DNA from: a virus
Direction: 5' to 3' (one strand)
Virus record (IMG/VR): IMGVR_UViG_3300049489_001113
Location: 36,479 to 100,478 of that record
DNA length: 64,000 bases
This document shows, piece after piece, positions 1 through 64,000 of this stretch. The notes under the pieces were generated by a model. It saw only the letters and a program-made list of their open reading frames with translations. It made no database searches and had not been told where the DNA came from. The stretch's first letter is position 1, and each line of letters opens with the position of its first letter. A program made the translations under genes and the position numbers.

Positions 1-2
1 CG

Positions 3-965
3 AACGCGCCTGCCGAGTCCCTGGACGCGATGTGGACGAGGCTGGACCCGGCCGCATCTGGGTTCTACTACGACGGCATCACGGTCCGGACACCGGGCGT
101 CACCGGCCCCACCTGGAGCCGCTATCAGAACGCCGGCCCTACCACGACGGAGGCCCTCTACAGCTCGGCCTTCCCGGCGGGCGGTGTCGGTGTCTGCATC
201 GCTGGCCAGGACCAGGTCGCGAACCCGGTGAAGAGTCCAACGCGGCGCACCCCCGACACCACGAACAGTGCGAACATCCTCATCGCGAACGTGGCAGCCA
301 ACGCGGGCGCCTTCGCGTCGTGGGATGCGGCTGCCGTGTTCGGGGCGAGCGCCCGGCACTTCAACTACTGGAAGTGGGCGACGATGGGCATCGCCACCAC
401 GGTCAACTTCGACATGTACGAATGCGAGGAGGCGTTCGCCGTCGCTGCCTTCGCGGCAGGAGCCCCTGTCGGGCTTCTCATCGGGGCCATCTACGACCAG
501 CACAGCCAGCTCGGGGCCGACGCCGAGGTGGGGGGTGCCTCCGCTGGTCGGGTCATGGGCATGGTGACCGGAAACGCAAGCATTGCAACCAATTTCCTGT
601 CGACCAGCGATGTGCTCAACGGCAACAACGTCGGGCAGTTCATGGACCACCACACGACCGAGGGACAGAACCACAACGGGATCCTGATCCCCGGGCAGAC
701 CGGCATTCGAGTCGCCGACAAGTACGGGAACACGGCCTACGACGGCAACACCTTCCGTACCCTCGGCGGGATCAACGTCATGCAGACCGGCTACCCGTTC
801 TTCGAGAGCCAGGGCTCTCTCCTTCTTGGGACCTCCCGCCAGAGTGGCCCCTGCCCACAGACCACCCTCGGGGCCGTGTTCCAAAGTGGTGGAGTGGACG
901 TGGCCTACACGGCATTCTCCGGCTCCCACATCAGCGCCCAGCAGGCGTGGGCCCTGGCGGCATAG
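3..965 (+). CDS. Hypothetical protein, possibly virion-associated (5' probably truncated by window)
   Basis: Frame open from position 3; G/T/A/N-rich beta-type composition; GC3-biased codons. Confidence 0.7.
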   Translation, partial: NAPAESLDAMWTRLDPAASGFYYDGITVRTPGVTGPTWSRYQNAGPTTTEALYSSAFPAGGVGVCIAGQDQVANPVKSPTRRTPDTTNSANILIANVAANAGAFASWDAAAVFGASARHFNYWKWATMGIATTVNFDMYECEEAFAVAAFAAGAPVGLLIGAIYDQHSQLGADAEVGGASAGRVMGMVTGNASIATNFLSTSDVLNGNNVGQFMDHHTTEGQNHNGILIPGQTGIRVADKYGNTAYDGNTFRTLGGINVMQTGYPFFESQGSLLLGTSRQSGPCPQTTLGAVFQSGGVDVAYTAFSGSHISAQQAWALAA

Positions 966-974
966 GAAGCCCAC

Positions 975-1244
975 ATGCGCATCCACGACACCGGGTCCGA
1001 CAACTATCTCGTCGAGTTGATGCAGTCCCCGCTGGCTGTCGTGGAGCGAGCCCGGGGCGCGCTGTCCATCACCCACCCGGTCTCGTCTGTTGAACTGTTC
1101 GGTGGGCGCGCGAAGATCTGGTTCTATGAGAACCGCGCTGCTCTCGACGCGGACATGGTCGAACTCGCGGCACTGACCTACGAGAACGCTGCTCAGGTGG
1201 TCGAAGTCGACAACGATGGAACCTGCGTGGACGTCACGCCGTAG
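975..1244 (+). CDS. Hypothetical protein (89 aa)
   Basis: AGGA RBS, tight packing with neighbours, phage-like codon use. Confidence 0.7.
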   Translation: MRIHDTGSDNYLVELMQSPLAVVERARGALSITHPVSSVELFGGRAKIWFYENRAALDADMVELAALTYENAAQVVEVDNDGTCVDVTP

Positions 1245-1253
1245 GAGAAGAGA

Positions 1254-1646
1254 ATGTGGAACTGCCACCACTGCTCGAAGGCCGCCCTCGACACGGATGC
1301 TCGGTGCCCCCAGTGCGGAGCGCCGAGAGCCAGAAGCTCGCGGGCCGGAGGGTCTCCGGTGCCCGAGGCCGTCGCGATCAACCAGTGCACGAAGCTCAAG
1401 TTCGGTGACGGCAAGGCATTCGGCTACATGCGCTGGACCGAGGAGTTCGGCAGCGTGACGGACTCCCACCATCAGCTCGTGATGAACATGCGGGTGGAGC
1501 CGCCCGGTCTCGCCGAGCCCGAGGAGATGAAGCAACTCGGTGAGTGGGGCTGGGTCAAGGTCGCCCCGGGCCACTACCAGCGTGAACTGGAGCGAGCCCC
1601 GGTCATCACGTTCGAGGGTGAGAAGGCGAAGCATCTCCGGTTCTGA
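1254..1646 (+). CDS. Hypothetical protein with N-terminal zinc ribbon
   Basis: CHHC...CPQC motifs; AGGAG RBS. Confidence 0.7.
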   Translation: MWNCHHCSKAALDTDARCPQCGAPRARSSRAGGSPVPEAVAINQCTKLKFGDGKAFGYMRWTEEFGSVTDSHHQLVMNMRVEPPGLAEPEEMKQLGEWGWVKVAPGHYQRELERAPVITFEGEKAKHLRF

Positions 1647-1770
1647 GATCACCGGCGCAGAACTCGCGCACATCCTCACCGCTGCCGGCGCACTCGTACC
1701 CGACTGTCCGCCACCCCTCCCTGGGACGGCGTGCGAACATCTCGAGCTTCTCCATGCCCGGGAACATCAA
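1606..1770 (-). pseudogene. Orphaned original 3' end of the MT-A70 methyltransferase gene
   Basis: Encodes LMFPGMEKLEMFARRPREGWRTVGYECAGSGEDVREF, paralogous to the current MTase C-terminus MFVSLDKLELFARRDRPGWTCVGNECPSTSGVDIRDW; genome-typical GC3. Confidence 0.8.
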
Positions 1771-2387
1771 CACCATGAACGCGCTTCGTTGACGTGCGTA
1801 AACAGCTCCGCACGTAGTTTCACGGCGGCCGTGACGGCTGCCTCGAAAGAGTCGAAGCACCCCCCGTTGTGTCGAACTCCTTGGTGGCACACGCGAACCC
1901 TGAACCGCCCACCGTTCTCCAAGTACACGTTCCTATGTCCGGTGGACGACCTGCCACGCTGGTTCTGCACACTCTGCTGGGGAGTAACGACGCGGAGATT
2001 CGCGCGTCGATTGTTCAATCGGTTGCCGTCGATGTGGTCCACTGCAACCTCACGGCGCGTCTCTTGGAGCAGAAACCGGTGTAAGAACCCGCGCCTTGAT
2101 CGCACGTAACCGTGCGTATTCAAACTCCAGCGCCCTGCTCTCATAAGAAGCGGAACATCAGCTATATCAACAATGGTCCTGCTGACCACCGCACCTCGCC
2201 GATTCGTGAGGAGAAGCCACACACCATCAACCGCCTCCACCAGATCATTGAAGCCGCGTGAAATGGCGCCAGCCTTTCGTCTACGTTTGGCGGCGTAATG
2301 CGTGTTGCACACACCGTTCGCGTACCTGGGTCGCGGGCACCCTGCGACCCCGCAAGGGGACCTACTCTTACTGTTTGACCCAGTCAC
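1767..2387 (-). CDS. HNH-AP2 homing endonuclease with N-terminal Cys/His zinc finger
   Basis: CGVAGC..GVCNTHY; VDHIDGNRLNNRRANLR HNH core; AP2-like C-terminus (RNVY..RFRVRV..GCFDSFEAA); GTG start with GGAG RBS lying inside the MTase 3' end; lower GC. Confidence 0.88.
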   Translation of the reverse strand: MTGSNSKSRSPCGVAGCPRPRYANGVCNTHYAAKRRRKAGAISRGFNDLVEAVDGVWLLLTNRRGAVVSRTIVDIADVPLLMRAGRWSLNTHGYVRSRRGFLHRFLLQETRREVAVDHIDGNRLNNRRANLRVVTPQQSVQNQRGRSSTGHRNVYLENGGRFRVRVCHQGVRHNGGCFDSFEAAVTAAVKLRAELFTHVNEARSWC

Positions 2388-2994
2388 GGATATCAACTCC
2401 AGATGTTGATGGGCACTCGTTACCTACACAAGTCCATCCTGGTCTATCACGTCGGGCAAAGAGTTCCAACTTGTCTAAACTGACGAACATTGAGTCCAGC
2501 GCATCCTGCACGCACTCGGGCTTCGCGCTGTGCTTCAGGTTCGGTGCGAAGAACACGTTCCGCACCGACCTGTTCTCGAGCTTGTCGTACACCTTCCCTC
2601 GCGTACCCACGAGCATGAACTCGCACGCATTGCGGGCGAGCCGTCCCATCCCGAAGGCGATGTCGGACGCACCGATCTGAACGTCCTCGGCATCCACCTC
2701 GACGCCCTTGCCCGTCTTCACCCAAACCCATACCTGCTTCTGCTCGAACCCGTACGCGTCGACGGCGCACATCCCCGCGGAGATCATCGACGCCGGGCAC
2801 CAGAGAACGAGCACGGCGTCGTCCGCCGCGACGTTCTTCACGGGCAGGGTCACAATGTCTCGGATCGACATCGTCGTGTAGTTCGACCCGGCCCCCCTCG
2901 GTACGTCGCTCATCGTGAGCTTGTCCCCGAATTGCCAAGCTGGATCCGAAACAATCACTCCATACTTCTTCTGTTCCACGCGTTCTCCCTTCAC
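2368..2994 (-). CDS. MT-A70 family N6-adenine methyltransferase
   Basis: IVSDPAW (DPPW-like), WVWVK, E-x-x-LVG-x-RG, HSAKP, KLELFAR motifs. Confidence 0.9.
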   Translation of the reverse strand: MKGERVEQKKYGVIVSDPAWQFGDKLTMSDVPRGAGSNYTTMSIRDIVTLPVKNVAADDAVLVLWCPASMISAGMCAVDAYGFEQKQVWVWVKTGKGVEVDAEDVQIGASDIAFGMGRLARNACEFMLVGTRGKVYDKLENRSVRNVFFAPNLKHSAKPECVQDALDSMFVSLDKLELFARRDRPGWTCVGNECPSTSGVDIRDWVKQ

Positions 2995-3959
2995 ACCATC
3001 TCCGACTCGAGCAGCGCCGACACCACGTCGGCACCCAGTGAGTCCGGATCTTTCCTGTCGTCACCCGAGTAGCGCGCAACCCACGAGGGTACGTGCTTCG
3101 CCACCGTGTCCGCGAGGATGTGCGTCCCCGTCGTCCCTGCCGGATCGTTGTCCAGAAAGAACGTGCACGAGGACGCAGCGCACAGAAGCTCGATCTGCCG
3201 GCGGCTCGGCTTGCTCCCCATGATCGCCACGGGACACACCTCGCCGAGACGAGCATGCCCCCGCGTCTCCTGCCACACCCGCATCGCGTCGAAGGGTCCC
3301 TCGACCACCACGACGTGCGCTGCCTCCCGTGCCGCGAGGTGGGCGCCGAAGAGGTGGCGGGACTTCTTCGCGTTCCAGTACGTGTGCCACCGTTGCGGGT
3401 CGTCCCGCGTGGTGCGCCCGAGGGCGCCGGCGAGGCGCCCGTTGCGGTTGCGCAGAGGAACCGTGGCGCGGTGCCGTTCCTTGTCGAAGCCCACGGACCA
3501 GGCTTCCATCGCCTGGACGGTGAACCCCCGCCCCATCATGTAGTCGCGCGCCTCCTCGTGAAGCGGCGCGAACTTCTCGTACATCACGCCGGGCAGGAGG
3601 CCGTCATCGTCGTCCTTCGCGGGTGGCGCGTCGTAGTCCTCCACCGCTCGAACCGCGTCGAGGAGACCATCCTCCTCGAGTTCGATCACCTTCCACCTGA
3701 TCTCGTCGAGGTCTGTGTCGGCGTGAAGCTCGAGCGCATCGAGAAGCTGCTCCACGGTGCCGCCGAACCCGCACCCGAAGCAGTTCACGAGGCTGCGCAC
3801 CGTCTCGCCGTAGCTGATGCCCATGGACGGGTGACGGTCGGTCCCCTTCTTGTGCCGCCACGGCGCGAGCAGGCACGAGAACTGGACGTTCCCGCCCCCC
3901 GTCACCACACGGCTGGCGCCGAGTTCGTCGGCTACCCAGAGGACGTCCTTCTCGATCAT
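2991..3959 (-). CDS. DNA primase (zinc-binding domain + TOPRIM)
   Basis: C..H..D.HPS..NCFGC zinc domain; VVEGPFD and LDNDPAG TOPRIM motifs; start reassigned to MIEKD (TGATG overlap). Confidence 0.88.
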   Translation of the reverse strand: MIEKDVLWVADELGASRVVTGGGNVQFSCLLAPWRHKKGTDRHPSMGISYGETVRSLVNCFGCGFGGTVEQLLDALELHADTDLDEIRWKVIELEEDGLLDAVRAVEDYDAPPAKDDDDGLLPGVMYEKFAPLHEEARDYMMGRGFTVQAMEAWSVGFDKERHRATVPLRNRNGRLAGALGRTTRDDPQRWHTYWNAKKSRHLFGAHLAAREAAHVVVVEGPFDAMRVWQETRGHARLGEVCPVAIMGSKPSRRQIELLCAASSCTFFLDNDPAGTTGTHILADTVAKHVPSWVARYSGDDRKDPDSLGADVVSALLESEMV

Positions 3960-4522
3960 CAGCGCAACCCGAAGTCGCGGAGAATGACCGCGGTGGCTTC
4001 CTCGAGGCGCACCAGATCTCCGACGTTCATGATCGTGGCGTCGGCCTCGATCGATCGCTGCTCCGTCTCCGAGGCGTGCCCGTCGCCGTCGTACCCGGGG
4101 CGAGACACACGCACCAACTTCCCTCCGATTGAGCGGATCATCTCCGCCTCGTTCGCAAACCACACATCCGGCACGAGCCACAGCCGCACACCCGCGTCGC
4201 CTTCGATCCTGCACCGCAGGTTCTTCACCCACACCTGCGGGTCGATGCTCCGCCCGACCTCGGTGCCGAGGAGCTGCATCAGTTGACGCGGGGTCTTGTC
4301 CCAGCGAGGGTCCACGACCTCCTTGTGCTTGGGGTTGTGCATCTGCGCGTGCGACAGGTCGAAGATGATCTGCGCCGCCTCCTTCAATGGGGCAGCGAAG
4401 TGCGTCACCTGCACGCCGTCATCACCTGGCCGGTGCGTGAGCAGTTTCTTCGCGAGGCTGGCGAAGGTATCCTTGCCCGCCCCCTTGCTCCCAAGGATCC
4501 CGATCACACGAACGCTCATCAC
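3959..4522 (-). CDS. Deoxynucleoside monophosphate kinase
   Basis: GSKGAGKDT P-loop, FAAPLK, PRQLMQLLGTEVGR, DVxFxNE, HASE motifs. Confidence 0.9.
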   Translation of the reverse strand: MMSVRVIGILGSKGAGKDTFASLAKKLLTHRPGDDGVQVTHFAAPLKEAAQIIFDLSHAQMHNPKHKEVVDPRWDKTPRQLMQLLGTEVGRSIDPQVWVKNLRCRIEGDAGVRLWLVPDVWFANEAEMIRSIGGKLVRVSRPGYDGDGHASETEQRSIEADATIMNVGDLVRLEEATAVILRDFGLR

Positions 4523-6357
4523 GACACCCTCCCTTGCGCGAACAACCCGAGCGTACGGGGGAACGCGTCTGACAAGATCCGTTGCACGACAAGGGCGAAC
4601 TGCCTGATCTCAAACTGCGCGGCCTCATCGGTACGCAGCGCGAGGAAGGCGACCCACCCACGCAGGTTCGACGTCGCGCGCATGCGCGAGTACCGGCCCA
4701 CGGGAAGGATCACACGCGCGAGTTCCTTCGGTACCCCATCGGAGAGGGCCGACTGATAGTCATCCTCGAGCTGCGCGTAGCGGGCCACCAACTTACGGCG
4801 GTACGCCTCCGCCGAGACCGCATCGAGTTCGCGCGCACCGTGGATGCGGTTGGCCTGCTTGTTCGAGCCCGTCGCGTTCACCGTCAGCCGCTCGACGGTC
4901 GGGACGTAGTTCACGTCCGGCAGCGGGGTGTACCTGGCCGACATCTCGTTGTAGCCGAAGGGAACCCTGTGGCGGTGCCACTCGCGGAACACGAAGATGG
5001 GTGCCTGAACCTCGACGGTGATCCCCGCCATCTCGAACGGCGTGTTCCCAGAGAGGACAACTTTCCCCCCGCGTCGCACAACCAGTACCCCAGTGCGGGT
5101 GTTTGCGCAGTACACGGTGCCCTCGTATGGAACCCACGACGTATTCACACGGCTCTGATTGATCACTGGCTCCGTCATCCGCGACAAGAACATCATCCGG
5201 TAGAGACCAACGTCCGATCTCCCAACCTGAACACACTCCCCGGCGTGGATCGCGATGCGTTGAACGGCATCTGCGAGCGGCGCCGACATGGTCGTGTACT
5301 CCCAGGCTCCGCGCTTCTCTGAACCGTCCGAGTTGCGCAACCCATCAAGCAAGGCAGCCGCATCATCAGCACCAAGGTCCATCAGGAAGTCTGGAATACA
5401 CTTGTCTCCATCTGGTGTATAGAACCACCGCCGAAATGCGGAGGTCAGCCCGTCGGCGCGCACAACACACGAAGACAACTCGTCGCAGGCCCAGCCTACC
5501 CCCGCGCACACTTCCTTCAGGTACGCGATCTTCCGCTTCTTCCGAAGATGGAACTGGATCGAGTTGCGAACGGTGCCGTCGTCACGCCCAGCGAACCCAT
5601 CACCAAGGAAGAACCCAATCAACCGCAACAGCTCGCGCGAATCGTCGTGCTGCGGGAACCATTCCGATAAGTCCACATATGACCGCTTGCGCCGTGCATG
5701 CTTTCGATAGCGCACCATCGAACGGAACCCAAGCTCCTCCACGGTCTCCAGGCGCCATGGAGACCACACCTGTCGGTTCTCGCCAACCACACTCACCTTC
5801 GTCTGCACGTACATGCGGTGCCCCGGCGTTACGAGCAAGTCCACTCCGCCATGATCGACACGGTACATGTTCCCTTTGAACGGATCGGCAACGAGCTGGA
5901 GCGGGGCCTCATACACCAGGGACTCCGCAACAGGGTCCCAGCAACCGAGCAGGTCATCCTTCCGTACGTCTGGCCACGTCACGAAACCGCGCCGAGTCAG
6001 AACCTCGGTCGCCGCATCGTAGCAGTGGTGTTTGTGCTCCCACAGGTAGCGAAGGAGCTTTTCATCACCGGGCTTCGCGTCTTCGATTGCGACGTGCGCG
6101 CCACCGCGTTCCGTCGGGCAGTGGGTGTGTGGTAGACGACCTGTTGTACTCGACACGCCGCACGAGCAGCGAACCTCGCCCCATCCCTGGAACCCCTTGT
6201 TCGTGCTCATTCGTGCGGCCTCGATGATCTGCTCCTCCGAGCCCCACATCTCGATGAGCTTCACGAATCCGTGGTCGAGTACGGGAATCGGCTCCTCGTA
6301 CTTCTCCATCAACTGCGTCTTGTGCAAGTCCACCCTCATGTTGTCGTTCTCCCTCAC
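4519..6357 (-). CDS. thyX: Flavin-dependent thymidylate synthase, intein-containing
   Basis: AARMS, H-x-TPFE (after splicing), EWHRHR..YNEMSARY, ELARVILP, AQFEIR motifs. Confidence 0.92.
   Translation of the reverse strand: MRENDNMRVDLHKTQLMEKYEEPIPVLDHGFVKLIEMWGSEEQIIEAARMSTNKGFQGWGEVRCSCGVSSTTGRLPHTHCPTERGGAHVAIEDAKPGDEKLLRYLWEHKHHCYDAATEVLTRRGFVTWPDVRKDDLLGCWDPVAESLVYEAPLQLVADPFKGNMYRVDHGGVDLLVTPGHRMYVQTKVSVVGENRQVWSPWRLETVEELGFRSMVRYRKHARRKRSYVDLSEWFPQHDDSRELLRLIGFFLGDGFAGRDDGTVRNSIQFHLRKKRKIAYLKEVCAGVGWACDELSSCVVRADGLTSAFRRWFYTPDGDKCIPDFLMDLGADDAAALLDGLRNSDGSEKRGAWEYTTMSAPLADAVQRIAIHAGECVQVGRSDVGLYRMMFLSRMTEPVINQSRVNTSWVPYEGTVYCANTRTGVLVVRRGGKVVLSGNTPFEMAGITVEVQAPIFVFREWHRHRVPFGYNEMSARYTPLPDVNYVPTVERLTVNATGSNKQANRIHGARELDAVSAEAYRRKLVARYAQLEDDYQSALSDGVPKELARVILPVGRYSRMRATSNLRGWVAFLALRTDEAAQFEIRQFALVVQRILSDAFPRTLGLFAQGRVS
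5044..6024 (-). mobile_element. Intein (327 aa) with LAGLIDADG homing endonuclease in ThyX
   Basis: Starts CYDAATEVLT, block B VTPGH, LIGFFLGDG and LLDGLRNSDG motifs, ends VVLSGN followed by extein Thr. Confidence 0.92.
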
Positions 6358-7631
6358 TTGAAGATCACGGTCTCTGCGTCGAACCCATCGTCGTCACCGT
6401 CACCGTCGGGAGCGGCCACATCGGACAGCTCCTCGAAGTTCATCGTCTCGAGATCCCACCGGACCTTGAACTCGCCGGTGAGACCTTCGCGCTGCTTCAG
6501 CAGGCGAATCATCAACTCGTAGTTGTTGCGCATCTCGTCGGTCTGCAGGAGCCCGAGCACGAGGTCCGCGTCCTGCCCGATCGAATCGCTGAAGGCGAGC
6601 GAACTCAGGTCACCGCGGAGCCCCTTCGACTTCCGGTTGAGCTGCGTCGTCACGACCACCGGGATCCCGAGCCGGACGGCGAGGCGCTTGAGATCCCGGG
6701 TGATGTTGGTGATCCCCTCCCACCCGGTCTCACCCTTGTCGTCGCGCATCAGGTAGAGACCGTCGAGGAACAGGATGTCCGGCTGGAACTGGTCGACCTT
6801 CGCGGCGAGACCGGTGACGCCCATGGCCGCGTCGTCGGAGGACACCCAGAAGTCAGGCATGTCCGCGTACAGGCGGACGCTCTCGAAGAACCGCGCCTCC
6901 TGCTCCTGCGAGAGATCTCCGGACCGGAGCCCGGCGTAGGGGATCTTCGCCCGAGCGGCGTCGACGCGGCGGGTGAACTGGTCGACGGCCATCTCGCGCG
7001 AGACGATGAGCGGGACCCGCTTGGCGACCCCGTGCACCTCGTTGGCGAGCAGGGTCATGAGCCACGACTTTCCGACACCGGGGCGCGCCGAGATCACGAC
7101 AAGCTCACCGGGGCGGAACCCGAGCGTCCACCGGTTCAGCGTCGGCCACGGCGTGGGCATCCCGGTCATGCCGCCCATGGTCTTCAGGCGCTGGTACTGC
7201 TCGATGCGCTCCTCGAGCGCGGACCGGAGGTTCACGTCCTGCGAGCTGCGGATGTCCTGCTGTGACAGGGCGGCCGCGTTCTCGATGACGCGCAGCGCCC
7301 CCCTCGGGTCCTTGTCCTTGAGCAAGTTCCCGGCCTCGACCGCCGCGTCCTTGATGCGGAAGTGCAGGCGCCGGTTCTTCAACTCCTGCAGGTAGTACGC
7401 GGCCGCGGCCGGCTGCTCGTCGTCCGCGAACAACGCGGGGAACTTCCGCTGCACCTCCTGCGCCGGCGGCATGCCCCCGAACTCGCGGTTGTAGCCCGCG
7501 ATCCAGGTCCAGACCGCCCGTCGCCCCTCGTCGAGGAACAGGGACTCCTCGAGCCCCTGCTGGACCATCGCCAGGTAGACCGCCCGGTCTGCCCGCAGTA
7601 TGTCCCTAAGAATGCCTGTTTCAATGTCCAT
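6354..7631 (-). CDS. DnaB-like replicative helicase
   Basis: ARPGVGKS Walker A, SREM, LFLDGLYLM, TQLNR, SDSIGQDAD, KQREG. Confidence 0.93.
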   Translation of the reverse strand: MDIETGILRDILRADRAVYLAMVQQGLEESLFLDEGRRAVWTWIAGYNREFGGMPPAQEVQRKFPALFADDEQPAAAAYYLQELKNRRLHFRIKDAAVEAGNLLKDKDPRGALRVIENAAALSQQDIRSSQDVNLRSALEERIEQYQRLKTMGGMTGMPTPWPTLNRWTLGFRPGELVVISARPGVGKSWLMTLLANEVHGVAKRVPLIVSREMAVDQFTRRVDAARAKIPYAGLRSGDLSQEQEARFFESVRLYADMPDFWVSSDDAAMGVTGLAAKVDQFQPDILFLDGLYLMRDDKGETGWEGITNITRDLKRLAVRLGIPVVVTTQLNRKSKGLRGDLSSLAFSDSIGQDADLVLGLLQTDEMRNNYELMIRLLKQREGLTGEFKVRWDLETMNFEELSDVAAPDGDGDDDGFDAETVIFK

Positions 7632-8095
7632 TATACGCGCTCCCGCTGTCCGACGTGCCCCACCCTATGCCCCTGCCCCTCGAACACCCGCGCCTCGACA
7701 CCCCCGATCGTGGGGATGTCGACCTCCTTCGGGACCAGGAACTCGATCAGCCTCGGAATCTGCCCCGCCGTCGAGCAGTACCCGGCCCAGGATTGCGTCC
7801 GGACGATCGAGCCGACCCAAGGACGGTCCCGGGACACGAGCGATTGTAGGGCATCCTGGAGGACCGGACGACCAGGCACCACCACCTCGAAGAAGAACAC
7901 CCCGGCCTGGGTGTTGACCCAACGGGCGGTGTCCTCCCGCAACCGCAGGAGACGCACCACCAGGAAACCAAGGTCGAACCTCACTGCCTTCTCGAACAGC
8001 CAGAGGCGCAGCCCATCTTCCGGGGGTGCGTAAAGCAACCGCCAGTCCAGGTGAACCCTCGGCATGGGGTAGTTGGACAGGTCGCCCCTACGCAC
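7631..8095 (-). CDS. Hypothetical protein in replication operon (154 aa)
   Basis: Overlap-coupled to both neighbours. Confidence 0.65.
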   Translation of the reverse strand: MRRGDLSNYPMPRVHLDWRLLYAPPEDGLRLWLFEKAVRFDLGFLVVRLLRLREDTARWVNTQAGVFFFEVVVPGRPVLQDALQSLVSRDRPWVGSIVRTQSWAGYCSTAGQIPRLIEFLVPKEVDIPTIGGVEARVFEGQGHRVGHVGQRERV

Positions 8096-8678
8096 CGCGC
8101 ACCTCCACGAGGTGGAGATGCTTGTCCCGCACCAGGGTGACCAGCACCGGGTACCGCGCGAACAGGTCGGTGAGAGGCAGGTACGACGTCACCAGGGTGG
8201 GCCGCCGGTTCTGCGCCCGCACGTGCAGCAGGTTCTGCACGGCGCTCTTCACGAACGAATCCTCCTCGCGGTGGTACTCGAGCCCGAGCCCGCCGAGCCA
8301 CAGGAAATCCACCCGCTCGACGTGGTCGGACGTGTGGACAGGGTCGCCGAACTCGTCCCGGGTCGCGAAGGCGTTGCGCACGATGGCGCGCTGCAGGTCG
8401 TTCACCTCGATGTGGTAGACCGTGAACCCCCCGCGGATCGCCGCCTTGAGCACCACGGAGATGCCGCGAGCCTGCTCCTCGGGGAAGGTGTCGCCGTGGG
8501 CCCCCACGAGCAGGAACCCCGATCCGGCCCGACGAACCTTGGGCAGGTGCTCGACGTACCGACGCACCACACCCACGAACGTCTCGTCCGCGCGGATGTC
8601 GTCGACCTCGACACCCCAGTACCCTTCCGGGATCTGGGCGTGCCGGAGCTGCTCCGATGTGGGAACCGGTGTCGTCAC
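8088..8678 (-). CDS. DnaC/IstB-like helicase loader with degenerate Walker motifs
   Basis: AQIP.., GSGFLLVG, VDFLWLGGLGLE, R..NRRPTLVTS layout matches DnaC/IstB; lies between initiator and DnaB. Confidence 0.7.
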   Translation of the reverse strand: MTTPVPTSEQLRHAQIPEGYWGVEVDDIRADETFVGVVRRYVEHLPKVRRAGSGFLLVGAHGDTFPEEQARGISVVLKAAIRGGFTVYHIEVNDLQRAIVRNAFATRDEFGDPVHTSDHVERVDFLWLGGLGLEYHREEDSFVKSAVQNLLHVRAQNRRPTLVTSYLPLTDLFARYPVLVTLVRDKHLHLVEVRGA

Positions 8679-9022
8679 GAGGCACTCGGGAAAGGGGCGA
8701 CCTTCGGCGTCTTCTCGTCCTGCACCTCGTCCTTCGCGGACCCGGGTGAGGGGGAGGTCTGCTCGTCGAGCGAGTGGAAGAACACGTTCCCGTTCGGGAC
8801 GCGGAACTCACGGCAGTACCGCAACTTCAGGCGCTCGAGGTGATTCTCATGCACCGGGAACTCGCGGATGATCCGATCGCGGCCGAGGAAGACCTCGCGG
8901 ATGACGACGCGGTAGCGCCCGATCCCCTTCTTGTCGGGCCCCTCCTCGTAGACGTGAAGCTCACGCGGCTTGGTGACCGCTGTGGCCTTCTTCGGTGGGA
9001 TCTTCGTGGGTTTCTCATTCAT
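8675..9022 (-). CDS. Hypothetical protein (MNEKPTK...)
   Basis: GGAG RBS before ATG at 9022; GTGA overlap with the downstream gene. Confidence 0.65.
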   Translation of the reverse strand: MNEKPTKIPPKKATAVTKPRELHVYEEGPDKKGIGRYRVVIREVFLGRDRIIREFPVHENHLERLKLRYCREFRVPNGNVFFHSLDEQTSPSPGSAKDEVQDEKTPKVAPFPSAS

Positions 9023-9027
9023 GGTGC

Positions 9028-10176
9028 TCACTCCTTGCCCTGTGAAATTGCTGCGTACTTGACCGGGTCCTTCTTCGCCAACTCCATGGTGAGGCGTGGA
9101 TCCTTCAACCCAGGAAGCACGAGCAGCCCGGTCTTCGGGGGGACGATCGGGCGCCCGTTTCGGACCACGTCGAACACGGTCTCCTGTTGAGACTGCAGGA
9201 ATCCGATGGTTGGACGCTCCTTGTCGTCCACCCAGTGGAATCGCTTCCGCCACTGGTCCCAGTCCTCGACGAAGCTCGAGAGCGCCTTCTCCACGTCGGA
9301 CTGCCCGTAGTGGTCCACCAGCACGTTCACGAGCTTGCGCTCCTTGCCGAGCCACAGGGCGGGGTGCTCGTTCGGCCAGCGCCGCCTCCAGGCGGAACGC
9401 CACGCACGCTGGGCCAGGGTCGACGGGGTCGAGGGCTTACCCTCGTCCTGGTCATCCGGAGGACCGTGGGACCTCTGCCGGGGTGAGGCGGTCGGAACAG
9501 CTGGGGCTGCTCGACCGGTGGCACGGTCGGACGGCCGGGTGTGCTGACGGGTCGGAACGGGTTCGACCGCCGGGTTGGATCCACCCTCGACCTCTGATCG
9601 ATCTTCGTCGGAGGTTTTTTGCGCGGAGCGCAACTCCCTCTTCTCTCCCTTTTCTTCTCCCTCTTCTTCCCTATGTATCCTTTGCAGTGGGGGGGTTTGC
9701 ACTGTGAGTGGGGGGGTTTCGCACTGTGAGTGGGGGGGTTTCACACTGTGAGTGGGGGGGTTTCGAATATGCAAATAGTCCAAAACACCCCCACTCAATG
9801 GGGTGGTTTCTGTGCCTAAAACACCCCCACTCAATGGGGTGGTTTCTGTGCCTAAAACACCCCCACTCAATGGGGTGGTTTCTGTGCGAGCGGGCTCCTG
9901 CAACCACCCGTGGTTGATGTGGTACACGGCGGCCCTGCCCCGTCCACCACCCCGGTCCGTGGCTCGGATCGCGGCGCGGGCGATCAGTTTTCCGATGGTA
10001 GCTTGGAGCCAGTTCTTCGAGAGTCCAGTCTCAAGCAGCAGTGTCGCTACGCCTGGGTAGGACGCCCCCGTCTCAGAATTCTCGTGGTGTGCCAGTACAA
10101 CAAGCACGAGTCGCTCCGCTGCTGACAGCGGTTTGCGTGTTCGCAGTACGTTGCGGAGCCTGTCCGACGGTAGCAT
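9028..10176 (-). CDS. Replication initiator protein (N-terminal HTH, internal iterons)
   Basis: LVLVVLAHH...SYPGVATL..ETGLS HTH_36-like domain; central repeat region; upstream of loader and helicase as for lambda O-type initiators. Confidence 0.82.
   Translation of the reverse strand: MLPSDRLRNVLRTRKPLSAAERLVLVVLAHHENSETGASYPGVATLLLETGLSKNWLQATIGKLIARAAIRATDRGGGRGRAAVYHINHGWLQEPARTETTPLSGGVLGTETTPLSGGVLGTETTPLSGGVLDYLHIRNPPTHSVKPPHSQCETPPLTVQTPPLQRIHREEEGEEKGEKRELRSAQKTSDEDRSEVEGGSNPAVEPVPTRQHTRPSDRATGRAAPAVPTASPRQRSHGPPDDQDEGKPSTPSTLAQRAWRSAWRRRWPNEHPALWLGKERKLVNVLVDHYGQSDVEKALSSFVEDWDQWRKRFHWVDDKERPTIGFLQSQQETVFDVVRNGRPIVPPKTGLLVLPGLKDPRLTMELAKKDPVKYAAISQGKE
9686..9887. repeat. Putative replication origin iterons: four ~22-bp repeats (AGTGGGGGGGTTT core) and three 36-bp tandem repeats
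   Basis: AGTGGGGGGGTTT x4 at 9686-9764; AAAACACCCCCACTCAATGGGGTGGTTTCTGTGC(CT) x3 at 9782-9887, separated by an AT-rich spacer; inside the initiator gene. Confidence 0.85.
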
Positions 10177-10190
10177 GCTGTACCCCGCCG

Positions 10191-10478
10191 TTAGGCCACT
10201 GAGCTGTCCGTTGTGAAAAGACGCTCTGGGTGGAAGGTGTAGCGGGTGGGGGAGGGACCCGCGGCTCCGCTGCGGAGGCGCGACAAGATACCGGCCGCCA
10301 CCAGTTCTTGGATGATCGCATTCACGCTCTGCGTTGTGAGCTTCGTCTCCTGCGCGATCTGGTTCTGGGATGCTTCCCAGTTCAGATCCTGCAGGAGTTG
10401 AAGGACGATCTTCTGCGCGGGGCGTAGGTGCGTCCGCGCGAATGAGAGTGGATCCACGGCGGGCGTCGAAGGCTCCAT
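10191..10478 (-). CDS. Winged-HTH (MarR-like) DNA-binding protein
   Basis: SQNQIAQETKLTTQSVNAIIQELVAAGIL HTH pattern. Confidence 0.8.
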   Translation of the reverse strand: MEPSTPAVDPLSFARTHLRPAQKIVLQLLQDLNWEASQNQIAQETKLTTQSVNAIIQELVAAGILSRLRSGAAGPSPTRYTFHPERLFTTDSSVA

Positions 10479-10499
10479 GAACAGCTCCGGGTTCCGGAG

Positions 10500-10541
10500 A
10501 GACTATTCATGCAGCGTGCCTAAGTCAAGTGAATATTCACT
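10500..10541 (-). promoter_or_regulatory. Sigma70-type promoter of replication operon with adjacent 14-bp palindrome
   Basis: TTGACT-17 nt-TAGTCT on minus strand; AGTGAATATTCACT palindrome at 10528-10541. Confidence 0.65.
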
Positions 10542-10986
10542 CGCTGAGCTGGTCAAGACCCCAGGCCGTCGCTCCTACCACTACGAGGACGGATGCGCCC
10601 CCGACGGTGCGCTGCACCCATGGTTGATCCCAGAACTTCACCTGTTGCGCCTCTTCGAGGCGGGCCGCGTACCAGTCCCGCTCGGCCTCGGCGATCCGGA
10701 CCTGTCCCTGCAGGTACACCGTGTCGAGGCGGTACCTGGCTTCCAGGGCGTCGGACCACGCCTCGTGCTGGAGTCCGTCGGCGACCGCCGAGAGGGGCAC
10801 GGCGACCGCCCCGCAGGCCACCTTGCCGCCGGACACCAGGACCGCCGGGACGGGCTCACCCACGTCGAGCCCGATCGCCTCGGCGCACTCTCCCTCGACC
10901 GGTGGGATCGGGGAGGGACGCTCGGGGAGCGGGGGGAGTGGCTCCGCACCGAGCGCCGGCAGGAGTAGGCCGAGCGCGAGGATCAC
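10537..10986 (-). CDS. Envelope protein (signal peptide + C-terminal TM), possible spanin-like lysis accessory
   Basis: Hydrophobic N-terminus, Pro-rich linker, coiled region, C-terminal TM. Confidence 0.6.
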   Translation of the reverse strand: MILALGLLLPALGAEPLPPLPERPSPIPPVEGECAEAIGLDVGEPVPAVLVSGGKVACGAVAVPLSAVADGLQHEAWSDALEARYRLDTVYLQGQVRIAEAERDWYAARLEEAQQVKFWDQPWVQRTVGGASVLVVVGATAWGLDQLSE

Positions 10987-11252
10987 TTCCGCTTCCGGTT
11001 CAGGATGGCGGCGAGCGCGGAGCCCGGCTTCGACGCGGCGGCGGCGACCTTCACCTCCGCCTTCTCGTCCTCGAGCTTCGCGTCGACCTGCTTCGCCGCT
11101 TCGGCGTGCACCTCGGCGGCGACCGCCTTCGCGGTGTCGGTGGGTGGCGCGGGGGGCGTGACGACCTGTTTCCGCTTCCCGAGGAAACGGAGCAGGAGCG
11201 TCGCGGCCACCCCGAGCGCGGCCCCGAGGACCGCGATCAGGGGTGAGTCCAC
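10983..11252 (-). CDS. Small membrane protein (N-terminal TM + Ala/Lys helix), possible i-spanin-like
   Basis: LIAVLGAALGVAATLLL TM; end of the late operon. Confidence 0.6.
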   Translation of the reverse strand: MDSPLIAVLGAALGVAATLLLRFLGKRKQVVTPPAPPTDTAKAVAAEVHAEAAKQVDAKLEDEKAEVKVAAAASKPGSALAAILNRKRK

Positions 11253-11572
11253 TACGGGATGACCTTCATCACGTGGTACGCGACATCGGTGTCAGCGCCG
11301 GGGACGGCGTCGACCGAAATCGTGAGCAGGCCGGTTCCGTTCCACGAGTACCACAGCTTCGCCGCGGTGCCGGGGTTCTCGGCGAAGGTGAGCTGCACGA
11401 ACGCACCGTCCCACGCGGCGGGGAACTGCACGGTGGTCGAGGTGCCGGCCGCGAGGACGACGACGACACCGACCATGCCGATCGCGTCGGCGATGTCCTT
11501 GGCGGCGGTGCCCGCGGATCCGCCTGCGAGGACGGTGCGGGCCGGGATCTGACGGGCGGAGACTGCGGGCAT
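11252..11572 (-). CDS. Hypothetical virion-associated protein (106 aa)
   Basis: AGGAG RBS; beta-rich composition. Confidence 0.65.
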   Translation of the reverse strand: MPAVSARQIPARTVLAGGSAGTAAKDIADAIGMVGVVVVLAAGTSTTVQFPAAWDGAFVQLTFAENPGTAAKLWYSWNGTGLLTISVDAVPGADTDVAYHVMKVIP

Positions 11573-11610
11573 GGTTCACACTCCTGGGGAAAGGGTACGG
11601 ACGGTGTCTA

Positions 11611-14241
11611 TCACGAGTCCTTGATGCCGATGGCCTCTTCGAGATCCTCGACCTGGGACCGGGTGCGGATGTAGAACAGGTTCGCATCCACAACACCGTT
11701 GAACTCGACGTGCAGGAGCACGTGTTGCGGCTCGAGCCCGGAGACGGTGACAGGGGTGGTGAGGTCGATGGTGACCTCGCGGATTCCCGCACCCGCGGTG
11801 GTTGTCTCGCCCGAGTTCGTTGAGACGAGCGTGACAGAGCCGTCGTTCTCGATCTTGTAGGCGAGAAGATCCCACGAACTCGATGCGGTGCTCACGCCGA
11901 GGACGACGCGCTCGAGCGTCTCTCCCGGGTTCAGCAGGATCTGGAAGAACCCGATCGACGGTGCGGACACCGTCCCCTCGTAGAGGGCAGCCGGCCAGTA
12001 GGCCACGCTGCCCGGGGGGTTCACCGACGTGTACTTGGCGGGGTTGCCAGGGGATGCGCCCGTCGGCAGCCACTCCGCGAAGGGAGTGGCCCCCGTCGCC
12101 TCGTTGCGGTTCCACTGGTCCATGTAGAACATGCGACGGAGCTTGCGCGCGGAGGCGAACTTGTACCGCTTGTTGTTCCCGAGGGTGACGTTCTCCTGGA
12201 GTGCGACCTCTCCCGCGAGCAGGATGTCGGTGGCGAAGAGGGTGACCATCTGCCCACCCTCGTCTGCCTCGACGTAGGTGGATGCGTCCTTGCCGATGCG
12301 CGAGAGCGCGCCCGCACTGTCGAGGAACAGCCCGGCGTCACCACTCGCAAGCGAGAAGTTCACCTGCCCCGTTGTGGCGCTGAACTGGAGTAGATTCGCG
12401 CTGTCGTCGAACCAGAAGGTCGGGGACCCAAGGGAGCCGAACTTCACGTCACCGGAGAGGACGTGCAGCGAGGTGTCGCCCTGCACCACGTGCGTGCCGG
12501 TTCCGGTGAACCCGGCGATCTTCAGGCCGGCGAACCCGTTCGTGACACCGGTGGGTGCGGCCAACTCGACGACGTAGGCCGACGTGACATCTGCGCCGGC
12601 GTCCTTGGTGAGCTGGAATCGGAAGGCGTGCGCCTGGTTGTCCCCGTCGTTCGGGAACAGGCCGAACGTGAGATGCCCGATGTCGGTGCCGTTCTGGCTG
12701 TAGTTCGCGTTCAGCGTCAGCTCGGACAGGAAGTCCGCGGTGGCGCCCGCGTCGTCGGCGAAGAACTGGATCCACGCCTTGCCCTCGGCCTGGGTGGGGA
12801 CGAGGAATCCGGAGAGCGAGGTGGTCACCTCCTCGGTGGTGGCGCCGAGGTACAGGTAGCCGTTGTTGCCCGCCTGCTGGCTGCGCGCGATGAGCGCGTT
12901 CGCGAACACGGCCGCCCCCCAGCCGGATCCGAAGTCGGTGCTTTTCCAGCCTGCCGCATCGAGGAGCGGGAAGGACGTGGCCCCGTCCCACACGTTGAGG
13001 TCGATGAAGGGGGACAAGGCGTTCGCGGCGAGGGCCGGGAAGCGGATGCCCTCCGTGCTCGTGCGGATGATCGGGTGCTGGTTCGCGGCGAGCGACGCAC
13101 CGGGTCCGACGTCGTCGGCGAACTGGATGTCCTTCCACTTCCCGCTCCCCAGGTCGAACTTCGACTTGAGGATGTGGGTGAGCGGCCCGAGCGGGGCCAT
13201 CTCGTAGTGGCCCGGCGTCGTGTACACGATGTTCGCCGGCACGATCGTCGGGGCGCCAGCACCGGGCGTGATCGTGGCGATGTGGATCCAGTAGACCTTC
13301 TCCTCGTGTCCCTGCGGGGCGAGGTCCGGGTAGTCCGGCCGGTCGGCGCTCGTGGGGAGGTTCGCGCCGGTGCGGAAGATGCGGTGGAAGTAGCGGACGC
13401 GGAGTCGGTGCGACGGCTCCAGGAGCATCGTCGGCTCCTCGAGGTCGGGATCCTCCTCCATGTCCTGGTCCTCGACCCACACTCCGAGCCACACCTTCTC
13501 GACCTGCCCGTTCACGAAGGTGACGCTGTTCGGCAGCACGAGGTACTCGTCGCCGATCGCCGGACCGCCGGCGCTGTAGGGGCCGGTGACCGTGAGGCGC
13601 GCCGAGGTGGGCACGGCGGAGATCGTGTACGTGTTCCCAGCCTCCGCGCCGGTGACGAACCGCACGCGGGCGTGACGGTCGGTACCGTTGCCGACGCCGC
13701 CGGAGGGGGCGACCAGGTGCAGACTGCCCGTTGCGGGGGTGAAGTCCTTGCTGTCGTCCTCGAACGTGGTGCCGCCGGGGAGGGCGGTGACCTTGCCGCT
13801 CGTGATGACGTGCCCCAGGTCCGAGTAGAGCCCGGCCGGTCCACGGGAGTCGCTGTCCTCGACGAAGAGGCCCTGCACCCAAGACGGGCCCCACATCACG
13901 TAGAAGTCGTTCGAGAGCCCGGCGGTGTGCACCCAGGGCCGCATCGAACCGGGGAACCAGGACGTCGGGGTCGCGGCCACGGTCGGCGCGTCGGCGGGCC
14001 ACGTCTTCGTCGGGTCCACAGGGTGGACGAACTCGTAGAGCGCGTCATCGACCGTGACCTGCGTGGTGTCGAAGCCGATGAGCGTGTCGATGGCGCGCGA
14101 CGTGCGCCAATCGAGCAGGTCCTGCAACTCGTTGATGTCGGCGTCCGTGATGGGCACACCCTGCTGGAGCAGCATGCGCAGGTAGCTCTTGTTCGCGTCG
14201 AAGGTCTTCCGCGAGACGTTGGCGGTTGGCGTACCCATCAC
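11611..14241 (-). CDS. DUF6519-like baseplate/tail-fibre protein (876 aa)
   Basis: N-terminus SRKTFD..KSY..MLLQQGVPITDADINE resembles the DUF6519 N-terminal motif of eCIS loci; beta-rich C-terminal part. Confidence 0.75.
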   Translation of the reverse strand: MMGTPTANVSRKTFDANKSYLRMLLQQGVPITDADINELQDLLDWRTSRAIDTLIGFDTTQVTVDDALYEFVHPVDPTKTWPADAPTVAATPTSWFPGSMRPWVHTAGLSNDFYVMWGPSWVQGLFVEDSDSRGPAGLYSDLGHVITSGKVTALPGGTTFEDDSKDFTPATGSLHLVAPSGGVGNGTDRHARVRFVTGAEAGNTYTISAVPTSARLTVTGPYSAGGPAIGDEYLVLPNSVTFVNGQVEKVWLGVWVEDQDMEEDPDLEEPTMLLEPSHRLRVRYFHRIFRTGANLPTSADRPDYPDLAPQGHEEKVYWIHIATITPGAGAPTIVPANIVYTTPGHYEMAPLGPLTHILKSKFDLGSGKWKDIQFADDVGPGASLAANQHPIIRTSTEGIRFPALAANALSPFIDLNVWDGATSFPLLDAAGWKSTDFGSGWGAAVFANALIARSQQAGNNGYLYLGATTEEVTTSLSGFLVPTQAEGKAWIQFFADDAGATADFLSELTLNANYSQNGTDIGHLTFGLFPNDGDNQAHAFRFQLTKDAGADVTSAYVVELAAPTGVTNGFAGLKIAGFTGTGTHVVQGDTSLHVLSGDVKFGSLGSPTFWFDDSANLLQFSATTGQVNFSLASGDAGLFLDSAGALSRIGKDASTYVEADEGGQMVTLFATDILLAGEVALQENVTLGNNKRYKFASARKLRRMFYMDQWNRNEATGATPFAEWLPTGASPGNPAKYTSVNPPGSVAYWPAALYEGTVSAPSIGFFQILLNPGETLERVVLGVSTASSSWDLLAYKIENDGSVTLVSTNSGETTTAGAGIREVTIDLTTPVTVSGLEPQHVLLHVEFNGVVDANLFYIRTRSQVEDLEEAIGIKDS

Positions 14242-14849
14242 TGCACCTCGAACGTGAACCGGATCGACCGGTCGATGGAGATCGAACTCGTCTTGTCGAT
14301 CCTACTGTGGACGATCCAGTCGGTCATCAGGCCGGAGTTCGCGACCCCCGTGGCGTTCCCACTGAACACCCCGAACTCGCGGAGCGCGGAGCCATTAGCC
14401 TCGCCGAGGGCGAGCGTGGTGTCCACCTGGATGACGTTCGACGGGGTCGGATCGATGTTGACCCCGGAGACGGGGTTGCGGAAGGTGATGGCCACCGCGG
14501 GGATCGCCTTCCGGAACACCTCCGTGGTGAGAGTGGTGTCGGCGAAGGGCTGGGTCGGCGCTGCCGAGTCCCAGGCGGGCAACCCGGTCCCGAAGGCGAA
14601 GTACAGGAACCCCGTGTAGCCCACGCGGTTCTTGCACAGCGAGGCGAGGAGCACGGCGTTCGTGTTCTGCACTTGGTTGTGCTGCCAACCAGTGTCCTCG
14701 ACGATGTTCCCTCGCTCATCGCGGATGATGTCCCGCCACTCCCCCTTCATGCGAAGGAGTCCCTTCGTCGGATCGATTCCCTCCACGACACGACGGACAG
14801 GTTCCCGCACGGGGGGAGGTTGCAAGAGGATCGATGGGTCTCGGTGCAT
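14238..14849 (-). CDS. Tail fibre/collar-associated protein (start 14849 or 14750)
   Basis: HNQV, AFGTG, LxxEVFRK, EANG..LREFGVF motifs typical of tail-collar proteins. Confidence 0.7.
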   Translation of the reverse strand: MHRDPSILLQPPPVREPVRRVVEGIDPTKGLLRMKGEWRDIIRDERGNIVEDTGWQHNQVQNTNAVLLASLCKNRVGYTGFLYFAFGTGLPAWDSAAPTQPFADTTLTTEVFRKAIPAVAITFRNPVSGVNIDPTPSNVIQVDTTLALGEANGSALREFGVFSGNATGVANSGLMTDWIVHSRIDKTSSISIDRSIRFTFEVQ

Positions 14850-14858
14850 CGTCGGATC

Positions 14859-15653
14859 CTACGGGTAGGGGGCGGGTGGGGGTGTGCCAGCGTATCCGAG
14901 CGCCTCGTGGTGCGTGCGGACCGTGGTGGTGTTGGTGGTACGGGCAGCGACGTTGGAGACCATGAGCAGGATCCCAGGGCCCCAGGTGCCAGAGGCCGAC
15001 TCTTCCGGCGCGCCGAGCGTCTCGATGTAGTTGAGCGTCTCCGCGAAGAAGTCCTCCCCCATCGGAACGATGGTCTCGAGGATGGTCGGGGGGCGCAGGA
15101 TGACGGCGATCTTGGCCCACGATGTCTTCAGCTCGTCAGGGACGATGCGATCGATCTTGTTGATCGTGATCCTGGTCAGCTCGTCCGACACGTCTCCGAC
15201 CGGCTCGAGCACCAGCACGAGCCCGTTGAGGCAGTGCCAGTTCTCCTGGGTCGGCGTGTACTTCAGCTCGTCGCCGATGGTGCCGATGAGGCCCACGTCC
15301 ACCGATCCGACGTCCGGCGTGGTGCAGCGGGTGTCGTTGGAGAACATGACGTAGCGCCAACCCTCGTGGGCGGTGACGTCCCATTCGGCCACGCTCTCGA
15401 CGAACGCTGTGATCGCGTCCGCCCGTCCCTTGCGCTTGTACAGGGAGACCGCGTTGAGCGTCTCCTTCCGGCGCTTGCCCTCCGGCAGCTCGAAGTTCGT
15501 CGGCCAGCCGATGAGCCAGTCGATGTACGGGAGCAGCTCGGCCTCGACGGTGTCGACCTTGTAGTTGTCGAGCAGGCGCTCGATGTCGGTCTTCACCGAG
15601 TCGGCGACGGTACCGAAGATCTGCAGGAAGCGTTCGAGTGGGGAGGCGCTCAC
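14859..15653 (-). CDS. P2 gpI-like baseplate wedge protein (C-terminal part)
   Basis: PLERFLQIFG, LLPYIDWLIGW, AVSLYKRKG motifs; GTG start overlapping the upstream TGA, with GGAG RBS. Confidence 0.78.
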   Translation of the reverse strand: MSASPLERFLQIFGTVADSVKTDIERLLDNYKVDTVEAELLPYIDWLIGWPTNFELPEGKRRKETLNAVSLYKRKGRADAITAFVESVAEWDVTAHEGWRYVMFSNDTRCTTPDVGSVDVGLIGTIGDELKYTPTQENWHCLNGLVLVLEPVGDVSDELTRITINKIDRIVPDELKTSWAKIAVILRPPTILETIVPMGEDFFAETLNYIETLGAPEESASGTWGPGILLMVSNVAARTTNTTTVRTHHEALGYAGTPPPAPYP

Positions 15654-16750
15654 GGCAGATCTCCGTCGATGACCTGCCAAGCCTGGGGCATCAGGTCGTA
15701 GAGCTTCGAGGAGTGCCCGTACCTTCCGTAGGCGAAGGAGCGAGCGAAGGTGGCGTTGTCGGCGTACGCCCAGAACCAGTCAGGGTTCTCCGCACTCGGG
15801 GGCACGAGGATGAACAGCGTGTAGTACCGGAACTGCCGCTCGACGCGGTCGGCGTCGTCGTAGTCCTCGTGGTGCTGGTCACCGGGCACCTTCCGGTCGG
15901 TGAACACGGGCGAGGTGATCGAGCCGTCGACGAACCCGTCGTGGATCTGGTCGGCCTGTGCGTCGTCGCTGTCGCGGGGGTACTCGATCGGCTTCGCAAC
16001 CAGCCTGTACCGCCGCACGTTGTTGAGGATCGCGAGGTCGTACGGGCTCTCGTTGAGCTGGTCAGCGAAGTCCGCGACGAGCGATTCGTTCACGTCCACG
16101 GTCAGCGCGGCGCCCGTGACTTCTGGGTCGACGTCGAAGTCATAGGTCTGCCGCGCCGTCACGAGTGGCTCCCACCCGTACCGCTCCGCCTGCCGACGGA
16201 ACTTGTAGAAGTCGTCGCGCATGTTCACGCTGCGCGCGTCGTCCACCACGGTGAAGGACACGGTCTCCGTGATGGTCGCACCGTCGCAATCCTCGATCGA
16301 GATCTCGAGCGTGCCTGTGCTTCCTGGGAGGAGTCCGAACAGCGGCTGCACCACGACGGTGGCCTGTTGCCCCTCCTCGTAGTCGAACAGCTCGATGCTG
16401 CTCGCGATGCCGTCGAAGCCGGGTTGGAAGGTGGTGCCTGTCACGACGTCCACCCAGCCGTCAGGGCTCTCCGCCGGGTAGGGTTGCTGCCGGTACCGGA
16501 TCAGCAGCGTGGCCATCTCGAGTGGGAGGTTCCCGTCCCGCAACCGGACTCGGAACCGCGCGGAACGGGGCACGTCGGTGGCCATGTGCACGGGGGCGAG
16601 AGGGGTGATCTCCACCGCCGGTACGGCGTACTCCGGCTCACCGCCGAAGAGCCCGAACGTGCCGCGCACCTCGCCCGCGTCCGGGTCGCCGGAGGACATG
16701 CCTCTGGTGACCCAGGCGAGACCGATGCGGGCCCCGGGATTGCAGGCCAC
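15650..16750 (-). CDS. Baseplate-associated protein ending in the LYDLMP motif
   Basis: 366-aa ORF with GC3 bias; C-terminal LYDLMPQAWQVID matches the usual N-terminus of wedge proteins. Confidence 0.7.
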   Translation of the reverse strand: MACNPGARIGLAWVTRGMSSGDPDAGEVRGTFGLFGGEPEYAVPAVEITPLAPVHMATDVPRSARFRVRLRDGNLPLEMATLLIRYRQQPYPAESPDGWVDVVTGTTFQPGFDGIASSIELFDYEEGQQATVVVQPLFGLLPGSTGTLEISIEDCDGATITETVSFTVVDDARSVNMRDDFYKFRRQAERYGWEPLVTARQTYDFDVDPEVTGAALTVDVNESLVADFADQLNESPYDLAILNNVRRYRLVAKPIEYPRDSDDAQADQIHDGFVDGSITSPVFTDRKVPGDQHHEDYDDADRVERQFRYYTLFILVPPSAENPDWFWAYADNATFARSFAYGRYGHSSKLYDLMPQAWQVIDGDLP

Positions 16751-16753
16751 GGC

Positions 16754-17356
16754 CTACTCCGCCTTGAACGTCGCCAAGTTCCCGTCGACGTCGTACGTCA
16801 TCGTGACGTCGATCTGCCCGATGCGGTTCGTGTCGGCGGAGACATCTGCGCTGGACGGGTAGGCGACGTGCCGCGCGGTGAGCAGGCGGCCCTCGGCGTC
16901 GTAGACGGGGTTCGGCCCAGCCTGGCCCATGATGCGGGACCAGAACTGCCCGCCGATGCCGAGCGCCATCGCGGCGCGCTGCCCGAAGGTGCCGGCGCCG
17001 ACGTACTCGGTGACCAGGTCCTCCCAGGGCGACCGACGTTGCTGGAGTATGAACCCGTTCTCGAGCGTGAGAGACGTCGACTCGTAGACGCGAAACCGGT
17101 ACCCCCTGAGCCCGAGGGTGTGATTGAGCTGGCCGGCGAGCACCGCGGCCTCGTAGACACCGGGGAAATTGGTCGCGTCAACCGCGGTCATCGCGACCGT
17201 GGTGGCGCCGACCTGCCAGTTCGTGCCGTTCCAATACTGACTGTCGACCACGCGTTGGATGGTGGCGACGGGAGACAGGCCCGTCACGCCCGCGCCCGAC
17301 AGGAGAACCTCGAGTCTGGCGGTGATGGCGTTCCAGGGTTGTGTCTCGGCGCGCAT
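16754..17356 (-). CDS. Hypothetical virion protein (200 aa)
   Basis: YWNGTNW motif; in tail gene cluster. Confidence 0.7.
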   Translation of the reverse strand: MRAETQPWNAITARLEVLLSGAGVTGLSPVATIQRVVDSQYWNGTNWQVGATTVAMTAVDATNFPGVYEAAVLAGQLNHTLGLRGYRFRVYESTSLTLENGFILQQRRSPWEDLVTEYVGAGTFGQRAAMALGIGGQFWSRIMGQAGPNPVYDAEGRLLTARHVAYPSSADVSADTNRIGQIDVTMTYDVDGNLATFKAE

Positions 17357-17365
17357 CGACGTCCC

Positions 17366-17725
17366 CTACTTCGTGGTGGTCGTATCCGTCGACGGCTCGG
17401 GTGTCGCGGGGGCAGGGGCTTTCGGGCAGTCGCACGTGGCAAGGCACGCGGGGAGGGGCACCGCGGTTGGGTCCGCGGCGTAGGCTTCCGCCGTCGGTGC
17501 GATCCAGTCGCGGGGCGGCAGACAGCCCTTCGCGACCGCCTCGGCCAGGACCTTCTGGTCCGCGACCATGCGCGCCAGGGCGGCCACCTTGTCGTGGAGT
17601 CCGGCCGCCATCTGGACCTGCGCGCTGTCCTGCCGCACCTCCTCGACTTCCTCGGGCGTGGCGCCCACGTCGGCGGGCTCCTCGGCGACAACGGATCGGG
17701 CGAACAGCAGAGAGAGCAGGACCAT
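17366..17725 (-). CDS. Secreted/periplasmic small protein with signal peptide and Cys cluster
   Basis: MVLLSLLFARSVVA signal-like N-terminus; TGATG coupling to the upstream gene. Confidence 0.6.
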   Translation of the reverse strand: MVLLSLLFARSVVAEEPADVGATPEEVEEVRQDSAQVQMAAGLHDKVAALARMVADQKVLAEAVAKGCLPPRDWIAPTAEAYAADPTAVPLPACLATCDCPKAPAPATPEPSTDTTTTK

Positions 17726-17919
17726 CACTTCAACCCCATGTCGGTCAGAGCTTTGTCGATGCCGTGTAGTTCGACCTGCACGAGGGCCAGCTCGAGGCGT
17801 AGGCGCTGCACCTCCTCGTGCTGCTGCCACCCCCAACCCGTGAGTGCCATGACGGCTGCGACGAGCCCGCCGATGACCCAGCGGGCAAAGCTCTCGGAGA
17901 TTACGGGATGTTCCGGCAT
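17725..17919 (-). CDS. Small single-TM + coiled-coil protein (holin-like)
   Basis: WVIGGLVAAVMALTGWGW TM; preceded by TGATACTGT 6 nt before ATG (leaderless). Confidence 0.55.
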   Translation of the reverse strand: MPEHPVISESFARWVIGGLVAAVMALTGWGWQQHEEVQRLRLELALVQVELHGIDKALTDMGLK

Positions 17920-17923
17920 GCCG

Positions 17924-18793
17924 TCACAGTATCACGGGGCGGTCGATGTCCTCACGCCCAGCCTGGGTCCGGCGGGCGATCGTCCGGGCACTGGCATCCA
18001 GCATGCCACCCAGGGACTTCGTCGGCGCCCAGACCCGCACCTTCTTCCCCGCGGCGGCGAGTTCCCGCAGGTCCTCGAGGTCCTCGAGTGCCGTGTTGTG
18101 CAACGCCACCTCGATCCCCCACAGCAGGTTCGACAGTGCACCACCCTCCGGGTCTGGCAGCGCGCCCTCATCGAGGACCTGACAGAACACCACGTCGATC
18201 TCCTTCACAGTGTGGAGCCATCGCTCCGGGATCGTTGGGATCACATGTTTGTGTCCGCCGTCGACGAGTGCCTCACTCCCAAGCCCGCACCGGATGGGTG
18301 CCATGATCCCGCACATGGCTGATGAAGCGAGGATGTGGTCATGCAGCTTCTGCACGGTATCCGAGTGTCTGCCGTGGATCGCGGTGATGTGCTTCCCCTC
18401 GTCGCGGATGACGATGCCGCACCCGTAGACACACCGGAACTGTGTGGGGTCCACATGTTTCTCAAGAAGCGCACGCACTGGTTCGATCGAGAATAGCCCC
18501 TCCGGTCGCTCGGCGAACGGGATGAGCGCCTTCCACCACAGGGGCTTCAGGAAACCGGGGATGCCGAGCCACGGGTCTTTCGTGTCGAGGTCATCCCAGA
18601 ACCCCTCGAGCACGTCGAACTTGTCCTGCGCCGCGAGCGAGAGGTTGATCGACCCGACCGAGGTGCCGAGCATAGCGTCGTAGGCACCACGCTCGGTGAG
18701 TGCGCGCAGGATCGGTACCTGGTAGGCGCCCTTGAACGCACCGCCGCTGGCAATGAGGAGACGTTGGACATGGGGCTCGGTGTCCTCGATCAT
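17924..18793 (-). CDS. Patatin-like phospholipase
   Basis: SGGAFKG oxyanion motif, GTSVG nucleophile elbow, ASSA, VDGG catalytic Asp. Confidence 0.9.
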   Translation of the reverse strand: MIEDTEPHVQRLLIASGGAFKGAYQVPILRALTERGAYDAMLGTSVGSINLSLAAQDKFDVLEGFWDDLDTKDPWLGIPGFLKPLWWKALIPFAERPEGLFSIEPVRALLEKHVDPTQFRCVYGCGIVIRDEGKHITAIHGRHSDTVQKLHDHILASSAMCGIMAPIRCGLGSEALVDGGHKHVIPTIPERWLHTVKEIDVVFCQVLDEGALPDPEGGALSNLLWGIEVALHNTALEDLEDLRELAAAGKKVRVWAPTKSLGGMLDASARTIARRTQAGREDIDRPVIL

Positions 18794-19104
18794 GCTTCCT
18801 CCTCACCGGCCTTCGAGCCTGGCTGTTCGACCGGGCGCATGGTCACCGGATCAATGAGTCCTTTCGCCGGATCACCGTCACGCCACGGCTTTGCGACATT
18901 CGGGGTGCGCCCCAGATCCGTAGCCTTCTGGCCGTTCACGATGATCTTGTCCTGCGTCAAGTCCTTGGGGATCGGCATCGGTTTCTCCTCATAGAAGTGC
19001 CAGTAGGCCCCGAAGAGGTATGGGTCCATGCACCTGTGAGAGCCGGGGTGGCCATCCTTCTCGTAGCACTGGCCACCAAGGGGGTGCTCCACCTTGCATC
19101 TCAT
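18790..19104 (-). CDS. Hypothetical protein with N-terminal Cys/His cluster
   Basis: ATGA overlaps on both sides; C..C...H..H motif. Confidence 0.55.
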   Translation of the reverse strand: MRCKVEHPLGGQCYEKDGHPGSHRCMDPYLFGAYWHFYEEKPMPIPKDLTQDKIIVNGQKATDLGRTPNVAKPWRDGDPAKGLIDPVTMRPVEQPGSKAGEEEA

Positions 19105-19829
19105 TTCGTCGCCATGATGAGCGACGCCTTCATCGTGAAGTCGCCCGTCGTGTTCGCGTTGTACATGACCACCCGGAAGTAGTAGCCCCCTGGCACCGGC
19201 TTGGAACCACCCGGCTGAATCAGCACCGGGATGATCGGCGAGCCCTCGGGGTGGTAGATCCACTCGTCCTTGAGGAAAGGCTTCCGCAGGGGCAGCACGT
19301 CGCCCTCGTCGAAGGGAGTCGTGCCGTCGAGCACCGCTGTGGCTCCCGAGGTCTGGCCCGTGATCGTCTCGCCAGCCGTGAAGGCATGGTCGTTGCCGCT
19401 GGAGTCCTCGACGAAGAACCGCACGTCGAGCGATGAGGCCCCGACGGCGAGTACCTTCGTCTTGGCTCCCGATGTCCCGCCTACCACGTACTCGCCCACC
19501 TGGAACGTGCCGGTGATGCTCGTAAGTCCAGGGAGCTTCGAGGTCACAAACCCGATGTAGGGAAACACACCCGAGTTGTTGTCGCGGTCCACCATAAGGA
19601 ACTGGACGACAGAGCCCCGGTCAGCCTTCGTCCAGATTTCATAGGCGCCACCCGCCATGAAGCAGATGTTCTCCGGCCCCACGAGATCGCCGCCGATCCA
19701 GATGTCGCGCACGAACAGCGTCTCGGGCGGGCAGTCGATCAACCACGTCGCACGAATGTCCTCGGCCTCCTCGGGGTAGTTGAGGAGGGTCCAGACCGGG
19801 AATCCGAAAGCAGTCTTTGGAACGGCCAT
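19101..19829 (-). CDS. Hypothetical virion protein (MAVPKTAF...)
   Basis: Two F-x-x-GE-x-(V/I)-x-G-x-TSGA repeats typical of virion proteins; TAATG coupling. Confidence 0.7.
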   Translation of the reverse strand: MAVPKTAFGFPVWTLLNYPEEAEDIRATWLIDCPPETLFVRDIWIGGDLVGPENICFMAGGAYEIWTKADRGSVVQFLMVDRDNNSGVFPYIGFVTSKLPGLTSITGTFQVGEYVVGGTSGAKTKVLAVGASSLDVRFFVEDSSGNDHAFTAGETITGQTSGATAVLDGTTPFDEGDVLPLRKPFLKDEWIYHPEGSPIIPVLIQPGGSKPVPGGYYFRVVMYNANTTGDFTMKASLIMATK

Positions 19830-20875
19830 TAGATGTTCGCCTGCGTGAACACGAAGATGACATCGAATGAGCCAGCGGTCGAGGCTGTGATCTGCTTGAG
19901 ATGGATGCCCTGACCTGGTCGGATGGTGAAAGGCTTGAGCACCGCGTCGCGTTTCGCGCGTGCGGGCAGGTAGTTCGCGATGCTCTGCTGCTGGCTCTCC
20001 ACGTCCGCCGTACCCGTGCCCCACTCGTCGCTGGAGATCCGCATGATGTCGAGAGGCACCGTCTCCTCAGTGCCACCCAGCGTGCCGCCTGTCCTCACGT
20101 CGATGCCAGCGCCCAACGTGTCGTTCGTGTCGTGGAGGGCGGGGGTGATCGCTGTGCCCGCAGTAGGCGCTGTGGTGTGCGCCCACCGGAGGAGTTGGAA
20201 CTGTGCAACCACACCTGTCACGGCGGTGGTCTGCGCGTTGCGGATGTAGACCTCGCGCAGCTTGAGGATCTTCGTGCTGGCGGTGGGGTTGTAGATCGAC
20301 AGCATCGACTTGTTCGTGCCGATGGCCGTCACGAGCGACGTGGCGGTGAAGGTCGCCTCCTCGCTCGCCTGCTGGGTCACAGGCACGGCAGGCTGGTCGC
20401 TTGCCAGGGTCGTCGGCACCGAGTTCGCCATCGTCTTCTGGCCGACGGTCGGTGCCGTCGAGCCGAGCCACGCGCCGATGTTGCTGTCGAGGCGGCCTCC
20501 GACGAGCGCAGTCGGAAGGCGCGTGAGGAGCTGCTTGAGGCGACCGATCACGGTGAGCGCGGTGTCGGCGTCCGCCGTGGACCCTATGCTCGCGCTGTGC
20601 CCGTCCGCCTGCGACCCGACCGCGTTCGTGGTCCCGCCGATCACGTTGGTGCCCGTGGGGAGTGGGTCGGTGATCTTCTTGATGCCGTCCGTGTCCTTGA
20701 TGGCGGCGAGCGTGGCCTCGGTTGCCGCCCCCGCCGGCAGCGGCAGGGACGACGCGCTCACTGGTTGGGTGGTCGTGCCCGTCGGATCCACGCGCAACGG
20801 ATCCGTGCCGGTCCCCACTTCGGTGCCATCGCTCTTGCGGAGCGTGACATCGCCCTCGACGACGACGAAACTCAC
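19829..20875 (-). CDS. Putative tail-fibre/virion protein (348 aa)
   Basis: Thr/Ala/Gly-rich; QPVSASSLPLPAGAATEATL motif common in phage fibres. Confidence 0.7.
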   Translation of the reverse strand: MSFVVVEGDVTLRKSDGTEVGTGTDPLRVDPTGTTTQPVSASSLPLPAGAATEATLAAIKDTDGIKKITDPLPTGTNVIGGTTNAVGSQADGHSASIGSTADADTALTVIGRLKQLLTRLPTALVGGRLDSNIGAWLGSTAPTVGQKTMANSVPTTLASDQPAVPVTQQASEEATFTATSLVTAIGTNKSMLSIYNPTASTKILKLREVYIRNAQTTAVTGVVAQFQLLRWAHTTAPTAGTAITPALHDTNDTLGAGIDVRTGGTLGGTEETVPLDIMRISSDEWGTGTADVESQQQSIANYLPARAKRDAVLKPFTIRPGQGIHLKQITASTAGSFDVIFVFTQANI

Positions 20876-21330
20876 GACTGCACCGCGTCGATGCTCGCAA
20901 CCTGCCCGCTGCTACGGGTCACCGTCCTCGTGATCGTCTGGTTCGCGATCAACACGCCGGCAGCGTCGTACTGCTTGGTGACGATGGTATCCACCTGGCC
21001 GCCGCTCCTCGTGATGTTGGTCTCACGCACCTTCTTCAGCTTCGCCGACGTCTCCCACACGATGATGTCGGTGACGCGCCCGAGGGATCGTACCACCTCC
21101 GTCCAGCATGTCTCGGCGATCTCGTGTACGAGCGTGTCGAGGTTCTCGTGCTGCCCCTCGGTGAGCCCGGACCCGCCCGACCGGGGGTTGAACGGCCCGG
21201 TGGCGTCCCGCATCTGAAAGGACGAGCCATCGTAGGCCAACTCTCCCGGGTTCTCCGCGGAGGCGGCGTCCTCGAAGATGATCTTCGTCTCGCGACGAGG
21301 ACCATCACTTCGGTCAGGTGTTCTTCCCAC
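20872..21330 (-). CDS. Hypothetical virion protein (MGRTPDR...)
   Basis: GTG start at 21330; GC3 bias; GTGA overlap downstream. Confidence 0.6.
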   Translation of the reverse strand: MGRTPDRSDGPRRETKIIFEDAASAENPGELAYDGSSFQMRDATGPFNPRSGGSGLTEGQHENLDTLVHEIAETCWTEVVRSLGRVTDIIVWETSAKLKKVRETNITRSGGQVDTIVTKQYDAAGVLIANQTITRTVTRSSGQVASIDAVQS

Positions 21331-21832
21331 GCGGCCTCTTGCTCGCCTTCTTCGTCTCCGCGAGGCGTTGAGCTTTGAGGGTGGGGCCGGGGTGCTTCCC
21401 CGCACCGTTGACCGGCCCCTCGGCGGAAGGGGCAGCAGCTTGCTCGCCGGTGCGCATCTGGATGGCCAGCGTCTTCTCGTGGTCGTGGTACTTCTTCACG
21501 TTCCCGACAGCGAGGCGCACACCCGCGGCCTTGCCTTCGGCCTGGAGCTGGGACACCTCGGCCCGGACGGCGAGGTTCTCGATGATGCCGACGTCGCGGG
21601 CGAGGTACCTGCGGATGCGGTCGGCATCCTCGAGCGAGAGCTTGCCCTCGTCGATGTCCTTGTCGATGTGCTCCTTGTGGTACTGGTTGAGCGCCACGAC
21701 AGCCTGCCGCAGCCCTTCCTTGGCGCCGCGATACTGCTGCGCCTCGACCAGAACAGCCTCGAGCATGTCGTCGAGGCCGACCCCGAGTTCGTGGGCCACC
21801 AGCGCCTTGATTTCCGCCTTCTCGCTACCCAT
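21314..21832 (-). CDS. Hypothetical protein (172 aa, helical)
   Basis: GGAGG RBS; GC3 bias. Confidence 0.7.
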   Translation of the reverse strand: MGSEKAEIKALVAHELGVGLDDMLEAVLVEAQQYRGAKEGLRQAVVALNQYHKEHIDKDIDEGKLSLEDADRIRRYLARDVGIIENLAVRAEVSQLQAEGKAAGVRLAVGNVKKYHDHEKTLAIQMRTGEQAAAPSAEGPVNGAGKHPGPTLKAQRLAETKKASKRPRGKNT

Positions 21833-21857
21833 GCGGGCCTCCGTCAGGCGTCAGGTA

Positions 21858-23771
21858 CTACGGCTCGCCCCACACGACCATCGTGATGACGTCGGGGCTG
21901 CCGCCCGCCTTGAGGGCGTACTCGAACTTGAGGTGCCCACTCGCCGGCGTGGTACCGGGGTACACGTCGTGGTTGGCCGACGCGTCCGCGCCGTTCCGCT
22001 GGAGTACGCCGTTCACGTACACATCGACGTCGTCCACGAAGGACGCGACGTGGTCGTAGGCGGGGAGGACGGCGTCGATGTTGGTCGGGTTCTCGACGTT
22101 GGTGTCGGCGGGGATGGCGTTCGTGACCACCGCGACACCCTTGGTGCGGTTCTCCTTCTTCTTCGCCTGCACGATGGCGCTGAGGAGCGAGACCTCACCG
22201 AAGGCGGTCTCGTAGGCGTCCCACTCGGCGGAGGTGTCCGACAGCTTGAGCTGGCCCGAGTAGGTCGATCCCGCCTTGTTCCCGTCGACGAACGCGAACT
22301 CGGCGAACGCGGTGAGCCCGAGGTCACCGGCGGTGGTCTCGATCACTCCGTCCGTGGAACCGACCCGGATGGGGCGGGTGCCGGCCGTGTTGACACGCAC
22401 GCCGGTGCGGAAGTCGTTCACGACCGCGTCGACGTTGAAGGTGTCCACGTCGGTACCGAGGTGGACCTCGCTCGTCCCGCCCGCGCTGCCCTCGACGACA
22501 CGGAAGAGGTTGGCCTCGAGGTCGTCGCGAATGGCCCACACGAGCCCGGCACCCTCGAGATCGAGGGTGGCATTCGTGAGCAGGTTGACCGGCGTGGTGC
22601 CTTGATTGTCGTAGGCGACCTGCCGAGTGACCACAGCCGAGGACGGTGCGTCGACCACGGCGCCGGACAGGAAGTCGCGCCGGGTCAGGTCCTCGAGTCG
22701 GACCTGTTCGCGGGTCGCGTAGTTGATGGTCTTCCCGCCGATGTCGGCGGCAGGCACGGCCTCGAGGTCGTCGCCGGTCGAGTTCTGGCGCACGAACGAG
22801 ATCTGGGCTCGGGTGGTCGTCGTGTCGGTGATGGTCGCACCGTCGACCACACCCGACTCACCCTGGAGCAGACCGTAGACGATGCGCCCGCCCGAGAGGA
22901 TCTCGTCGCGCGTGGACCCGTCCACGATCAGCATCAGGTTGTCGGGGGACAGCGCGTTGGAGCCGGCCACCTCGGACAGCGCGTGCGTGCCGAAGGTGCC
23001 GCCGTGCGAAGCAACGATGGTGCCGAGCGTGTTGGTGATGCCGACGGACGCGGTGGTGTTCGCGGGTAGCTCACCGGCCGCGAGGACCTTCACGTCGCCC
23101 GCGCCGCCGGAGAGGGTCGCGCCACCCCAGGACAGGTTCGCGCCCGTCTCGGTCGTGGCGATGACGTTCCCGGCGGTGCCCGAGAGGATGGCCGTGACGA
23201 CCACGGTGGTCGGGCTCTCGACGGCCGTGACCTGCGTGTTGACGGGGGTGCCGGTGCCGTAGTTGGTGCCGGCCACGCCGTCGCCGTTGATCGCGCGGCG
23301 CAGGTTCTCGAGCGCCTGGGCGGTGGTGCCCGAGGCGTCGATGTTCCCGGACGCGTTCACGAACGGGCTCCGGAAGGTGTAGGTCTGCGCCCCGATGGTG
23401 ACGGTCTCGCCATCCGAGATGGCGCCCGTCGAGGTCAGGGTCCCGACGGCAGCGGCGGCAGCAGGGACCGCGATGTCGGTGAGCTTGTGCACCTGCCGCA
23501 AGATGCGCTTCTTCTCGATGAGGTGCAGCGCGTCGTTCAGGGCACGGATGCCACGCTTGGTGCCTGTCTCGAGCGTGCTCGGGATGTTGATGTCGGCGTA
23601 CCAGTCGCCGGCGACGTCCGCGTACAGGGCGCGCTTCGCCTGGGAGCGCAGAGCGTTGAGGTCACCCTCGATCGTCGTCTGCGTCTCGAGCGTGGCCCCG
23701 ACGGAGAGCGTGTCGTCGTACAGGTCCGAGTTTCGGATCTGGGTGTCCTGCCGGACGAAGGTGCGACTCAT
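21858..23771 (-). CDS. Virion structural protein (637 aa)
   Basis: Thr/Gly/Ala-rich; DGETVTIG domain and VYVNGVLQ C-terminal motif; GAGGAG RBS. Confidence 0.75.
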   Translation of the reverse strand: MSRTFVRQDTQIRNSDLYDDTLSVGATLETQTTIEGDLNALRSQAKRALYADVAGDWYADINIPSTLETGTKRGIRALNDALHLIEKKRILRQVHKLTDIAVPAAAAAVGTLTSTGAISDGETVTIGAQTYTFRSPFVNASGNIDASGTTAQALENLRRAINGDGVAGTNYGTGTPVNTQVTAVESPTTVVVTAILSGTAGNVIATTETGANLSWGGATLSGGAGDVKVLAAGELPANTTASVGITNTLGTIVASHGGTFGTHALSEVAGSNALSPDNLMLIVDGSTRDEILSGGRIVYGLLQGESGVVDGATITDTTTTRAQISFVRQNSTGDDLEAVPAADIGGKTINYATREQVRLEDLTRRDFLSGAVVDAPSSAVVTRQVAYDNQGTTPVNLLTNATLDLEGAGLVWAIRDDLEANLFRVVEGSAGGTSEVHLGTDVDTFNVDAVVNDFRTGVRVNTAGTRPIRVGSTDGVIETTAGDLGLTAFAEFAFVDGNKAGSTYSGQLKLSDTSAEWDAYETAFGEVSLLSAIVQAKKKENRTKGVAVVTNAIPADTNVENPTNIDAVLPAYDHVASFVDDVDVYVNGVLQRNGADASANHDVYPGTTPASGHLKFEYALKAGGSPDVITMVVWGEP

Positions 23772-23784
23772 GTTCTCTCCTCGT

Positions 23785-24237
23785 TCACGCTTGGTAGTAG
23801 GTCAACCAGAGCTTGTCGCCCGGCTTCGGCACGAAGCTGGTGGTGATTGTATCGAACCCGGTGCCGATCCCACCAGATTCGCTCACGACGTAGTCGTCGC
23901 CGGCGCCCTCGTCCTGCTCGACACCGTTGTAGGAAAGGACCTCGTCGTGCAGTCCGTCGTGGAGGAACTTCGTCGGGGAGACGAACACCGTGTTCACCCC
24001 GTCGATGGCGCCGACGAGGGGCTGACGGACACGTGGGAGGTACCCGATCGATGGCGGGACGGTGGACACCTCGACCACGACCGTCTGGACGGTGTCGACG
24101 AAGATCTCCGTGACGGGCGCGTCGATCACCGCCTCGATCACCGGTGACTCGAGCGCAACCTCGACCGGAGATAGGCCGATCTGCGCTTCCACGAGTCCCG
24201 TCGGGGTGACCAGGACCTGGACCTGGCAATCGGCCAT
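23785..24237 (-). CDS. Virion protein (150 aa)
   Basis: GAIDGVNTVF..YNGVEQ..G.DY motif of small virion domains. Confidence 0.7.
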   Translation of the reverse strand: MADCQVQVLVTPTGLVEAQIGLSPVEVALESPVIEAVIDAPVTEIFVDTVQTVVVEVSTVPPSIGYLPRVRQPLVGAIDGVNTVFVSPTKFLHDGLHDEVLSYNGVEQDEGAGDDYVVSESGGIGTGFDTITTSFVPKPGDKLWLTYYQA

Positions 24238-24245
24238 GGTCTACC

Positions 24246-24629
24246 TCACGAGTGAGTCACGCCGTCGGACACCTCTACCTGGCCCTCGAGCAAGCGGTCC
24301 ACCTGCCCCGAACCGTGTGTAGCGAGAAGGTCGTAGACTCCGAGTTTCTTCTCGAGGGTGGCGGTCTCCGCGGCCGTGAGGAGGATCTGGATCTGACCCT
24401 GCGTCAGGTCCACCGAGACGATGCGCCCGTTTCCGGTCGTGAGTTCCATCAACACGGCGGGGAGCTGCTTGTTCTCCCGGATCTGCATCTTGAAGGTGGC
24501 GCCCGTGAAGTCGATGGGGTCCTGCGGCGGCGCCTTCTGCTTGAACTGCAGGGGGACGGAGAAGGTCGCGTACCTCTCGATCTGGAGGTTCAGCTTCCCG
24601 GCCTTGGTGACGACTGTGGAGGTGCTCAT
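24246..24629 (-). CDS. Baseplate upper (BppU-like) small protein
   Basis: PIDFTGATFKMQIR, GVYDL, RLLEG motifs. Confidence 0.7.
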   Translation of the reverse strand: MSTSTVVTKAGKLNLQIERYATFSVPLQFKQKAPPQDPIDFTGATFKMQIRENKQLPAVLMELTTGNGRIVSVDLTQGQIQILLTAAETATLEKKLGVYDLLATHGSGQVDRLLEGQVEVSDGVTHS

Positions 24630-24635
24630 GCGACC

Positions 24636-26453
24636 CTACTTGATCCCGCCGGACAGCCCGGTCACCGAGATGTCCGCGTCATCCAACGTGGTGATCTCGT
24701 ACTCCCCGACCTGCACATGTGTCACGACGGCACCCGATCCCACCGTGATGCGGTACCGGTTGCCGGCGTAGTTGGGGATCGCCCCCGCCGTGGCGAGGAG
24801 ACGCAGGTTCCCGAGGTCGTTGGTCCACGTGGTTCCGACCGTGCCGAGGCTCGACTGATCACCGGTGGAGGCGCCGCGCACCCTGTACTGGGTCGGCGAG
24901 ATGAACTCGACCTCGAGGACCTCCTGCAACGTCGGTTGGACGTCGGAGGTGAGTACGAACTGCTCGTGGTCGGTGTCGTCCGTGGTCGTGACGATCCACG
25001 TCGTGTCCGGCGTGTTGACGACGAGGAACGGGTCGGGGTTCCGCAGCACGGCGGTGGGCTGCCTGCGGAACAGCGAGAACCGAACCTTGTTCACCCCGGC
25101 GAGGGACTCAAGTGCCCCCATCACGTCGGAGAGCACAAGGTCCTCCCCCATCCGCGCGTTCTCAACGAGGTCGAGGATCGCCTGCCGAGCATCCACCTCG
25201 GTGTCGGCCTGGAAGAACCCGGCGTTGACGTCGATGGAGAAGGCCATCTCGAGGGGCACCTCGGAGGGCGGCCGCACCACGAGACGCGTGGGCGCGGCCT
25301 TCCTGACCACGAGGTACGAGCCGACCTGCCCGATGAGCCCGGTGCCCGTCTCGAGGATCGGATCCCACGTACCGGAGGCGATGGGGTTCGAGCCGGTGGC
25401 CGCCACGTAGACGACCTCCTCGAAGGGGCCCACTCCGTAGGTGGCCTTGGCCTGCGCCACTCCGGCGACCCCAGCCACGGCCAGCGCCTCGTAGTCGGCG
25501 TGGGTGACGGCACGGTCGAGCGCCTTCAGTGAGGCAGGGATGTTCGTCCGCGCCTCGTCGATTGACTCCTTGTCGCTCCCGCCCTGCGGCGTGTTGTTCC
25601 CGTTCGTGACGGAGGACACGAACGCGAGGGTGTCGAGCAGCTTCGTGATTTGCCCCTTGCCGACGGAGTTACCGAACTCGCCGCCGCCCACGCGGTAGCT
25701 GGCCTTCACGTTGTTCGAGCCACCGGCCGCGACACGGCCGTCTACGCCGTTACCGAATCGAACGGTCACCCGGTCGTCCTCGTCGATGCGCACCGTGTAG
25801 TGCCGGTCGAGGGGCTCGGAGTCGAGGAAGTTGGGGACCTCGGTGTAGAGCACGAACCCGGAGCCCTCGTCGACGTAGACGCGGAGCGAGGAGATCCCCG
25901 AGGGGTCATAGGACAAGGGCGTGCGATCGAGCTGGAACTCCTGGTCGGGCAGCGCGTTCCCCGAGCCCAGGATCTCGTCGGTGATCGACTGCCCCTCGAT
26001 GCAGTCCACGGTCACCGTCCCCGGTCCGCCCACCGCCGTGGCCGTGGTCACCTCGTAGATGACCTGCTCCTCGCCGGTGAGCGTGGGATCGGTGGCGACC
26101 CTGGTGCCGGCCGGGATGGAGCCCGCGCCGGTGCACGTGAAGGACATCGAGACGATGGCGGATGTGGCCGGGCTCAGCTCGTAGCCGACGAGGCGACCGA
26201 GGTTGATGACGCTCCGCCGCTGCGTCGCGGTCGGCAGGTAGGTCTCGTTCGCGGCGCGGTCGATGTAGTAGCTGAGGTTGTCCCCGAGGTACGAGAACGC
26301 CTCGACGAGCACGACGCCGATGTCGGTCGGGTAGAAGTCCGTCCACTCGGGTGTGAGCGTGGGCGCCAGAGCGAGCAGGTCACTCCGGTACGACTCGTAG
26401 TCCCGACTCGAGTAGTCGATCGGGACGTTCACCCCTCCGAGAGACGTCGGCAA
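24636..26453 (-). CDS. Baseplate J/gp6-like wedge protein
   Basis: IDYSSRDYES, PEWTD..D.GVVLVE, YYIDR.ANE, VRFGNG..G, RAVT..DY motifs. Confidence 0.9.
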   Translation of the reverse strand: MPTSLGGVNVPIDYSSRDYESYRSDLLALAPTLTPEWTDFYPTDIGVVLVEAFSYLGDNLSYYIDRAANETYLPTATQRRSVINLGRLVGYELSPATSAIVSMSFTCTGAGSIPAGTRVATDPTLTGEEQVIYEVTTATAVGGPGTVTVDCIEGQSITDEILGSGNALPDQEFQLDRTPLSYDPSGISSLRVYVDEGSGFVLYTEVPNFLDSEPLDRHYTVRIDEDDRVTVRFGNGVDGRVAAGGSNNVKASYRVGGGEFGNSVGKGQITKLLDTLAFVSSVTNGNNTPQGGSDKESIDEARTNIPASLKALDRAVTHADYEALAVAGVAGVAQAKATYGVGPFEEVVYVAATGSNPIASGTWDPILETGTGLIGQVGSYLVVRKAAPTRLVVRPPSEVPLEMAFSIDVNAGFFQADTEVDARQAILDLVENARMGEDLVLSDVMGALESLAGVNKVRFSLFRRQPTAVLRNPDPFLVVNTPDTTWIVTTTDDTDHEQFVLTSDVQPTLQEVLEVEFISPTQYRVRGASTGDQSSLGTVGTTWTNDLGNLRLLATAGAIPNYAGNRYRITVGSGAVVTHVQVGEYEITTLDDADISVTGLSGGIK

Positions 26454-26461
26454 CGGTCACC

Positions 26462-26830
26462 TCAGAGGACGCGCTTGCGCGCACGGGTGGCCTCGCCCTT
26501 GCGCTCGTCGGGGGACATCGTGTCCGTACGGTCGGCGCCGCTGGTCGCGATCTTGTCCGTGGGGTGGTTGTTGACGTCCTGGCTGTTCGTGCCGCCGTAG
26601 TACCCGTCCCAGGACGGGCGCACCGCCGCGGAGTTGGCGCTGGCCACGCCTCGCGCCATGGCCGGGTACAGGTCGGGTCGCGTGGCCTGGTTCTTCGTGG
26701 GGGGCAGTGCGGGCTGTTCCGGCGGCGGCGCCGGGTAGCCGGCATCCGCCATCTCCCTGCGGAACCGCTTGTCTTCCTCGGAGCCCTTCCTGTTGAAAGG
26801 AGCACTGAATTCACGTCGGATGACCGGCAT
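26462..26830 (-). CDS. Hypothetical protein (MPVIRRE...)
   Basis: GGAGG RBS before ATG at 26830. Confidence 0.6.
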   Translation of the reverse strand: MPVIRREFSAPFNRKGSEEDKRFRREMADAGYPAPPPEQPALPPTKNQATRPDLYPAMARGVASANSAAVRPSWDGYYGGTNSQDVNNHPTDKIATSGADRTDTMSPDERKGEATRARKRVL

Positions 26831-26840
26831 CGAACCTCCC

Positions 26841-27230
26841 TCAGACGTCGCCCCCGACCCGTAACTCGAAGGCTCCCTCGTGTTGCGTGTCCTTGACTCG
26901 GAACCAGATCTGCACGAACTGCGCGTTCCCGGTGGGGAGGCGCTTGGTGGTGATTGTGACACGCCGGACCAGAACGCGGGGCTCGAACTTCCCGATCGCG
27001 TCCTTGATGAGCGTCTCGAGGAGAACCTGCTGGGGGCCGCCGGTGTTGCGGAAGAGGCGCGAGAACCCCGCCGAACCCTTGTCCGGCTCCATCGGCAGCT
27101 CGCGCAGGCGGATGGTCATCAGCGACTTGAGGTTCGACACCAGCTTCTCGACGCCGTCGTCGCGCACGATGTGTCCGTTCGCACCGAAGCGGAACGGGAA
27201 GCTGATCCCCTTGACCTGACTGACACCCAA
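26841..27230 (-). CDS. gp25/GPW-like baseplate protein
   Basis: GISFPFRF, E.PMEP..G, FEPRV motifs; TTG start with GGGAGG RBS. Confidence 0.85.
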   Translation of the reverse strand: MGVSQVKGISFPFRFGANGHIVRDDGVEKLVSNLKSLMTIRLRELPMEPDKGSAGFSRLFRNTGGPQQVLLETLIKDAIGKFEPRVLVRRVTITTKRLPTGNAQFVQIWFRVKDTQHEGAFELRVGGDV

Positions 27231-27261
27231 AACGCCTCCCACATGGTGTATTTGTGATTCT

Positions 27262-27783
27262 ATGCTGAGCACGAACTCGTGGGCACTGCCTGTAGATCGC
27301 TTCTGGGCTGGGGTCGACAAGAACGGACCGATAGTACCGGGCTTGACCACTCCGTGCTGGTTGTGGCTGGGAAGCAGGAAAGCGCACCCTCAGCAAGACT
27401 ACGGATTCTTCCAGATCCAGAACCGACGCGTGGGCGTACACCGCTTCTCGTGGGAATTGCACTTCGGTCCCATACCCGACGGGCCGCACTGTGTTTGCCA
27501 CAAGTGCGACAACCCACCGTGCGTGAACCCTGATCACCTCTTCCTCGGTACGCGCCTGGAGAACAACCGCGACAAGGAAAGCAAGGGGCGAGCAAACAGG
27601 CCGCTCGGTGAGAACCACCCGCACGCGAAACTGACTGCGGAAGCAGTGCGTTGTATACGCGCTGAGAGAAGTTTACCACCGGGTAGCCGAACCACACTCC
27701 GGGAGCTGTCAGATCGCTTCGGCGTGGGGCCCGATGTGATCTGCGCCGTTGCCCGTGGACGGGGATGGCGCCATGTGCAGTGA
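27262..27783 (+). CDS. Free-standing HNH homing endonuclease
   Basis: RFW..VDK, CWLW.G, HRFSW, VCHKCDNPPCVNPDHLFLGT..EN, C-terminal HTH; opposite strand within baseplate operon. Confidence 0.92.
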   Translation: MLSTNSWALPVDRFWAGVDKNGPIVPGLTTPCWLWLGSRKAHPQQDYGFFQIQNRRVGVHRFSWELHFGPIPDGPHCVCHKCDNPPCVNPDHLFLGTRLENNRDKESKGRANRPLGENHPHAKLTAEAVRCIRAERSLPPGSRTTLRELSDRFGVGPDVICAVARGRGWRHVQ

Positions 27784-27791
27784 CACCCACG

Positions 27792-28793
27792 TCAGGCTCC
27801 GAGCAGACCGCGCAGCAGGTCGATGGTGGCGGTAGGTCCACCACCCACCAGCAGCATAGCTCCTACGGCGGCGTACGGACCAGACTCCGACCCAGGGGGA
27901 GGGCCCGCGGCGAGGATGGCCGACTGGAGTTCGTAGGTGGTGTAGGTCCCCTCGAAGAAGAGGATGCTGATCCCCCCGATCTCCGAGAGCGCATCGAACA
28001 GCGCGAGGATGGCATCGAACTCGGCGATGAGGCCGTCGAGGATGGCGATCTTCGCCTCGAGGAAGGCGATGTACTGCTCGATCAGTTCGGACAGTCCGAG
28101 CCCGAAGACGAAGAGACCGACGCACTTCTTGAGGACGGTCGCCACCGTACCGAGCACGGGAACCAGATCCTTCAGCAGCACGGGCTTCATCCAGTCCGGC
28201 GCGGTGCCCTGCCCCCGGTACACGTTGGTACTGTACCCGGAACGCAGGCAGTCTTTGTCCAGCTTGAAAGGCGGGAACTGAAGTGCGCCGTCTTCGTCGC
28301 GGTTCTCCGCGATGCAGGAGAGGGACCGCCCGTCGAACGGCTGGAACAGCGCGGACAGGAACGACTTGATCGTGGTGAGCAGCGCGTCGTAGTCGAGGCC
28401 CACCGACATGATGACCGCGCCGGCCTGAAGTTGTGGCGTGGTGAACTCGGGGCGGTTCCGGTCCCCCGGGTCGGAGAGCGAGCTGGTCACCCTCGTGAGC
28501 CACTGCTGCGGCGTCACGGCGTTCCTGAACCCCTGCGGTGCGTACACCAGCATGTAGATCCCCGCTTCCTCGAGGGACTCGATGAGCTGGTTGATGAGGG
28601 CGAGGATGCTCTCGAGGGACGCCTTCAGGATGTCGATGCGGTCGATGATGAGGGTCTTCAGCACGTTGAAGACAGCCTTCACCGCCTCGAGCGCCGTCTT
28701 GATGGCGTCGATGGCAGCCTGCAGTCCGGCGATGATCGGGTCGAGAAGGTCGTCCAGCCCGAAGCTGAAGTCTGTCCACTGCAGGTCAGCCAT
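27792..28793 (-). CDS. Baseplate-region protein (333 aa, helical)
   Basis: Long GC3-biased ORF between spike and gp25 genes. Confidence 0.75.
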   Translation of the reverse strand: MADLQWTDFSFGLDDLLDPIIAGLQAAIDAIKTALEAVKAVFNVLKTLIIDRIDILKASLESILALINQLIESLEEAGIYMLVYAPQGFRNAVTPQQWLTRVTSSLSDPGDRNRPEFTTPQLQAGAVIMSVGLDYDALLTTIKSFLSALFQPFDGRSLSCIAENRDEDGALQFPPFKLDKDCLRSGYSTNVYRGQGTAPDWMKPVLLKDLVPVLGTVATVLKKCVGLFVFGLGLSELIEQYIAFLEAKIAILDGLIAEFDAILALFDALSEIGGISILFFEGTYTTYELQSAILAAGPPPGSESGPYAAVGAMLLVGGGPTATIDLLRGLLGA

Positions 28794-29244
28794 CGGTTGA
28801 CTCCTCCGCGAGGAGCGCGGCGCGTGTCGACGGGGGCAGCGCGGTCAACGCGCGGATGCGCAAGGTGTTGAGCTGGTCCACCGACCGCCCCTCGATCTCG
28901 AACGCCTGCATCCGCACGAGCAACCCCGTCAGAGCCCCGGCGGTCTGCAACAGCGACGCGAGCCAGCCGTTCTTCGCGGTGGCGCGCCCCCATTCGATCT
29001 TCTGCCCCCGCTTCGCACGCAGTTCACCGATGCTGCGGCGCAGGACCTTCTCCGCGCTGACCACCTCGGCGACCGCTTCCTCCATGACCGGACGCCAGCG
29101 GTCGAGCATGTCCTTCTGCGGGGTCCCCTTCGCCCGTACGAGGATGCGCGCCACCTCTTTGGCGTCGCCCTCGACCCGGCGCAGAAGCGTGGCCGCCTCG
29201 GCGAGGCGCTGCGTCTCGGGCATGTTGGCGAAGTCGAGGTTCAT
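28786..29244 (-). CDS. Hypothetical protein (MNLDFAN...)
   Basis: ATGA coupling upstream; GC3 bias. Confidence 0.65.
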   Translation of the reverse strand: MNLDFANMPETQRLAEAATLLRRVEGDAKEVARILVRAKGTPQKDMLDRWRPVMEEAVAEVVSAEKVLRRSIGELRAKRGQKIEWGRATAKNGWLASLLQTAGALTGLLVRMQAFEIEGRSVDQLNTLRIRALTALPPSTRAALLAEESTDG

Positions 29245-29468
29245 CCGATGGTCCCCGTCTCGGTATCCACGCCGCTCGTAACCCCCGTCACGGTGACCAC
29301 GGCGTTGGCCTGGAACTCTTCGATGATGGCACGGGCGAACCCGAGCGCCATCGGTGCGATCCCTTCGCGCGCTTTCGTCTCGTCGAGGTCGCCGCCGTAT
29401 ACGGCCTGCAGTTCGACCACGGCCTCGTCTTCCATGGCCTGCGCGAGTCGGGCGATGTCGAGTGCCAT
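29241..29468 (-). CDS. Small spike-associated protein (75 aa)
   Basis: Directly after the spike gene; A.AI...F..NA.VTV motif. Confidence 0.65.
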   Translation of the reverse strand: MALDIARLAQAMEDEAVVELQAVYGGDLDETKAREGIAPMALGFARAIIEEFQANAVVTVTGVTSGVDTETGTIG

Positions 29469-29471
29469 GCG

Positions 29472-30764
29472 CTACTCCGTGAAGCTCTTGACCGAGAGGG
29501 TCGCCGCCAATCCCGAGGCGTACGTGGATGCGAAGACGGGCGGGATCGGCGGCGTAGTCGGCGCACCCGGTGCGGCACACGTGTGGACGTGCGCGTCGAT
29601 GAGACCGAGCACCGTCGACATGAGGGACGTGTACGAGAGGCCCTTGATGATCGGTTCGATCGCGGCCACAAGGCTACCGAGATGCACGGTCACGGTGGCA
29701 TCGAGGTTGGCGACTCCGGGTGTGCCGTTCAGCTCGAGGATCGCTTTCGTCGCGAGTCCGGTCGCGTCCGTGCTCTGGAGGACGGCGCGGGAGTTCTGCG
29801 CCGTGAAGTCGATGCCGAGGTCGGTGGGGATGCCGCCGTTCGTCGCGCTGTTCTGTGCGGTGATGCCGACACCGCCCGCGGCCTGCACGAACCAGTCGGT
29901 GCCCACCATCAGACTCGCCTGGTTCGAGACGGTCCTGCTTTCCTTCCCGAGCACGAGTTCGGTGAGGGAGCCGGCGAAGGTGTTCTTGGTGTCGCCGCCC
30001 ATCTCCATCGTGATGGTGGACGCCTTCACGGTGTAGTCACCCTTCACCTCGCATAGGTACGACCCGTTCACCGTCTGCTGCCAGTCCCCTTCGTTCGTGA
30101 GGAACGCGGGGCCGTTGACGATCTGCTCCCACGCGAGCGCGGCGAACGTCTGCAGGATCCCCGCGGTGGCCTGCAGGCGCAGGTTCTCCACCGCGCCGAG
30201 GTTGACGGTGCCGTCCTGCATGATCTCGAGGTGCGCCCCGCTCTTGTGGTAGAGCTGCACACGCTCGGTTCCCTCAGTGTCGTCGAACTCGAGGCGCGAA
30301 CCGGACGGCATCTGGATGATGCGCACCTTGCCGGTCTCCGTCGCGTTGAAGGTGCTCTCGGGGATCACCCCGCCGGGGTGGCCCTTCACGGAGTTGTTGT
30401 CGGCCTCGTCGGGCAGCGCGCGGGCGTGGTCGGGAACGCTCTCGGTGGACCACATGCCGGCCGTCCAGATGGGCGGCTTCTGCGTGTTCCCCTCCTCGAG
30501 TTCCACCCACACCATGTCGCCGACGTCGGGGATGAACACGGCACCGTGCGGCGCGTCGCGGTTGTTCCCACCGAAGGGCATCGCGGGCCAACACCACGAG
30601 CTGGTGGCTCCACCGAACAGGACGGGGACCTGCACCTTGATGCGCCCCAGCCCGGCAGGGTCCTGGTTGTCGCGCACGATGGCACGGTACTTCCCGTAGT
30701 ACCGGCCCGCGTAGCGAAGCCGGAACTCGTGGTGCATCGTGTCGAGGACGTCTTTGAGGCTCAT
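29472..30764 (-). CDS. Baseplate spike (gp5/gpV/VgrG C-terminal-like)
   Basis: YYGKYRAIV..DP..GRIKV.VP OB fold, P.VGD.VWVE.E.G, SG..LEFDDT.G.E, beta-helix, C-terminal HVH. Confidence 0.9.
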   Translation of the reverse strand: MSLKDVLDTMHHEFRLRYAGRYYGKYRAIVRDNQDPAGLGRIKVQVPVLFGGATSSWCWPAMPFGGNNRDAPHGAVFIPDVGDMVWVELEEGNTQKPPIWTAGMWSTESVPDHARALPDEADNNSVKGHPGGVIPESTFNATETGKVRIIQMPSGSRLEFDDTEGTERVQLYHKSGAHLEIMQDGTVNLGAVENLRLQATAGILQTFAALAWEQIVNGPAFLTNEGDWQQTVNGSYLCEVKGDYTVKASTITMEMGGDTKNTFAGSLTELVLGKESRTVSNQASLMVGTDWFVQAAGGVGITAQNSATNGGIPTDLGIDFTAQNSRAVLQSTDATGLATKAILELNGTPGVANLDATVTVHLGSLVAAIEPIIKGLSYTSLMSTVLGLIDAHVHTCAAPGAPTTPPIPPVFASTYASGLAATLSVKSFTE

Positions 30765-32236
30765 TTCCTGCTCGTGGCCCTCTGGTATACCAGTTTGCCG
30801 CTGCCCTCGAGCACCGCCACCGACGTGTCCCCGGCGAGCCCCACCCACATCTGCTCGGCCTCCTCAGCGCGCAACGACGGATCCTGCTGCGTGTCCTTCG
30901 CCTTGTCCTCGGCGTCGGCGGTCTTGCTCGAAGGGCCGAGCCCCTTCTTGCCGCACCACAGGGTGGTCTTGAGCCCACCCGCGTCGAGGACGTGCTCGTA
31001 CTCGTAGATGCGCCACCTGCCGCTGAATCTGGTGCCAACGCCGATAACCTCCACCGGGTCGCCCTGACGCACCGTCACGTCGAACACCGTCAGCTCCGCC
31101 TTCGCGAGCGCGAGGTCGCTCTTCGTCCCGGCCCCCGCCGCCGGCAGCACCTTCGGCACGTCCTCCTTCTTGTCGGGCGTGTCTCCCACGTCGCGCTGCG
31201 GGACCGTCACATCGCGGACCGTGTGCACGAACGCGCTGTCCTCGATCGTCTTCCCACCGAGCTGCAGCGTCCCGGTCTCGTAGAGCGCCTCCATGTACTC
31301 GTTGGCTGGCTCCGTGACGGCCCCTTGATCCTCCTCGCTGTTGTCGCTCGTGGCGAGGATGTCGCCGGCCTCCGACTGCTCCTCCGCACCACCGGAGGTG
31401 TTGGCCACCACGTCGTCCATCGACGTGTCGTTCGGGTCGCTCACGCCAAACTCGTCGTCGGTGTCGTTCGTCCCGAATGCCTCCCCGGCGGCGATGTCCA
31501 CCCCGCACGTACCGACATCCGGGCCGGACTGCCCGGCCGCACCGGTGCCGCCGCCCTTCTTGATGAAGGTGGTCTGCGCGGGCTCGAAGGACATGAGGCT
31601 CTTCGTGCCCACCCGCCACGCGAGGATCTTCGGAGACAGGACGTCTTTGTTCACCTGGTCCTGCTTGAAGATGATGTTCCCGTCCTGGATGGCGAAGTAG
31701 TAGCCGTAGCGATCCGCGATCTTCCGCAGGAACCGCGCGTCCGTCCAGTCGGCCTGCATCGCGGGGAAGCTGTCGTCGAAGACGTGCTTGTCGCTGTCCT
31801 CGATGATGAACCCGAGTCCGTTCTCCTCGGCGATCTGCTGCACAACCTGCCCGATGCTCTTCCCCTCGAAGGATCTGGCGCGTGCGCACTGGTTGAGCAC
31901 ACGCATCTTGTCCATGAGGTCGAGGTCGATCTGGCAGTACCCCTGCGGGTTGAAGGTCATCTTGAATCCGGCCACCTCGAGGGGGCCGAACGGGCGGAAG
32001 TCGTCCACCGAGCCGAGCGCCACGGCCCACTCGGTACCCTTGTTCCAGATGTTGAGGTCGGTCCACTGGAGCTTGTCGTCGCGGATGACGACCTTCACCG
32101 CCATCGACTCCTGGTACCTGTGGGAGATGCGGATGCTCTCGACGTACCGCTTCAGCCCGTCACCGACCTGGTAGCCGGCGACGTAGAGGTTGAAGAGGGG
32201 GTTGAGCTTCCCCGGTTCCCAGAGCTGGTACCCCAC
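30761..32236 (-). CDS. Baseplate hub / late control D-like protein
   Basis: IAEENGL, Q...TD..FL..IA.RYGY, GVG.RFSG.W motifs. Confidence 0.85.
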   Translation of the reverse strand: MGYQLWEPGKLNPLFNLYVAGYQVGDGLKRYVESIRISHRYQESMAVKVVIRDDKLQWTDLNIWNKGTEWAVALGSVDDFRPFGPLEVAGFKMTFNPQGYCQIDLDLMDKMRVLNQCARARSFEGKSIGQVVQQIAEENGLGFIIEDSDKHVFDDSFPAMQADWTDARFLRKIADRYGYYFAIQDGNIIFKQDQVNKDVLSPKILAWRVGTKSLMSFEPAQTTFIKKGGGTGAAGQSGPDVGTCGVDIAAGEAFGTNDTDDEFGVSDPNDTSMDDVVANTSGGAEEQSEAGDILATSDNSEEDQGAVTEPANEYMEALYETGTLQLGGKTIEDSAFVHTVRDVTVPQRDVGDTPDKKEDVPKVLPAAGAGTKSDLALAKAELTVFDVTVRQGDPVEVIGVGTRFSGRWRIYEYEHVLDAGGLKTTLWCGKKGLGPSSKTADAEDKAKDTQQDPSLRAEEAEQMWVGLAGDTSVAVLEGSGKLVYQRATSRK

Positions 32237-32239
32237 GAC

Positions 32240-32563
32240 TCACCTCTTCCGCTGGAACCGCTGGTGGGAATCCTTCGGTGGGACACGGATCTCGACGCCG
32301 TCCGGGAGATCGAGCGGGTAGAAGATCTCCGGGTTGCAGTCGGCGACGAGCCACCACAGGTGCTGGCGCCCGAGGAACCGCTGCGCCACGGCAGCGAAGC
32401 TACTCCCCGCCTGGGGGATGAGGGTGCGCGTGCCGCGGGGCAGTTGCTCCTCGAAGACGGTGGTGTCGCGCTGCTCGTAGACGAGCTGCGTCCCGCCCCT
32501 GTCGTCCACAACCTGGAGCTTGGGCTGCCGCAGGTACCGACTCGATCGACGAGGGAAGGACAT
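32240..32563 (-). CDS. LysM/gpX-like tail protein
   Basis: A.RFLG...LWWLVAD.NP...PLDL..G..IRVP. Confidence 0.82.
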   Translation of the reverse strand: MSFPRRSSRYLRQPKLQVVDDRGGTQLVYEQRDTTVFEEQLPRGTRTLIPQAGSSFAAVAQRFLGRQHLWWLVADCNPEIFYPLDLPDGVEIRVPPKDSHQRFQRKR

Positions 32564-33192
32564 CAGAATTCCTCGACCGCTTCGGGCGGTGCGGACTGCA
32601 GTGCGGCCAGGAGCGCGGCGTTCTCCTCCGCCTGGTTTCCGATCTTGCCGAGCCCGCCGGAACTGCCGCCCTGCCCGTTGACGATCATGTCGGTGAGGAG
32701 CTGGTTCGACTGCTCGACGTCAACGAACACGACGGACGCGTCGATCGCGACCCGCGCACGGATCGGGTTGAGGTCGAGATCGAACATCTCCTCGGTGATG
32801 TCCACCCGGTTCACCACCATCCACCACACGCGGTTGCCGAGGCAGAGCTGGCAGAGCGGTGGAGCCGTGAACTCGGAGAGGGACACGTCGTCGTTCTGCA
32901 CGTTGGGGCGCGCGAGGCTTTCAAGGAATGCGAGTTGGTTGATGACCCACTTCCGGTTGCCGTCCTCGCGAGAGTCGAGGAACAGTTCGAAGTTGAGCGT
33001 CTCTCCTTGTCCCTGCCCGTACATGGGGATCGGTAGGAACCCACCAGGTGGGATGGTCAAGGTCCAAGCAGCACCAATGGTGCGCCGGATGGACCCAGGG
33101 TTGAACTGGAACTCGAGGTAGATCACGGGCGTGCCGTCACTGTCCAGCTTGTTGATGAGTCCCCTTTTCGGGGGTCCCTTTACGAGTCCCAT
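32563..33192 (-). CDS. CIS-tube / tube-initiator protein
   Basis: FQFNP, L.FELFLD, PP.C.L, FD..L.P.RA motifs. Confidence 0.82.
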   Translation of the reverse strand: MGLVKGPPKRGLINKLDSDGTPVIYLEFQFNPGSIRRTIGAAWTLTIPPGGFLPIPMYGQGQGETLNFELFLDSREDGNRKWVINQLAFLESLARPNVQNDDVSLSEFTAPPLCQLCLGNRVWWMVVNRVDITEEMFDLDLNPIRARVAIDASVVFVDVEQSNQLLTDMIVNGQGGSSGGLGKIGNQAEENAALLAALQSAPPEAVEEF

Positions 33193-33202
33193 GCTGCCCT
33201 CC

Positions 33203-35821
33203 TCACGTCACGCTCGAGGACATCTGGATGGCGAGTTCGGCCGCGATCTGGTCCGACACCATCCGTGCAAACTTCTGCGCCTCCGCCGGCGACAGCTCCG
33301 CGGCCTGGAACACCATCTGCCCGATGCTCACGGTGATGCCGCCCCCGGCCGCCCCCGCAGCCACCGCCGGTGAGCCCTGTGCCGTAGGCGCGGACGCCAC
33401 GACGGCGGACATGGCCGGGTTCCCCGGGCCAGGACCCACCGCGGTGGACAGAGCGCCCGCTGCCATCGCCCCAAAGGACGGGGCGAATGCGAGCATGCCC
33501 GCCGCGATGTTTCCGAGGATGGCCGCACCGGCGTTGCCGAGTCCGTAGAGCGGGCTCGAGGTGTCCTTCGGCTCCGAGCCGGGAAGGATGTCCTTCAGCT
33601 TCTGCAGGTGATCCGAGAACACATCGGTGAGGGTCGTGTCGGTGAAGGCGGCCACGATCATCTTTGGGATCATCCAGAAGCCGCTCTGCACGAATCGGAA
33701 GAAGTCGTAGACCATCTCGAACAGCTCGGCGAACACACGCCAGATCGTGGCTCCGACCGCAACGAAGGCCGCGCCGATGATGGCGAGCACCCGCCCCATG
33801 TCAACCAACCAACCTACGAGAGTGCCAAGGACCAACCCGAAGTCACGCCACGACTTCGATGCGCCCATGCTGGCCGCCGAGATGCCGAAGAACCCGAGGA
33901 CCATCTTCGCCGCGAGCTTGAGGTCAGCGATGATGAGTTTGAATGCTGGGCCCACGTTCTCGAGCGCCGGCATGAGCCCTTCCTTGAACCCCTCCCAGAG
34001 CTGCTGGAGTCGGTACTTCAGGTTCAGGATGGCGATGACGAACTTGCCGAGGAGGGGCGTCTGCTCGAAGAGCATCTTGCCCATCTTGAGGGGCACCTTC
34101 TCGCCGTTGAGGAACGCGAACAGCACCTTCACCGCGTTCGACACGAGCGCGAACTTCTCCGTCACCGAGTCCGCGAACCCGCCGATGTTGTAGCGCCACG
34201 CGACGAGGGCGGCGGTGGCGAACATGAGCAGCGGGATCATCAGGAGCAGGCCGACAAGCATGAACGGGAACACTTCGGCGGCGAACGTGCCGAGGATGAT
34301 CTGTAGGTTCACGAGGGCTGCGGAGAACAGGAAGGTGTTGGCCTCCGCGATGGCCATGGCCGCGTCGTAGATCGCGAGCACACCTGCGATGAACCCCACC
34401 GCGATGGCGGCAGTCCCGGCGGCGGTGGCCATGAGACCCATAGCGAGCGTGAGAGTGCCGACGGCGAAGGTCACCCCCAGGATCGCCACACGCACGAGAA
34501 TCGAATCGCGCGCTGCCACGGCCAGCCCCTTCGCGAAGCGAAGGACTACATCGAGCCCCTCCTTCAGAAGCGGCAGCACCGTCTCCCCGAGGACGACCTT
34601 GAAGCCCTCCCACACGTTGAAGAGCTGCTTCTTGATCCCTTCCCAGGTGTCCGCGAACTTCTGGGACATCTCCGCGGCCTGGTTCATCTTGTCGACGCCA
34701 GCATCGTCGATCTGCTTCCCGAGAGCCTCGAGCGCGTCGACGCCGCTCAGCACCTTCCCGTCGAAGTTCATGTTGCCCATGTTCTGGGCGAGCGCGAGCA
34801 GGCCACCGGCATTCTGCTTGAACACGGCGGACATCACGGAGCTGAAGTCGGCGGCGTTCATCCCCATCGCCTGCTGCCGCCGCGTCATGTCAGCCGTGAT
34901 CGACAGCACGTTCTTCCAGTTGCCCTGCGCGTCCTTCAGATCCTCCGGGCTCATACCAAGCTTCGCGAGGGCGCCCGTCTTCATGTCTGACTGGGAGATC
35001 TCCATGACCTCCTTGTTGAGGCCGGCGAAGCCGTTCGCGATGGAGGCGATCGAGTTGCCGACGTCCTTGTTCGTCTTGCCGGCGTTCTTGCCCGCCGCGG
35101 CGATGGCGAGCAGCGAACCCACGGTGGAGTTCTTCATCGTGACGCCGGTGGCGGCGATGCGCGCGAACAGTCCGTTGAGGTCCTCGAAGTTGAGGTTCGA
35201 CACCTGGGTCGCGACGGCGAGCTTGTCGAAGAACCCCGGGAGCTGGCTCTCCGTGAGACCGAGGGTCTTCCGCGCCATGACCGCCATGAGCGCGCCCTGC
35301 TCCGTGGTGAGCGTGCCCATCGACGCGCCGACGAAGTCGAGCGTTGGGATGAGGGCCTCGTTTGCCTCCTTCGCGGTGAAGCCGGCCTGCGCGAGCGAGA
35401 GGAGTGCCTCGGTCTTCTCCTGTGCGCTGAACAGCCCAGCCTTGTCGAAGTCGAGCGCGCTCTGGCGCAGCGCCTTCATCTCGTCGACGTTGCCCTCGGT
35501 GACCGCCGAGAGCTTGGCCATCCCCACCTCGAAGTTCCCAGCCGCCTCCACGCCGGTCCCCATCGTGGCGAGCATGCTCACCCCAAGACCGGTGAGGGAG
35601 CGCCCGGCGCGGCTCAATGCGGAACCGATGAGGCCCACCCCGATGCCGCCGAGCCGGCCCGTCCGGTAGCTCGCGGCGGCGAGCTGATTCTGCGAGCCGT
35701 TGAACTGCGCACCGAACATCTGCGCCTGCTTCGACAGCCCGCTGAAGAACTTCTGCGCGGCCGCTGTCGCCGGGCCGGTGACGACCTGGAACATCAGCGG
35801 GAAGACGGCGGGTGCAGCCAA
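33203..35821 (-). CDS. Tail tape measure protein
   Basis: 872 aa, Ala-rich helical with TP901-type core and hydrophobic segment; downstream of chaperone. Confidence 0.9.
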   Translation of the reverse strand: MAAPAVFPLMFQVVTGPATAAAQKFFSGLSKQAQMFGAQFNGSQNQLAAASYRTGRLGGIGVGLIGSALSRAGRSLTGLGVSMLATMGTGVEAAGNFEVGMAKLSAVTEGNVDEMKALRQSALDFDKAGLFSAQEKTEALLSLAQAGFTAKEANEALIPTLDFVGASMGTLTTEQGALMAVMARKTLGLTESQLPGFFDKLAVATQVSNLNFEDLNGLFARIAATGVTMKNSTVGSLLAIAAAGKNAGKTNKDVGNSIASIANGFAGLNKEVMEISQSDMKTGALAKLGMSPEDLKDAQGNWKNVLSITADMTRRQQAMGMNAADFSSVMSAVFKQNAGGLLALAQNMGNMNFDGKVLSGVDALEALGKQIDDAGVDKMNQAAEMSQKFADTWEGIKKQLFNVWEGFKVVLGETVLPLLKEGLDVVLRFAKGLAVAARDSILVRVAILGVTFAVGTLTLAMGLMATAAGTAAIAVGFIAGVLAIYDAAMAIAEANTFLFSAALVNLQIILGTFAAEVFPFMLVGLLLMIPLLMFATAALVAWRYNIGGFADSVTEKFALVSNAVKVLFAFLNGEKVPLKMGKMLFEQTPLLGKFVIAILNLKYRLQQLWEGFKEGLMPALENVGPAFKLIIADLKLAAKMVLGFFGISAASMGASKSWRDFGLVLGTLVGWLVDMGRVLAIIGAAFVAVGATIWRVFAELFEMVYDFFRFVQSGFWMIPKMIVAAFTDTTLTDVFSDHLQKLKDILPGSEPKDTSSPLYGLGNAGAAILGNIAAGMLAFAPSFGAMAAGALSTAVGPGPGNPAMSAVVASAPTAQGSPAVAAGAAGGGITVSIGQMVFQAAELSPAEAQKFARMVSDQIAAELAIQMSSSVT

Positions 35822-35830
35822 CGCGATCTC

Positions 35831-36073
35831 CTACTTCTTCTTGATGGCCTGTTTCTCTTGCTCTACGAACTCGATCATACGATGCCAGTAGGACTTGCGC
35901 ATTCGCACCGTGAGGCGCACGACGTCGTCGGGGTGCCACTTCCACCGTTCCGCAAGCATCGACACCTCGTTGCGCACCATCCGCTGCCCCGCCGTCTCCC
36001 AGTCCACCTCGCCGAGTCCGGAACTCAGGGGGTCACCCTGCTCCATCACCGGGGCGAGGTACCCGAGAAAAAA
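35831..36073 (-). CDS. Tail assembly chaperone, -1 frameshift extension
   Basis: -1 frame from slippery T TTT TTC (36067-36073) reads FFLGYLAP...WKWHPDDV..L..R.R. Confidence 0.75.
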   Translation of the reverse strand, partial: FFLGYLAPVMEQGDPLSSGLGEVDWETAGQRMVRNEVSMLAERWKWHPDDVVRLTVRMRKSYWHRMIEFVEQEKQAIKKK

Positions 36074-36819
36074 CCGGAGGCGTCCACCTGCACGCGCTCG
36101 TTCAGGCGCCCGCAGTCGGCGCACGTGAGGTCCGTCGCCATCTGCACACCGGGCATCTTCGAGTTCACGATCTCGCCGAGCCGCTGCCTGTCCATCGTGC
36201 GCATCTTGCGGAACGCGTCGGCGGTCGGCTTCACCCCATCCTCGAACCCCACGACGAGCGTGGACAACAGGGCGGTGGCGACGGTCTCCGGGCTCCGCGC
36301 GCTCACGTTGGCCAGTTGCTCCGCGTCGACCCCGCTGAGGAGCTTGAGCGTCCCCTTGTGGTGGACCTTGCCGTCGATGAGGAATCCCTTCTCGTCCTCG
36401 AAGGCGAACGTCGTCTCCCTGGAGTCGGGCCACTCCACGAAAGGAAGCTCAGAAAGCCGAATCTGGTCGGTGTTGTCCGTCTTGCAGTACCTGCACTGCC
36501 AGTCGCTTGATACCTCGTCGCCCATCGAGATCCGGCGGATGCTCAGGAGCAGGAAGTCGCGGTCCACCTGGTACATGGATCGCAGGTACTCGAGCGGCGC
36601 CAGAGCGTACCGGTCCGCCTTCTGCTCCATGAGCGCGGGGATCTCCTGGACGCACCGTTGCAGGAGCGCGGTGAGCCCGCGGACCGGCGCGTTCTTGTAC
36701 TTCGGGTTGGAGATGATCTCCTCGTCCACGCCGGACATCTCGTCGATCAGGACGTCGCGGAACACGCCGCCGTCCCTCCGGATGCCGACGGGAAGGCGGA
36801 TCGATTCGTACATGCTCAT
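36046..36819 (-). CDS. Tail assembly chaperone / T4 gp26-like protein
   Basis: LPVG, EM.G.DEE, DRDFLLL.IRR.S.G, two CxxC motifs, ends GFF; GGAGG RBS. Confidence 0.8.
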   Translation of the reverse strand: MSMYESIRLPVGIRRDGGVFRDVLIDEMSGVDEEIISNPKYKNAPVRGLTALLQRCVQEIPALMEQKADRYALAPLEYLRSMYQVDRDFLLLSIRRISMGDEVSSDWQCRYCKTDNTDQIRLSELPFVEWPDSRETTFAFEDEKGFLIDGKVHHKGTLKLLSGVDAEQLANVSARSPETVATALLSTLVVGFEDGVKPTADAFRKMRTMDRQRLGEIVNSKMPGVQMATDLTCADCGRLNERVQVDASGFFSGTSPR

Positions 36820-36905
36820 GTGGTTCCTCCGGGCTGCGTCGATGGTTTGTCGGGAGGAGCGCACGCTCCCCGCGCCCACAGCCTAACAGAGGAGGTGTCC
36901 CGCGG

Positions 36906-37535
36906 TCAGTCGCAGGAGATGCCCCCGACGCCCCACCCAAGTTCGGTCACGGTCGGGTGCATCACCTCGCCCATCCTGTGCGCGACCACGCCGTCCACCA
37001 CCTTCGTCTCCGAATGGCCGAGTCCGATGGCGTGGCCGATCTCGTGGGCGAGCAGGAGCGCCTGCAGGTCCGGCCCTTGGGGCGCCACCATGGTCGCCCC
37101 TTCCGACGTGGGATCCACGATCTCGATCTGGGCCGGGACGCGCACCACCGGGCCCTGCGTGGGCGAGAGGAGGGTGTCCCCCGCATGTTCGGGGCTGGCC
37201 CAGAGGTCGCGCTCCACGATCGCGATGTGACCCGGCTTGCACGGTGCCGTCGTGCCGTCGATGGTGCAGGTGTCGATACAAGGACCGGTGCCCGCCGTCT
37301 CGACGTCGCACCCGTTGTCCGACCAGAACTTCGCGACGCGCGGCATCTCCACGGACACCCACGCCGGCGCGCCGTCGCAGATCCACACCTTGTGCACCGC
37401 GTCCACGGGGACGATGCCGTTCTCGGGTACCACGGGCTCCTGCGAGTGCAGGTAGATGAGCAGCCCGATCACCAGAGGGGTGAACACGAACAGGCCGAGG
37501 ACTCCGATGACGCCGAGCTTTTTGAGGAACTTCAC
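36906..37535 (-). CDS. Membrane-anchored matrixin-like zinc metalloprotease
   Basis: HEIGHAIGLGH metzincin motif plus Met-turn (EVMHP); N-terminal TM; GTG start with AGGAG RBS. Confidence 0.85.
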   Translation of the reverse strand: MKFLKKLGVIGVLGLFVFTPLVIGLLIYLHSQEPVVPENGIVPVDAVHKVWICDGAPAWVSVEMPRVAKFWSDNGCDVETAGTGPCIDTCTIDGTTAPCKPGHIAIVERDLWASPEHAGDTLLSPTQGPVVRVPAQIEIVDPTSEGATMVAPQGPDLQALLLAHEIGHAIGLGHSETKVVDGVVAHRMGEVMHPTVTELGWGVGGISCD

Positions 37536-37553
37536 GGGATCTCCTGAAACGGA

Positions 37554-37580
37554 ACAGCCCCCGACGGGATCGGGGGCTGT
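37554..37580 (-). terminator. Stem-loop downstream of tail tube gene
   Basis: ACAGCCCCCGA / TCGGGGGCTGT 11-bp inverted repeat; weak U-tract. Confidence 0.6.
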
Positions 37581-37599
37581 CGTAGGGTGAGGGTGGGGA

Positions 37600-38097
37600 T
37601 CAGAGGGGCCCGGCGGTGACCAGCTTCTCGGCCAGGATGCCCTCGTTGGCAAGGGTCAGCTTCTCGATGAGGACCTCGTTCGAGGAGGCATCCAGGTCAC
37701 CGATCTCGAGTTCCGAGGGCCAGGCGCGCTGCACGGTCCACTTCCACACGTCGACGCCGCTCTTGTTCTTGAGGTAGATGACCACCTCGCGGCGGAAATC
37801 GGCAGTGCCTGCCCCGTCGGTCCCGGGGGGCTGCGCACCCTCGGTGTTGTCGAGCGAGAAGATCTGGTCACGCCAGCCGAGCAGGTCCGACCCGTCGGCG
37901 GCCATGCCGCGCTCGAGCACCACGTTCTCGAAGGTGGTCTGCCCGGGGAGCTTGCGGGGGGTCTCGTTCTCCCCGCCCTCCCGGTACTCGATGATCTCGG
38001 TCGTCTCTTTGAGTCCGGAAATCATCCGGAAGCCCATAGGAACGCCGTTGATCTCGACGCGGAACTTGAAGTTGCGGTATGGATCACGGATTGGCAT
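37600..38097 (-). CDS. Tail tube protein (T4 gp19-like)
   Basis: DPYRNFKFRVEI, EYREGG, KLPG, LERG, AWP, LDA.SN.V.IE motifs. Confidence 0.93.
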   Translation of the reverse strand: MPIRDPYRNFKFRVEINGVPMGFRMISGLKETTEIIEYREGGENETPRKLPGQTTFENVVLERGMAADGSDLLGWRDQIFSLDNTEGAQPPGTDGAGTADFRREVVIYLKNKSGVDVWKWTVQRAWPSELEIGDLDASSNEVLIEKLTLANEGILAEKLVTAGPL

Positions 38098-38109
38098 GGT
38101 TCAAGCTCC

Positions 38110-40554
38110 TCACTCGGTCACGGTCGTGGAGCCATCGTACTGCGAGAACCGGAAGATCAGGAACTCGGCGGGGCGCTGAGGTGCGATGCCGATCTCCCCG
38201 ATCAACCGTCCGGCCAGGACGTCGGCGGGCGTGGTGGTGGTCTCGTCGATCTTCACGAAGTAGCTCTGGGCTGGGGTGGCGCCGGGGAAGGCGCGCTGCT
38301 CCCAGAGCCCGCGAAGGAACTTCGAGATGAGGTCGGTGAGCTTCTGCCAGAGGCGGAAGTCGTTGTTGCGGAACACGTAGGCCCGCGTGCTCTTGGCCAC
38401 CGACTGCTCCACGAAGGTGAAGAGGCGGCGGACGGAGATGTACTGCCAGTTCGGGTCGTTCGAGAGCGTGCGGCCGCCGTGGACGACGATCCCCTGGCCG
38501 TTGAACTTGCGGAGGCAGTTCACGCCGATGGGGTTGAGCACGTCCTGGTCGGAGTCGCGCACCTGCGCCTCGAGGGCGAGGGCACCGCGGATCTTGCCCT
38601 GGTCCCCGAACCCGGCAGGGGTGTTCCACACGCCGCCGTCGGGCGGGGTGAGGTTGTCCACCCGGGCGTAGATGCCGAGGATGTGACCGACGGGGTCGAC
38701 CGTGATCTGCGGGTTCGAGCCGGCGCCGACGGGGTCGGTGACCGTGATGCGGGGCCAGTACAGCGCCGCGTGCGAGGTGTTGAAACCGCCGGTGATCTGG
38801 CGGTAGGTCTCGATCTGTTCCCGCGTCCGTCCCGCCTGGGGTCCGACCACGTAGAACAGGTCCTTGCGGGCCTCGACGTAGTCGATGACCTGCTGGACCA
38901 TCGCGGCGGCGTAGTAGCCGGGGATGGCGAGCAGCGAGATGTCGTCGAGGTCGTCGAAGAGGTGCACACCGGTGTGTCCGGCCTCGCTCCCGACGATGTC
39001 GGCGGTCACGATGCCGGTGCTCTCGTCCGTGCCGCCGGACAGTGGGTACGTACCGGCCTGCGGCGTGTCCGCACCCTCGCCAAGGAGGGCGTTCTCGTCG
39101 ACCACCCGGATGATGAGCGAGCCGGTCGCGTCGTCGTTGATGACGGTCTCGACGTAGTTGTCGACGGTGTCGAGCATGGACACCTGCGACCACACCTCGA
39201 GCAGCGCGCCGAGCTTGTAGACCTGCACGTCGAACTCGAGGCTTTTCACCGTCGTGGCACCCACGAGGTAGCCGTTCGTGATGGCCGTGGTGGTCGTCAC
39301 GACGTGCTTGATGGCCGCACCCACGACCACCTTGGCGATCGACTGGATGATCTTGTGCTCGGTGTTCACGCCGTCGGTGATCCGGAGGATCATGCCGGCG
39401 GTGAGCCCGTCGCCGTGCGCCAGCTCGATCGTGCTCGAGGCGGCGACCACCGCGCTGTAGAGGTCGAGCCCCACACCCAAGGAGGCGAACAAGGGGTTGT
39501 CCACCAGGGTGACGGAGAGGTCGTTGCCCCATTCGCCGGGGTTCGCCGCGAGCACCGTGAGGGCGTGCTGCGTGGCGGAGGCGGCGCCGGTGGTGACGCC
39601 GACGGTCAGCCCGAAGGCAGTGAGGAGACCGGCGGACGAGGCCACCTTGATGTCGATCTCGCTCGCGGGACCGGTGGTCGGGCTCGTGAGAACGATGAAG
39701 CCGCCGCTGCTCTGCGTCACGACGAGGCCGGTGATGGCCGCCGTGACGACCGTGTCCACCTCGGCGAAGGTCACCGCGTCGATGTTCGACACGTTGCCGG
39801 CGCCCGACGTGCTGCCGATGGCGAGCCCGATGGTGGCCCGGCCGGTGCCGCCAATGATGTTCACCGAGGAGCCGGTGCCGCGCCGGTCGGAGCGGATGCG
39901 GACCTCCCCGCCGGACACCTCGGCCTGCGCGCCGACGATCTGCGCGTTGATCTCCGCGACGACGTCGGCCGCGAGAGAGGCGGCTGCGGTGAAGATGATG
40001 GTCTGCGTGGCCCCGCCGTCGATGGCGAGGGTGAGCGTCTCACCGCCGGCGAACAGGGTGGGGAAGGTACCCGCCACGCCAGTGCGCGCACCGGCGGTCG
40101 CCGTGAAGGTGGCGATCAGCACACCGCCGTTGTTCAGGTCGATGTTGAGGGTCCAGCCCGGCTCGAGGTCGTATGTCGGGAGCGCGGTGCCGATGACCTG
40201 CGCGGGGCTCGCGTCACCGAGATCGCTCTCGATGTCGGTCCCGGTGTTCGCGGTGGCACCGACGATCGTGAGGGGATCGTCCGGGTCGGTGTAGTGCGCA
40301 AGGCGACCGACGTAGCACTGCGTGCCGCCGTTGATGAAGAAGCCCTGCACGGCGTAGGCGAGTTCGCTCCGGTCAGGGTCGAAGTCGCCGAACCGGCGCT
40401 TGAACTCCTCGAAGGAGGTGCACTTGACCGGCTCGTCGACCGGCCCCATGAGCGCCACACCGAGGAAAGCTGCCACGGCCGTACCCGCTGCCTGGATCGG
40501 CGCGGTGCCCTGGACTTCCTCGATGTAGACACCCGGGTGAAGGTAGGAAGGCAT
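38110..40554 (-). CDS. Tail sheath protein
   Basis: Y.HPGVYIEE N-terminus; ALYWP, LNP.GVNCLR, YISVRR, PAEF..FR C-terminus. Confidence 0.95.
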   Translation of the reverse strand: MPSYLHPGVYIEEVQGTAPIQAAGTAVAAFLGVALMGPVDEPVKCTSFEEFKRRFGDFDPDRSELAYAVQGFFINGGTQCYVGRLAHYTDPDDPLTIVGATANTGTDIESDLGDASPAQVIGTALPTYDLEPGWTLNIDLNNGGVLIATFTATAGARTGVAGTFPTLFAGGETLTLAIDGGATQTIIFTAAASLAADVVAEINAQIVGAQAEVSGGEVRIRSDRRGTGSSVNIIGGTGRATIGLAIGSTSGAGNVSNIDAVTFAEVDTVVTAAITGLVVTQSSGGFIVLTSPTTGPASEIDIKVASSAGLLTAFGLTVGVTTGAASATQHALTVLAANPGEWGNDLSVTLVDNPLFASLGVGLDLYSAVVAASSTIELAHGDGLTAGMILRITDGVNTEHKIIQSIAKVVVGAAIKHVVTTTTAITNGYLVGATTVKSLEFDVQVYKLGALLEVWSQVSMLDTVDNYVETVINDDATGSLIIRVVDENALLGEGADTPQAGTYPLSGGTDESTGIVTADIVGSEAGHTGVHLFDDLDDISLLAIPGYYAAAMVQQVIDYVEARKDLFYVVGPQAGRTREQIETYRQITGGFNTSHAALYWPRITVTDPVGAGSNPQITVDPVGHILGIYARVDNLTPPDGGVWNTPAGFGDQGKIRGALALEAQVRDSDQDVLNPIGVNCLRKFNGQGIVVHGGRTLSNDPNWQYISVRRLFTFVEQSVAKSTRAYVFRNNDFRLWQKLTDLISKFLRGLWEQRAFPGATPAQSYFVKIDETTTTPADVLAGRLIGEIGIAPQRPAEFLIFRFSQYDGSTTVTE

Positions 40555-40658
40555 CGACTACTCCTGTGTTTCGCTGGTCGTCCGGGCGTGTCGATGCGTG
40601 TTCGAGGACTTCCGTACGTGGGACAGTATCACAAGGCGCTCGCGTGTGCTCCGGCACC

Positions 40659-41333
40659 CTAACCGGTGACGATCAGGGTGGTGTCGAGCACGAGATCTGG
40701 CTGATCGGCGACCGGAGTTGCCGGGTCGTTCTTGCCTTTCTTGAAGGACAGGCGCAGCTCCATCGCCTGCTGGACGGTGAGCACGTCGTTGGGACCCAGC
40801 TCCACGAGGACCTCGTAGGTGTAGGTCTTGTGGTAGATGCGCTGGTCCTGCACGTCCTCGTCGTTGTTGTCGAACCCGGTCATGAACGCGTGCACGTCCT
40901 CGTCGGCACCGTCGGGCGCGCTCGAGTCGAGCGTGAGCACGCCCTTGTCGCCGAGCCGCTCCAACACGAGCTGCTGCACCGCGCGGTCGACCACGGCGCG
41001 GGCGAGCACCCAGGTCTCGAGGAAGTAGATGAGCCGGTACGGCGTAGGCACGGGGACCATGCTGCTCGTGTACACGGGGCCGGATGTGTTCTCGCCGACC
41101 TTGTACCGCTCCCCCTCCTGCTCCCCCTGCCGCCGATCCTCATCCCGCTCGATGCTCCGCAGCGCGATCGAGATGGAAGGGAACTTGCGCGTCAGCGCCT
41201 CCTCCACGTCGGGCTGCTCCTGGAAGAACTCGACCGGGAGCACGGTGGGGCCGGCGCCGAGGTTCACGGTGACGGAGGCACCCGTGAACTTGTCTTCGAA
41301 CGCCTGGTCAACTTTCGGGATGGTCTGTGCCAC
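40659..41333 (-). CDS. Tail terminator / Pvc16-like protein
   Basis: Position immediately before sheath; PSISI.L..IE.D..R and P.PY.L.Y motifs. Confidence 0.6.
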   Translation of the reverse strand: MAQTIPKVDQAFEDKFTGASVTVNLGAGPTVLPVEFFQEQPDVEEALTRKFPSISIALRSIERDEDRRQGEQEGERYKVGENTSGPVYTSSMVPVPTPYRLIYFLETWVLARAVVDRAVQQLVLERLGDKGVLTLDSSAPDGADEDVHAFMTGFDNNDEDVQDQRIYHKTYTYEVLVELGPNDVLTVQQAMELRLSFKKGKNDPATPVADQPDLVLDTTLIVTG

Positions 41334-41342
41334 GTGGTGATC

Positions 41343-41864
41343 CTACCCCTTGAAGCGTCGAGGACTGCGGAGGTCGAACCACTCCCCGCGAGCCAGGCGT
41401 CGGTACGCCGGGGACGTGGCCTTCGTCTCCGTGACGGCACGCACCCACACGGGGCGCTTCGGCACGCCGTGATCGCCGCTCGATCCCTTCTCGTGGATCA
41501 GGGGCAGATTCTGGGGTGCATCGCGCAGGCTCCGCTTCTCGAAGACGCCGATGCCGAAGACGATGCCTTCGTCACCACCCTCGGTGCGCAAACCGGCGGC
41601 GACGTTGACGTTCTTCACCATCGTTCCGGTCTCGATGAGCGTACGCGCGTCCATGCGACGCTTCTTCTTGTCCCACTTCCAGTCCGCGGAGAGCGGCGGA
41701 CCGCCCACATCACCGGACCGGATCTTCCGCTGCACCGTGCGGCGCACGTCATCGGCGAACCTCTGCACCTCGGCGGAGGTGCGTACCTGCAGGACTTGGC
41801 GGAAATCCTTGCGCCACAGCCCGCAGCGTCCGACCCACGTGGAGGTGACGACCTTCATCTTCAT
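41343..41864 (-). CDS. Neck / tail completion protein
   Basis: PPLS..W..KK, LIETG, IHEKG..VPKRP motifs. Confidence 0.7.
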   Translation of the reverse strand: MKMKVVTSTWVGRCGLWRKDFRQVLQVRTSAEVQRFADDVRRTVQRKIRSGDVGGPPLSADWKWDKKKRRMDARTLIETGTMVKNVNVAAGLRTEGGDEGIVFGIGVFEKRSLRDAPQNLPLIHEKGSSGDHGVPKRPVWVRAVTETKATSPAYRRLARGEWFDLRSPRRFKG

Positions 41865-42292
41865 GGGTACGCCGTCTCAGCCCCACCGGGGATGGTCTCC
41901 CCGATGAGCACGAGCATGGAGTAGGTGAGCGCGACCTTCCCTGTCGGGTGGGCCTCGACGACCCGGTAGACCCGACCCTCGAACCCGATCCGATCGTCGT
42001 TCGTGATCCAGTACGGCTCGGTGGCCAGCGGGAACTTCTCGTTCAGCTCGAGGCGCGAGAACACGAAGGCGATCTCCACCTCTTCGGCGTCTCCGATGAA
42101 GGAAAGCTGATCCTTGGTGGGACGCCTGATCCCTCGTCCACGCACCGAGACGGGGTCCGCGAAGACCTGCTCCCCCTGCTTGTACTGGTCGAGCACGGTG
42201 CTCTCGTACTTGAGCACGTCCATGTCGGTGCCGTGATCGCGCAACAGGTCGTGGACCTTGTTCTGGATCTTCGGCTCGTTCGCCTTGGCCAT
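41861..42292 (-). CDS. Head closure / head-tail joining protein
   Basis: Position in neck cluster; DRI.FEG..YRV. Confidence 0.65.
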   Translation of the reverse strand: MAKANEPKIQNKVHDLLRDHGTDMDVLKYESTVLDQYKQGEQVFADPVSVRGRGIRRPTKDQLSFIGDAEEVEIAFVFSRLELNEKFPLATEPYWITNDDRIGFEGRVYRVVEAHPTGKVALTYSMLVLIGETIPGGAETAYP

Positions 42293-42295
42293 GTC

Positions 42296-43108
42296 CTACG
42301 GTACCACCACGGTCACGACGTCGGAGAAGGAGTGCAGCGTGTTGTCGCTCACGGACGCGATGCAGAACTGCCAGGTCCCGGCCGTGAGATCGTCGACCAC
42401 GACGCGCGTGCGCACGATGGTGCCGTACGTCTCCCCGTGTGGATCGGCGATGAGGCGGAACCTGTGGGTGTCCTCGGGGACGTCCAGTGTTTCCGGCGCA
42501 AGCGCACGAAACAGCTCGTACCGCTCGAAGTTGTCGTCGAAGACGGGGTCCCACGTGAGCACCACGTTGCCACCGGACAGCGTGGCGACGAAGTTCGACG
42601 GTGCCGCGATGCCCTGATCGAGCCCGTAGGACGCCCTCGCGCCGGAGCGCAGTGCCTTCCGGAACAGCGTCTTCGACTGCACCTCTGGCAGCAGGGGCGT
42701 GGCCCCGGGGGTCGAGCCCTTGGTGCCGACCTCGCCGTCGTACTCCTTCTGCAGACGGTCCGCGAGGTCGAGCCACACGTCCGCACCGGCGGTGGTGGCG
42801 CCCTCCTGCACCGTCAGATCCGGCACGGCGATCATCGTGATGTCGCCGGGGTCGTCACCGCTCGCTGCGTCCGTGGCGCGGACGTAGGCCATGTGGATGG
42901 CCGCGAGCTTCACGAGCAGGAACCGACGCTCGGACGGCACGTCGGTGTCCACGGAGTACCCGGGCGACGCGCCGAAATCGAAGGTCAGCTTCTCGAGCGC
43001 GAACTGGACCGCGTCGTAGTAGTCCTCGTCCTCGTAGATGACTTCGATGTCATCGTCGCGGACGAGCTGCCGGATGCGGCGGACGGTTTCTGTGGTCGCG
43101 ACGGCCAT
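42296..43108 (-). CDS. Head-tail adaptor with C-terminal FN3-like domain
   Basis: RRIRQLVRD N-terminus; APSNF..VVLTWDP..Y FN3-like C-terminus. Confidence 0.7.
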   Translation of the reverse strand: MAVATTETVRRIRQLVRDDDIEVIYEDEDYYDAVQFALEKLTFDFGASPGYSVDTDVPSERRFLLVKLAAIHMAYVRATDAASGDDPGDITMIAVPDLTVQEGATTAGADVWLDLADRLQKEYDGEVGTKGSTPGATPLLPEVQSKTLFRKALRSGARASYGLDQGIAAPSNFVATLSGGNVVLTWDPVFDDNFERYELFRALAPETLDVPEDTHRFRLIADPHGETYGTIVRTRVVVDDLTAGTWQFCIASVSDNTLHSFSDVVTVVVP

Positions 43109-43129
43109 CTGGGCCTCCTACCAGGGAGG

Positions 43130-43555
43130 CTACTCCACGAACCCGTGGCTGCGGAAGAACTCCGCGGCTTCGCGGGGGAGGGTGATCGTCTCGCCCTCCT
43201 TGATCTTGTAGGCGCGACCGTAGGTCTTCACGGCGGACACCTTGCCGGTGACGGTCACCATGTCGGCCCCGGCCGAGGCGGAGGCGGGAGCGGGGGGCTT
43301 CACGACCAGCGGCTCAGGGAATGGTGGCATGCCGGTCTCTCCGCTCCCGGAGACATCCTGCACCTCGAGTCCGTCGACCTCGTGGATGAGCCACGCGACG
43401 AAGGGGCCCTTGTTGACCTGCTTCTTGTCGTCGTCGATGGGACCGAAGACCGCCTCCGCGGCGTCGATCAGATCCTGCCGCGAGTGGGCGCGGGGGTCCT
43501 TCTTGACGTTGGCGACCATCTCCTTGAGACGGGCGACGGGGTCGATCTCTTCCAT
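43130..43555 (-). CDS. Hypothetical protein after major capsid gene
   Basis: GAGGAG RBS before ATG at 43555. Confidence 0.65.
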   Translation of the reverse strand: MEEIDPVARLKEMVANVKKDPRAHSRQDLIDAAEAVFGPIDDDKKQVNKGPFVAWLIHEVDGLEVQDVSGSGETGMPPFPEPLVVKPPAPASASAGADMVTVTGKVSAVKTYGRAYKIKEGETITLPREAAEFFRSHGFVE

Positions 43556-43577
43556 GGGAAGCTCCTCGTAGCGAGAA

Positions 43578-43608
43578 GGCCCCACCACCGTTGTCCGATG
43601 GTGGGGCC
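43578..43608 (-). terminator. Stem-loop downstream of major capsid gene
   Basis: GGCCCCACCA / TGGTGGGGCC inverted repeat. Confidence 0.55.
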
Positions 43609-43653
43609 CTGGTTGGACGTGCGACGGATGCCGCCGTCGGACCCCTACGCCGA

Positions 43654-44604
43654 TCAGGCGTGGGTGATCTTCACGCCGTACTCGCCGTACAGCATGCCGA
43701 AGCCCATGATCGAGTACCAGGCGATACCGTGCTTGCGGCCGTAGTCCTGGACGCCCGACTCGCGCATCTCGACCGGTAGCGCGGTGGCCCAGCCAACGCA
43801 CATGTCGCCGAAGATGAACGCTTCGTACAGGTCGATGCCACCGGCGCCGGTCGCGTCGAGCGAAGCGGCGTAGCCCTCGGACGTGGCGCCCACGGCGCCG
43901 TTCGGCATGTGGGTCGTCGCGATGAAGACGACGTCCTCCCAGCGACCCAGCTCGCCGTTGAACAGCGCGCGGGTGTTGGCGTAGTTGTTCGCGGCGATCC
44001 AGTCCGGGTCGCGCTTGAGGTACGCGGCGGCGTGCGGGTGCACGAAGCCGACGTAGAAGTCCCCATTGAACTTCGGAGCGTTGGCGGTTTGGAGGATCTC
44101 GACCGCATCACGAACGGCTTCGACGTCGAACACGTCGTTGCTGTCCGTGGTGCCGATCGACGTGGCATCGCCGGCGAAGGTGCTGTTCGAGATGCCGGAC
44201 CGGAGGGTGTCGCGGATGGCGAGGTCGAGGACCACGGCGTAGTCGCGCCCGAGGAGGACGGCCGCCTCTTGGAGCACGTCGTCGTAGCTGAGGAGCAGGA
44301 GCTTCTCGGTCACGCTGACGGCGTTGGCGTACTCGGTCACCGTGATGGACGTCTGCGAGGCAGACATGTTCCGCTCGGTGATCGACGCATCCTCCGCCAC
44401 CACACCACCGCGCGTGAGGTTCGCGTAGCGGGTGAAGGTGACGGACTGGCCGGGCTGCGCCTGCAGCTCGGTCTTCTGGACCGTGAATTCCGCGAAGCGG
44501 GCGATGCCCATCGCGACGTGCTGGATGTCCATCGAGTAGACGGACAGCAGCGCCTGGGGAAGAGCGACAATGCTACCTGCGGTAGCTACGCCAGAGGTCG
44601 ACAT
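43654..44604 (-). CDS. Major capsid protein (N4-gp56 family)
   Basis: F.RY.NL, ITVTEY.NAV..TE, YVGFVHP, GELGRWEDV.FI.TT, DYGR..GIAWY motifs. Confidence 0.92.
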   Translation of the reverse strand: MSTSGVATAGSIVALPQALLSVYSMDIQHVAMGIARFAEFTVQKTELQAQPGQSVTFTRYANLTRGGVVAEDASITERNMSASQTSITVTEYANAVSVTEKLLLLSYDDVLQEAAVLLGRDYAVVLDLAIRDTLRSGISNSTFAGDATSIGTTDSNDVFDVEAVRDAVEILQTANAPKFNGDFYVGFVHPHAAAYLKRDPDWIAANNYANTRALFNGELGRWEDVVFIATTHMPNGAVGATSEGYAASLDATGAGGIDLYEAFIFGDMCVGWATALPVEMRESGVQDYGRKHGIAWYSIMGFGMLYGEYGVKITHA

Positions 44605-44651
44605 GATGTTTCAGGCTCCTTGAGGGTGGGACAGGGGAGGTTCTATCCCGA

Positions 44652-45437
44652 CTACGCCGTCCGCTTGAACGGGTGCGTCGACGGGATCTTGCTCTGCGCC
44701 TCCGCCATCAGGCGCGCTCGCGCTTCACGGTACTTCTGGGGGTCTCGGATCTTGGCCAACTCGTCCCGCTGAGCGGGGCTGAGGTTGAGCGCAGATCCCT
44801 TGGAGTCCGCATCCGAGGTCGGGGCCGCGGAGTTCGTCGGCAAGTCCTTGCCGAGTTCCTTCGCGACTTCGTCCCGGAGCTTCCCCTTGGCCTTGCCCAG
44901 GATGTCCGCTTCACGCTGGCGTGCCTTCTCGACGGACGCGTCGATCTCCTCGGGGGTGTTGCCGGTGACCAGCTCGGCGAGTTCGATGCCTGCCTCGCGC
45001 ACCTTCTTCTCCCGGTAGAGCCGAAGCTCCAGATCCGAGGTCTGTCGGCGCGACTCGGCCTTTACGGCTTCCAGCTCGCTGTCCTTGATCTTGAGCTTTT
45101 CCTCGAGTGCGGAGAGGCGTCGCTCGGTCTTCTCCTGCTCGGAGAGGGTCGAGTTGTCCTTCTCCAGGAGCTTGTTGCGAAGCTCGTCGGCTTCCGCCTT
45201 GATCTTCAACAGCTCCTTCTCCTTCTCTTCCCGTTCCCCCTTGAGCTTGTTCAACTCGGGGTACAGCTTGTTCTTCTCCTCCGTCCGAACCTGCTCGAGG
45301 AGCTTCCGGTGCTCGTCCTTCGAGATGACCTCGGGGACGGTGACCTTGGGATCCTGGGTGGTTGCGGTCGTGGTCGAAGCGCCCTGTGCGGGCGTGGTCG
45401 GTGTCGTGTTCTGCGTCGGGGCCGTGTCGGTGTTCAT
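44652..45437 (-). CDS. Capsid scaffolding protein
   Basis: Charged coiled coil, EK.KLYP and LVTGNTPEEIDAS motifs; immediately upstream of MCP. Confidence 0.85.
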   Translation of the reverse strand: MNTDTAPTQNTTPTTPAQGASTTTATTQDPKVTVPEVISKDEHRKLLEQVRTEEKNKLYPELNKLKGEREEKEKELLKIKAEADELRNKLLEKDNSTLSEQEKTERRLSALEEKLKIKDSELEAVKAESRRQTSDLELRLYREKKVREAGIELAELVTGNTPEEIDASVEKARQREADILGKAKGKLRDEVAKELGKDLPTNSAAPTSDADSKGSALNLSPAQRDELAKIRDPQKYREARARLMAEAQSKIPSTHPFKRTA

Positions 45438-45505
45438 GTAGTTTCCGGGTCTTCCGGGGAGGTGGTTGTCGCTCGATGGCTTGCGTCACCGGGCGGGTGG
45501 TTGGT

Positions 45506-45721
45506 TCAGACGAGACCGTTGCGCTGCGGGGGACCAGGCACCCGACGATGCAACCCGTCACCGGAGTTGTCGTTGGGGGTTTCGGTCACGGAGCCACGAA
45601 CGGTCTGCTCACGGCCGCGGGGAACCATGTTGGTTCCGACGGGGAGCTTCCCGGTGGGGCCTCGGTCCTGGTCGGTCTGCCCGCCGTTCGACGGCATCAT
45701 GGGCTTCGCGGAAGTCGGCAT
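45506..45721 (-). CDS. Small hypothetical head-region protein (71 aa)
   Basis: GAGG RBS; Gly/Pro-rich. Confidence 0.5.
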   Translation of the reverse strand: MPTSAKPMMPSNGGQTDQDRGPTGKLPVGTNMVPRGREQTVRGSVTETPNDNSGDGLHRRVPGPPQRNGLV

Positions 45722-45844
45722 GCGATCACCTCGGTTGTGGTTGCGGTCCTACATCGACACGGTCGTGCAGGCAAGCCCGCACTACCGGGAGCATATCACC
45801 ACATCCGCAGCAGCGTGTGTGGCGCATTTCTGCGTGTCGCGAGA

Positions 45845-46732
45845 TCACGGGATGAGTGGCTCTGCGAAACAAGCGCAGCTCGGATGAGGAAGCTCGGGCA
45901 TGTCGCCCAGCGGGTACAGCCCCCGCAGGTCTACGTCGCTCGGGTCGATGCCCGACTCACGGAGCAGCCGGCGGATTCCCGGGTACACGTCCACGTTGAG
46001 CTGCTCGCACGTCTCGATCCCATCCTGGAACCGATGCTCAGCGGACAGACGCCGGTAGGCGAACTCGAGCCCCGCGTCACCCATGACCGCGATGTCCGCG
46101 TCGTTGGCTTTCCTGACGGCATCCGCGACGAACACGCGGGTCATGTCGCGGATCATCGATCCGGCGGGTGTGCGGTCTCCACCAAGAGGTGCCGTGGCGC
46201 GCTCGATGATCTTCTCGCGATCCCGCTCGTTGCCGCGCGTGGAATCGAGCACCGCATCCACGCGTGCGATCTGCTTCTTTCCGATCGTCTTCACGCGCTG
46301 CTTCGTCGTGGCGCCGTAGAACTTCGCATCGGCGTCGGCGATCTTGGAGGCAAGCCTCTTCGCGTCCGCCGCGTCGACGTCGAACCCCTTCTTCTCGAGG
46401 AACTTGCGCGTGGCGTCTGCAGACAGCTTGGTCCCCTTCGACACCGCCACGTCGAGTCTGTCGGCAAACTTGCGCATCGCATCGTCGACCATGTCCTCTA
46501 CGGCTCGGTCCACCGCGCGTCTGGAGGTGGCCGTGAGCGTGCCGTCCTTCCTGTACACGAGAGCCGTCGCTATGCGACGGTCGAGCCTGTTCGCGAGCGC
46601 GCTCTGCTCCGCCGTGAGGCGGGACAGTTGCGCGATGATCTCCTTGCGGTAAGCGAGGCGCAGCTTCGCAAGCTGCTTGTCCCCTGCGCCGGAGAGGTAC
46701 CGCTTCTCGGCCGCCGTCAGCTTCTTGGCCAA
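45845..46732 (-). CDS. Minor head protein (Mu gpF-like)
   Basis: After portal; C-terminal LS..H...C....PHPSCAC motif. Confidence 0.75.
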   Translation of the reverse strand: MAKKLTAAEKRYLSGAGDKQLAKLRLAYRKEIIAQLSRLTAEQSALANRLDRRIATALVYRKDGTLTATSRRAVDRAVEDMVDDAMRKFADRLDVAVSKGTKLSADATRKFLEKKGFDVDAADAKRLASKIADADAKFYGATTKQRVKTIGKKQIARVDAVLDSTRGNERDREKIIERATAPLGGDRTPAGSMIRDMTRVFVADAVRKANDADIAVMGDAGLEFAYRRLSAEHRFQDGIETCEQLNVDVYPGIRRLLRESGIDPSDVDLRGLYPLGDMPELPHPSCACFAEPLIP

Positions 46733-46735
46733 GGG

Positions 46736-48295
46736 CTACTCCGCGGTGTCGTCTTCGTCGTCGTCCTCGACACCTGCCCCGTCGGAGACCTTCTGCCCCT
46801 GCACATCGGGGTGGGGGCGCACCGGGTTCGGGTTGCCGCGCCCATCGCCCTCACCTGTATCCGGCAGGTACTTGCCGATGTCGAAGTCCATCTGCGCCGA
46901 CTCACGCTGTTCCTCGCGCCACTCGGCGAGGATCGCACTCGCCTCGGAGTCCGACTTCCCGCTCGCGAGCAGCTCCCGCTTCCGCGTCGACAGTCCGGCC
47001 GCGATCTTCTTCACCGACGTGTCGAGCGCGTTGGCCTCGTCGCGGGGGAGCGGATTCCCGAAGACGATGTTCGTCGCGTACCGCCCGGGGACGGGCAGCT
47101 TGACCATCTTCGCGAGGAACTCCGGGTCCTTCAGTTCCGTGGCCTTCAGCATGAGGCGGTTCACCTTGCGGAGCCCCTCGCTGTAGGTGCGGATCTTCAC
47201 GTTCCGCGTCTCGAGCATCGGCATGTAGGCCATGGCGATGGCGGCCGCGCTCGTACCGGTGATCTTGAAGTCCCCGCCGAGGGCGGCCTTCGGCACGCCC
47301 GACAGGTTGTAGATGGACTCCATGATCGTCTCGAGGAAGCGGTTGGATGCCGCAAGGTCACCGGACAACTCGAGGTTCTTCGCGTCGGCGTCGGCGGGGA
47401 TGGACCACACCTTGTTCGCGCCGGCCTCCAGCTCCCGGACGCTCGCACCCTTGAGGATGGTCACCGGAGAGCCGTGGTACTCGATGGCATCCTTGATGTC
47501 CGTGGCCGTCTCGTTCAACAGCTTCTGCAGGTCCATGACGACGTGCAGGTCCGACAGCCCGAAGGGTTCACCGGCGATCGGGTAGTTCACCACGTGGGCG
47601 ACGTTGACTTCGCCGAACGGGTTCGCCGTCTGCTGCACCAACTCGTCGCCCTTGTACAACTCGGTGACCTGCGGCGTGATGACCTTGCGGTACACGAGCC
47701 GCGAACGCGTCTGCTGGTAGCCGCGTAGCGTGAACTTGCGCCCGTTCTCGTACTCCTCCCAGTAGACGGTGCAGCGCGTCATGCGCCGGCGCGTCCCGGA
47801 GCCCGCGTACTCCGGGTAGCAGAGCTGCGACGGGAGCACCTCGACGCGAGGGATCGACAACTCCTCATCCCAGAAGACGTGGAGGAACGCGTCCCCGTTC
47901 ACCGAGCCGGACTGCGCGTACTCGAAGTTGAAGAGGTCCTTGTCGTTCATCGCCCAGATCTTGTCGAGCCGGTGCTTGATGAAGCTGCGGTTGACGTCCT
48001 CGCTCTGGGGGGTCTCGGGATCGTCGGGGATCTGCAGCTCCCACCCGCTCTTCATCAGGAAGTTGACCTGGGCATCGACGATCCGGCGTCCGTAGTTGAC
48101 GGTCACGAGCGTCTCGGAGTTCGGGTCCCCGCCCTGCCCCCGCTCGTAGTCCCAGTGGTCGCCCTTGTAGATGCGCCAGTAGTCGCGGTAGCGGGCGATC
48201 CGCTCCTTGTCCTGCATCCCGAGGTCGACGATCTCGACCACCTTCCCACCGGAACGTGAACCGTAGATCGAGTTCTCGAGAACGCTTCCGGCCAT
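46736..48295 (-). CDS. Portal protein (SPP1 gp6-like)
   Basis: Y.GDHW, VNY.R.IVD..V.FL, GDAF, FGLSDL, SGVP, TSAAAI motifs; follows TerL. Confidence 0.9.
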   Translation of the reverse strand: MAGSVLENSIYGSRSGGKVVEIVDLGMQDKERIARYRDYWRIYKGDHWDYERGQGGDPNSETLVTVNYGRRIVDAQVNFLMKSGWELQIPDDPETPQSEDVNRSFIKHRLDKIWAMNDKDLFNFEYAQSGSVNGDAFLHVFWDEELSIPRVEVLPSQLCYPEYAGSGTRRRMTRCTVYWEEYENGRKFTLRGYQQTRSRLVYRKVITPQVTELYKGDELVQQTANPFGEVNVAHVVNYPIAGEPFGLSDLHVVMDLQKLLNETATDIKDAIEYHGSPVTILKGASVRELEAGANKVWSIPADADAKNLELSGDLAASNRFLETIMESIYNLSGVPKAALGGDFKITGTSAAAIAMAYMPMLETRNVKIRTYSEGLRKVNRLMLKATELKDPEFLAKMVKLPVPGRYATNIVFGNPLPRDEANALDTSVKKIAAGLSTRKRELLASGKSDSEASAILAEWREEQRESAQMDFDIGKYLPDTGEGDGRGNPNPVRPHPDVQGQKVSDGAGVEDDDEDDTAE

Positions 48296-48364
48296 CGACC
48301 TACTCCACCGTCGTGCGGCCGAACGGTGGCCGCGAGACCAGGTAACCAGGAGAGAGTATCATCC

Positions 48365-50170
48365 TCATCCCCGCCACCAGGCCCGACCCTCACGCATGCG
48401 CTGGTGTCGGGCGGTCTTGGTGTAGAAGGGGTTCTTCGGCGCGACCTCCACCTCCTTGAGCACCGCACCGGACTGGGTCGCGTAGATCGCGAGCATGTAG
48501 GAGTCCGGGTAGTCGTCGTGCATGTCCTTCACCTTGCGGCCCCCGCTGGACCGCTTCGGTGCCTCGACCACCATGTACTTCCCGCGCCAGCCCTTCTCGA
48601 GGTCCTCGAACTGCTGCTTGAACCGCTTGTACTTGGTGAGCTTCTGGACGGGGTAACCGGCCGGGTAGGTGGCGCGGTTCGCGCGCACCTCCTGCTGGAG
48701 GAGCGTGTACCCCTGGTGCTTCGTCGCCTGGTTGAACACGAAGGCCACGACCTGGATGTCGAACGGCTTCAACTCGGCACGGAGTCGATCGTAGATGGGA
48801 TCACCTCGTCCGGTGGCGTCCACCGCCACACAGTCGATGCGGTAGTTCTTCAGGAAGCTCACGATCTGCGGATACTGCTGCTCGTGGTCGTCGCCGTGCA
48901 GCTCGAGCCAGTTGGCGATGTGCGTGTAGTAGACGGTCTTCTCGCCCACCTTGATGGGGTTCTCCCACCAGACGCGGAGGACGGTGACGACCGTGCTGTC
49001 GCCGTCGCGCCCGATGTCGATGCCGGCCACGTGCCGGTTCTTCGAGTCGAACGTGACCAGATTGCTCGCGCACATGAAGAGGGAGGCGCGGCCCGAACCG
49101 ATCTGCCTGCGGAGCAAACGGTTCCGCTTGAGGCCGCACTCGTTCAACTCCTCGGTGGAGATGAAAGTGCTCCGCTCAAGGATCCAGTGCAGGCGGTACG
49201 CCATGCGGAACTCGTCGGAGTCCTCCCCGAGACGATCCCTCTCGGCCTTGACGTACTTCGCGTACCGCTTCGACCATCGCGCGCACTCCGTCCAGTCGTA
49301 CTCGAAGTGCTGCTTCTTCCACTTGTCCTTGCCGGACAGGTTGAGGTCCTTGCGCCGGTTGCGCTGGCAGGCGTCGTAGAACTCGCACCGCTCCGTGCTC
49401 GGTGTGCCGAGCATCACGATGGTGGCCGCGGTGCGCGCGCCGCTCGGGCGGATCGACTTTTTCATCCTGATGTCAGGGATGAACTGCGTCTCGTCCGTGA
49501 TGATCAGGTGGTACGTGTGCCCTTCGATCGGGACCTTCGGGTGCGTGGTGTGTGCCTCGACACGCGAACCGTTCGGGAGCGCGAGCGCCTTCGCGTCCTC
49601 CGGCAGGTCGATGCCCACCTCCTCGTCCTGCATCACCTCCCGCATCCCGTGGCTGTAGACGCGATCCTGGATGCGGGCGCAGAGGATGTTGACCGTGTCG
49701 TACGACGGGGCGAACACGCCGATGTGGATCCCGTTCTTGAACTTCGCGAGCCGCTCGTCCGGGATCTGCTGCGCGAGGGTGGGAAGGAGGACCATGAGCC
49801 CCGCCACCACGATCGCAATAGTCTCCGTTTTACCAGCTTGGCGGCTGATAAGTGCGGTTAGTTCGGCGACGTCCTCGAGCAGGATCGAGCGCACCATCCG
49901 CGTCGCGAATTCGGTCTGGTAGGGGGCGAGCGGGATCCCCACCGCCTCGATGATGAGCGTCGTGAGCTTGTCGGCCAGCTCGATCATCACCTCGTCGGGG
50001 ATGCGCGTCTCGACGCCGTCCCCGATGCCCTGCTCCACGGAGGGGGTCTTGGGGACGCGCTTCGGCTTCGGCGCCTTGCCCTTGCGTGGCTTCTGTGGGA
50101 ACGCGGGAATCCCGGCGCCGCCGGCGACGCCATCTTTCGTGTTGCGGGAATCGAAGGGACCGAGGCCCAC
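48365..50170 (-). CDS. terL: Terminase large subunit
   Basis: PYQ, SRQAGKT Walker A, IITDE Walker B, GTP, AGIDIG and HDDYPDS nuclease motifs. Confidence 0.93.
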   Translation of the reverse strand: MGLGPFDSRNTKDGVAGGAGIPAFPQKPRKGKAPKPKRVPKTPSVEQGIGDGVETRIPDEVMIELADKLTTLIIEAVGIPLAPYQTEFATRMVRSILLEDVAELTALISRQAGKTETIAIVVAGLMVLLPTLAQQIPDERLAKFKNGIHIGVFAPSYDTVNILCARIQDRVYSHGMREVMQDEEVGIDLPEDAKALALPNGSRVEAHTTHPKVPIEGHTYHLIITDETQFIPDIRMKKSIRPSGARTAATIVMLGTPSTERCEFYDACQRNRRKDLNLSGKDKWKKQHFEYDWTECARWSKRYAKYVKAERDRLGEDSDEFRMAYRLHWILERSTFISTEELNECGLKRNRLLRRQIGSGRASLFMCASNLVTFDSKNRHVAGIDIGRDGDSTVVTVLRVWWENPIKVGEKTVYYTHIANWLELHGDDHEQQYPQIVSFLKNYRIDCVAVDATGRGDPIYDRLRAELKPFDIQVVAFVFNQATKHQGYTLLQQEVRANRATYPAGYPVQKLTKYKRFKQQFEDLEKGWRGKYMVVEAPKRSSGGRKVKDMHDDYPDSYMLAIYATQSGAVLKEVEVAPKNPFYTKTARHQRMREGRAWWRG

Positions 50171-50191
50171 GGAGCCACCTCTCGTCCGATG

Positions 50192-50581
50192 CTACTGCGA
50201 GTTCCCCGCGAGCCACACATCGATCCCGTCCGTGAACGGCCCGGTGGCGACAGTGATCTCCACGGCCACGCGATCCGCACCGTCGAGATCGAAGCTCTTG
50301 TAGGACGGACTGTTCGCGGCCGCGACCACGACCGTCCCGAGCGTCGGGTGCAGCACCCACAGCCCGGCGACGTCGAGCCACAACCACACCCGGAACGACA
50401 CGGTCGTCCCATCGTGCTTCACGACGATGTGCCCCTTCTTCGCGTTACCACCGGCGAAGCCGTCCGCCTGGAGCGTCGGTGCGGCGACCACCGCCGTGGC
50501 AGCCGCGATCACGCGCCGAGCGGCCGTTGTTGCCCCCTGCTTGAGGGAGACGGGGTGTCGCTTCTGGTTCGGGGCGCTCAT
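50192..50581 (-). CDS. Hypothetical protein (129 aa)
   Basis: GGAGG RBS; GC3 bias. Confidence 0.65.
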   Translation of the reverse strand: MSAPNQKRHPVSLKQGATTAARRVIAAATAVVAAPTLQADGFAGGNAKKGHIVVKHDGTTVSFRVWLWLDVAGLWVLHPTLGTVVVAAANSPSYKSFDLDGADRVAVEITVATGPFTDGIDVWLAGNSQ

Positions 50582-50603
50582 GAAATCCTCCGGGCCTGTT
50601 GAC

Positions 50604-51539
50604 CTAACCCGCGGCTTGTTTCCGCCAGTGTAGCCACTTCGCCAGTTCTTTGTCCCTCGGCTCGATGTCGGTGCGCCCGATCACGAACAGCGACCAGGCG
50701 TCCTGCGCGTACCGACCCACCCCAGGGATGTCCCTCACGTCCCGGTGTCGGTAAGGCAGGAGGTGGATCCCCCGCCGCACGATGGATCGGCACATGGCCA
50801 CGATCCTGTCGGCCCGCACACGCTGCAGCCCCAGGGGACGAAGCAGCGGCTCGAGATCGGCGGATCGCGCCTCGGCGAGGTCCTCGGCTCTGGGCCACCT
50901 GGTGACGATGTCGATCAGGATGGGGAGGGCGCGCCGACCCTTCGTCCTGTTGCACAGCGCGCACGCGAGCAGCACGCGCCACGGTCGGGCCTGAACCACC
51001 GGGTGCTCCTGCACCAGGAGGTACGGGCTAACCCTCGTCCTCGCCGCGGATGTTGAGGGCCCCGAGCGCGCAGAGGACGAGGATGTACGCCACAACCGCT
51101 CCGTGCATGAGTCGCCTGGGGAAACTCGGCCTTCCTGCTTCCACGTCTCACCTCTCGTGACGAGGCCCACCGTTGCGCGGTGCACACCTTGTATCTCCGC
51201 GAGTGCGGCCTGTGACCAGCGCCCCGACTCTGCCGCCTCGCGGATCGCCTTGATCCTCTGTGGGTCGAGCTTCGCTCGTCCGTTTCGGTTCCCGGAGACG
51301 ACCCTCGATAGCGGCCGCAGGGTGACCCCTGCGATCTGCTGCTGGCGGTGGCGCAGGCACAGCCCCTTCGCCTTGTGCGGACGCGTGCATCCCTCGAAGG
51401 TGCACATCGGAGAGGCGGGCTTCTCCCGCACGACCAGGGCCCTCGGCGTCGTCCCGCGCTGCACCTGCCGCAGATGTGCGGCGCACCATCCCCGCCCGCG
51501 CGCCGGACGACCGCAGTCGTCGAACGCGCACGTCTTCAC
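50604..51539 (-). CDS. Two zinc fingers + HTH fused to MBD4-like HhH-GPD DNA glycosylase
   Basis: Two C..C....GxC..H fingers, AKL..I..IR..HTH..W; then SPYLLVQE..PWRVLLAC.LCNRT.G, L.PLGL, IPGVGRYA.DA, EPRDK.L..W. Confidence 0.8.
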   Translation of the reverse strand: MKTCAFDDCGRPARGRGWCAAHLRQVQRGTTPRALVVREKPASPMCTFEGCTRPHKAKGLCLRHRQQQIAGVTLRPLSRVVSGNRNGRAKLDPQRIKAIREAAESGRWSQAALAEIQGVHRATVGLVTRGETWKQEGRVSPGDSCTERLWRTSSSSARSGPSTSAARTRVSPYLLVQEHPVVQARPWRVLLACALCNRTKGRRALPILIDIVTRWPRAEDLAEARSADLEPLLRPLGLQRVRADRIVAMCRSIVRRGIHLLPYRHRDVRDIPGVGRYAQDAWSLFVIGRTDIEPRDKELAKWLHWRKQAAG

Positions 51540-51958
51540 TCCCTCGTACCCACGAGCGACCAGAAGGCGGAGAACAGGTTCCGCCACCTCTGGTTGTCCT
51601 CGGCGAGCACATCCGTGATCGCCTCGAGCCGCGCCAACCGCTCCTCGACGGACAGGTCCTCCGTGTTGACGTTCCTCGTGTCCGGCGTCGGGCCTTCCTC
51701 CTCATCGTCGGGCTCACCTCGATCGGACATCCCCAGCGCGAAGGCCACGACATCCTGTGCCGTGGAGCCCGCACCGAACACGCGATCCTCGTCGGTGCTG
51801 ATGTCCTCGCCGTAGCGGTGGCCGACCAGCTTGTCGCCGCGCATCTGCAGGATGAGGATGCACCGCCCCTCCTTGTCGTGAAGCTCGCCGCCGTCCTGGA
51901 GGTGCAGGCCGAACTTGTTGGCCGTCACAGCGAGTTGTTCGAGGAAGGTGTGCGTCAT
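51536..51958 (-). CDS. Hypothetical protein (140 aa)
   Basis: GC3 bias; GTGA coupling downstream. Confidence 0.65.
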   Translation of the reverse strand: MTHTFLEQLAVTANKFGLHLQDGGELHDKEGRCILILQMRGDKLVGHRYGEDISTDEDRVFGAGSTAQDVVAFALGMSDRGEPDDEEEGPTPDTRNVNTEDLSVEERLARLEAITDVLAEDNQRWRNLFSAFWSLVGTRE

Positions 51959-52043
51959 GGGACAGCGGTATCACCGTCCAGCCACGGGCGTCGAGGGTGC
52001 CCCGGATCCATGTCCGGTTAGGACTGGCGCAACGGAGAACACG

Positions 52044-52373
52044 ATGAAGACGTTCCACCTCTACAGACACGAGGATGAATCTGGGGTTTCTGGTACAGGC
52101 CGGGTCGCCCAGGGCGTCGTGTTCGACGATGGGCAGGCCGTACTGCGGTGGCTCGGGGAGCATCCGAGCACGACCGTCTACCCGAACATCGGGGAGGTGA
52201 AGGCCATCCACGGACACCAGGGGAAGACGGAGGTGGTCATGGACGCCGACTACCGCGGTGCGCTGGGGGAGGTCCTCAAGGCCGCGAACACGAACCTCGC
52301 GGATCTGCTGCTCGAGAAGGTCGGCGACTCCAAGGTGCGCAAGATCCTCGAGGAGCGCGACATCCTGACGTGA
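52044..52373 (+). CDS. Conserved phage hypothetical protein (F.L.R.ED.SGVSGTG.VA.GV.F.DG family)
   Basis: Recognisable motif of a small phage protein family; GGAG RBS. Confidence 0.8.
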   Translation: MKTFHLYRHEDESGVSGTGRVAQGVVFDDGQAVLRWLGEHPSTTVYPNIGEVKAIHGHQGKTEVVMDADYRGALGEVLKAANTNLADLLLEKVGDSKVRKILEERDILT

Positions 52374-52595
52374 TCAGCGGGCGGTGCGCAGCTTCACGGG
52401 CGGCATGTTCATGTCGGGGTGGGCCGCGATCACAACCGGCCTCTTCTTCACCAACCTCCGCACCATCGTGTCGTCGTCGTTCTCGAGCACCTGCAACGCG
52501 TCCCCAAGGCGCCAGAGGTCGTCTTTCTCGGAAAGTTCCACGCATAGCTCGTCCAGGCGATCCGCGTGCTGGAGCAGCCGCATCTCACGGGGCAT
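52374..52595 (-). CDS. Hypothetical protein (73 aa)
   Basis: Overlaps the upstream gene; plausible composition. Confidence 0.5.
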   Translation of the reverse strand: MPREMRLLQHADRLDELCVELSEKDDLWRLGDALQVLENDDDTMVRRLVKKRPVVIAAHPDMNMPPVKLRTAR

Positions 52596-52950
52596 CCGTC
52601 ACCCCCAAGTATTGCAGAACCCCCAGCTTCGCTGCGAGCCAGAACGCAAGTGCTGTGAGGGCGAACTGCACTGCAGGTGACTTTAGCGCCGCGTCTGCGA
52701 ACTTCGCAAGCGCCGTTGTCTGCCCCTCACGCTTCGCCCGCTCGTCCGCCAGTTCCTTCAGGAAGTTCTCGATGCGGAGCATGATGTCCGCCTGCCTGCG
52801 GATCTCCGTACGCAGCTCGTCTACGGCTTTCGACTGGAGCCCGGAGGAGTTGACCACGTCCCGCAGGTCAAGCGCGACCTCACGCATGGACGACGACGTC
52901 TCGCGGATCGCGTCGACGAGGATCTCTGCGCTCCCGCGTTCGTTTCCCAT
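52585..52950 (-). CDS. Coiled-coil protein with C-terminal TM
   Basis: GAGGGGAG RBS; FALTALAFWLAAKLGVL TM. Confidence 0.65.
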   Translation of the reverse strand: MGNERGSAEILVDAIRETSSSMREVALDLRDVVNSSGLQSKAVDELRTEIRRQADIMLRIENFLKELADERAKREGQTTALAKFADAALKSPAVQFALTALAFWLAAKLGVLQYLGVTDAP

Positions 52951-52977
52951 GCTCCCCTCATCGTACAGGATTCCGCC

Positions 52978-53202
52978 TCAACGTCGTACAGCGTCCTCAG
53001 CCAACTGGCGCAACCAGGTCTCGAGCGTGCGGTGATCCGGTAGGTACGGGGTCCTTCTCCTGCGGTCACGCAGGACGATCACGGGGTCGTGGTCAAGGTC
53101 AACGACGACGTGCGCCTCGGCGGCGACGGCGTCGAAGTCCGCCGGATCTACCCGTGCGGCCCTCGGGTGTCCGTTGTTGACCAGGAGCAACAGCATCGAC
53201 AC
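52978..53202 (-). CDS. Hypothetical protein (74 aa)
   Basis: Fills the gap in a minus-strand run. Confidence 0.45.
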   Translation of the reverse strand: MSMLLLLVNNGHPRAARVDPADFDAVAAEAHVVVDLDHDPVIVLRDRRRRTPYLPDHRTLETWLRQLAEDAVRR

Positions 53203-53232
53203 CAGATACCGCGTCTGGCGGAAGCCGGCAGC

Positions 53233-53436
53233 CTACCTTTCCCGGGGCGTCTTGGGGAGGGTGTCCACGCTCACCGCCCCCGCAGCCTCCTCGTCGAACC
53301 TCGTACCGCGCGAAAGCCACTCATCGAGGTCCACCTCGAACTCCTGCCCCGTCTCCACGCGCACATACCGCACCACCACACGCTTCCCCACGAGACGGCG
53401 CACGCTGCCACCCCCTCGCCACTCGGACGGGATCAC
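53233..53436 (-). CDS. Hypothetical protein
   Basis: GGAGG RBS, GTGA coupling. Confidence 0.5.
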   Translation of the reverse strand: MIPSEWRGGGSVRRLVGKRVVVRYVRVETGQEFEVDLDEWLSRGTRFDEEAAGAVSVDTLPKTPRER

Positions 53437-54038
53437 TGTGCGTCCTCCACCCCGAGACCGTTGGCGGGCGCGAGTTCCGGCTCGGGGCGGCTCGCGAGCA
53501 CCACCTTCCTCGACACCACGACGGCTCCCACATCCACCGTCACGGACTGGATGTCGAGCCGTTTCATCTGCTTGCGCAGCTCGGTGATGACGAAGGAGAA
53601 CGCCTCGTCCTCCCCTGCGGCCACGGCCGCGCCCAGCGCATCCACCAGCGTGCGCTTCCTGCGCCGCCCAGGCAGGCTCTTCGATGCCTTCGGCGGCTCG
53701 GGGGGTGCGCAAGGGTCGTTGATGAGCTTCCAACCCCCCAGGGAACGGAGTTCGAGGGAGCGGTCCTCCGTCCACTTCGCCGCTGGACCAGCCGCCGCGA
53801 CGAACTTGGCGACGTCGATGGTGCCACCCCTCGCGTGGCGCGTGATCCCGAACTCGCTGCGGGCGAGCCCGCGGACTTTCGACACGACCCCGGGGTCACC
53901 CCCGGCGTCCTTGGTCAGGGTGAAGAGGCCACGGTTGTCGATGGTTGGGTCCTCCGTGAGGATGTTCTGGACCCACCGCGTGACGGCGATCTCGTGCTCC
54001 GTGAACCCGGCCTTCACCAATTCGTCCATCGTGCTCAC
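53433..54038 (-). CDS. Hypothetical protein (~200 aa)
   Basis: GC3 bias; coupled to neighbours. Confidence 0.65.
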   Translation of the reverse strand: MSTMDELVKAGFTEHEIAVTRWVQNILTEDPTIDNRGLFTLTKDAGGDPGVVSKVRGLARSEFGITRHARGGTIDVAKFVAAAGPAAKWTEDRSLELRSLGGWKLINDPCAPPEPPKASKSLPGRRRKRTLVDALGAAVAAGEDEAFSFVITELRKQMKRLDIQSVTVDVGAVVVSRKVVLASRPEPELAPANGLGVEDAQ

Positions 54039-54205
54039 GCAACACCCCGCGCGGCACGGCGCTTCGCGAGGAAGCGGTGCACGAGGTACCCCCCGACGCC
54101 GGCGTAGACGAGCACCAACTGCACGATCAGCGCGGGCGTGATCTCCGTGGGGATCAGGTGGGGCCCGAGTGCGGCATGCGCGTCCGGGATCAGGATCAGA
54201 ATCAT
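54035..54205 (-). CDS. Small membrane protein
   Basis: AGGAGG RBS; one TM segment followed by a basic tail. Confidence 0.55.
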   Translation of the reverse strand: MILILIPDAHAALGPHLIPTEITPALIVQLVLVYAGVGGYLVHRFLAKRRAARGVA

Positions 54206-54221
54206 GGAACCTCCTGCACGA

Positions 54222-54311
54222 AGCCTACCACACATGCCTCCAAACCACAAGCATTGATGGTGCCTCGATTCATGTGTGCACTATTGCAACCTCACGACTT
54301 GATGTTATAGT
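54222..54311. promoter_or_regulatory. Divergent promoter region with two operator-like boxes
   Basis: Plus strand TTGCAA-16-TATAGT (with TG extension); minus strand TGGTAGGCT; boxes CCACAAgcaTTGATG (54245) and CCTCACgacTTGATG (54290). Confidence 0.65.
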
Positions 54312-54341
54312 GTGCCGGGCATTCCGCCCAGGAGGTACACG

Positions 54342-54623
54342 ATGAACAAGACGAAACTGGTGGCGGCAGTGGCGAATACGACCGGGCTCCCGAAGACGAA
54401 GGTGGAGGAGGTCATCACGGCGATCTTCGGGGAGAGCGGTGCTCTCGAGAAGAGCCTGTCCAAGGGGAACGAGATCGCACTCCACGGGTTCGGCACCTTC
54501 CGCGTGAAGAAGCGCAAGGCCCGCATGGCCCACAACCCGCAGACCGGTGCCAAGGTCGAAGTCCCGGCGCGCAAGGTCGTCGTGTTCAAGCCCGGCGAGC
54601 GGCTCCGCAAGTCGGTGGCTTGA
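54342..54623 (+). CDS. hup: HU/IHF-family histone-like DNA-binding protein
   Basis: MNKTKLV..VA, GFGTF.V..RKAR..HNPQTG..V.VPA..V.FKPG..L; AGGAGG RBS. Confidence 0.93.
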   Translation: MNKTKLVAAVANTTGLPKTKVEEVITAIFGESGALEKSLSKGNEIALHGFGTFRVKKRKARMAHNPQTGAKVEVPARKVVVFKPGERLRKSVA

Positions 54624-54649
54624 CTTACCATCAAGAGTTGGGGTAAGCT
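54620..54649 (+). promoter_or_regulatory. Sigma70-type promoter with operator box, leaderless start
   Basis: TTGACT-18-TAAGCT; CATCAAgagTTGGGG in spacer; ATG 6 nt downstream. Confidence 0.6.
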
Positions 54650-54655
54650 GTCTAC

Positions 54656-54814
54656 ATGCGTACATGGCGTGTGACGGTCGGCAAGAAGTGCTTCGGTGAG
54701 GTGAGTGCCGCCACCCTCGTGGAGGCGAACTACCTCTCGAAGCTGCTCCTGCAGGCATGCGGGATCCGCCCACGCCACGTACTCTTCCATCTCAATCTCG
54801 AGGAGGTACGGTGA
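54656..54814 (+). CDS. Small leaderless protein (52 aa, MRTWRVTVGKKCF...)
   Basis: ATG 6 nt after -10 box; GTGA coupling with the next gene; not in ORF track. Confidence 0.55.
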   Translation: MRTWRVTVGKKCFGEVSAATLVEANYLSKLLLQACGIRPRHVLFHLNLEEVR

Positions 54815-55314
54815 GGAACATCGTGTACGTTGCGGGTCCATACGCCGGCGACTCGCTCGAGGTCATCGAGCGCAACGTGGGGCGCGCCGTCGCGGTGGGG
54901 TTCCTCGCCGTGCAACGCGGGCTGTGCCCGGTCGTGCCGCACACCATGGGGTGGCTGCACGTGCATGGCGCACACGACGAGAGCGTGCCGGGTGTCCGGG
55001 AGGCGGCCATCCAGTGCGGCGTGTCGCTCGCGTACGCCACGGCGAAGGTCGGTGGGATCCTCTGGGTCGTCTCCCGCGACGACGGCTCACTGTCGGCGGG
55101 AACCCAGCTCGAGGTCGACTGCTACCGCGCTCACGGTGGAGTCACCGCTGTGATCCGCACATGGGACCAGTGGGTGAGGGAGGGCGCCTCGTACCGTCGT
55201 CCGGTCGACGATCGCTTCTATGAGATGGACGCGCAGATCGGGATCCTCAAGGACGAGACGACTCGTCTCGTCGAACTCGTGGACAGTCTGCGCGAGAAGG
55301 TGCGCACCCAATGA
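54811..55314 (+). CDS. DUF4406/DUF1937-like (nucleoside deoxyribosyltransferase-fold) protein
   Basis: VYVAGPY, P.VPH, S.G...E motifs; GAGGAGG RBS. Confidence 0.7.
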   Translation: MRNIVYVAGPYAGDSLEVIERNVGRAVAVGFLAVQRGLCPVVPHTMGWLHVHGAHDESVPGVREAAIQCGVSLAYATAKVGGILWVVSRDDGSLSAGTQLEVDCYRAHGGVTAVIRTWDQWVREGASYRRPVDDRFYEMDAQIGILKDETTRLVELVDSLREKVRTQ

Positions 55315-55850
55315 CCAGGAAGTCCGACAGTGGGGGCAACCTGTGGTGGGAGGAGGGTGTAGCCAAGCAGTGGGAGGCGGACGAGCAGGACACCGTGCCG
55401 TCGGACATCGTGTGGATCGACGGCTCAGGTAGGCGCACTCCGGTCGCAGATCTCGAAGACGTCCACCTGATGAACATCATCCGTATGGTCGCAAGAATGG
55501 ATGATGAACGTGCAGAATACTTGGCCATGCGCGCCTTGCAGACCGGCAACCTCGGCTCCGCTAAACGGCAGACACGCGCCATGTCCAGGAGGGACAAGTT
55601 GCTCCTCGCCGTTCCTGTGCTTCCGTACCTGGAGAAGGAAGCGCGACGACGCGGGTTCCGCGTGCCGGAGATCGCAGACGACAAACCCCTGCCGCGTAGG
55701 ACGGTATCCCAGGAGGTGATCGCTCCGATCGAGTTCGTGCCGGAGAAGCCGAAGCAGAAGAAACGCCGCGATGTCGCCAAGCAGTCGCCGGACACACGCG
55801 CAGTGGACGTCAGGCGCTTCGCGATGCTCGAGCTGCCGGACGACGACTAA
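55311..55850 (+). CDS. Hypothetical phage protein (179 aa)
   Basis: W...G...VADLED.HL.NI motif; ATGA coupling. Confidence 0.7.
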   Translation: MTRKSDSGGNLWWEEGVAKQWEADEQDTVPSDIVWIDGSGRRTPVADLEDVHLMNIIRMVARMDDERAEYLAMRALQTGNLGSAKRQTRAMSRRDKLLLAVPVLPYLEKEARRRGFRVPEIADDKPLPRRTVSQEVIAPIEFVPEKPKQKKRRDVAKQSPDTRAVDVRRFAMLELPDDD

Positions 55851-56062
55851 CGGTGCTCGGCCACGGTATCGGACCAGGCCCTGTCGACTTCGAGATGTGG
55901 CAGCAGGGTAGCCCTGTCGACGAGTTCCGTCGGTAGCAGGTCCGATCGGTCCGGTGCCTCCATGAGGTGGATCTCGATCGTGGGTTGCTCGTCGAAGCGG
56001 GTCGCGTGCTCGGTCTGTTCCATGGCGCCTGACGCGTAGCGCGTCACTCCTTCGGTGACCAC
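55847..56062 (-). CDS. Hypothetical protein (start uncertain)
   Basis: End of the minus-strand lysis run. Confidence 0.4.
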   Translation of the reverse strand: MVTEGVTRYASGAMEQTEHATRFDEQPTIEIHLMEAPDRSDLLPTELVDRATLLPHLEVDRAWSDTVAEHR

Positions 56063-56258
56063 CGTTCCCGCGACATCGGATCCGTCACGGGCGTGGGGTC
56101 ATCCTCCTCGAATGGGCGCTCGGGCGGCACGAGAGGGCACACGTGCACCCACCTGTCCCCCACGAGACGCCAGGACGGGTCGGAGTTGTCGAGCCCACAT
56201 AGCATGCACTCGAACCTACGCAGCAGGCCGGGGGCGGGCGACAGTGACTTCTCGCTGT

Positions 56259-56579
56259 TCACCCACCAGACGTATCCGGCGGTGGCGGATCCGACTTCGG
56301 CTTCTTCGGTCCGCCGAAGATCTCGAGGAGAACCTCGAACAGCGAGGTGAAGGTGTCGAGCCCGGCCTGCCCGACGATGTACCCGATCTCCACAGTGCCG
56401 AGGACGATCACCATCCCCAGCAGGAGAGTGGTGCTCCACTGGTCCAGCGGCAGCCATCGCCACATCCCGATCCCGATGAGGATCGTCCAGAGGAAGGAGG
56501 CGATGACGAACCCGATGAACTTCTTCGACTCGAGGGCGCCCTTGGCCATGGACCCGCGCTGCTTCATCGGCTCACCCAT
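56259..56579 (-). CDS. Putative holin (two TM segments)
   Basis: SKKF.., two TMs, YIVGQA.LD; TGATG-coupled to the endolysin. Confidence 0.7.
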   Translation of the reverse strand: MGEPMKQRGSMAKGALESKKFIGFVIASFLWTILIGIGMWRWLPLDQWSTTLLLGMVIVLGTVEIGYIVGQAGLDTFTSLFEVLLEIFGGPKKPKSDPPPPDTSGG

Positions 56580-57181
56580 CAGAACTTCTCCGCCGGCCAC
56601 TCGAGGACCGTGAGTGAGATCTTCGACCCGAGCCCGCTGCTCTTCTGCAGGTGCATCTTCTCCATGAACGAGAGGAAGTCCGCCTCTTTCTTGAACACTT
56701 GGCACCCCGCGCTCCACTTGTCGACTTGGCTCGAGTCCTTCCCTGCCTTGTGGATGTTGATCCCGGAGTTCGACGCGTCCTGCTCGTTCATCCCGTAGTC
56801 CAGCTCGGCGTCCTTGTCTGCGTCGCGCCAAACCTTGAGCACTCCGCACTGCCGCATCGCCTCGTACTGGTTCGGCTGCCCGATGTGGTGGAAGCTGATC
56901 TCGTGGCTCGCGCGGTACTGCCCTGGCTTCACGATCGCAGTACCCGCGACGCGCCCGGGGTTCTGCAGGTGGTACGACCCTGGGTCGGTCGTGCACGGCC
57001 ACGCGTTGAAGATCCAGGCGCCCTTCTCCCTGTAGAAGCAGCAGAGCAGATCGTCGAACGTGTTCGGCGTGCCGGGGATCCGACGCAGCGTGACCACGTT
57101 CATGTCGTGGTCCTTCGCGTCGAACACGACGTACCCGAGCCGCCGCATCTCCGCGATCACGGCTTCGACGGTGACACTCAC
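56579..57181 (-). CDS. Putative endolysin, L,D-transpeptidase-like fold
   Basis: N.FDD, TTDPG, GINIH...WSAGCQV His/Cys catalytic motif; next to holin. Confidence 0.75.
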   Translation of the reverse strand: MSVTVEAVIAEMRRLGYVVFDAKDHDMNVVTLRRIPGTPNTFDDLLCCFYREKGAWIFNAWPCTTDPGSYHLQNPGRVAGTAIVKPGQYRASHEISFHHIGQPNQYEAMRQCGVLKVWRDADKDAELDYGMNEQDASNSGINIHKAGKDSSQVDKWSAGCQVFKKEADFLSFMEKMHLQKSSGLGSKISLTVLEWPAEKF

Positions 57182-57348
57182 TTCTTCGCTGCCTTCTTCT
57201 TGGTGGTGGCCTTCTTGGTGAAGGGCGGGGCCATGTTGCCATTCCCACCCTTCGCTTCCCCGAGCCAGGGCGGCATCTTCTTGGTACCCTTCGCCGCACC
57301 GTTCTTCGGGGCCTTGCTCTTCTGGGACGCTGCGGCCTTCTTCGCCAT
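57178..57348 (-). CDS. Lys/Ala-rich basic peptide (56 aa, histone H1-like)
   Basis: MAKKAAASQKSKAPKNGAAKGTKKMPPWL...KKATTKKKAAKK; GGAGG RBS; GTGA overlap with endolysin; not in ORF track. Confidence 0.7.
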   Translation of the reverse strand: MAKKAAASQKSKAPKNGAAKGTKKMPPWLGEAKGGNGNMAPPFTKKATTKKKAAKK

Positions 57349-57369
57349 GGGAACCTCCAGAGCGAAAGC

Positions 57370-57612
57370 CTACCACGCGAGCGGGTAGCGGTCCTCGATC
57401 AGCCGGATCAACGCACGGTGCGTGCGCACAGGCTCGAGTAGATGCGCCCTGCGCACGTCGGCCGGGACGTCGATGAGGCAGCACCACGTCTCCACCACAC
57501 TTCCGTCGGGGGAACGGATCATCCCGCCTGTATGGATACGCCACCCGTCGATCCGCTCCCATACGGCAGGGCAGGTGGTGTACCTCTCCCATCGGCGCAG
57601 GGGCTCACTCAT
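57370..57612 (-). CDS. Hypothetical protein
   Basis: Packed minus-strand run. Confidence 0.5.
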   Translation of the reverse strand: MSEPLRRWERYTTCPAVWERIDGWRIHTGGMIRSPDGSVVETWCCLIDVPADVRRAHLLEPVRTHRALIRLIEDRYPLAW

Positions 57613-57817
57613 CAGCGGCCCCAAGCGAGACCACGTAGACCTTGTGCGGCGTCTTCTTCACGTACGATTTCGGCATCCGTGGGAACCAGGATCCATTGCG
57701 CCTCTTGTCGAGGCACGGCTCACCCACAGGCGCGTAGCACACGTCACACGATTCAAGGTCAACACGTCTCGGCTCGGGCCGGAAGGCGCGTGTGGGCATC
57801 TCACGTTTCATCGTCAT
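57605..57817 (-). CDS. Small zinc-finger protein
   Basis: CDVC.A..GEPC....H motif. Confidence 0.55.
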   Translation of the reverse strand: MTMKREMPTRAFRPEPRRVDLESCDVCYAPVGEPCLDKRRNGSWFPRMPKSYVKKTPHKVYVVSLGAADE

Positions 57818-58325
57818 CCCCGAGTGCGATGTGGCGGAACCTGTCGTCGTGCACGGGGGCGAGTGTCCGCGCCTCCGAGGTGGTGGTCTCCATGTCGAGC
57901 AGCGGAAGCAGTGGGCCCTGCAATCCAGCCCGCGTCAGCGGCGGCGGGGGAGGAACAGGCAACGGCACAGCCCCCACCTTCTTCGTCTTGCTGGATCTTC
58001 CGATGGTGAAGTAGTCCTCGTCTGGCCCGAGCGCGAGAAACCGCGCCTCGTCGTAGACGACGTCCTGCAGAGGCACGGCACCGGGGATCCACCGGCGGGA
58101 GTAGGGGTCCGTCCACGAGGTCAGGCGCCGCGCCTCCAACACCGGGGGGTTCCCCACCGCGATGCGCACGAACACCACGGTTCCGCCCGAGACTGGATCT
58201 CTGACCTCAGTGACGATCGCGCTTCTGGGCCAGCCTTGAAACACCACACCGAGGGGGCGCCCACAGTCGGCGTACCTGCGCGCCATGTCGGGGATGGACA
58301 TCAATGGCGACGAATACGATGTCAC
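57801..58325 (-). CDS. Hypothetical protein (174 aa)
   Basis: GTGA coupling; GC3 bias. Confidence 0.55.
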   Translation of the reverse strand: MTSYSSPLMSIPDMARRYADCGRPLGVVFQGWPRSAIVTEVRDPVSGGTVVFVRIAVGNPPVLEARRLTSWTDPYSRRWIPGAVPLQDVVYDEARFLALGPDEDYFTIGRSSKTKKVGAVPLPVPPPPPLTRAGLQGPLLPLLDMETTTSEARTLAPVHDDRFRHIALGDDDET

Positions 58326-58831
58326 GACTTCTCCCGGTCGCCGAGCACCATGCTGCGGAACCGCTCGCGCTCCACTGGGGAGAGATCGATCTTCGGGTTC
58401 CCCAAGTCCGACGGCTCGATGGGCTGCACCGGGATGCTGTCGATCTGGTCGATCTGGTACCGCATGATCTCCACCCTACGGTCGTAGTCCTCGGGTGAGG
58501 TACCCGGCACCTCGTACTCCTTGACGCTGCCGAACCCCAACTGCCAATAGGGCTCCCCGCGGTACGAGAGCTGCTCACCGATCACCACCGGGAGACCCAT
58601 GAACTGGTTCATGCCTCGCAAATCCTGGAGCCCGTACATGTCGGCCCGCGCCGAATCCTCGAGGTCCGTGCGCTGCTGCGGACTGCACAGGAGCACCTGT
58701 GGCGGGCGGCAGAATCTGGCTTCGAAGTCAACGTACGCGGTGCGGAACGTGTTGACGGTGAGTCGGTCGAAGCAGCGCACCCACGTGGTCATCTCGTAGG
58801 TCTCACCGAAGATCGCGTTCCTGGAGTACAT
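58322..58831 (-). CDS. Hypothetical protein (169 aa)
   Basis: TGATG coupling; GC3 bias. Confidence 0.65.
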   Translation of the reverse strand: MYSRNAIFGETYEMTTWVRCFDRLTVNTFRTAYVDFEARFCRPPQVLLCSPQQRTDLEDSARADMYGLQDLRGMNQFMGLPVVIGEQLSYRGEPYWQLGFGSVKEYEVPGTSPEDYDRRVEIMRYQIDQIDSIPVQPIEPSDLGNPKIDLSPVERERFRSMVLGDREKS

Positions 58832-59406
58832 CAGGTTGTACCCCCGACCAGATCTGCGACATCCACAAGCCGGAACCCTGTGACCTCAGGGCTGACATTC
58901 ACGAACTCACCACGCTCCCCATACCTGTGGGGGCGCTTCGAGTGTGAGTGCCCGTGGATGCAGAGCTTGTACTCACCAGTCGACCACGCGGCGACGACTT
59001 GCCCACGCCAGGTCTTCTCCGTACCGGACTCTTCCTGCCGCGACCGTGCCGCGAACGGTGGGTAGTGCGACAAGAGCACAGGTACGCCGTAGAACTCGTC
59101 CCCCACGAGACCCCTGTGCCCGTGCACGCCGTTGCGCTCGAGGTAGCCGACGGAGAAACTGCGATCGTGGTTGCCGAGGATCCAGTGCTTCGTGCCGGGG
59201 AGAGAGCGGAACCGCGCGAGCTGCATGTCACGGTAGGTGCGATCCCCGAAGCAGAAGTCGCCGAGGAACCACACCGTGTCCTCAGGACGCACCTGCTCCT
59301 CCCAGGCACGCCAGAGAACATCCTCGAAGTCGAACGGGCGCGTCGGCTCGTACGCGAGGATGTTCTGGTGCCCGAGGTGCCAGTCACTGGTGAGGAAGAT
59401 GGTCAT
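58831..59406 (-). CDS. Calcineurin-like metallophosphoesterase
   Basis: SDWHLGH, LGDF, GNHD, SHYP, HGHSH motifs. Confidence 0.9.
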   Translation of the reverse strand: MTIFLTSDWHLGHQNILAYEPTRPFDFEDVLWRAWEEQVRPEDTVWFLGDFCFGDRTYRDMQLARFRSLPGTKHWILGNHDRSFSVGYLERNGVHGHRGLVGDEFYGVPVLLSHYPPFAARSRQEESGTEKTWRGQVVAAWSTGEYKLCIHGHSHSKRPHRYGERGEFVNVSPEVTGFRLVDVADLVGGTT

Positions 59407-59646
59407 GGCAGCACCCGCACGAGCCACGAGAACACGCGGTTCACGGTGCCGTTCGAGAACCCGATCCGTTCAAGGAACCGCGCGAACCGCTTCATCACCG
59501 TGAAGCGCCGCCACGACACGTCGAAGCACGACGTGCAGAGCGTAGTCGCCACCATCGGCCCATCGTCGGTCGGCAGGATCGCGGGCGATGCTCTGCCCCC
59601 ACACACATGCGGCACACGTTCTCGAGTCCATGTCGGAAGTCGTCGG

Positions 59647-59991
59647 TCACGTCTCCCCCTTCGCCGGATCCACAGGGACCAGATCGTACTCAGAGACGTG
59701 GTCGAACTCCGTGTTCTGCACCTCGCAGTCCTCCTCGCAGGAGAAGACATCGAACCCCGGTCCACCCTTCGCCGTGCAGCCAGGGAGGTGCTCGACTCTG
59801 CTCGTCTCGACGACGCGCTCCGCGATCGGGCCCCACATGATGTACTCGACCTCCTCGGGCCATCCGTAGCTGGATGCTTCGTCGCGCATGCTGTCGAGTG
59901 CGCTCTCGCACCGCGACTGCGCTTCACTCCCGGTGGCGTGGGTCTCCCAAGTGTCGCCGTCGAAGGACCAGAACCGGTGTGTGGTGTGCAT
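59647..59991 (-). CDS. Hypothetical acidic protein (114 aa), leaderless
   Basis: ATG 6 nt downstream of a -10 box. Confidence 0.65.
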   Translation of the reverse strand: MHTTHRFWSFDGDTWETHATGSEAQSRCESALDSMRDEASSYGWPEEVEYIMWGPIAERVVETSRVEHLPGCTAKGGPGFDVFSCEEDCEVQNTEFDHVSEYDLVPVDPAKGET

Positions 59992-59997
59992 GACGGG

Positions 59998-60026
59998 ACC
60001 ATACCATCAAGTGTTGAGGTAGTCAA
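59998..60026 (-). promoter_or_regulatory. Sigma70-type promoter with operator box
   Basis: TTGACT-17-TATGGT on minus strand; CATCAAgtgTTGAGG in spacer. Confidence 0.7.
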
Positions 60027-60038
60027 TGCGCAGTAGCG

Positions 60039-60515
60039 TCAGTACCCGCAGATCTTGAACTCCTGCCTGTACGACACCATCAACGGATGCCGCGGCTCCC
60101 CCGACTTCGTTCGCCCGAGGTGCACCACGTTCCGGCACCGCTCCTGGAAGAACTTCGTCGCGCGGCTCACCCACTGGGGCGCGAACCGCCCGTTGGAGCC
60201 CCAGGCGAGGACGACCGTGTCGCAGTCCGCCACCCAGGCCCACGCCAGAAGTTGCTCCTCCGGATGTCCACAGCGATCCATCTCGGCCGCCGCGAGGAGT
60301 TCCTTCGGGTCGGTGGCGCGCAGCGGGTACAGGTTGCAGATCCTGATCCCGGTGAACCCGTTCGCCACCGCGAATCCCTTGCACTTGCGGATGGTCGGAT
60401 CGTCCTTCATGTGGTCAGCGGTGCTCGGATTGAGCATGCAGAACCCGAGCAACCGGGGCTGCGTGATCCCCGGCACGAGATCGCGCTCGAGGCGGTAGCG
60501 GTACAGGTGCGTCAT
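60039..60515 (-). CDS. DUF1643 family protein
   Basis: YRY.L.R, MLNPSTAD..DDPT, NL..LRATDP, LAWG, G.TK.G.PRHPL. Confidence 0.88.
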   Translation of the reverse strand: MTHLYRYRLERDLVPGITQPRLLGFCMLNPSTADHMKDDPTIRKCKGFAVANGFTGIRICNLYPLRATDPKELLAAAEMDRCGHPEEQLLAWAWVADCDTVVLAWGSNGRFAPQWVSRATKFFQERCRNVVHLGRTKSGEPRHPLMVSYRQEFKICGY

Positions 60516-61573
60516 CGACCGACCCCCTCGTGACAGCGGCAGTCGACTTCGCCGCAATGCGGGCACTCGCCGTTCGGACCCAACTGGCTGTCCCTGATCC
60601 TGCGGTACTCCGCGCCACCGTCCCAGCGATCCACTTCGCCCTTCCGCCACTCGGCCCCGCATGTGTCGATCACCCCGGAGTCGCGCTCCCGCCACAACGC
60701 GGAGAACCGCTGCTGTACGGCGGCGAGCCACCCCACCTCGACGGGGTCGTAGCCGAAACCCGGTGTGCGCTCGAGCTGCATCTCCTCCGCGACGGCGGCG
60801 CAGCAACGACGCAGCTCGTCCTCCCTGTCGCGTCGCAGTTCCTCGTTGAGGCAGGCGAGCGTCAGGGGCTCCACCTGCGCGTCGGGGTCGTCGTTCTGCG
60901 CGATCACCTGCAGGTCCTCGCGAGCCAGCCCGACGTTCCAACCCTTCTGGAGGAACTTCTCCGCGAGGTAGGACTCGCCCAACTCCCCCGCGAACCAGGC
61001 GAGGCTCTTCCCCCGAGCGTGCACCACCCCCAGGTCGGTGATCAGTAGGTCCCCGGTGATCGTGAGCCCCGTCGGTGTCTCGCAGATCTGGACGAGGTAG
61101 ACGCCTGTGCCTTCGCGCCGCATCACCGCGACCCGGACCCCCTCGGTATCCACCAGGATCTCGAGCCGGTGATCGCGCAGGGCGCGCACCATGTGCTCCT
61201 CCACGCGCCCCGTGCGTGCAGCGCGGGACACGAGGGCCCCGCCCTCCGCGACCACCACCTCACGCCTGTGTCCGGCGAGCCCGCTCAGCACGTCGGACAG
61301 GGTCTCTTTCTTCTTGTCACCCACGGTCTCCTCCTTCGGCGCTGTCGCGCGAACAACGGTCTGACGCAGGCACCTCGGGCACCGATCCTGCGCGCGCAGC
61401 TCCACCCAGTGCGCTCCCCTGTGCCCCGCCGTCAGGTTGCAGCGCAGACCTTGCTTCGACCTGGCGTTGCACCATGTCCACCCGAGCCGACATGCGGTGC
61501 ACGTGAGGCGCCCCCTGTACGGCTTCGTCAAGGCGAGTCCCAGCGTGTGAACTCCCGCAGCAGGTTCCCCCAC
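60512..61573 (-). CDS. Hypothetical protein (start 61573 or 61324)
   Basis: Long ORF; L.ITGD..YLAEK motif; strong RBS before GTG at 61324. Confidence 0.6.
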   Translation of the reverse strand: MGEPAAGVHTLGLALTKPYRGRLTCTACRLGWTWCNARSKQGLRCNLTAGHRGAHWVELRAQDRCPRCLRQTVVRATAPKEETVGDKKKETLSDVLSGLAGHRREVVVAEGGALVSRAARTGRVEEHMVRALRDHRLEILVDTEGVRVAVMRREGTGVYLVQICETPTGLTITGDLLITDLGVVHARGKSLAWFAGELGESYLAEKFLQKGWNVGLAREDLQVIAQNDDPDAQVEPLTLACLNEELRRDREDELRRCCAAVAEEMQLERTPGFGYDPVEVGWLAAVQQRFSALWRERDSGVIDTCGAEWRKGEVDRWDGGAEYRRIRDSQLGPNGECPHCGEVDCRCHEGVGR

Positions 61574-61875
61574 CTACATTCGATCGCGAAGTGATCCACG
61601 AGGACCACGCAGTTCGGGTGTGAGCCGATCATGCGGAGGTTCTGCCAGTCGAACTGGCGCGACTCGCCGGACTCGAAGCTGATCTGTCCTCCCTGTGAAG
61701 GCACGTACACCTTGGTGCCGGCGAGGGTGGCCCCCACGACACGGGCGGCCACACTGGCCCGCAGCACTTCGGCGTGCTTCGCCGTGGCACCCACGACGAA
61801 GACGTAGCTGCCGTTCGCCGCCAACCACACCGCGTGGTCGAGCATCCTCGTCGTGCGGCCCGTTCTACGGTTCAC
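61528..61875 (-). CDS. Hypothetical protein with RRTGRTTRM P-loop-like start
   Basis: GRTT..and VLVDH motifs; GTGA coupling. Confidence 0.6.
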   Translation of the reverse strand: MNRRTGRTTRMLDHAVWLAANGSYVFVVGATAKHAEVLRASVAARVVGATLAGTKVYVPSQGGQISFESGESRQFDWQNLRMIGSHPNCVVLVDHFAIECRWGNLLREFTRWDSP

Positions 61876-62164
61876 GGGGCCCCCGTACGCGGCAGCATGG
61901 GTGAGAAGTCATCGAGGACAAATACCATCTGCTCACCGCGGGTCATGTGCAGCCTCCTTCTCCCCGCCCCACGCTGCGGCGAACGCGGCCTCCTCGGTGG
62001 AGTGGAAGCGCGTCGTGCCGTCCCTGCAGAAATCCTCGAGGCGGGTGTGGAAGTGCTGCGCGCGACGCTTGATCGCGCCCGCTCCGGCCCAGAAGGCGAC
62101 GAACCGACGCTTGCCCTCGCGGTCCGGCCTGTCGTCGAGCAGCACGACGTGCATGGTAGGTGGA

Positions 62165-62389
62165 TCACCAGGAGTCACGGTCGGCCTCCTTCGCCACGTT
62201 CTCGGGCACTGTCCGCGGGTGCGAAGCACGCAAGTCGTCGATCTCCGCGAGAAGCTCGCGCACGTCGTCGAGGTACACCAGCAGGTCCACGGTCTCCGCC
62301 TTCAACCAGGCGTCGTCGTCCGATCCGGGTGGGATGCACAGCACGGCGTGCCTCATCCGGATGCGCTCGATCTCCTGGTGGCGGCTCAT
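62165..62389 (-). CDS. Hypothetical protein (74 aa)
   Basis: Packed run; GC3 bias. Confidence 0.5.
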   Translation of the reverse strand: MSRHQEIERIRMRHAVLCIPPGSDDDAWLKAETVDLLVYLDDVRELLAEIDDLRASHPRTVPENVAKEADRDSW

Positions 62390-62730
62390 CGTTCACCAGA
62401 GGTGGTGCCCGGAACGCTTTCCGGTACCGCAGGAACCTCCCCGGTGGTGGAAGCGATCTCCTCCTCGAGGGCGGCGGCGCACATCCGACGCAGCTTCATC
62501 GCCACACGCACGGCTCGCTCCTCCGACCAGTCCTGGTGTCCGGCCATCAGCGTGGCGGCCGTGTTCACCACGTCGGACGTCGACAGCATGTGTGACTGGC
62601 GCAACTGCCGCTCGAGAGAGCAGACGAAATGCGCCACCTCCTGCGCCCGGACAGCGTCCGACAGCCCCTCGCACCACTTCACGGTCTGCGCGTGTCTGAC
62701 CTTGTCGATCATCGAACCCCCAGTCCGCAT
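62386..62730 (-). CDS. Hypothetical protein (start 62730 or 62712)
   Basis: Downstream of promoter at 62731-62760. Confidence 0.55.
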   Translation of the reverse strand: MRTGGSMIDKVRHAQTVKWCEGLSDAVRAQEVAHFVCSLERQLRQSHMLSTSDVVNTAATLMAGHQDWSEERAVRVAMKLRRMCAAALEEEIASTTGEVPAVPESVPGTTSGER

Positions 62731-62760
62731 ATGGTAACATCAACCATTGATGCTTGTCAA
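62731..62760 (-). promoter_or_regulatory. Sigma70-type promoter with perfect operator palindrome
   Basis: TTGACA-18-TACCAT on minus strand; CATCAAccaTTGATG at 62738-62752. Confidence 0.72.
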
Positions 62761-62767
62761 GCGGGGA

Positions 62768-63058
62768 TCACTGGAACTCGTCGCCGCGGACGACAGGCGC
62801 GGCTTCGACCCAGGCCCACTCCCCGTCGACGCGGTCCACACGCAGCGGATGCCCGAGCCGCACACCGAGGAGCAACAACCGCTCGAGGTTGGCTCGGTGC
62901 ACCACACGCGGGGCGCCGACCAGAGGTCCACCCCGCAGCGACTCTCGGATCGAGCACCACTCCACACCGAGCACGAAACACTGCTGCGATGTGAGCCCGT
63001 ATAGCTGCCCGTCGTCGATGTCGAACGGAAGACTCAACCGGAAGTCGTGGTCGGACAC
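62768..63058 (-). CDS. Hypothetical protein
   Basis: GAGGAGG RBS before GTG; LPFDID.G.L.GL....CFVLG.E. Confidence 0.6.
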   Translation of the reverse strand: MSDHDFRLSLPFDIDDGQLYGLTSQQCFVLGVEWCSIRESLRGGPLVGAPRVVHRANLERLLLLGVRLGHPLRVDRVDGEWAWVEAAPVVRGDEFQ

Positions 63059-63258
63059 GGATCCCTCCTCTCGATCAACAAGACGGCCAACTCGCGCACC
63101 AGATCCTGCGCGCACGGATCGCACACCGGCGATCGCTCCAGGCCGAAGTGCGTGAACGTCAACTGCCCGCACCGGGCGCAACTCGGATCCTCATCATCCT
63201 CCGGCAGGTCATCCGAGTCCGCAGCCAGCAGGTCCAACAGCTCAATGGTCGCCCTCAT
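63034..63258 (-). CDS. Small zinc-finger protein
   Basis: CARC...CDPC motifs; ATGA coupling. Confidence 0.55.
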   Translation of the reverse strand: MRATIELLDLLAADSDDLPEDDEDPSCARCGQLTFTHFGLERSPVCDPCAQDLVRELAVLLIERRDPCPTTTSG

Positions 63259-63467
63259 CCCCCGTCCTCCTCATCCGCAGTGAGCACCGCCTGGCCGACC
63301 GCGTGGTCCCGCGCGATCAGCGCCACCTCCTCAGGCTTCAACAACACGCCGCGTCCGTGAACAGCAGCCACGACGATCCGCGCGTAGACGCCGGCCACAC
63401 CCGGCTCGCCGAGACGGAGCAACCTGCGCGCCGCGGTGGCGAGATGGGCCCCCGGTGTGAAGCGCAT
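63255..63467 (-). CDS. Hypothetical protein (70 aa)
   Basis: TGATG coupling. Confidence 0.5.
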   Translation of the reverse strand: MRFTPGAHLATAARRLLRLGEPGVAGVYARIVVAAVHGRGVLLKPEEVALIARDHAVGQAVLTADEEDGG

Positions 63468-63994
63468 CAGCCGTCCTCCCCTTCATCCGGGATGGGTTCG
63501 TTCGGCAGGTCCCACCCCATCGCGGACCAGCTCTCCGGTTTCGACTCTTCATCCCCCACCACATCTTTCTCAGGGACGTACAATGTCCCCTGGCGTCGCA
63601 TCCGCTCGAGGTCCCTGGCCGACAGCCGGGATGCGCGTTCCGCATCCTCCCTCAGCGATCTGGCCTCGTCCCGCAGCGCCGCGGCCTTGACCAGATCCGG
63701 ATGGGGCTGGGTCGGCGCGGAAGGTGGCCCACCGTCCGTCAACTCCTCGAGCCGGACCGATCCCCTCCGCAACCCGGCGCGGACCAGGGCCACCGCGAAC
63801 CCGAGCAGGTACTCCACCTGGGACGGGATCCGCACCATCTTCCCCCTGAAGGTGCGTCGTCTCCACCCCTTCGGCTGGCGTGTCTTCGGCAACTCCCCGC
63901 GATGAACCATCGTCCTCACCGCAGCCGGCGTCAGGCACAACACCTCCGCCACATCCTCCACCGTCACCGGGTCGAGGAAGACCCCCCGCCCCAA
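63467..63994 (-). CDS. Protein with N-terminal excisionase-like HTH (possibly 5' truncated)
   Basis: TVEDVAEVL.LT..AVR.MV.RGELP HTH_17-like pattern. Confidence 0.6.
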   Translation of the reverse strand: MGRGVFLDPVTVEDVAEVLCLTPAAVRTMVHRGELPKTRQPKGWRRRTFRGKMVRIPSQVEYLLGFAVALVRAGLRRGSVRLEELTDGGPPSAPTQPHPDLVKAAALRDEARSLREDAERASRLSARDLERMRRQGTLYVPEKDVVGDEESKPESWSAMGWDLPNEPIPDEGEDG

Positions 63995-64000
63995 CCCCGT

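Follow-up and report, generated by a model that had tools for sequence, protein, structure and literature searches.

How can an endonuclease gene come to lie within the coding sequence of a phage methyltransferase and leave that gene whole? The question is raised by a locus in the window, a stretch of 64,000 nucleotides comprising bases 36479-100478 of a 100,478-bp IMG/VR virus record (97% complete by CheckV), which originates from a freshwater-sediment metagenome and has a GC content of 65.7%. Here, an MT-A70 methyltransferase gene runs into an overlapping HNH endonuclease gene, and directly behind the latter a second version of the methyltransferase C-terminus follows.

Organization of the methyltransferase locus

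The locus closes a replication operon on the minus strand, in which a primase-like gene (4232-2991) precedes the MT-A70 gene (Table 1). This operon converges on a plus-strand operon ending at 1646, the end of which is marked by a zinc-ribbon ORF that extends, at its 3' end, over the final 41 nt of the downstream, orphan tail. Neither a sigma-70-like promoter nor an intrinsic terminator was found within 1100-3200. In the reads of the source run, only the filled form of the gene was seen, with no joint skipping 1771-2493, an observation that is uninformative on empty alleles. A second run contains a low-depth relative, whose coverage is limited to the primase region, and this DNA was found in no RNA run.

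Table 1. Features of the methyltransferase locus (window coordinates).
Feature	Position	Strand	Basis
Zinc-ribbon ORF, convergent	1254..1646	+	ORF list; weak Zn_Ribbon_1 match, E 4.9e-4
Orphaned, probably native C-terminus, 54 codons + stop	1606..1770	-	MT-A70 profile 150-172, E 0.0024 (below the curated cut-off); P0002/P0004 clade
HNH_3 (I-HmuI-type) endonuclease ORF, 206 codons	1767..2387	-	PF13392, E 3.9e-9, above cut-off
Putative inserted cassette, 723 bp	1771..2493	-	Deletion leaves an in-frame, gapless gene
Surrogate C-terminus, 41 codons + TAA, in frame with core	2368..2493	-	GC3 0.405; family residues kept; P0008-like
GGAG Shine-Dalgarno-like motif in surrogate tail	2397..2400	-	Read from sequence; 9 nt upstream of HNH GTG
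MT-A70 ORF, 208 aa	2994-2368	-	Pfam PF05063, E 1.6e-22, profile positions 1-172 of 172
Native MT-A70 core, 167 codons, ends ..KPECVQDALD	2494..2994	-	Pfam MT-A70; GC3 0.844; relatives P0002/P0003/P0004

The MT-A70 protein carries a full-length domain, and its activity is predicted; its catalytic motif is DPAW, of the DPPW type, as it is in the protein relatives P0003, P0009, and P0010. A sequence-only reading of this locus had described an abrupt switch in codon usage after ..QDALD. This switch is plainly there: GC3 falls from 0.84 in the core (2994-2494) to 0.40 in the in-frame tail (2493-2368), and sliding windows place the drop, from about 0.9 to 0.29, between 2511 and 2469. The corresponding values are 0.643 for the HNH ORF and 0.709 for the orphan. 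In the family alignment, the surrogate tail retains 10 of the 10 invariant tail residues of MT-A70 proteins. In the AF2 model of the hybrid protein, an integral helix and two strands are formed by residues 161-208, with pLDDT values of 86-95; the hybrid methyltransferase is thus modelled as folding with a confident tail. The methyltransferase frame ends at the TAA at 2370-2368, and many further stops follow in the same frame. An intein or a read-through insertion of the ShiLan type was rejected, since this stop lies inside the insert.

The HNH gene starts in the low-GC segment behind the GGAG motif, as first proposed, although its start codon is more likely the GTG at 2387-2385 than the TTG at 2396, because the GTG stands 9 nt after the GGAG (2400-2397) and agrees with the start of P0080, the best HNH homologue (56% identity, 210 aa). 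This GTG falls within the codons for R and D (cGT Gac) in the DIRD motif of the tail, 17 nt before the methyltransferase stop, and opens a frame that differs from that of the methyltransferase. The HNH stop, initially placed at 1767-1770, is the TGA at 1769-1767, and the second tail still resumes at this point (1770). The initial label, HNH-AP2, is sound in its first half: residues D117, H118, N126, N130, and N142 are invariant across 24 homologues and form a conserved DH..N..N core, and the sole PDB sequence match is I-HmuI (1U3E), of which residues 69-105 are aligned. The AP2 half is indicated by homology only, as Pfam did not detect the domain in the window protein, even at E <= 1, whereas PF00847 (AP2) occurs in 13 of the 24 aligned homologues and the consensus aligns with residues ~150-200 of the window protein. 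The protein also has an N-terminal Cys-rich element, C..GC...C..HY.

The genome holds four other HNH_3 genes, of different subtypes and without flank duplication, as well as a second MT-A70 paralogue, the tail of which is unrelated. An intragenomic source was rejected on these two grounds.

The second C-terminus, which is matched to the in-frame tail by tblastn with E-values of 5e-9 to 8e-9, also retains all the invariant tail residues. No convincing start or ribosome-binding site of its own was found in its sequence, and this tail, which lies intact directly past the HNH stop, is predicted to be unexpressed. When 2494 is joined to 1770, a 666-nt, in-frame gene of 221 codons is obtained, without any gap relative to the family alignment, in agreement with the earlier claim that deleting 1771-2493 restores an intact gene. 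The reconstructed empty junction reads ..GCGCTGGAC/TTGATGTTCCC.., the slash marking the joint; as ATGTTC occurs at both junctions, the position of the insert is ambiguous by about 6-10 nt. The two tails are only 53.7% identical at the nucleotide level, and no run common to both exceeds 8 nt. At 12 of 20 conserved residues they use different codons, those of the new copy being mostly AT-ending.

Origins of the two gene ends and of the endonuclease gene

Which of the two ends belongs to this gene can be addressed by comparing each with the core. In a protein search with the core only, the relatives recovered were P0002 (78% identity; 79-80% in another comparison), P0003 (73%), and P0004 (71%), plus more distant ones, and the core tree groups the window core with these three. 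Over the last 22 residues before the junction, the window differs from P0002 at one position and from P0008 at five. The orphan tail points in the same direction: it best resembles P0002 (25/35 residues) and P0004 (24/35), its similarity to P0002 runs beyond the conserved domain (..FC.G.L.T..), and in the tail tree it forms a clade with both (UFBoot 99 / SH-aLRT 88), congruent with the core tree. These results support the downstream fragment as the native C-terminus, that is, the old end left behind, as the sequence-only reading had supposed.

The in-frame tail has different affinities. It best resembles that of P0008, with 30/36 residues in common (81-83% identity), although the two cores are only 61-63% identical. 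When tail identity was set against core identity for about 2,500 protein pairs, the window/P0008 pair was an outlier (z 2.4, top 1%); for the reconstructed native gene, the identity of its tail to those of relatives was what its core identity would predict (z -0.1 to -0.6). Moreover, MFV in place of the near-universal MFP is found only in the in-frame tail of the window and in P0008, among ~120 tails. An AU test rejected the two tails as sisters (p = 0.0015), as well as a position of the orphan within the P0008 clade (p = 0.022); on the 37 columns available, the same test did not reject a place for the in-frame tail beside the native clade (p = 0.35). Taken together, this supports a foreign in-frame tail, as opposed to a local copy of the orphan. 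Since the core and the tail of P0008 both fall with P0009/P0011 in the trees, the surrogate tail probably derives from that clade.

The best matches of the tail and of the HNH protein, P0008 and P0080, also appear to be connected. Both have the same longest contig, of 4178 bp (JGI), and no other contig size is common to their match lists. The last 16 codons of P0008 and the first 15 residues of P0080 can be co-encoded in exactly one register, in which the HNH gene starts within the R-D codons, as it does in the window; no compatible case arose among 2000 shuffles. A second, diverged methyltransferase allele can be inferred to carry the same tail-HNH overlap, which supports a tail and an endonuclease gene that travel together as one unit. 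The shared register would make the overlap older than the 44% divergence of the two endonucleases. At P0008, the native gene may simply be intact, with the HNH gene following it. A search for small tail-only proteins gave none from a contig of 4178 bp, which is uninformative, as the window's own orphan is likewise uncalled. A single common donor alone does not explain the composition of the unit, as the GC3 of the tail (0.40) is below that of the HNH gene (0.64).

The distribution of this arrangement is sporadic. A second tail or an adjacent HNH gene was found at none of 95 other MT-A70 loci (some of them redundant), and one second filled allele is indicated, that of P0008/P0080. The same cassette, which the sequence-only reading suggested looking for on other MT-A70 alleles, was not encountered among these loci and is represented by an allele deduced from proteins. 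The contigs of the nearest MT-A70 protein relatives are absent among those of the HNH homologues. At the DNA level, a megablast search of 1200-3600 against 50,697 phage records gave no match, and neither the window HNH nor P0080 found a relative, empty or filled, when IMG/VR was scanned. Metagenome and genome scans likewise yielded none of the contigs that encode P0002, P0004, P0008, and P0080. The nearest MT-A70 in an IMG/VR scan with the window core is 46% identical, closer relatives being known as proteins only.

Probable insertion at a single cut and alternative explanations

The locus is probably the product of a free-standing HNH_3 homing endonuclease gene of the I-HmuI type that was copied, along with the 3' end of its former host methyltransferase allele, into the MT-A70 gene at ..QDALD/xMF... 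The endonuclease would nick or cut cassette-free alleles near the junction; the left break end would then invade a cassette-bearing genome in the conserved core and copy the tail and the HNH gene, and the right break end would rejoin at the cut, by homology with an orphan tail in the donor or, in a founding event, by end-joining. Rejoining of the right end at the cut would cause the duplication to begin exactly at one alignment column, and insertion at a single cut would indeed be expected to leave an exact in-frame boundary. The surrogate tail would keep the methyltransferase whole and would provide the endonuclease with its ribosome-binding site and a coupled start. It would also split and recode the target (54% nucleotide identity, AT-ending codons), so that the filled allele would be immune and the two copies could not recombine to delete the insert.

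Alternatively, the foreign 3' end of an MT-A70 gene, with the HNH gene next to it, may have been gained as a block by a one-off illegitimate or short-homology recombination, the nuclease being uninvolved and the block immobile. Phage genomes are mosaic, a single filled locus is available at the DNA level, and the tail of P0008 is congruent with its own clade, so that the donor may have been a plain methyltransferase gene with an HNH gene downstream. This scenario is nevertheless unlikely. The insert ends at the HNH stop codon, and both junctions fall at the same alignment column, giving an exact in-frame duplication that fits one cut and not two independent illegitimate joins. Furthermore, related HNH_3 genes lie repeatedly between duplicated ends of unrelated genes, as seen in a screen of 80 IMG/VR loci with such genes. 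For example, the last 13 codons of a DNA ligase recur at the end of the HNH ORF (locus L097), the tail of a CHAP-domain gene recurs directly after the HNH stop as a near-exact tandem copy (L121), and the first 18 codons of a Gp10 baseplate gene also open the HNH ORF upstream of it (L143). Two further apparent duplications, at L103 and L079, were rejected as tandem HNH genes, and not duplicated gene ends.

A group I (or II) intron with an HNH ORF would account for the locus if 1771-2493 were spliced out, the orphan being exon 2. HNH genes of the I-HmuI type are typical phage intron ORFs, and removing the segment restores a perfect reading frame, but this explanation is very improbable here. Rfam gave no match on the two strands of 1400-3100 with the threshold relaxed to E <= 1, which upholds the original description of the cassette as non-splicing, and RNA folding around the HNH start was no better than that of shuffled sequences (z -0.16). 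The first 41 codons of the segment, in addition, encode a conserved MT-A70 tail that is complete and followed by a stop, which makes splicing unnecessary, and beyond this tail the HNH ORF fills nearly the whole segment.

Equally hard to sustain is the idea that the gene duplicated its own 3' end in tandem, that an HNH insertion later parted the copies, and that the upstream one diverged where it stood. Every invariant residue is kept in both copies, and the CHAP locus does provide a near-exact tandem tail copy. Against this stand the AU rejection of sister tails, the foreign codon usage of the upstream copy and its best match to P0008, with MFV in common, together with the unrelated tail of the second MT-A70 paralogue. 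Finally, an assembly chimera of two related phages, conceivable for a metagenome-assembled contig, is hardly credible, as it would require two switches exactly at homologous codons, and an independent Logan contig from the source run (one record, mean depth 25.9) covers 1-9811 with 0 differences, though it derives from the same reads as the record.

If the reading as a homing endonuclease gene bringing its own gene end is pursued further, the surrogate tail could have evolved as a component of a portable cassette, AT-recoded for maximal difference from GC-rich targets. Such recoding would protect against self-cleavage and block recombination with the orphan, and the tail would also house the start. 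The HNH_3 lineage would then form a general, unnamed phage class that inserts at gene ends with a spare end, in methyltransferase, ligase, CHAP lysin, and baseplate Gp10 genes alike. This broader proposal is tentative and, on balance, doubtful; if true, such elements would drive gene-terminus exchange between distantly related phages. For the locus itself, insertion at a single cut would mean that a homing endonuclease equipped with a spare gene end can settle in phage coding DNA and needs no intron, intein, or gene splitting to do so. The resulting gene is chimeric, its last 41 codons having another history than the rest, and such a gene can confuse both annotation and phylogenies. Where exactly the duplication begins is also where cleavage probably occurs, so that the target of this uncharacterised HNH enzyme can be tested directly.

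Relation to known mobile elements

I-HmuI of Bacillus phage SPO1 (PDB 1U3E) and the T4 Mob genes have the same HNH_3 core as the window gene and, like it, presumably spread by nick-initiated gene conversion with flank co-conversion (PMC2988022). Unlike the window gene, I-HmuI is intron-borne, and the T4 Mob genes are either intergenic or gene-splitting (PMC2988022). The review of T4 mobile elements covers introns, inteins, intergenic genes, and gene splitting, and no gene-end duplication (PMC2988022).

Closer phage parallels temper the statement of the sequence-only reading that it knew of no described case for a phage DNA methyltransferase. The T4 MobA / gene 60 element carries HomR, a recoded segment that replaces the target segment with its nick site at 67-81% DNA identity (Bonocora et al. 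2011; bioRxiv 10.1101/2022.08.31.505936). Like the insert in the window, it is a non-splicing HNH cassette in a phage coding sequence, with a recoded replacement of the target and with added coding sequence that overlaps the endonuclease ORF out of frame. MobA differs in splitting a topoisomerase gene into two polypeptides, in deleting the parental segment, and in needing a 50-nt translational bypass, whereas in the window one ORF is maintained and the parental end has not been lost. The second parallel is the out-of-frame HNH insertion in actinophage methylases (PMC11855218), where hidden HNH insertions with a ShiLan domain are known in actinobacteriophage DNA methylases (PMC11855218). These inserts likewise place an HNH gene in a phage DNA methylase without a detectable intron or intein, with a GTG a few bases into the insert and a stop in its last bases. 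Unlike the window insert, they are read through in frame as an extra methylase loop, with no stop and no duplicated gene end. Beyond HomR of MobA, no published phage description of a gene-end-replacing HNH strategy was found.

The nearest match in layout comes from fungal mitochondria, where mobile endonuclease ORFs (mORFs) create 'gene hybrids', as in atp6 of Allomyces macrogynus (Paquin et al. 1994, cited in PMC3630166) and in atp6, atp9, cox2, and nad3 of Glomus (PMC3630166). In these hybrids, an endonuclease ORF lies in the 3' part of a conserved gene, a foreign C-terminus continues that gene in phase, and the native C*-terminus remains downstream; the window has the same succession of in-phase inserted C-terminus, endonuclease ORF, and native C-terminus. 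In both systems, close relatives are grouped with the native copy and not with the inserted one, and the nucleotide identity of the duplicates is low (64-81% in the mORF hybrids, 54% in the window). The mORFs encode LAGLIDADG or GIY-YIG enzymes, are mitochondrial, and are often fused in phase, whereas the window element encodes an HNH_3 enzyme in a high-GC, 100-kb phage and has its own overlapping start in another frame. Mobility, demonstrated biochemically for the Allomyces mORF (PMC3630166), is inferred here. The layout is thus known from fungal mitochondria and hardly documented in phages, and the window, along with the ligase, CHAP, and Gp10 cases, suggests that phage HNH genes, too, employ the mORF strategy of mitochondria.

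Gene ends duplicated beside related HNH_3 genes

Duplication of a gene end beside an HNH_3 gene related to the studied one is found on other IMG/VR phage contigs, with different genes involved. On L097, the C-terminus of an ATP-dependent DNA ligase reads ..RFRDDKSEVSYG up to its stop, and the HNH_3-AP2 ORF that follows and overlaps the ligase gene ends in ..RFRDDKNEVSYG, also up to its stop; 13 codons of the gene end are duplicated around the HNH gene. On L121, the tail of a CHAP-domain gene is present in three copies, the first being expressed, the second a near-exact tandem in a different frame, and the third a diverged copy located directly past the stop of the HNH_3 gene. L143 provides the mirror image, the 5' end of a gene being duplicated: the first 18 codons of a downstream Gp10_C baseplate gene recur, diverged, at the start of the HNH_3-AP2 ORF. 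On L141 and L142, the intergenic sequence flanking an HNH contains a diverged repeat, ~40 bp in length.

Features of the viral genome and of related loci (G000:C1, whole viral record)
Feature	Location	Strand	Remark
Second MT-A70 gene	G000:C1:11697-12218		distant, outside the window
HNH_3-type ORF	window ~27433-27570		
Methyltransferase, first ~20 codons	window 2931-2994	-	low GC3
ThyX gene	window 4519-6357	-	
Primase gene, second-run pieces	window 3271-3828		
DNA ligase/HNH_3-AP2	L097:1386-3444		gene-end duplication
CHAP-domain gene tail	L121:2107-3380		three copies
HNH_3-AP2 ORF and Gp10_C gene	L143:1414-2701		5'-end duplication

MT-A70 and HNH_3 sequences elsewhere

Besides a second, distant MT-A70 gene, the genome has a total of five HNH_3-type ORFs, and none of the others is similar to the studied HNH. 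A search for tail-only proteins returned P0134, P0148, P0149, P0208, and P0225 (37-76 aa), which consist of nothing but an MT-A70 C-terminus; long contigs, of 43, 149, and 132 kb, encode such proteins, as does a genome of 4.2 Mb. The proteins may represent more cases of an orphaned tail, or genes that are split or broken.

Start of the methyltransferase gene and its surroundings

GC3 is low over the beginning of the methyltransferase gene (0.43-0.64, versus ~0.9 beyond), which could be due to the proximity of the start, or could mean that a second segment was exchanged here. Upstream, the primase gene is matched at low depth by 151-nt pieces from a second public run (an aquatic metagenome of a different study), which cover the primase region but not the methyltransferase. 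These pieces differ from the window at 1-2 positions and, therefore, a close relative of the phage exists elsewhere.

In the ThyX gene (PF02511 match across residues 439-600), the N-terminal part is followed by an insertion of ~330 residues. Because it begins with Cys and gives a faint LAGLIDADG_3 match, the insertion is likely to be an intein that contains a homing-endonuclease domain.

Follow-up and report, generated by a model that had tools for sequence, protein, structure and literature searches.

The mismatch glycosylase MBD4 of human and mouse joins a DNA-binding domain through a long linker to a C-terminal glycosylase (PMC4176167), in which Asp560 is the catalytic residue, Arg468 the intercalating residue, and L447-V448-Q449 the base pocket, with Gln449 being essential (PMC3479182). 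The phage protein described here follows the same logic and has a homologous catalytic domain, ~30% identical over the whole fold, with the pocket residues and the Asp in place and no Fe-S cluster. It differs in that it is not eukaryotic and has no methyl-CpG-binding domain, carrying two CCCH fingers and a homing-type HTH module instead. Stand-alone phage HhH-GPD proteins (Xp12 QNN97216.1, the "ENDO3c domain" protein of Stenotrophomonas phage AXL_1, and the metagenomic proteins P0007, P0008 and P0011) have the same catalytic domain at 40-51% identity, but they are 130-190 aa long and are without the DNA-binding extension. The best database matches among these stand-alone relatives come from the Xp12 group of Xanthomonas and Stenotrophomonas phages. 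In Xp12, whose DNA carries 5mC (PMC7653180), the gene adjoins genes for a HAD hydrolase, a "thymidylate synthase" and a dCMP deaminase and lies in a nucleotide-modification module, whereas the gene described here lies by packaging genes. Literature searches for phage MBD4-like enzymes returned nothing.

Fingers like those of the N-terminal half occur at 35-47% identity in actinophage zinc-finger HNH and endonuclease VII proteins (PHROGs 1271, 5351 and 19978; Mycobacterium phage Abrogate gp1), some of which share the HTH that follows as well, but the catalytic part is a His-Me finger nuclease there and a glycosylase here. I-TevI-type homing endonucleases have a zinc finger and HTH unit, a flexible linker and a separate GIY-YIG nuclease domain; the phage protein likewise links finger and HTH flexibly to a separate catalytic domain, although the domain order is reversed and the I-TevI catalytic domain is GIY-YIG. 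Mig.MthI (PDB 1KEA) and Vsr are functional analogues in that T:G correction is encoded with or on a mobile element. These T:G repair functions travel with C5-methyltransferases, and such a partner was not found in the phage genome. Mig, a weak homologue of the phage domain, differs further in its Fe-S cluster and in having no separate targeting domain, and Vsr is an endonuclease of unrelated fold. Base excision, and not phosphodiester cleavage, is also used in genetic conflict by the sequence-specific restriction glycosylase R.PabI (PMC4357717), by the defense glycosylase Brig1 (PMC11078745) and by Dag; defense glycosylases of the HhH superfamily have been described as well (bioRxiv 10.1101/2025.10.29.685425). 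R.PabI, Brig1 and Dag differ from the phage protein in having other folds (HALFPIPE, UDG) or belonging to other HhH branches, and in being host-encoded single-domain enzymes.

Both halves of the phage protein are of known kinds. A glycosylase replacing the nuclease on a homing-endonuclease scaffold appears in none of the papers searched, and in searches of billions of proteins the sole other one found with this combination is P0002, a relative of 250 aa with 62% identity.

The open frame and its strain variants

The window, that is, the whole 64,000-nucleotide stretch analyzed here, forms the final 64 kb of an IMG/VR virus record of 100,478 bp with a completeness rating of 97%, and its source is an uncultivated freshwater phage with a genome of ~100 kb and 65% G+C. 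The minus-strand frame is free of stops from 51587 down to the stop codon at 50604-50606, in agreement with the single uninterrupted frame of 311 aa reported in a preliminary description of this locus. The start codon GTG at 51539 and the stop codon TGA of the ORF before it share the sequence GTGA. With this GTG as the start, finger 1 falls at residue 4, in line with homologues in which the match begins at residues 2-7, and we take 50604-51539 as the gene; all domains and active-site residues are numbered from the alternative GTG at 51587. The predicted full-length product is ~34 kDa and strongly basic, with a pI of about 11.1-11.2. Features are collected in Table 1.

Table 1. Coordinates of the gene, its parts and the neighboring or related genes (window positions unless marked; residues counted from the GTG at 51587)
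Feature	Position	Strand	Basis or remark
Whole gene, 311 aa + stop	50604..51539	(-)	Open frame
Alternative start GTG	51587	(-)	Would yield 327 aa
Zinc finger 1, C20-x4-C25-x9-C35-x2-H38	51474..51530	(-)	Ligands, AF2, PHROG matches
Zinc finger 2, C62-x4-C67-x9-C77-x2-H80	51348..51404	(-)	Ligands, AF2
HTH module (NGRAKL..IKAIRE..W..LA...GV...V..V.RGETW), residues 99-152	51132..51293	(-)	phrog_517, Pfam, P0002
Ser/Arg-rich linker, 34 residues (153-186)	51030..51131	(-)	AF2, P0002, strain fragments
MBD4-type HhH-GPD domain, residues 187-327	50607..51029	(-)	PF00730, MBD4 match, AF2, Foldseek
Putative catalytic Asp codon, D312 (= human MBD4 Asp560)	50652..50654	(-)	Alignment
140-aa ORF, function not assigned	51536..51958	(-)	Upstream; its stop overlaps the gene start
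129-aa ORF, function not assigned	50192..50581	(-)	Downstream, 22 nt past the gene's stop
Large terminase (TerL)	48365..50170	(-)	Terminase_6N + Terminase_6C; same direction as the gene
Five HNH_3 genes	Genome G000:C1 578-688, 6949-7047, 17238-17324; window 1767-2396, 27262-27783		HNH_3 search

Over 49500-52500 the sequence is identical in an independently assembled Logan contig of 45.5 kb, which comes from the probable source sample, and runs from three other studies of aquatic and freshwater metagenomes yielded fragments that are 95-99% alike. The sequencing runs listed for this sequence include no RNA data set. Between them, the fragments span most of the gene: the linker is covered at 50995-51145 and 50890-51151, the 3' junction at 50566-50772 and the 5' junction at 51466-51656, and no indel or stop occurs inside the gene. 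The differences listed are the best-supported 40 of 95 and come from low-depth fragments; of the 38 that fall within the gene, 31 are synonymous and 7 non-synonymous, and residues 24-128 hold 21 synonymous versus 3 non-synonymous differences in this same set. By these counts both halves are under purifying selection in this frame, the direction being clear despite the low depth. The 21:3 ratio excludes overlapping alternative ORFs and a decaying remnant as its source, and since the N-terminal half has no stop after it, translating that half necessarily gives the fusion. The best explanation is that the gene is intact and translated as one polypeptide, and we consider it very likely that the fusion is a real single protein.

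The preliminary description had allowed for a different origin, in which a decayed HNH gene is read through by chance into a once-separate glycosylase gene. That idea draws on the missing HNH core, which usually accompanies such modules, but it does not fit a 21:3 ratio in the N-terminal half, strains free of indels and stops, intact zinc ligands, or a fusion kept in the 62%-identical relative with both halves equally conserved, and we give it hardly any credence. Neither a stop nor a frameshift was seen in the linker, which contigs of two other studies span without indels, and the fusion is not confined to this contig, being present in the fragments from three other studies and in P0002. GC3 is 0.88 for the fingers, 0.86 for the glycosylase, 0.75 for the HTH and 0.70 for the linker, against a genome mean of 0.857 +/- 0.048; the fingers and the glycosylase match the mean, which argues that neither half is a recent import.

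The glycosylase domain and its active site

The preliminary description placed a complete MBD4-type HhH-GPD domain after the Ser/Arg linker, and this assignment is borne out. The HhH-GPD family PF00730 matches with 30.7 bits versus a cut-off of 26.2, and the domain aligns to the MBD4 glycosylase with an E of 1e-15, compared with 3e-5 for endonuclease III (EndoIII) and 3e-4 for Mig. An AlphaFold (AF2) model built on a 58-sequence alignment, a check that the same description had proposed, gives a confident glycosylase fold (pLDDT 94-98). Foldseek comparison of the model returned MBD4 catalytic domains as all of the top 16 matches (TMt 0.81-0.87, ~30% identity), MBD4-DNA complexes among them, and Fe-S-bearing relatives came next at a TM of ~0.45.

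The MBD4 motifs and catalytic Asp that had been read from the sequence are likewise found in the alignment with human MBD4: the pocket L447-V448-Q449 aligns with L191-V192-Q193, and Arg468, Gly471, Tyr540 and Asp560 correspond to R214, G217, Y293 and D312. Both D312 and the hairpin Gly residues (G289-V-G291) are invariant in the 58-homologue alignment and in an 11-homologue alignment. The segment G-V-G-R292-Y293 corresponds to G-I-G-K-Y540 of MBD4, with Tyr replacing the lyase Lys after the hairpin, at what we take to be the position of the lyase lysine of EndoIII, Lys120. The domain contains only three Cys and no Cys4 motif, and hence no Fe-S cluster loop. Given Tyr in place of the lyase Lys and the missing cluster motif, the enzyme is most likely monofunctional. 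On this residue pattern it would most likely be a glycosylase with U, T or 5hmU opposite G as its substrates, and we lean modestly toward MBD4-like chemistry.

The domain belongs to the MBD4-type catalytic family, yet it is not an MBD4 orthologue. The methyl-CpG-binding domain PF01429 gave no match at E <= 1, and the true MBD-bearing relative P0152 is only 37% identical. The nth and mutY NCBIfam equivalogs fell below their cut-offs (33.2 versus 211.7 bits and 24.9 versus 286.5 bits), and a PADLOC scan of the gene returned only a weak match, to the "nicking endonuclease" model (Mig), at E 4e-4.

Every catalytic and pocket residue checked is kept in the phage protein. This tells against a dead or repurposed glycosylase that would serve as a mismatch- or DNA-binding factor, for example as a regulator or packaging accessory, a role that the gene's place in the packaging cluster and the loss of the Gln449 equivalent in P0002 would otherwise suit; we consider it very improbable.

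The pocket residues also bear on whether one frame gives two products, such that translation from an internal start supplies the functional glycosylase while the full-length form is minor or has a separate, for example regulatory, function. Such an arrangement would agree with the 136-aa JGI/IMG gene call from GTG V192, with two further in-frame starts, TTG L165 (GGAG 3 nt upstream) and GTG V197 (AGGAG 6 nt upstream), and with how common stand-alone viral relatives of 130-190 aa are. However, the 136-aa protein P0003, whose sequence equals residues 192-327, is the product of that JGI/IMG call on the contig studied here and is therefore not independent support for an internal start. Starting at V192 or V197 would remove residues of the L-V-Q pocket, stand-alone homologues all begin at least six residues ahead of the pocket Gln, the AGGAG before V197 consists simply of the conserved Q-E codons, and purifying selection acts on the N-terminal half, which lacks a stop of its own. 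We regard the two-product arrangement as improbable. TTG L165 is the only internal start able to give a complete short form, and a minor second product may arise from an internal start. We note that the JGI/IMG call, which starts at window position 51014, leaves ~190 selected codons unannotated and truncates the pocket.

The N-terminal half, the linker and the rarity of the fusion

The preliminary description read the N-terminal half as two fingers like those at the N-terminus of the HNH gene at 1767-2387 (1767-2396 in the present analysis), followed by an HTH like the C-terminus of the HNH gene at 27262. Both fingers are present with intact ligands, and the HTH shares the motif NGRAKL...IR...W with the C-terminus of the HNH_3 gene at 27262-27783, but the likeness is weak in each case, with a pairwise E of ~1e-3. 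The two window HNH genes share module types with the fusion but are not its recent copies. All four ligands of finger 1 are invariant in a 48-homologue alignment (A3), and those of finger 2 are at least 90% conserved in it; AF2 assigns pLDDT values of 94-97 and 91-97 to the two fingers. Three PHROGs annotated "HNH endonuclease" match the fingers through their N-terminal parts (E 1e-13 to 1e-15), and an exhaustive HMMER search of 1.84 billion representatives linked the fingers to hundreds of proteins, each with between one and nine units of this kind. A nuclease domain (HNH_3, HNH, Endonuclease_7 or zf-His_Me_endon) is present in 7 of the 10 finger homologues scanned. Only ~18 residues separate finger 2 from the HTH, which matches phrog_517 ("HTH DNA binding protein") at E 7.5e-6 and the Pfam families HTH_28 and HTH_23 weakly.

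As had been claimed, the nuclease core (beta-beta-alpha-metal) is absent: no HNH, HNH_3, Endonuclease_7 or other nuclease family matched the protein at E <= 1. A genome-wide HNH_3 search recovered five HNH_3-type endonuclease genes in the 100-kb genome and did not include the glycosylase fusion among them; only the gene at window 1767-2396 has a CCCH finger. The protein keeps the accessory CCCH fingers and the C-terminal-type HTH of HNH/His-Me finger endonucleases. The central proposal of the preliminary description, homing-endonuclease-type DNA-binding modules with an MBD4-like glycosylase replacing the nuclease, is supported by these domain matches. Neither Foldseek at E <= 0.001 nor VIA-align at Z >= 5 found a match for the N-terminal model, and to our knowledge there is neither a solved structure nor a DNA-binding assay for this finger family. 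DNA binding by the N-terminal half would be expected from the partners of the finger relatives and from its basic charge.

The linker is predicted with low confidence (AF2 pLDDT 34-62). It is 38% identical to that of P0002, with equal length and no gaps, and it holds four of the seven non-synonymous strain differences (at residues 173-179, among the best-supported 40 of 95 differences).

The preliminary description had also suggested a search for proteins of the same architecture. Among 5.8 billion proteins, a word-indexed search turned up a single relative with the fusion, P0002, and P0002 alone was found again by the HMMER search of 1.84 billion representatives and by a search with the glycosylase region among proteins of 179-573 aa. 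All other hits of the 1.84-billion search have fingers or a glycosylase, never both. P0002 aligns without gaps to residues 78-327 and is 67% identical in the HTH and 67% identical in the glycosylase, which argues that both domains diverged together as one gene. Its called start falls inside finger 2 and is for this reason probably mis-called. P0002 has His opposite Q193, the equivalent of MBD4 Gln449, where more than 90% of aligned homologues have Gln, and this His may reflect altered specificity or lost activity.

Scans of IMG/VR for relatives gave none, megablast against phage records gave no match, and a JGI metagenome scan returned nothing beyond a glycosylase of 28% identity, located on a 292-kb contig. 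Among cellular genomes, relatives turned up only on two small contigs of Actinomycetota MAGs, as stand-alone or internally deleted copies. One of these (L086:355-639) encodes a stand-alone glycosylase copy of 94 aa without the central helices, next to a 983-aa repeat protein resembling a tail fiber, and is probably a phage gene in decay. Among large Atlas clusters, the nearest consist of viral proteins 132-136 aa long (score 0.76, a lead only). Three prokaryote- or phage-like MBD4-type glycosylases (P0069, P0049 and P0139) have C-terminal extensions of 200-300 residues without a Pfam match, and the small glycosylase may have been tethered to different partners recurrently.

Gene neighborhood and possible roles

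The gene stands two genes upstream of the large terminase, in the order gene, 129-aa ORF, TerL, portal. A strong GGAGG lies 6 nt ahead of the ATG of the 129-aa ORF, and neither this ORF nor the 140-aa ORF upstream of the gene has a match in Pfam, PHROG, NCBIfam or PADLOC. No promoter-like or terminator-like sites were found within 49900-53300, and the cluster is uninterrupted. From its place among the packaging genes, the gene is probably made together with them. Eighty TerL relatives (<=46% identity) have none of the neighboring small ORFs in common, and no finger or glycosylase gene occurs within 6 kb of TerL in the same 80. The phage encodes PolA, RecA, DnaB, a primase, ThyX, a dCTP-deaminase-like protein, an MT-A70 adenine methyltransferase and HU. 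Neither a C5-cytosine methyltransferase nor a ThyA-type enzyme or ThyA-like dCMP methylase was found in the 97%-complete genome, so there is no sign of 5mC in the phage's own DNA.

The best explanation of the whole, to which we give an even chance, is a DNA-tethered MBD4-type mismatch glycosylase for the repair of deaminated cytosine. It is supported by the open frame, the domain identities, the active-site residues, the selection on both halves and the conservation of the fusion, and also by the nuclease-bearing relatives of the fingers, the basic charge and the place of stand-alone relatives beside nucleotide-modification genes in the Xp12 group. We infer the DNA binding, the substrate, the monofunctionality and the biological role as follows. 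The two CCCH fingers and the HTH, which come from a family otherwise joined to HNH or endonuclease VII nucleases, would keep the protein on DNA at preferred sites, and the flexible basic linker would give the C-terminal domain reach to nearby bases, where it would remove deaminated pyrimidines opposite G. Because the lyase lysine is missing, an abasic site would be left for host enzymes, and AP endonuclease, polymerase and ligase of the host would complete the repair. The protein would then most likely serve as a tethered repair enzyme for deaminated C or 5mC in phage DNA of 65% G+C. Several points weigh against repair: with no C5-methyltransferase or ThyA-like enzyme, a special need for G:T repair is not evident; homing-type DNA-binding modules are not obviously needed for ordinary repair; and the position of the essential Gln449 is His in P0002. 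We rate the repair role taken by itself as evenly balanced at best, and perhaps somewhat short of that.

The origin of the N-terminal modules in homing-endonuclease families, which are selfish nucleases, suggests a role in genetic conflict, the main rival to repair. The fingers and HTH would recognize a site or foreign DNA, the glycosylase would make abasic sites, and the host AP endonuclease would nick them. The outcome could be homing-like spread, biased gene conversion of G/T mismatches in heteroduplexes, or exclusion of co-infecting phages with unusual pyrimidines. The five HNH_3 genes in the genome are in keeping with such a role, as are the absence of the gene beside TerL in the 80 more distant relatives, which is as expected of an accessory gene, and an AT3-rich recoded patch over the TerL Walker A motif 740 bp downstream; R.PabI, Brig1 and the HhH-superfamily defense glycosylases provide precedents. 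On the other side, the substrate pocket is of the type found in enzymes that depend on a mismatch, and MBD4 excises no bases from normal pairs. The gene's codon usage has ameliorated completely, strains from other studies carry it stably between the same two junctions, and no empty-site allele or joint skipping the gene was seen in four runs, a weak point as it concerns contigs only. We consider a conflict role unlikely, and we judge it a little less likely still that the modules deliver the glycosylase to a defined site for sequence-targeted base excision, with spread, conversion bias or the disabling of competitors as the result.

If the N-terminal half is sequence-specific, the protein would do in nature what engineered DNA-targeted glycosylases do, removing bases at a chosen place with ~34 kDa of protein, and if it is targeted, the modular toolkit of homing endonucleases could drive chemistry other than strand cleavage. 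Were a sequence-targeted conflict role true, homing or exclusion would here be based on a glycosylase. If the protein only repairs DNA, it would still represent convergence on the design of MBD4, in which a reader domain is followed by a linker and a glycosylase. The gene adds to a little-studied family of small phage HhH-GPD glycosylases.

Three further observations concern other genes. In TerL, a patch over the Walker A motif (window 49817-49864, minus strand) consists of 16 codons for ELTALISRQAGKTETI, 10 of which end in A or T, in a gene with a GC3 of 0.92; a run from another study shows synonymous variation in it at 49841 and 49859. Gene conversion could have left such a tract, or the patch could be an allele that gives immunity to a homing enzyme of the phage. 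The minus-strand frame at window 4519-6357 encodes 612 aa with a GC3 of only 0.77, and its ThyX match is confined to residues 439-600 (profile positions 52-190 of 191); this frame may contain an intein or other insertion or may have a mis-set start. Finally, TerL matches in two related viral contigs (L008:6001-8679 and L013:1304-3763) span 2.5-2.7 kb for ~490-560 aligned residues, which suggests that the terminase genes of these relatives are interrupted by an insertion, for example an intein or intron.
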